Source: Escherichia coli
GTDB lineage: Bacteria; Pseudomonadota; Gammaproteobacteria; Enterobacterales; Enterobacteriaceae
NCBI RefSeq assembly: GCF_003334785.1
Contig: NZ_QOWV01000001.1
Reading direction: 5' to 3' (one strand)
Length of the DNA stretch: 64,000 nucleotides
Shown: positions 1 through 64,000 of the stretch, in pieces
How the letters are laid out: each line of letters starts with the position of its first letter
Numbering within the stretch: position 1 is the first letter of the stretch
The notes under the pieces: generated by a model
What the model was told of the DNA's origin: nothing
Databases searched by the model: none
What the model saw: the letters and a program-made list of their open reading frames with translations, nothing else
Position numbers and translations under genes: made by a program

Positions 1-621
1 CAAATGTCGCTCACCACCGCTTTCCATGAAAACTTTGGTGAAGGCGAACGCTGTGATTTAGACACGACTTACCGTTTTAACAGTCGTATCGGTGAGGTGG
101 CAAACCGGTTTATTCAGCAGAACCCAGGCCAGCTGAAAAAGCCGCTAAACAGCTTAACCAATGGAGACAAAAAAGCCGTCACGTTATTGGATGAGAGTCA
201 ACTTGACGCTTTGCTGGATAAGCTCTCTGGTTATGCCAAACCGGAAGAGCGCATTCTGATCCTGGCGCGTTACCATCACATGAGGCCTGCCAGCCTGGAA
301 AAAGCGGCAACACGCTGGCCGAAGTTGCAAATCGACTTTATGACCATTCATGCCAGCAAAGGGCAACAGGCGGATTACGTCATCATCGTTGGCTTGCAGG
401 AGGGAAGTGATGGTTTTCCGGCTGCGGCGCGGGAGTCGATTATGGAAGAGGCGCTACTGCCACCGGTTGAGGATTTCCCGGACGCTGAAGAACGGCGGTT
501 AATGTACGTGGCGCTGACCCGGGCACGCCATCGGGTATGGGCACTGTTTAACAAAGAGAATCCCTCTCCCTTTGTGGAAATACTGAAAAATCTGGATGTG
601 CCGGTGGCGAGAAAACCGTAA
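1..621 (+). CDS. helD: DNA helicase IV, C-terminal part (5' end lies outside the window)
   Basis: ORF 4..621 is in frame from nt 1 with no upstream stop; C-terminal sequence recognised as HelD; position upstream of mgsA. Confidence 0.8.
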   Translation, partial: QMSLTTAFHENFGEGERCDLDTTYRFNSRIGEVANRFIQQNPGQLKKPLNSLTNGDKKAVTLLDESQLDALLDKLSGYAKPEERILILARYHHMRPASLEKAATRWPKLQIDFMTIHASKGQQADYVIIVGLQEGSDGFPAAARESIMEEALLPPVEDFPDAEERRLMYVALTRARHRVWALFNKENPSPFVEILKNLDVPVARKP

Positions 622-652
622 GAAACAGGTGGCGTTTGCCACCTGTGCAATA

Positions 653-1111
653 TTACTTCAGACGGTCCGCGAGATAACGCTGATAATCGGGGATCAGAAT
701 ATCGACCGCGTCGTTGAAATGCGGCGACTGGATTATGAAGTCTGCCGTTGCCACGTTGGTGGCGACCGGAATGTTCCATACCGTCGCCAGACGCAGCAAG
801 GCTTTCACGTCAGGATCGTGCGGCACGGCATTTAGTGGATCCCAGAAGAAAATCAATACATCAATTTTCCCTTCTGAGATCAATGCGCCAACCTGCTGGT
901 CACCCCCCATTGGGCCACTCAACATCGCGTTGACGTTCATGCCGGTCGCGCGGGAAATTAAGTTACCGGTAGTGCCTGTTGCATACAGTACGTGTTGTTC
1001 CAGTAACGGTTGATGCCGTTCCACCCAGCTCATCAGCATTTGTTTGCAGTGATCGTGTGCCACCAGCGCAATATGTTTCCGCGCAGGTAAAGTGCGAGTC
1101 GTCAGTTCCAT
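653..1111 (-). CDS. mgsA: methylglyoxal synthase (152 aa)
   Basis: ORF 653..1120 contains [24 protein letters not shown]..., recognised as MgsA; start trimmed to the MELTTR methionine. Confidence 0.9.
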
Positions 1112-1206
1112 AATGTACATCCGTAGTTAACTTTCCTACAGATTACTGTAAGCACTTATCGCTGCAAGATAAAGACCGAAAAAGCCTGCGCACAGGCACA
1201 AAAATC

Positions 1207-1869
1207 TCAGGAAGATGGTTGTTTTTCCGCCCACTGCAGGAAAGTATTTCGCGTTTGTGGGTCAGCCAGTTTAAACCAATACTTCAGCCGTTGTTCTGTG
1301 AGCACCTGAGACTGCGGTGGAATAGCATCCAGCTCGGAAACACCCGAAAGCAGCGTACTGTCATCTGCCATCATCGTGGCAAATTGCGGTAGTGAAGCGC
1401 GTTTCGCGGATTTGTTATAGCGTTCAACCTCGACCTCATAATCAATCGTTTTTGCCGTTGAGGTAATGGCGAGAATATCCAGCTTTACCGGAATCGGCGT
1501 CGCATCGCCATCCAACAATTCAAGGCGCGGCGCGGCATCAAAATGGTTAGCTTCCCGCTCATTCTCCAGGCGAGGCAGGCGAAAATTGACCTGGTTGATG
1601 AGCTGGGTATTAAAACTGACCACCAGCGGTGGGGAGATATACAGCCGTTCTTCACTATTGGAAAGATGAATCGTCTTCTCAACGCGAAACACTAACTGAT
1701 GCGGTCCATTATCCAGTTCAATGCTGTCCGCACCGCGCAGCAGAGAGCTGGAAACCTTCTTGCCGTCGAGTACCAGAAGATCGACATCGGTTGAAAGCCG
1801 CAGCGTGGTGGCAAAAACGGATACCGGCAAACATAATGCAATCAAGGTGGTCACGATGCCGGTTTTCAT
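1207..1869 (-). CDS. yccT: secreted protein of unknown function (220 aa)
   Basis: ORF with N-terminal signal-peptide-like segment [20 protein letters not shown]; position between mgsA and yccU. Confidence 0.8.
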
Positions 1870-2041
1870 AGGTAGCTCCTGTCAAAAGACCGCCCGAATA
1901 ATAATGTGTCAAAATTTTTCTTTAATCATACTTACTAACATATAGACATATTTCCCGCTTTTGCTCTCATTCATTCGTATTAGCTGCATGGTTGGCATGT
2001 CGGCTTTGTCGTACACTTTGTTAAACAGTCTGGAGGAAATA

Positions 2042-2455
2042 ATGAAAGAAACCGATATTGCAGGCATTTTAACGTCCACTCACACCATTGCGCTGGTGGG
2101 GGCAAGCGACAAACCCGATCGTCCCAGCTATCGCGTGATGAAATATCTACTCGACCAGGGGTATCACGTCATTCCGGTTTCGCCAAAAGTTGCCGGCAAA
2201 ACGCTGCTGGGCCAGAAGGGGTATGGCACGCTGGCAGACGTTCCGGAAAAAGTCGATATGGTCGATGTTTTCCGTAATTCAGAAGCGGCGTGGGGCGTGG
2301 CACAGGAAGCTATTGCCATTGGCGCGAAAACCCTCTGGATGCAACTGGGGGTGATTAATGAGCAAGCGGCAGTACTGGCACGGGATGCCGGGTTAAATGT
2401 GGTGATGGATCGCTGCCCGGCTATTGAGATCCCTCGCCTGGGCCTGGCCAAATAA
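2042..2455 (+). CDS. yccU: CoA-binding domain protein (137 aa)
   Basis: ATG at 2042 preceded by GGAGG; sequence [22 protein letters not shown]... recognised as YccU; the longer ORF from 1961 has no ribosome-binding site. Confidence 0.85.
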
Positions 2456-2460
2456 AAAAT

Positions 2461-2486
2461 CCCCGGAAGGCAAAAACCTTCCGGGG
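2461..2486. terminator. bidirectional rho-independent terminator between convergent yccU and hspQ
   Basis: Perfect inverted repeat ccccggaagg-caaaaa-ccttccgggg flanked by A-run upstream and T-rich run downstream. Confidence 0.6.
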
Positions 2487-2499
2487 ATTTGTTCAGGGA

Positions 2500-2874
<375 letters not shown>

Positions 2875-4065
2875 TTACATGACGCGACAGGCAAACCCTT
2901 TCAGATATAGCCCTTCCGGATAGGTAGCGATCACCGGATGATCGGCTGCCTGACGGAACTGCTCTATAAATTGTACATCACGACCGGCATCAATTGCGGC
3001 ATCCGCGATGATTTTCTGAAATAAATCGCTGGTCATCAGACCGGAACAGGAGAAAGTCAGGAGAATACCGCCTTCATTCAGCAGCTGAATCGCCAGCATG
3101 TTGATGTCTTTATAACCACGACACGCGCCCATCAACTGGCTTTTATTCTCAACAAACTTCGGCGGGTCCATCACGATAACGTCAAATTTTTCACCGCGAT
3201 CGCGATAAGTACGCAGCAATTTAAAGACATCATCACGGACAAACTCAGCCTTGCTCAGATCCAGTTTGTTCAGCTCAACGTTCTGCCGTGCAATATCCAG
3301 CGCTTCCTGGGAGGTATCAACGCTGACAACCTGGCTGCAACCGCCCATCAGTGCCGATACGGCGAAACCACCGGTATAGGAGAAACAGTTCAGCACACGT
3401 TTATTTTCAACGTAGCGGCGGGTAGCCAGGCGGCTATCACGCTGGTCCAGGTAGTAGCCCGTTTTGTGTCCGTGCTGAATATCCACCAGCAGTTTCATTC
3501 CGTGTTCTTCAATCGGCAGCAGGGCAGGTGGCAACTCGCCGGTGACGGGGCCCTGGGTCAGCTCCATTCCTTCTTTTTTACGTACCGCGACGTCGCTGCG
3601 ATCGTAAATCGAACATTCCGGGTACAGCGTTTGCAGGGCACTAATTAATGCCGCGCGCTGATATTCTGCCCCAGCACTCAGCAGTTGCAGCACCAGAAAA
3701 TTACCGAAACGATCGATAGTAATACCCGGCAGGCCATCAGATTCTCCGGCGATTAAACGATAGCTGTCGAGGCCATCTTTTTGCGCCAGCCAGTCACGCC
3801 ATTTTTGTGCTTGTTGCAAACGGCGGGAAAAAAAAGCAATGTCGATAGACTCAGACGGGTCAAACGTCCAGACGCGCGCCCGGATTTGCGAAGCTGGCGA
3901 ATAAGCGCCGCGTGCTAACCATTTTCCCTGATGATCAACAATATCGATGGTTTCACCGAGGCTGGCTTTACCTTCCATGCGGGCAACGGCCCCGGAAAAG
4001 ACCCACGGATGGCGACGAAGTAATGATTTTTCGCGCCCTTTGGCTAACACTAAACGTACACTCAT
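2875..4065 (-). CDS. rlmI: 23S rRNA m5C1962 methyltransferase (396 aa)
   Basis: Full-length ORF recognised as RlmI (PUA plus SAM-dependent methyltransferase domains). Confidence 0.9.
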
Positions 4066-4159
4066 AATTTACTTTTCTGTCGATGCAAAGAAATGGGCGT
4101 CATTGTCCGGAGTTTTCCATGGATTTGCAACGCGTCCATTAAGGATAAGGAGAGCAGCA

Positions 4160-4438
4160 ATGTCGAAAGTCTGCATAATTGCCTGGGTTTACGGGCGAGT
4201 TCAGGGCGTAGGATTTCGCTACACCACACAGTACGAAGCGAAAAGACTGGGTTTAACCGGGTACGCCAAAAATCTTGACGATGGCAGCGTGGAAGTGGTT
4301 GCTTGCGGTGAAGAAGGGCAGGTGGAAAAATTAATGCAGTGGTTAAAGAGTGGCGGCCCGCGTTCTGCGCGTGTAGAACGGGTGCTCAGCGAGCCGCATC
4401 ATCCCTCGGGGGAATTAACCGATTTTCGTATCCGTTAA
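4160..4438 (+). CDS. yccX: acylphosphatase (92 aa)
   Basis: ATG at 4160 after aaggataaggag; sequence [23 protein letters not shown]... is an acylphosphatase signature. Confidence 0.85.
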
Positions 4439-4764
4439 ATACATTTTACCGGTTTTGGCAGGCCAGCAATTTTGGTGGCTTGCTTAGCCGGACCTTTCGG
4501 AAACAGTCGGTATAAATAGCGGCTGTTACCTTTTTCTTCGCCAAATTTATTCGCCATCGCTTTTACCAGCATACGAATCGCCGGAGAAGTATTGAATTCC
4601 AGATAGAAATCACGCACAAAACGCACCACTTCCCAGTGTTCCGGTGACAGCGAAATCCCTTCGTTCTCTGCAATCACCACAGCCAGCGGCTCACTCCACT
4701 GGCTGCTTTCTTTGAGATAGCCTTCGGTATCCGTTTCTATCTCTTTACCTTCGAAGATCAGCAT
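4435..4764 (-). CDS. tusE: sulfur-relay protein TusE (109 aa)
   Basis: [32 protein letters not shown]... recognised as TusE; start trimmed within ORF 4435..4821. Confidence 0.85.
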
Positions 4765-4854
4765 AATTATTACTACCTTAATCAGACTGGCGGCAGTGTA
4801 ACAAAAAACAAAGCCCCGCATAAAGCGAGGCTATGAAAGTGTTAGCGGGTGAGA

Positions 4855-5514
4855 TTAATCGCGGCTAGCGAAGCCCAGAATGCTCAGCAGGCTGACGAAG
4901 ATGTTGTACAGCGAAACATACAGGCTAACCGTGGCACGAATATAGTTCGTCTCACCGCCATGAATGATGTTGCTGGTTTCAAACAAGATAGCGCCAGAGG
5001 AGATCAGAATGAAGACCGCGCTGATCGCCAGATGCAGAGCAGGCAGCTGCAGGAAGATATTCGCAACCATACCAATCAGCACCACCACAATACCCGCCAT
5101 CAGCATACCGCCGAGGAACGACATATCTTTGCGGGTGGTCAGCACATATGCAGAGCAGCAGAAGAACACTAACGCCGTTCCGCCCAGTGCCATAGCGATT
5201 ACGTCACCCATTCCGGCAGACAGATAGGTGTTCAGAATAGGTCCGAGGATATAACCCAGAAAACCGGTAAAGGCGAATGCGGAGATAATCCCGGTCGGCT
5301 TATTCGCCGTTTTATAGGTCAGGAACATCAAACCATACATACCCACCAGCGTCAGAATCAGACCCGGAGATGGCAGCATCAGCACCGTACTGGCAGTTGC
5401 GGTAATCGCCGAAAAGGCCAGCGTCAGGCTCAGCAGAAAATAGGTATTACGCAGCACCTTATGGGTGCTAAGCAGTGATGTACGGTCATGTGAAGAACTA
5501 ACAATACGATCCAT
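4855..5514 (-). CDS. yccA: inner-membrane protein YccA (219 aa), Bax-inhibitor-1 family modulator of FtsH
   Basis: Full-length hydrophobic ORF recognised as YccA. Confidence 0.85.
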
Positions 5515-5720
5515 TGAGTCACTCTCTATGACAGATGTAATTAATTAAGCAGCATAATGATAATGCGTAAGGGCACCCAGAAGTTTTACCCATCTTTACG
5601 CATTTGATCTGGAACAGGTTTAACAGCGGATTATCAGGTCATTAAGCAAATATAACGCCCTGAGAATTTCGACAGGCAAAAGAAAAAGGGGTTAGCATTT
5701 AGCTAACCCCTTATCTTATT

Positions 5721-5808
5721 TGGCGGAAGCGCAGAGATTCGAACTCTGGAACCCTTTCGGGTCGCCGGTTTTCAAGACCGGTGCCTTCAACCGCTCGGCC
5801 ACACTTCC
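5721..5808 (-). tRNA. serT: tRNA-Ser (anticodon UGA), 88 nt
   Basis: Reverse complement reads GGAAGTGTGGCCGAGCGGTTGAAGGCACCGGTCTTGAAAACCGGCGACCCGAAAGGGTTCCAGAGTTCGAATCTCTGCGCTTCCGCCA, with long variable arm and encoded CCA. Confidence 0.9.
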
Positions 5809-6234
5809 GGAATGACGCGCACTATAAACATCCCGATGCGGCGTGTAAACCCCTAATTTGTTTGTTTGCCTGAAAAACAGCCAAAAGTGCATTGATAGCG
5901 TGAAATAACAGCAGATTGATCATTTCATCACCATGAATTCCTTCTCTTTTACTCGTTTAGCAACCGGCTAAACATCCCCACCGCCCGGCCAAAAGAAAAA
6001 TAGGTCCATTTTTATCGCTAAAAGATAAATCCACACAGTTTGTATTGTTTTGTGCAAAAGTTTCACTACGCTTTATTAACAATACTTTCTGGCGACGTGC
6101 GCCAGTGCAGAAGGATGAGCTTTCGTTTTCAGCATCTCACGTGAAGCGATGGTTTGCCTTGCTACAGGGACGTCGCTTGCCGACCATAAGCGCCCGGTGT
6201 CCTGCCGGTGTCGCAAGGAGGAGAGACGTGCGAT

Positions 6235-7353
6235 ATGAATAACGAGGAAACATTTTACCAGGCCATGCGGCGTCAGGGCGTTACCCGGCGCAGCTTTCTC
6301 AAATATTGTAGTCTGGCTGCCACGTCGCTGGGATTAGGCGCGGGAATGGCACCAAAGATTGCCTGGGCGCTGGAGAACAAACCGCGCATTCCGGTGGTAT
6401 GGATCCACGGTCTGGAATGCACCTGCTGTACCGAATCTTTTATCCGCTCCGCTCACCCACTGGCGAAGGACGTCATCCTTTCCCTGATTTCCCTCGATTA
6501 CGACGATACTTTGATGGCTGCCGCCGGAACCCAGGCGGAAGAAGTCTTTGAAGACATCATCACGCAATACAATGGCAAATATATCCTCGCAGTAGAAGGT
6601 AATCCGCCGCTGGGCGAGCAGGGGATGTTCTGTATCAGCAGCGGTCGACCGTTTATTGAGAAACTCAAACGTGCCGCTGCCGGAGCCAGCGCGATTATCG
6701 CCTGGGGAACCTGCGCGTCCTGGGGCTGCGTGCAGGCCGCGCGACCCAATCCGACGCAGGCAACGCCTATCGACAAAGTCATCACCGACAAACCCATTAT
6801 CAAAGTACCTGGCTGCCCGCCGATCCCGGATGTGATGAGCGCCATCATTACTTACATGGTGACCTTTGATCGCTTGCCAGATGTCGACAGAATGGGCCGT
6901 CCGCTGATGTTCTATGGTCAGCGAATCCACGATAAATGCTATCGCCGCGCCCACTTCGACGCCGGAGAGTTCGTCCAGAGTTGGGATGATGACGCTGCCC
7001 GCAAAGGTTACTGCCTGTACAAAATGGGCTGCAAAGGGCCTACCACCTATAACGCCTGTTCCTCCACACGCTGGAATGATGGCGTTTCTTTCCCAATCCA
7101 GTCTGGTCACGGCTGCCTGGGCTGTGCGGAAAATGGTTTCTGGGATCGCGGTTCGTTCTACAGCCGCGTGGTCGATATTCCGCAAATGGGTACTCATTCC
7201 ACCGCCGATACCGTCGGTTTAACCGCGCTTGGCGTGGTGGCAGCGGCTGTTGGTGTGCACGCAGTCGCCAGCGCCGTTGACCAGCGCAGACGTCATAACC
7301 AGCAACCTACAGAAACCGAACATCAGCCAGGCAATGAGGATAAACAGGCATGA
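6235..7353 (+). CDS. hyaA: hydrogenase 1 small subunit (372 aa), twin-arginine signal
   Basis: ATG at 6235 after aggaggag; [29 protein letters not shown]... recognised as HyaA. Confidence 0.9.
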
Positions 7354-9143
7354 GCACTCAGTACGAAACTCAGGGATACACCATCAATAATGCCGGACGC
7401 CGCCTGGTGGTCGACCCGATTACGCGCATCGAAGGCCACATGCGCTGCGAAGTGAATATTAACGATCAGAATGTGATCACCAATGCCGTCTCCTGCGGCA
7501 CCATGTTTCGCGGGCTGGAGATCATCCTACAAGGGCGCGACCCGCGCGATGCGTGGGCGTTCGTTGAACGTATCTGCGGCGTCTGTACTGGCGTACACGC
7601 CCTGGCTTCGGTTTACGCCATCGAAGATGCTATCGGTATTAAAGTGCCGGACAACGCCAATATCATCCGCAACATTATGCTGGCAACGCTCTGGTGCCAC
7701 GATCATCTGGTGCACTTCTATCAGCTTGCCGGGATGGACTGGATCGATGTGTTAGATGCGCTGAAAGCCGACCCGCGGAAAACCTCCGAACTGGCGCAAA
7801 GTCTCTCCTCTTGGCCGAAATCATCCCCTGGCTATTTCTTCGACGTACAAAACCGCCTGAAAAAATTTGTTGAAGGCGGGCAGTTGGGGATCTTCCGCAA
7901 TGGCTACTGGGGGCACCCGCAGTACAAACTGCCGCCAGAAGCTAACCTGATGGGCTTTGCCCACTATCTCGAAGCTCTCGATTTCCAGCGTGAAATTGTC
8001 AAAATCCACGCGGTCTTTGGCGGTAAAAACCCGCATCCAAACTGGATTGTCGGCGGGATGCCTTGCGCCATCAACATTGACGAAAGCGGCGCGGTCGGGG
8101 CAGTCAATATGGAACGCCTGAACCTGGTGCAGTCAATTATCACCCGCACGGCGGACTTCATTAACAACGTGATGATCCCCGACGCCTTAGCCATCGGTCA
8201 GTTCAACAAACCGTGGAGCGAAATCGGCACTGGTCTTTCTGATAAATGCGTTCTCAGCTACGGCGCATTCCCGGATATTGCCAACGACTTTGGCGAGAAA
8301 AGTCTGCTGATGCCTGGCGGCGCGGTGATTAACGGCGACTTCAACAATGTGCTGCCAGTGGATTTGGTTGATCCGCAGCAGGTGCAGGAGTTTGTCGACC
8401 ACGCCTGGTATCGATATCCCAACGATCAGGTCGGGCGTCATCCGTTCGATGGCATCACCGACCCGTGGTACAACCCCGGCGATGTCAAAGGCAGCGATAC
8501 CAACATTCAGCAGCTGAATGAACAGGAACGCTACTCGTGGATCAAAGCGCCACGCTGGCGCGGTAACGCGATGGAAGTGGGGCCGCTGGCGCGCACGTTA
8601 ATCGCTTATCACAAAGGCGATGCTGCGACCGTTGAGTCGGTCGATCGCATGATGTCGGCGTTGAACCTGCCGCTTTCCGGTATCCAGTCAACGTTAGGCC
8701 GCATTTTGTGCCGCGCGCACGAAGCGCAGTGGGCCGCAGGTAAGTTGCAGTATTTCTTCGACAAGCTGATGACCAACCTGAAAAACGGCAATCTCGCCAC
8801 TGCTTCCACGGAAAAATGGGAACCTGCAACCTGGCCGACAGAGTGCCGTGGTGTCGGTTTTACCGAAGCGCCGCGCGGGGCGTTAGGCCACTGGGCCGCC
8901 ATTCGCGATGGCAAGATTGATCTCTACCAGTGCGTGGTGCCGACCACCTGGAACGCCAGCCCGCGCGATCCCAAAGGGCAGATTGGCGCTTATGAAGCGG
9001 CGCTGATGAACACCAAAATGGCGATCCCCGAGCAACCGCTGGAGATCCTGCGTACTCTGCACAGCTTTGACCCGTGCCTCGCCTGTTCAACACACGTGCT
9101 GGGTGACGACGGTAGCGAGCTGATCTCCGTGCAGGTGCGTTAA
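7350..9143 (+). CDS. hyaB: hydrogenase 1 large subunit (597 aa)
   Basis: Recognised as HyaB; N-terminal RIEGH and C-terminal DPCLACSTH Ni-Fe ligand motifs; start overlaps hyaA stop. Confidence 0.9.
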
Positions 9144-9161
9144 CAGCGAAGGAGAATCATC

Positions 9162-9869
9162 ATGCAACAGAAAAGCGACAACGTTGTCAGCCACTATGTC
9201 TTTGAAGCGCCAGTGCGCATCTGGCACTGGTTGACGGTGTTATGCATGGCGGTGTTGATGGTCACCGGATACTTTATCGGCAAGCCGCTACCTTCCGTCA
9301 GCGGCGAGGCGACGTATCTGTTCTATATGGGCTACATCAGGTTAATTCACTTCAGCGCCGGGATGGTTTTTACCGTGGTTTTGCTGATGCGGATCTACTG
9401 GGCTTTTGTTGGCAATCGATACTCCCGCGAGCTGTTTATCGTGCCGGTATGGCGTAAAAGCTGGTGGCAGGGCGTGTGGTATGAAATCCGCTGGTATCTG
9501 TTTCTGGCAAAACGTCCGAGTGCCGATATAGGCCATAATCCCATCGCCCAGGCGGCGATGTTCGGCTATTTCCTGATGTCGGTCTTTATGATCATCACTG
9601 GTTTTGCGCTGTACAGCGAACACAGCCAGTACGCTATTTTTGCGCCGTTCCGTTATGTGGTGGAATTTTTCTACTGGACGGGTGGCAACTCAATGGACAT
9701 TCACAGCTGGCATCGGCTGGGGATGTGGCTGATTGGCGCGTTTGTGATCGGTCATGTCTACATGGCGCTGCGTGAAGACATCATGTCCGACGACACGGTG
9801 ATCTCCACCATGGTCAACGGCTACCGTAGCCACAAATTTGGCAAAATAAGTAACAAGGAGCGTTCATGA
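9162..9869 (+). CDS. hyaC: hydrogenase 1 cytochrome b subunit (235 aa)
   Basis: Membrane ORF recognised as HyaC; operon position. Confidence 0.9.
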
Positions 9870-10453
9870 GCGAGCAACGCGTGGTGGTCATGGGGCTGGG
9901 CAACCTGCTGTGGGCCGATGAAGGCTTCGGCGTGCGGGTGGCGGAACGGCTGTATGCCCATTACCACTGGCCCGAGTATGTGGAGATTGTCGATGGCGGT
10001 ACTCAGGGACTGAACTTGCTGGGGTATGTCGAAAGCGCCAGCCATCTGTTGATTCTCGATGCCATTGACTACGGGCTGGAACCTGGAACGCTGCGAACCT
10101 ATGCCGGAGAACGCATTCCGGCTTATCTCAGCGCGAAGAAAATGAGCCTGCATCAGAACAGTTTCTCCGAAGTGTTGGCGCTGGCGGATATCCGCGGACA
10201 TCTGCCAGCACATATTGCCCTCGTCGGTCTGCAACCCGCAATGCTCGACGACTACGGCGGTAGCCTGAGCGAACTGGCACGGGAGCAACTGCCCGCTGCG
10301 GAACAGGCGGCGCTGGCGCAGCTTGCTGCGTGGGGAATTGTGCCGCAACCGGCTAATGAATCGCGCTGTCTCAATTATGACTGTCTGTCGATGGAAAATT
10401 ACGAAGGCGTTCGCTTGCGCCAGTACCGGATGACACAGGAGGAGCAGGGATGA
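9866..10453 (+). CDS. hyaD: hydrogenase 1 maturation endopeptidase (195 aa)
   Basis: Recognised as HyaD; start overlaps hyaC stop. Confidence 0.9.
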
Positions 10454-10848
10454 GCAACGACACGCCATTTGATGCGTTGTGGCAACGAATGCTGGCGCGC
10501 GGCTGGACGCCAGTCAGTGAATCCCGTCTTGACGACTGGCTTACGCAAGCGCCAGACGGCGTGGTGTTATTAAGCAGTGACCCGAAACGCACGCCAGAGG
10601 TCAGCGATAATCCGGTAATGATTGGCGAATTACTGCGCGAGTTTCCCGACTATACATGGCAGGTGGCGATTGCTGACCTTGAGCAGAGCGAAGCCATCGG
10701 CGATCGCTTTGGCGTCTTTCGCTTTCCTGCCACTTTAGTGTTTACCGGCGGAAACTATCGCGGCGTGCTGAATGGTATTCACCCGTGGGCGGAACTGATA
10801 AACCTGATGCGCGGGCTTGTCGAACCGCAGCAGGAGCGTGCCTCATGA
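10450..10848 (+). CDS. hyaE: hydrogenase 1 chaperone HyaE (132 aa)
   Basis: Recognised as HyaE; start overlaps hyaD stop. Confidence 0.85.
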
Positions 10849-11702
10849 GCGAAACTTTTTTCCATCTGCTGGGGCCAGGAACGCAACCGAACGATGACAG
10901 TTTCAGCATGAATCCACTGCCGATCACCTGTCAGGTGAATGATGAACCGAGTATGGCGGCCCTGGAGCAATGTGCTCACAGCCCGCAGGTGATTGCGCTG
11001 TTAAACGAGTTACAACATCAACTAAGCGAACGCCAACCGCCGTTGGGCGAGGTGCTGGCAGTCGATCTGTTAAATCTCAACGCCGACGATCGTCACTTTA
11101 TCAATACGCTTCTCGGGGAAGGGGAAGTGTCAGTGCGCATTCAGCAGGCTGACGACAGTGAAAGTGAAATACAGGAGGCGATCTTCTGCGGATTATGGCG
11201 GGTGCGCAGACGTCGCGGCGAAAAGTTGCTGGAGGACAAACTGGAGGCTGGCTGCGCGCCGCTGGCGTTGTGGCAGGCGGCAACGCAAAATCTCTTGCCG
11301 ACAGATTCGCTGTTACCGCCGCCCATTGATGGCCTGATGAATGGCCTACCGTTGGCGCATGAGTTACTGGCACATGTACGTAACCCCGACGCGCAGCCGC
11401 ACAGCATTAATCTGACGCAATTACCCATCAGCGAGGCTGATCGGCTTTTTCTCTCACGTCTCTGTGGGCCGGGAAATATTCAGATTCGTACCATTGGCTA
11501 TGGCGAGAGCTATATCAACGCCACGGGGTTACGCCATGTCTGGCATTTACGCTGTACGGACACCTTAAAAGGCCCGTTACTGGAAAGTTATGAAATCTGC
11601 CCAATACCGGAAGTGGTGCTGGCAGCGCCAGAAGATTTGGTCGACTCTGCGCAGCGGCTTAGCGAGGTATGTCAGTGGCTGGCGGAAGCTGCACCGACGT
11701 AA
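10845..11702 (+). CDS. hyaF: hydrogenase 1 maturation protein HyaF (285 aa)
   Basis: Start at [10 protein letters not shown], overlapping hyaE stop; the longer ORF from 10785 rejected. Confidence 0.85.
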
Positions 11703-11835
11703 AAAGACGGTAAGTATCGCTTTCAGTCTTATGAATATCGCAATCGGCGAATACCTCTGGTCGTAGAGTTTCAGGATAAAGAGGGAGATCTACCATTATC
11801 GGGTTATTTTTCTCTCTTCGCCTACAGGAGTGCGC

Positions 11836-13380
11836 ATGTGGGATGTCATTGATTTATCGCGCTGGCAGTTTGCTCTGACCGCGCTGTATCACTTTTTATT
11901 TGTACCCCTTACCCTGGGGCTGATTTTTTTGCTGGCTATTATGGAAACCATTTACGTGGTCACCGGCAAAACAATCTACCGCGATATGACGCGCTTCTGG
12001 GGTAAGCTCTTCGGTATCAATTTTGCTCTTGGCGTGGCTACCGGCCTGACCATGGAGTTTCAGTTTGGTACTAACTGGTCATTCTATTCCAACTATGTGG
12101 GCGATATTTTTGGCGCACCGCTGGCGATGGAAGCATTAATGGCCTTCTTCCTCGAATCCACCTTTGTCGGGCTGTTCTTCTTCGGCTGGCAACGGCTGAA
12201 TAAATACCAGCACCTGCTGGTGACGTGGCTGGTGGCGTTCGGTTCAAATCTCTCTGCGTTGTGGATATTGAATGCCAACGGTTGGATGCAATACCCGACC
12301 GGTGCGCATTTTGATATCGACACCCTGCGTATGGAGATGACCAGCTTCAGCGAGCTGGTCTTTAATCCGGTCAGCCAGGTGAAATTTGTGCACACCGTAA
12401 TGGCGGGCTACGTGACCGGGGCCATGTTTATTATGGCGATCAGCGCCTGGTATTTACTGCGCGGACGGGAGCGCGATGTCGCATTACGCTCGTTTGCCAT
12501 CGGTTCCGTCTTCGGTACTCTGGCGATTATCGGTACCCTGCAACTCGGAGACAGTTCTGCGTATGAAGTCGCGCAAGTACAACCGGTAAAACTGGCGGCG
12601 ATGGAAGGGGAGTGGCAAACGGAACCTGCACCTGCACCGTTCCATGTGGTTGCCTGGCCGGAACAGGATCAAGAGCGTAACGCCTTTGCCCTCAAAATTC
12701 CCGCGCTGCTAGGGATCCTCGCCACTCACTCATTAGATAAACCCGTGCCGGGTCTGAAGAATTTGATGGCTGAAACCTACCCACGCTTGCAACGCGGACG
12801 TATGGCCTGGCTGTTAATGCAGGAAATATCGCAAGGCAATCGTGAGCCGCATGTGTTGCAGGCATTCCGGGGACTGGAAGGTGACCTGGGCTACGGCATG
12901 TTGCTCTCCCGCTATGCGCCGGATATGAATCATGTCACAGCCGCACAGTACCAGGCGGCGATGCGTGGCGCGATACCTCAGGTTGCGCCGGTATTCTGGA
13001 GTTTCCGCATCATGGTGGGCTGTGGTTCCCTGCTGCTACTGGTGATGCTGATTGCGCTTGTCCAGACGCTGCGTGGCAAAATCGACCAGCATCGCTGGGT
13101 GCTGAAAATGGCGCTCTGGAGTTTGCCGTTGCCGTGGATTGCGATTGAAGCCGGGTGGTTTATGACCGAGTTTGGTCGTCAGCCGTGGGCGATACAGGAC
13201 ATCTTACCGACATACTCCGCGCACTCCGCTTTAACCACAGGACAACTGGCTTTCTCACTGATCATGATCGTAGGGCTTTACACCCTGTTCTTAATCGCCG
13301 AAGTCTACCTGATGCAGAAATATGCCCGTCTGGGGCCGAGCGCGATGCAGAGTGAACAACCGACGCAGCAACAGGGGTAA
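11836..13380 (+). CDS. appC: cytochrome bd-II ubiquinol oxidase subunit I (514 aa)
   Basis: [29 protein letters not shown]... recognised as AppC/CbdA. Confidence 0.9.
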
Positions 13381-13391
13381 AGGAGAAAATC

Positions 13392-48238: not shown

Positions 48239-51200
48239 TTAACCTATAGTCATTAAGCTGGCGTTACCGCCAGCGGCAGCGGTATTCACACTCAGCGAAC
48301 GCTCGATATACAGCCGTTCCAGAAGGATATTGCTTTCGCCACGGGCAAAACCCTGCACCGAAACAATTGTGCCATCCCGCGCGGCAACTGCTTCACACAA
48401 TGCGCGAAGCTGATCCGAATCACCGTGGAAGATCACCGCATCAAACGGTTGAGCGGTTATATTTTCCGCTTTCGCCAGTTGAATACGTTCGCTGACTGCC
48501 GATGGCAATGCCTTCACTAACTGACGATGCAGCGCGTCATCCGGCCACAGTACCTGGCTGCCCACCGCCAGCACGGCGGCGAGCTGAGTCAGCGCATCCT
48601 GCTCATCATCGGCAATACACAACACGCGCTCACGCGGCAGCAGCGTCCAGGTGTTGCGTTCACCCGTCGGCCCCGGCAGCAATCGTTGTGTTCCTGCCTG
48701 CGCCAGCTCGCCATATTGCGTACATAACGCCTGCAATTCTGGACGATTTGCTGCCCATTCCCGCAGTGCATTTAGCGGCTGAGTCAATGCGGCTTTCAAC
48801 TGCGCATCGACCGGATACTTTGCATCCTGACGCGCGAGCGTCACTGCCAGCGCACTTTCCGGGCGATTCGCCAGCAGACGGTAGAGATAGAGCGGACCGC
48901 CTGCTTTCGGCCCGGTACCGGACAACCCTTCGCCGCCGAACGGCTGCACACCAACCACTGCGCCCACCATATTACGGTTAACATACAGGTTACCAACATG
49001 GGCCGAGCCAGTGACCTGGGCGATGGTTTCATCAATGCGCGTATGGACGCCAAGCGTCAGACCATAACCGGAAGCGTTAATCTGCTCGATCAGCTCTGGT
49101 AGCTGGTTACGGTTGTAACGCACCACATGCAGCACCGGACCAAAGACCTCTTTTTGCAATTCGGCAAAGTCATCCAGTTCGATCAGCGTCGGGGCGACAA
49201 AGGTGCCGCTTTGCCATTCACGGGCATCTTCGCTGTTTTCCCGCACCGCCTGGAACACCGGACGGCCTTTGCTACGCATGGTCTGAATATGGCGCTCAAT
49301 ATTGGCTTTCGCTTCGCTATCAATCACTGGACCGATATCGGTGGTCAGGCGACCCGGATTACCTATCCGGCATTCGGCCATTGCGCCGCGCAGCATTTTC
49401 AACGTGTGGTCGGCAATCTCATCTTGCAGGCACAGCACGCGCAGCGCCGAACAACGCTGCCCCGCACTGTCGAACGCCGAGGCCAGTACATCCACGACGA
49501 CCTGTTCGGTCAGTGCTGAAGAATCGACAATCATCGCGTTCATGCCGCCGGTTTCAGCGATGAGCGGAATAGGGCGACCCTGAGCGTCCAGGCGGCTGGC
49601 GATATTGCGCTGCAGTAACGTAGCGACTTCGGTTGAACCGGTAAACATCACCCCGCGCACGCGATCATCACCCGTCAGTTGCGCGCCCACGGTTTCACCC
49701 CGACCTGGCAGCAATTGCACCACGCCTGGCGGTACACCCGCTTCCAGCAAAATGGCGATCCCTTGCGCGGCAATCAGCGGCGTTTGTTCTGCCGGTTTTG
49801 CCAGCACGCTGTTACCTGCCGCCAGTGCGGCGGCGATCTGCCCGGTGAAAATAGCCAGCGGGAAGTTCCACGGACTGATACACACCACAGGCCCTAATGG
49901 ACGGTGGGTTTCGTTAGCGAAATCATCCCGCACCTGTCCGGCGTAGTAGTGGAGAAAATCGACCGCTTCGCGCACTTCGGCAATGGCGTTACTGAAGGTT
50001 TTTCCGGCCTCACGCACCAGAATACCAATCAGTTGCTGCATCTGGCTTTCCATCAGCACGGCAGCGCGGTGCAAAATCGCTGCGCGTTCAGCCGGAGGCG
50101 TGGCAAACCAGATTGGCGCGTTATTAACCGCACTTTCCAGCGCCTGTTCTACTTCACGCGGCGTGGCTTCACGCACATAGCCCACAATATCTTTCGGTTC
50201 CGCAGGGTTAATAACGGGCGACATCTCACCTGCCGCTACCGGTTGTTCCAGCATTGGCAAGGCCTGCCATTTTTGCAGTGCACTATTGAGCAGGGCAGAG
50301 GAGAGCGAGGCCAGGCGGTGTTCGTTAGCGAGATCCAGCCCTGCCGAGTTGTCGCGCCCGTGACCGTAAAGATCGCGCGGCAGGGGAATTTTCGGATGCG
50401 GTAATCCAGTTTGCCCTTCCTGTTGCGCCAGTTTTTCTACAGCAGTGACCGGATCGGCGACCAGTTCATCCAGTGGCAAAGAGGTGTCGGCAATACGGTT
50501 AACAAACGAGGTGTTAGCACCGTTTTCCAGCAGGCGACGCACCAGATACGCCAACAGCGTTTCATGTGTGCCAACCGGAGCATAAATACGACACGGACGG
50601 TTAAGTTTGCCGTCGGCAACTTTCCCGGTGACCTGCTCATACAGTGGCTCGCCCATACCATGCAGGCACTGGAACTCGTACTGACCCGGGTAGTAGTTCT
50701 GCCCCGCCAGTTGATAAATCGCCGCCAGCGTATGGGCGTTGTGCGTCGCGAACTGCGGGTAGATTAGATTCGGCACCGCCAGCAGCTTTTTCGCACAGGC
50801 GAGATAAGAAACGTCGGTATACACCTTGCGGGTATAAACCGGATAACCTTCAAGGCCGTCCATCTGCGCACGCTTAATTTCACTATCCCAGTACGCGCCT
50901 TTCACCAGGCGAATCATCAGACGGCGACGGCTGCGGGTGGCGAGATCAATCAGGTAATCGATCACCAACGGGCAGCGTTTTTGATAAGCCTGAATAACAA
51001 AACCGATGCCGTTCCAGCCTGCCAGTTCCGGCTCGAAACAGAGTTTTTCCAGCAGATCGAGGGAGATCTCCAGGCGATCGGACTCTTCGGCGTCAATGTT
51101 GATACCAATATCGTACTGACGCGCCAGCAGGGTGAGTGATTTCAGACGCGGGTAAAGCTCTTCCATTACCCGGTCATACTGGGCGCGGCTATAACGCGGA

Positions 51201-52201
51201 TGCAGCGCCGACAGTTTGATTGAAATGCCCGGCCCTTCATAGATGCCACGACCGTTAGACGCTTTACCGATGGCGTGAATCGCCTGCTGATAGGAAACCA
51301 TATACGCCTGTGCATCTGCGGCGGTCAGCGCGGCTTCGCCCAGCATATCGTAAGAGTAACGGAAACCTTTCTCTTCCAGCTTGCGGGCATTGGCTAACGC
51401 TTCCGCGATGGTTTCGCCAGTGACGAACTGCTCACCCATCAGGCGCATCGCCATATCCACACCTTTGCGGATCAGCGGTTCACCGCTTTTACCGATAATG
51501 CGGTTCAGCGAGCGGGAGAGGCTGGCTTCGTTATGGGTGGAAACCAGTTTGCCAGTAAACAGCAGCCCCCAGGTGGCGGCATTAACAAACAGTGACGGGC
51601 TACGACCAATGTGTGACTGCCAGTTACCGTTGCTGATTTTGTCGCGAATTAACGCGTCGCGGGTGGCTTTGTCGGGAATACGCAACAACGCTTCCGCCAG
51701 ACACATCAGCGCCACGCCTTCCTGCGATGACAGCGAAAACTCCTGCAATAACCCCTGGACCATACCTGCGCGACCACTGGCATTTTTTTGATTACGCAGT
51801 TTATCGGCCAGCTGATACGCCAGTTTGTGCGCCTGTTCAGCAACTGGCTGCGGCAGGCGGGCTTGTTCCAGCAGCATAGAAACCGCTTCGGTTTCCGGGC
51901 GGCGATAGGCCGCGGTGATCGCGGCGCGGGAAACCGACTGGGGCAATATTTGCTCGGCAAAGTCGAGGAATGGCTGGTGTGGTTCCTCTGCCGGAGTCGG
52001 TGCTTCATCGCTCTCATTGGCCGCGCCAGAAAGCAGCGCAGGTAGCTCCGGCAGAGTATCGCTGTTTTCCAGTTGTTCGAGATAAGAAAAAATCGCCTGC
52101 TTAATTAACCAGTGTGGTGTGCGATCGATACGTGTCGCGGCAGACTTAATACGCTCACGCGTCGCGTCGTCCAGCTTAACCCCCATGGTGGTGGTTCCCA
52201 T
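48239..52201 (-). CDS. putA: bifunctional proline dehydrogenase / P5C dehydrogenase and repressor PutA (1320 aa)
   Basis: Start at MGTTTMGVKLDDATRERIK (ribbon-helix-helix N-terminus); recognised as PutA. Confidence 0.9.
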   Translation of the reverse strand: MGTTTMGVKLDDATRERIKSAATRIDRTPHWLIKQAIFSYLEQLENSDTLPELPALLSGAANESDEAPTPAEEPHQPFLDFAEQILPQSVSRAAITAAYRRPETEAVSMLLEQARLPQPVAEQAHKLAYQLADKLRNQKNASGRAGMVQGLLQEFSLSSQEGVALMCLAEALLRIPDKATRDALIRDKISNGNWQSHIGRSPSLFVNAATWGLLFTGKLVSTHNEASLSRSLNRIIGKSGEPLIRKGVDMAMRLMGEQFVTGETIAEALANARKLEEKGFRYSYDMLGEAALTAADAQAYMVSYQQAIHAIGKASNGRGIYEGPGISIKLSALHPRYSRAQYDRVMEELYPRLKSLTLLARQYDIGINIDAEESDRLEISLDLLEKLCFEPELAGWNGIGFVIQAYQKRCPLVIDYLIDLATRSRRRLMIRLVKGAYWDSEIKRAQMDGLEGYPVYTRKVYTDVSYLACAKKLLAVPNLIYPQFATHNAHTLAAIYQLAGQNYYPGQYEFQCLHGMGEPLYEQVTGKVADGKLNRPCRIYAPVGTHETLLAYLVRRLLENGANTSFVNRIADTSLPLDELVADPVTAVEKLAQQEGQTGLPHPKIPLPRDLYGHGRDNSAGLDLANEHRLASLSSALLNSALQKWQALPMLEQPVAAGEMSPVINPAEPKDIVGYVREATPREVEQALESAVNNAPIWFATPPAERAAILHRAAVLMESQMQQLIGILVREAGKTFSNAIAEVREAVDFLHYYAGQVRDDFANETHRPLGPVVCISPWNFPLAIFTGQIAAALAAGNSVLAKPAEQTPLIAAQGIAILLEAGVPPGVVQLLPGRGETVGAQLTGDDRVRGVMFTGSTEVATLLQRNIASRLDAQGRPIPLIAETGGMNAMIVDSSALTEQVVVDVLASAFDSAGQRCSALRVLCLQDEIADHTLKMLRGAMAECRIGNPGRLTTDIGPVIDSEAKANIERHIQTMRSKGRPVFQAVRENSEDAREWQSGTFVAPTLIELDDFAELQKEVFGPVLHVVRYNRNQLPELIEQINASGYGLTLGVHTRIDETIAQVTGSAHVGNLYVNRNMVGAVVGVQPFGGEGLSGTGPKAGGPLYLYRLLANRPESALAVTLARQDAKYPVDAQLKAALTQPLNALREWAANRPELQALCTQYGELAQAGTQRLLPGPTGERNTWTLLPRERVLCIADDEQDALTQLAAVLAVGSQVLWPDDALHRQLVKALPSAVSERIQLAKAENITAQPFDAVIFHGDSDQLRALCEAVAARDGTIVSVQGFARGESNILLERLYIERSLSVNTAAAGGNASLMTIG

Positions 52202-52623
52202 GCCATTACTCCTGTTGTTCAGAAAGGTGCAACTTAACGTTATCGTGAAATATCCATGATGTTGCAACTTTGTGCAACCATGTTAAATGTGACATGCGTA
52301 GCAAGCTTAAAAATGAATGAAATGTTAATAAAAGAAATCGATATGACAGGGATTAAAAAAATAACTCAGACTTTTTCTCTGCGGCAGTTAACATTTTTGA
52401 AAGGTGCAACCGCAAAAAATGTGAGAGAGTGCAACCTGATGAAAAATAGTGTCGCTGAGCACTAAAATTTAATGTAAATGGTGTGTTAAATCGATTGTGA
52501 ATAACCAGCGCTTCCGGCAGGATACGGTCGCCCTGGTAAAACATAAACTCTGTTACCCCGTTCCGGTGGCAGATATAACGGCAAGTTTCGACATTGCCGA
52601 TAATAATTTTTTGGAGACTTTAG
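52202..52623. promoter_or_regulatory. put divergent control region with repeated GTTGCA PutA operator motifs
   Basis: Multiple GTTGCA/TGCAAC copies (e.g. atgttgcaactttgtgcaacc, aaggtgcaaccgc, agtgcaacctg) between divergent putA and putP. Confidence 0.7.
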
Positions 52624-54132
<1,509 letters not shown>

Positions 54133-54597
54133 GGGACTTAGCCTGCGGCGGTTTTGTTTGGCTTCAGCAGCGGGTTGCGCTCCCTTAATGTGCCTCGCCA
54201 TATAAATTGAATGGTGCAGGGAGCGCGCAGGGGGCGGCCAATCGCCGCCGCCCCCTGCTGTCCCGGCCTTCGGGGAACGCTTCAGCGATTTTGACGCCAC
54301 CAACACCCGAGCTGTTATTATGTTCCGGGCAAAAAGTTAGATTTGATAATCGCGGATGGACGAAATTGCTTGATACACCCGCTTATCAGTTTTACATGGA
54401 AGCTCTGATGCATTGAGTCTGGACAGTTTTGTCGGCTGGATACGGCGTTTACGCGGCATCCGGCAAGAACACATGGTTCTTTGCAAACAATCCCATCTTT
54501 CTACCCTGGAATAATCGTTTATATCCCTTGGCATTACCTCTCTTTGTTTACATTCCAACATCATTTTATAAACATTCCGCTTGTGTTTTTCTTTGCC

Positions 54598-54617
54598 GTA
54601 ATGATAATCGCTATCAC
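54598..54617. promoter_or_regulatory. Fur box in the efeU promoter
   Basis: cgtaatgataatcgctatc (54597..54615) matches about 15 of 19 positions of GATAATGATAATCATTATC, about 60 nt upstream of the efeU ATG. Confidence 0.55.
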
Positions 54618-54674
54618 TGCGATTTACTTTTCTTTGCATAGATTGACTCAGAAAAACGTTTAAGGGTGGGTGGC

Positions 54675-55505
54675 ATGTTTGTTCCGTTTCTCATTATGTT
54701 GCGCGAAGGACTTGAAGCCGCGCTGATTGTCAGTTTGATTGCCAGCTATCTTAAGCGTACCCAGCGAGGCCGATGGATTGGTGTGATGTGGATTGGCGTG
54801 TTGCTTGCCGCTGCGTTGTGCCTGGGCTTGGGTATCTTCATTAACGAAACCACCGGCGAATTTCCGCAAAAAGAACAGGAACTGTTTGAAGGTATCGTGG
54901 CGGTGATCGCCGTGGTGATCCTTACCTGGATGGTTTTCTGGATGCGCAAAGTGTCGCGCAACGTCAAAGTGCAACTGGAACAGGCAGTCGATAGCGCATT
55001 GCAGCGTGGAAATCATCATGGCTGGGCGCTGGTGATGATGGTCTTTTTTGCCGTTGCAAGGGAAGGGCTGGAGTCGGTCTTTTTCCTGCTGGCGGCATTT
55101 CAACAAGATGTCGGGATCTGGCCGCCGCTGGGTGCAATGCTCGGTCTTGCTACTGCCGTGGTGCTAGGCTTCCTGCTCTACTGGGGCGGTATTCGCCTCA
55201 ATCTTGGTGCATTTTTTAAATGGACCAGCCTGTTTATTCTCTTCGTCGCCGCAGGGCTGGCAGCTGGTGCCATTCGCGCATTTCATGAAGCCGGATTGTG
55301 GAACCACTTTCAGGAAATCGCCTTCGATATGAGTGCGGTGCTCTCAACTCACTCGCTGTTTGGCACGCTGATGGAAGGGATTTTTGGCTATCAGGAAGCG
55401 CCGAGCGTCAGCGAAGTCGCCGTCTGGTTTATTTATCTCATCCCGGCGCTGGTGGCATTTGCTCTGCCACCACGCGCAGGGGCGACAGCGTCTCGCTCCG
55501 CGTAA
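54675..55505 (+). CDS. efeU: ferrous iron permease EfeU (276 aa), FTR1 family, apparently intact
   Basis: Uninterrupted ORF from MFVPFLIMLREGLEAALIV... carrying both REGLE motifs (REGLEAA, REGLESV). Confidence 0.85.
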   Translation: MFVPFLIMLREGLEAALIVSLIASYLKRTQRGRWIGVMWIGVLLAAALCLGLGIFINETTGEFPQKEQELFEGIVAVIAVVILTWMVFWMRKVSRNVKVQLEQAVDSALQRGNHHGWALVMMVFFAVAREGLESVFFLLAAFQQDVGIWPPLGAMLGLATAVVLGFLLYWGGIRLNLGAFFKWTSLFILFVAAGLAAGAIRAFHEAGLWNHFQEIAFDMSAVLSTHSLFGTLMEGIFGYQEAPSVSEVAVWFIYLIPALVAFALPPRAGATASRSA

Positions 55506-55562
55506 CAAATACGACGCAAACTCTTGCTTAGTTACAACATACTTTAAAGGGATAGTCTCGTC

Positions 55563-56690
55563 ATGACCATTAACTTCCGCCGTAACGCATTGCAGTTGAG
55601 CGTGGCTGCGCTGTTTTCTTCTGCTTTTATGGCTAACGCCGCTGATGTGCCGCAGGTCAAAGTGACCGTGACGGATAAGCAGTGCGAACCGATGACCATT
55701 ACGGTTAACGCCGGGAAAACACAGTTCATTATTCAGAACCACAGCCAGAAGGCGCTGGAGTGGGAGATCCTCAAAGGCGTGATGGTGGTGGAAGAGCGGG
55801 AAAATATCGCCCCTGGCTTTAGCCAGAAAATGACGGCGAATTTACAGCCTGGCGAATACGATATGACCTGCGGTCTGCTGACTAACCCGAAAGGGAAGTT
55901 GATCGTCAAAGGTGAGGCAACGGCGGATGCGGCGCAAAGTGATGCGCTGTTAAGTCTTGGTGGTGCAATTACTGCATATAAAGCGTATGTCATGGCGGAA
56001 ACCACGCAGCTGGTGACCGACACCAAAGCCTTTACCGACGCGATTAAAGCAGGCGATATCGAAAAAGCGAAAGCACTGTATGCACCGACGCGCCAGCACT
56101 ATGAGCGTATTGAACCGATTGCTGAACTGTTCTCCGATCTGGATGGCAGCATTGACGCCCGTGAAGATGATTACGAGCAAAAAGCCGCCGACCCAAAATT
56201 CACTGGTTTCCACCGTCTGGAAAAAGCATTGTTTGGCGACAACACCACCAAAGGGATGGATCAGTACGCTGAGCAGCTTTATACCGATGTGGTCGATTTG
56301 CAAAAACGCATCAGTGAACTGGCTTTCCCACCTTCAAAAGTGGTCGGCGGCGCAGCCGGACTGATTGAGGAAGTGGCAGCCAGCAAAATTAGCGGTGAAG
56401 AAGATCGCTACAGCCACACCGATCTGTGGGATTTCCAGGCTAACGTTGAAGGCTCGCAGAAAATTGTCGATTTGCTGCGTCCACAACTGCAAAAAGCCAA
56501 CCCGGAACTGCTGGCAAAAGTCGATGCCAACTTTAAAAAGGTCGATACCATTCTGGCGAAATACCGTACTAAAGACGGTTTTGAAACCTACGACAAATTG
56601 ACCGATGCCGACCGGAATGCACTGAAAGGACCGATTACTGCGCTGGCGGAAGATCTGGCGCAACTTCGCGGTGTGCTGGGACTGGATTAA
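55563..56690 (+). CDS. efeO: periplasmic iron uptake protein EfeO (375 aa)
   Basis: Signal peptide [26 protein letters not shown]; operon position. Confidence 0.9.
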
Positions 56691-56695
56691 GCGTT

Positions 56696-57967
56696 ATGCA
56701 GTATAAAGATGAAAACGGCGTGAATGAACCGTCACGCCGACGTTTACTGAAAGTGATAGGTGCACTGGCGCTGGCGGGAAGTTGTCCGGTCGCTCATGCA
56801 CAAAAAACGCAAAGTGCGCCGGGTACGCTTTCACCGGATGCTCGCAATGAGAAACAGCCGTTTTATGGTGAGCATCAGGCAGGGATCCTGACGCCACAAC
56901 AGGCCGCAATGATGCTGGTGGCGTTTGATGTGCTTGCCAGCGATAAAGCCGATCTTGAGCGGTTGTTTCGCTTGTTGACTCAGCGTTTTGCTTTTCTGAC
57001 TCAGGGCGGAGCAGCACCAGAAACGCCAAATCCGCGCCTGCCACCACTCGATTCCGGCATTCTTGGCGGCTACATTGCGCCCGATAATCTCACCATCACG
57101 TTATCGGTGGGTCACTCATTGTTTGATGAGCGCTTTGGCCTTGCGCCACAGATGCCAAAAAAGCTGCAGAAGATGACGCGTTTCCCCAACGACTCGCTGG
57201 ATGCGGCGTTATGTCATGGTGATGTGTTGCTACAGATTTGCGCCAACACCCAGGACACGGTTATCCATGCGCTGCGCGATATCATCAAACACACGCCGGA
57301 TTTGCTCAGTGTGCGCTGGAAGCGGGAAGGGTTTATTTCCGATCACGCGGCGCGTAGTAAAGGCAAAGAGACGCCGATTAATTTGCTGGGTTTCAAAGAC
57401 GGCACTGCCAATCCCGATAGCCAGAATGATAAGTTGATGCAAAAAGTGGTGTGGGTAACGGCAGATCAGCAGGAGCCTGCGTGGACAATCGGTGGCAGCT
57501 ATCAGGCAGTACGCTTGATTCAGTTTCGAGTGGAATTTTGGGACAGAACGCCGCTGAAAGAACAGCAGACGATTTTTGGCCGTGATAAGCAAACCGGTGC
57601 GCCGCTGGGAATGCAGCATGAGCATGATGTGCCTGATTACGCCAGCGACCCGGAAGGGAAGGTGATCGCGCTGGACAGCCATATCCGGCTGGCGAATCCC
57701 CGCACGGCGGAGAGTGAGTCCAGCCTGATGCTGCGTCGTGGCTACAGTTATTCACTGGGCGTCACCAACTCCGGGCAACTGGATATGGGGTTGCTGTTTG
57801 TCTGCTACCAACACGATCTGGAAAAAGGCTTCCTGACAGTACAAAAAAGGCTCAATGGCGAAGCGCTGGAGGAATACGTTAAACCTATCGGCGGCGGTTA
57901 TTTTTTTGCGCTGCCGGGGGTGAAGGACGCGAACGATTATTTCGGAAGCGCGTTATTGCGGGTTTAA
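56696..57967 (+). CDS. efeB: Dyp-type haem peroxidase EfeB (423 aa), Tat signal
   Basis: [17 protein letters not shown] twin-arginine signal; recognised as EfeB. Confidence 0.9.
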
Positions 57968-57974
57968 TGTTTTT

Positions 57975-58110
57975 AGGCGGATAAGGCATTTGTGCGCAGA
58001 TGCCTGATGCGACGCTTGCGCGTCTTATCATGCCTACAATCAGTGCGGGTTTGGTAGGCTGGATAAGGCGTTCACGCCGCATCCGGCGATCGTGCACTGA
58101 TGCCTGATGC
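57975..58110. repeat. REP/BIME-like palindromic element cluster
   Basis: Repeated gcctgatgcgacgc / ggataaggcgttcacgccgcatccggc units downstream of efeB. Confidence 0.6.
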
Positions 58111-58144
58111 AAATCCTGCTGAAAGCACACAGCTTTTTTCATCA

Positions 58145-58162
58145 CTGTCATCACTCTGTCAT
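58145..58162 (+). promoter_or_regulatory. Pho box (PhoB binding site) of phoH
   Basis: CTGTCAT-cact-CTGTCAT direct repeat about 150 nt upstream of phoH. Confidence 0.7.
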
Positions 58163-58311
58163 CTTTCCAGTAGAAACTAATGTCACTGAAATGGTGTTTT
58201 ATAGTTAAATATAAGTAAATATATTGTTGCAATAAATGCGAGTTCTGTTGTACTTATTAAGTAGCAGCGGAAGTTCCCGGCAGTGATAGTCAGTCACTAT
58301 GGAGATCGCGG

Positions 58312-59376
58312 ATGGTAACGTCCTGTACTGGACATGTTTTAGATAATCAACGCGCCACCACTCGCGGAGTTTTCTCCTCCGGTAGTCATCTCGTCACTTT
58401 GCATTTTCAACCTCATCCTTTCTTTTCATGTGTTACCGACGCCGTAAACGGTGCGCGTAGCCGTTTTTCGGCATTTTATCCAAAAGCAAACTATGGCTTA
58501 CAAGGAAGCCAACCCTCTGATGTTCGTGCGCATAATCGCGCTGCCAACGGCGCGTGTGATGAATACAAACAACTCAAGGTGCTCTCCATGGGAAGACAAA
58601 AAGCAGTGATCAAAGCTCGTCGCGAGGCAAAACGTGTGCTGAGACGGGATTCGCGCAGCCATAAGCAGCGTGAAGAAGAATCGGTCACCTCGCTTGTGCA
58701 GATGGGCGGCGTAGAAGCCATTGGTATGGCCCGCGACAGTCGCGATACTTCGCCCATCCTCGCGCGAAATGAAGCGCAATTGCACTATCTGAAGGCTATT
58801 GAGAGTAAGCAGCTGATATTCGCCACGGGCGAAGCCGGGTGCGGAAAAACCTGGATCAGCGCAGCAAAAGCGGCAGAGGCCCTGATACATAAGGATGTCG
58901 ACAGGATTATCGTCACCCGTCCAGTTCTGCAAGCCGATGAAGATCTTGGCTTCTTACCTGGAGATATCGCAGAAAAGTTTGCTCCCTATTTTCGCCCGGT
59001 CTACGACGTGCTGGTCCGGCGCTTAGGGGCTTCCTTTATGCAGTACTGCCTGCGACCGGAAATAGGGAAGGTGGAAATTGCGCCGTTCGCCTATATGCGT
59101 GGACGTACCTTTGAAAATGCAGTCGTCATTCTTGACGAGGCGCAGAATGTGACTGCCGCGCAAATGAAAATGTTTTTAACCCGCCTCGGGGAGAACGTGA
59201 CGGTTATCGTCAACGGTGATATCACGCAATGCGATTTGCCTCGCGGCGTGTGCTCCGGATTAAGTGACGCGCTGGAACGTTTCGAAGAAGATGAAATGGT
59301 TGGGATCGTCCGGTTCGGTAAAGAGGACTGCGTACGTTCGGCACTTTGCCAACGTACGCTGCATGCCTACAGTTAA
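58312..59376 (+). CDS. phoH: phosphate-starvation-inducible ATPase PhoH (354 aa)
   Basis: Walker A GEAGCGKT and Walker B motifs; length matches PhoH. Confidence 0.9.
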   Translation: MVTSCTGHVLDNQRATTRGVFSSGSHLVTLHFQPHPFFSCVTDAVNGARSRFSAFYPKANYGLQGSQPSDVRAHNRAANGACDEYKQLKVLSMGRQKAVIKARREAKRVLRRDSRSHKQREEESVTSLVQMGGVEAIGMARDSRDTSPILARNEAQLHYLKAIESKQLIFATGEAGCGKTWISAAKAAEALIHKDVDRIIVTRPVLQADEDLGFLPGDIAEKFAPYFRPVYDVLVRRLGASFMQYCLRPEIGKVEIAPFAYMRGRTFENAVVILDEAQNVTAAQMKMFLTRLGENVTVIVNGDITQCDLPRGVCSGLSDALERFEEDEMVGIVRFGKEDCVRSALCQRTLHAYS

Positions 59377-59393
59377 GTGTGTTATCGGTGCAG

Positions 59394-59419
59394 AGCCCGG
59401 GCGAACCGGGCTTTGTTTT
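59394..59419 (+). terminator. rho-independent terminator of phoH
   Basis: agcccgg-gcgaa-ccgggct hairpin followed by TTTGTTTT. Confidence 0.65.
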
Positions 59420-59425
59420 GGGTGT

Positions 59426-59839
59426 TTATGCCCGGACTAGCGCTTTTTCTGAAACAACCATTTTTATTTGCCCCTGGCTGGTGAAGTGTACGCTCATCCT
59501 GTGGCTTTTTTGTAGTTGCTGATAGAGCTCATCAGGTATTGCTAAGCTCTCTGCATATTCTTGCGGCGTATATTGGTAGGCTGCATGATGCTGCTGTTTT
59601 TGAAAACGCAGCTTATTGTACAGCGCCCAGACAATTAACACGACGGCATTCGCCACTGCCAGCAAAAAATAGAACTGAAGTCGGCTTCTGGCCTCGCTTT
59701 GCCAGTAATAACCCGTCAGCAGATCCATGGCGAATAAGAATATGAACAACGCAAATAATGTCCACAAGATGGTTGTGGCAACATAATCAACCAGTAAACG
59801 TACTGGTGATTGTCGGGTCGTAATAATTAAATTGTTCAT
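59426..59839 (-). CDS. pgaD: PGA synthase accessory subunit PgaD (137 aa)
   Basis: [34 protein letters not shown]... recognised as PgaD. Confidence 0.9.
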
Positions 59840-59840
59840 A

Positions 59841-61166
59841 TTAACCTCTCAGAATCCCGCGATCGGGACTTACCCAACGGGCGCGTTGCTTTTTAGGCAT
59901 CAACATGACTCGTGTAAATGATACCAATGTCGTTGCCAGGCTCAGCATCCAGAAAATAACCGGGAACCAAATAATCCAGAAAAGCGATGAAGTCAGATTA
60001 TGCTCATAGCGATTCTCGATCATCAGGCTGACAATAAATTGCAGTAAACATAACGTACACAATAATATTCCGGCAGTATGTGTCGCAGCGATATGTGTCA
60101 ATTCAATATTTAACGGTACACCGGCAAGTTGGACTGCGTAAATAATGAAACCGACCAGGCAGGTGAAGGCCCATATTGTCGTCAGGCAGTATTCAAAAAA
60201 CAGCGGCCACATTCGAAAGTTTTCTTTGCGCCACAACCTTGTCATATTTTTGAGGAATACTTCTGCACCGCCCTGAGCCCAGCGCAGGCGCTGTTTCCAC
60301 AGCCCTTTTAACGTTTCAGGCATTAATATCCAGCACAGTGCCCGTGGCTCGTAAAAAATCGTCCACTGATTCAACTGCAGCTTCCAGCTAATATCAATAT
60401 CTTCGGTGATCATATCGTCACTCCAGTAACCCACTTCTGCCAGGGCGCTGCGACGAAATGCGGCAATAACACCGGAAACGGTAAATACGTTTCCATAGAT
60501 ACGCTGGGTTCGCTTGATCAAACCAATAATTGAGGAATACTCGCCAACCTGAATTTTACCCACCAGGGTAGAACGTGTTCGAATACGAGGATTACCGGTT
60601 ACGGCACCCACACGCGGGTTGTACAACATCGGTTCCACAATATATGCCGCCGCATCGCGGTCTAATAACGCATCGCCATCAATGCACACCAGATATTCAC
60701 TTTTCGCCGCGGCAGCTCCGGTTTTAAGCGCAATGGCTTTCCCCTGGTTTTGCGCCAGATGAATGACCCGCAAATGGGGAATTTGTGCAGCCATGCGATC
60801 CAGGATGGCACGGGTTTTATCTGTTGAACCGTCATTTACGGCAATAACTTCAATGTTCTCATAACGCTGTGCTAAAGCGGCGTGTATGGTTTCCTCAACG
60901 TTTTTCTCCTCATTAAAACAGGGAATGATAATGGAGATAGACGGATTATCTTTCAACTGGGGAGCTGGTGCGTTTTCTCCCCACGGCCAGTGGCGTTCAC
61001 GATAGACCCAGAAATAGACGCCGCCAACAATCCACATAATGGACATAAAAAACGGCCAGAAGAAAACGAACCTCATCATCAGTTCACCAGAGTGAAAGTA
61101 CGCTACGCATAGGGGTATGCATAACACCAGACATAATATAAAAAACGATACGATGCGATTAATCAT
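59841..61166 (-). CDS. pgaC: poly-beta-1,6-N-acetylglucosamine synthase PgaC (441 aa), GT2 family
   Basis: Processive GT2 signatures (DGSTD, QRLRW-type QxxRW); recognised as PgaC. Confidence 0.9.

Positions 61167-64000: not shown

Follow-up and report, generated by a model that had tools for sequence, protein, structure and literature searches.

A very probably ancestral, intact efeUOB operon in a close wild relative of Escherichia coli K-12

The stretch of E. coli DNA analyzed here (64 kb in all, hereafter the window) very probably carries the ordinary, ancestral and intact E. coli efeUOB operon, in a very close wild relative of K-12. Its first gene, efeU, runs on the plus strand from an ATG at 54675 to a TAA at 55503 to 55505 and comprises 831 nt, or 276 amino acids plus the stop, as read from the ORF list and the raw sequence. 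The initial annotation described the gene as a single intact 276-codon ORF; the frame from 54675 to 55505 (+) is indeed uninterrupted, and no internal stop was seen in the ORF list, in the raw sequence, or in the alignment with K-12. An in-frame GTG at 54666, nine bases 5' of the ATG, offers an alternative start that would extend the protein to 279 amino acids, while RefSeq starts the identical protein, WP_000497942.1, at the ATG and thus uses the 831-nt form. A Shine-Dalgarno-like AAGGG, read from the sequence, lies at 54662 to 54666 on the plus strand, 8 nt 5' of the ATG.

EfeU is a seven-helix FTR1-type inner-membrane permease in which two RExxE motifs line the iron path. The 276-amino-acid product of the window gene was assigned to the FTR1 family of inner-membrane iron permeases by three models: the NCBIfam EfeU equivalog NF041756 (331.2 bits; cut-off, 255), TIGR00145 (351.7 bits; cut-off, 303.8; residues 1 to 273), and Pfam FTR1, PF03239 (E = 2e-89; residues 1 to 275). 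Because the FTR1 and TIGR00145 models are matched from end to end, efeU contains no hidden indel, a possibility that the initial annotation had raised against itself. Both REGLE motifs that it had reported were recovered, the first at 54702 to 54716 (+; residues 10 to 14) and the second at 55059 to 55073 (+; residues 129 to 133). A Kyte-Doolittle profile, which gives a hydropathy estimate only, shows seven hydrophobic stretches in the protein, the first and fourth of which hold the motifs. No homologous solved structure was detectable in a sequence search of the PDB. The window EfeU has 100% identity to its O157:H7 counterpart (WP_000497942.1), and a strain with only 95% DNA identity over the region also encodes this protein, under the same accession. 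To judge from these sequences, the retention of an identical protein in spite of such DNA divergence indicates strong purifying selection on EfeU.

In K-12 MG1655 (NC_000913.3), efeU (b4490) is annotated as a pseudogene of 830 nt at 1081356 to 1082185. The statement in the initial annotation that the K-12 gene is frameshifted is confirmed both by this annotation and by the loss of one base in the alignment. In a global pairwise comparison of the two genes, the sole difference is one G, with 830 of 831 positions identical. The indel lies at the GG dinucleotide at 54780 to 54781 (+), in codon 36 (GGT, Gly36), where K-12 has a single G and hence an inactivating frameshift; the K-12 frame is therefore one G short rather than intact. 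The missing base throws the K-12 reading frame off at codon 36, and codon 37 is a stop (...RGRWIV and then the stop), so that the protein is cut to 36 residues and would contain the first helix only, while the other 240 codons can still be read in the +2 frame, where they are the same as those of the window. A passage in the genome paper on EAEC 042, citing Grosse et al. 2006, describes the EfeUOB system of MG1655 as nonfunctional through the efeU frameshift (PMC2808357). The difference between intact efeU and the K-12 frameshift is already published and has been known since 2006 to 2007.

The distribution of the two alleles was examined among 5,426 complete E. coli genomes, 5,418 of which contain the efeU region. 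The K-12 deletion allele was counted with a 40-mer centered on the deletion, so that every 28-base megablast seed was forced across the junction, and was matched in 367 of the 5,426 genomes. The corresponding 41-mer for the intact allele was matched in at least 3,929; genomes that match neither probe presumably carry SNPs nearby. Most of the 60 frameshift-allele matches listed are, by name, MG1655, W3110, DH10B, MC4100, TOP10, XL1-Blue and similar laboratory strains or transconjugants. Intact efeU is the norm in E. coli, and K-12 is the exception; at this locus, the K-12 reference is unrepresentative of the species. The closest matches to the last 25 kb of the window are human, animal and NCTC isolates, which align at full length in a single piece and carry the GG allele. 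The best ten of these matches span exactly 25,000 bases, and the segment is thus free of indels relative to them.

The whole window is colinear with K-12 positions 1025905 to 1090680 at 99.97% identity. Besides the extra G in efeU, it differs by 19 substitutions and by the absence of IS1D, a 768-bp element that in K-12 (NC_000913, 1049778 to 1050545) is inserted between gfcA and cspH, upstream of gfcA. The empty IS1D site corresponds to 23865 to 23873 of the window, where a 9-bp overlap of two BLAST blocks marks the target duplication. Taken together, the 19 SNPs and the missing IS1D identify the window as DNA of a close natural relative of K-12 and not of a K-12 derivative. So high an identity, along with a key difference that amounts to a single base in a two-base run, could also be read as a sequencing or assembly artifact, or as a secondary reversion, in a true K-12 strain. 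We rejected such a derivative with a reverted or miscalled base and regard this reading as extremely unlikely, because the window also shows 19 other SNPs in 64 kb and an empty IS1D site, whereas SY3626C1, the one frameshift-carrying record compared that turned out to be K-12, matches MG1655 at 100.000% identity across 49 kb. Moreover, the GG allele occurs in the thousands of complete genomes counted above, the closest matches of the window among them, and homopolymer errors do not typically arise in runs of two bases.

Non-synonymous differences from MG1655 (given as K-12 to window, with the window position) are found in appC (N214D, 12475), appA (L220F, 15370), etk (V121E, 17945), torS (Y29D, 29413), yccE (I88T, 37617, and V342A, 38379), putA (M946I, 49364) and pgaB (V639M, 61263). 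At both yccE sites, the window allele is shared by EC06 (NZ_CM169496.1), a human gut isolate from Spain that has the K-12 efeU frameshift as well as an IS1 at the same gfcA site as K-12 (8442 to 9271 and 40097 to 43321 of its sequence). Across 49 kb, 14 positions distinguish EC06 from MG1655. Seven of these lie within the IS1 and seven outside it, the latter made up of three at which EC06 has the window allele and four that are private to it. A deletion in EC06 fuses gfcB and gfcD.

EC06 hints that the efeU frameshift predates laboratory culture and that the frameshift clade may include wild strains. The window could accordingly represent a wild lineage, 0.03% from K-12, that is ancestral both at efeU and at the IS1 site upstream of gfcA, with the frameshift having arisen naturally in a narrow K-12 clade after the two lineages split; we give this scenario about an even chance. 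If it is true, the efeU frameshift is not an artifact of laboratory domestication. With 19 SNPs in 64 kb, the strain also provides a nearly isogenic natural background in which EfeUOB can be studied without repair of K-12.

In the same comparison with K-12, etk (16126 to 18306, minus strand) was found to contain a premature TAG at codon 690 (window position 16239), where K-12 has CAG. The nonsense codon costs the protein its last 37 residues, among them the C-terminal tyrosine cluster YSYGYNYYGYSY. A search of the 5,426 complete E. coli genomes with a 41-mer specific for this allele gave no match, and the change is thus either a mutation private to the strain or an error of sequencing. In either case, Etk, the tyrosine kinase of the group 4 capsule, would probably be impaired, although the gfc promoter is free of IS1.

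Downstream of efeU, the operon continues in the same orientation with efeO and efeB, and since the G of codon 36 is kept, none of the three genes is disrupted. EfeO belongs to the periplasmic cupredoxin/M75 proteins, and EfeB is a Tat-exported DyP heme peroxidase. The window efeO (55563 to 56690, +) encodes a periplasmic partner of 375 amino acids that scores 479.5 bits against NF041757 (cut-off, 270) and 772 bits against PRK10378. The 423-amino-acid product of efeB (56696 to 57967, +), a DyP-type heme peroxidase/deferrochelatase, scores 617.7 bits (cut-off, 428) against TIGR01412, a model of Tat-substrate DyP peroxidases. By motif inspection only, EfeO has an N-terminal Sec-type signal peptide, and EfeB has a twin-arginine motif, SRRRLLK, within its first 20 residues. 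Both genes are nucleotide-identical to those of K-12, where RefSeq annotates EfeO and EfeB as intact proteins, and no substitutions separate the two strains between window positions 54781 and 58242. Compared with the O157:H7 proteins, EfeO differs by 1 amino acid and EfeB by 5. No RNA families were found by an Rfam search of 54000 to 58400.

A Fur-box-like operator, CGTAATGATAATCGCTATC, is located at 54597 to 54615 (no strand assigned), 60 bp 5' of the efeU ATG, and matches 15 of the 19 positions of the 19-bp Fur consensus used, GATAATGATAATCATTATC. The initial annotation had pointed out a Fur-box-like sequence at this place, and its resemblance to the consensus is statistically unexpected: it is the sole site in the 64-kb window with at least 15 of 19 matches, chance alone would give about 0.12 sites of this quality in the whole window and, for the 542-bp spacer between putP and efeU, 0.0016, and one arose in 1 of 20 shuffles of the sequence. 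The box is also unchanged in the window, K-12, O157:H7 and the strain that is only 95% identical over the region, while the sequence farther 5' varies among these four strains. We therefore predict from the sequence that a putative operator at 54597 to 54615 mediates Fur-dependent repression by iron; according to a review, EfeUOB is Fur regulated (PMC3832793). A hairpin at 54606 to 54624 was considered as a terminator and rejected, as it overlaps the palindromic Fur box and as one such hairpin was found against 2.4 expected by chance. Farther upstream, some 95 bp beyond the putP stop, 54227 to 54258 form a perfect 12-bp GC-rich inverted repeat (GCAGGGGGCGGC and GCCGCCCCCTGC, with 8 nt between the arms), and a REP-like sequence of the GCCGGATGC type is found near 54430 to 54465; both lack a T-run behind them.

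A CpxR-like box, GCAAAGAAAAGTAAA (54623 to 54637, minus strand), which fits GTAAA-N5-GTAAA with one mismatch, lies between the Fur box and the efeU ATG. With 6 such matches in the window and 3.0 expected, the box has no significance by itself. The GCAAAGAAAAGTAAA box is thus a candidate CpxR site only, one that agrees with the negative control of efeU by CpxR reported in a study of the CpxR regulon (PMC9600279). The same study lists yccA among the CpxR-activated genes, and a perfect CpxR consensus, GTAAAGATGGGTAAA, is present in the window about 70 bp 5' of the yccA start (5585 to 5599, minus strand).

A scan of 54100 to 55600 detected no consensus sigma-70 promoter in the putP-efeU intergenic region. 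The result bears on whether efeU might be intact in an operon that is otherwise silent or defective, for example because its promoter is lesioned or because efeO or efeB carries a harmful change. We consider this very unlikely. In the aligned 145 bases 5' of the efeU start, as in efeO and efeB, no base differs from K-12, where efeO and efeB are annotated as encoding intact proteins, and transcription of efeU has been measured in E. coli (PMC9600279). The few amino acid differences of EfeO and EfeB from their O157:H7 counterparts likewise argue against such a change.

Among the closest known systems is the EfeUOB (YcdNOB) of O157:H7. Its gene order is efeU-efeO-efeB, as in the window, and its Fur box and the last 80 bp in front of the efeU start are identical to those of the window. 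The two loci differ in that about 2.1 kb of additional DNA, absent from the window and from K-12, lies between putP and efeU in O157:H7; the transporter itself is no different. In O157:H7 PV15-279 (1243 to 3914), the putP-efeU spacer measures about 2.7 kb and includes a hypothetical gene of 1,344 nt encoded on the other strand, compared with 542 bp in the window and K-12, and similarity to the window resumes about 135 bp 5' of efeU. EfeUOB is described as functional in O157:H7 and Nissle 1917 in passages of two papers (PMC3832793, PMC2808357) that, like PMC4746246, draw on Cao et al. 2007 and Grosse et al. 2006. The first of them states that the systems of both strains promote growth under aerobic, low-pH, low-iron conditions. 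Since the window EfeU is identical to the O157:H7 protein, its EfeUOB is predicted to work as in O157:H7. The claim of the initial annotation that the system should be functional is thereby strengthened, given also that all three genes are intact, and we predict Fe2+ uptake activity for the EfeUOB of the window.

EfeUOB has been called analogous to the Ftr1-Fet3 system of yeast, and in Bacillus subtilis EfeB and EfeO oxidize Fe2+ in succession and deliver Fe3+ to EfeU (PMC3832793). Yeast Ftr1p, the permease of the high-affinity Ftr1p-Fet3p permease/ferroxidase pair, has paired RExxE motifs and belongs to the same permease fold family (Pfam FTR1, PF03239) as EfeU. Its partner is a multicopper oxidase, whereas the bacterial partners are EfeO, a cupredoxin/M75 protein, and EfeB, a DyP heme peroxidase. 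Oxidation, whether periplasmic or extracellular, is coupled to permeation by an analogous logic in the two systems (PMC3832793). By this analogy, EfeO and EfeB would process periplasmic Fe2+, most likely by oxidizing it, and hand Fe3+ to EfeU, which as the permease would import the iron received from them. Under iron-replete conditions, Fe2+-Fur would repress transcription at the operator 60 bp upstream, and low pH would induce efeU transcription through relief of CpxR repression, as reported. K-12 itself lost EfeUOB when one G of efeU codon 36 was deleted.

What EfeO and EfeB do biochemically is debated in the literature, with Fe2+ oxidation on one side and the extraction of iron from heme on the other, and heme-iron extraction has been studied for EfeB/YfeX. 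EfeUOB might thus serve mainly to extract iron from heme, with EfeB acting as a deferrochelatase and EfeU importing only the released iron. The name "deferrochelatase/peroxidase" that NCBIfam and RefSeq give to EfeB is in keeping with such a role, but reviews describe EfeUOB as a system for uptake of Fe2+ (and, in B. subtilis, also of Fe3+) at low pH and low iron (PMC3832793). Although the sequence separates neither role from the other and the two are not mutually exclusive, we regard heme as the main iron source as unlikely and favor Fe2+ uptake. The strain, like most E. coli, should then have a low-pH route of Fe2+ uptake that K-12 lost, a difference that becomes relevant only when K-12 physiology is extrapolated to the strain.

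Beyond the operon, the longest ORF of phoH (58312 to 59376) encodes, as in the K-12 annotation, a PhoH protein of 354 amino acids, while for the same gene of other genomes PGAP gives a form of 262 amino acids (789 nt), which is a discrepancy in the annotation of the start codon.
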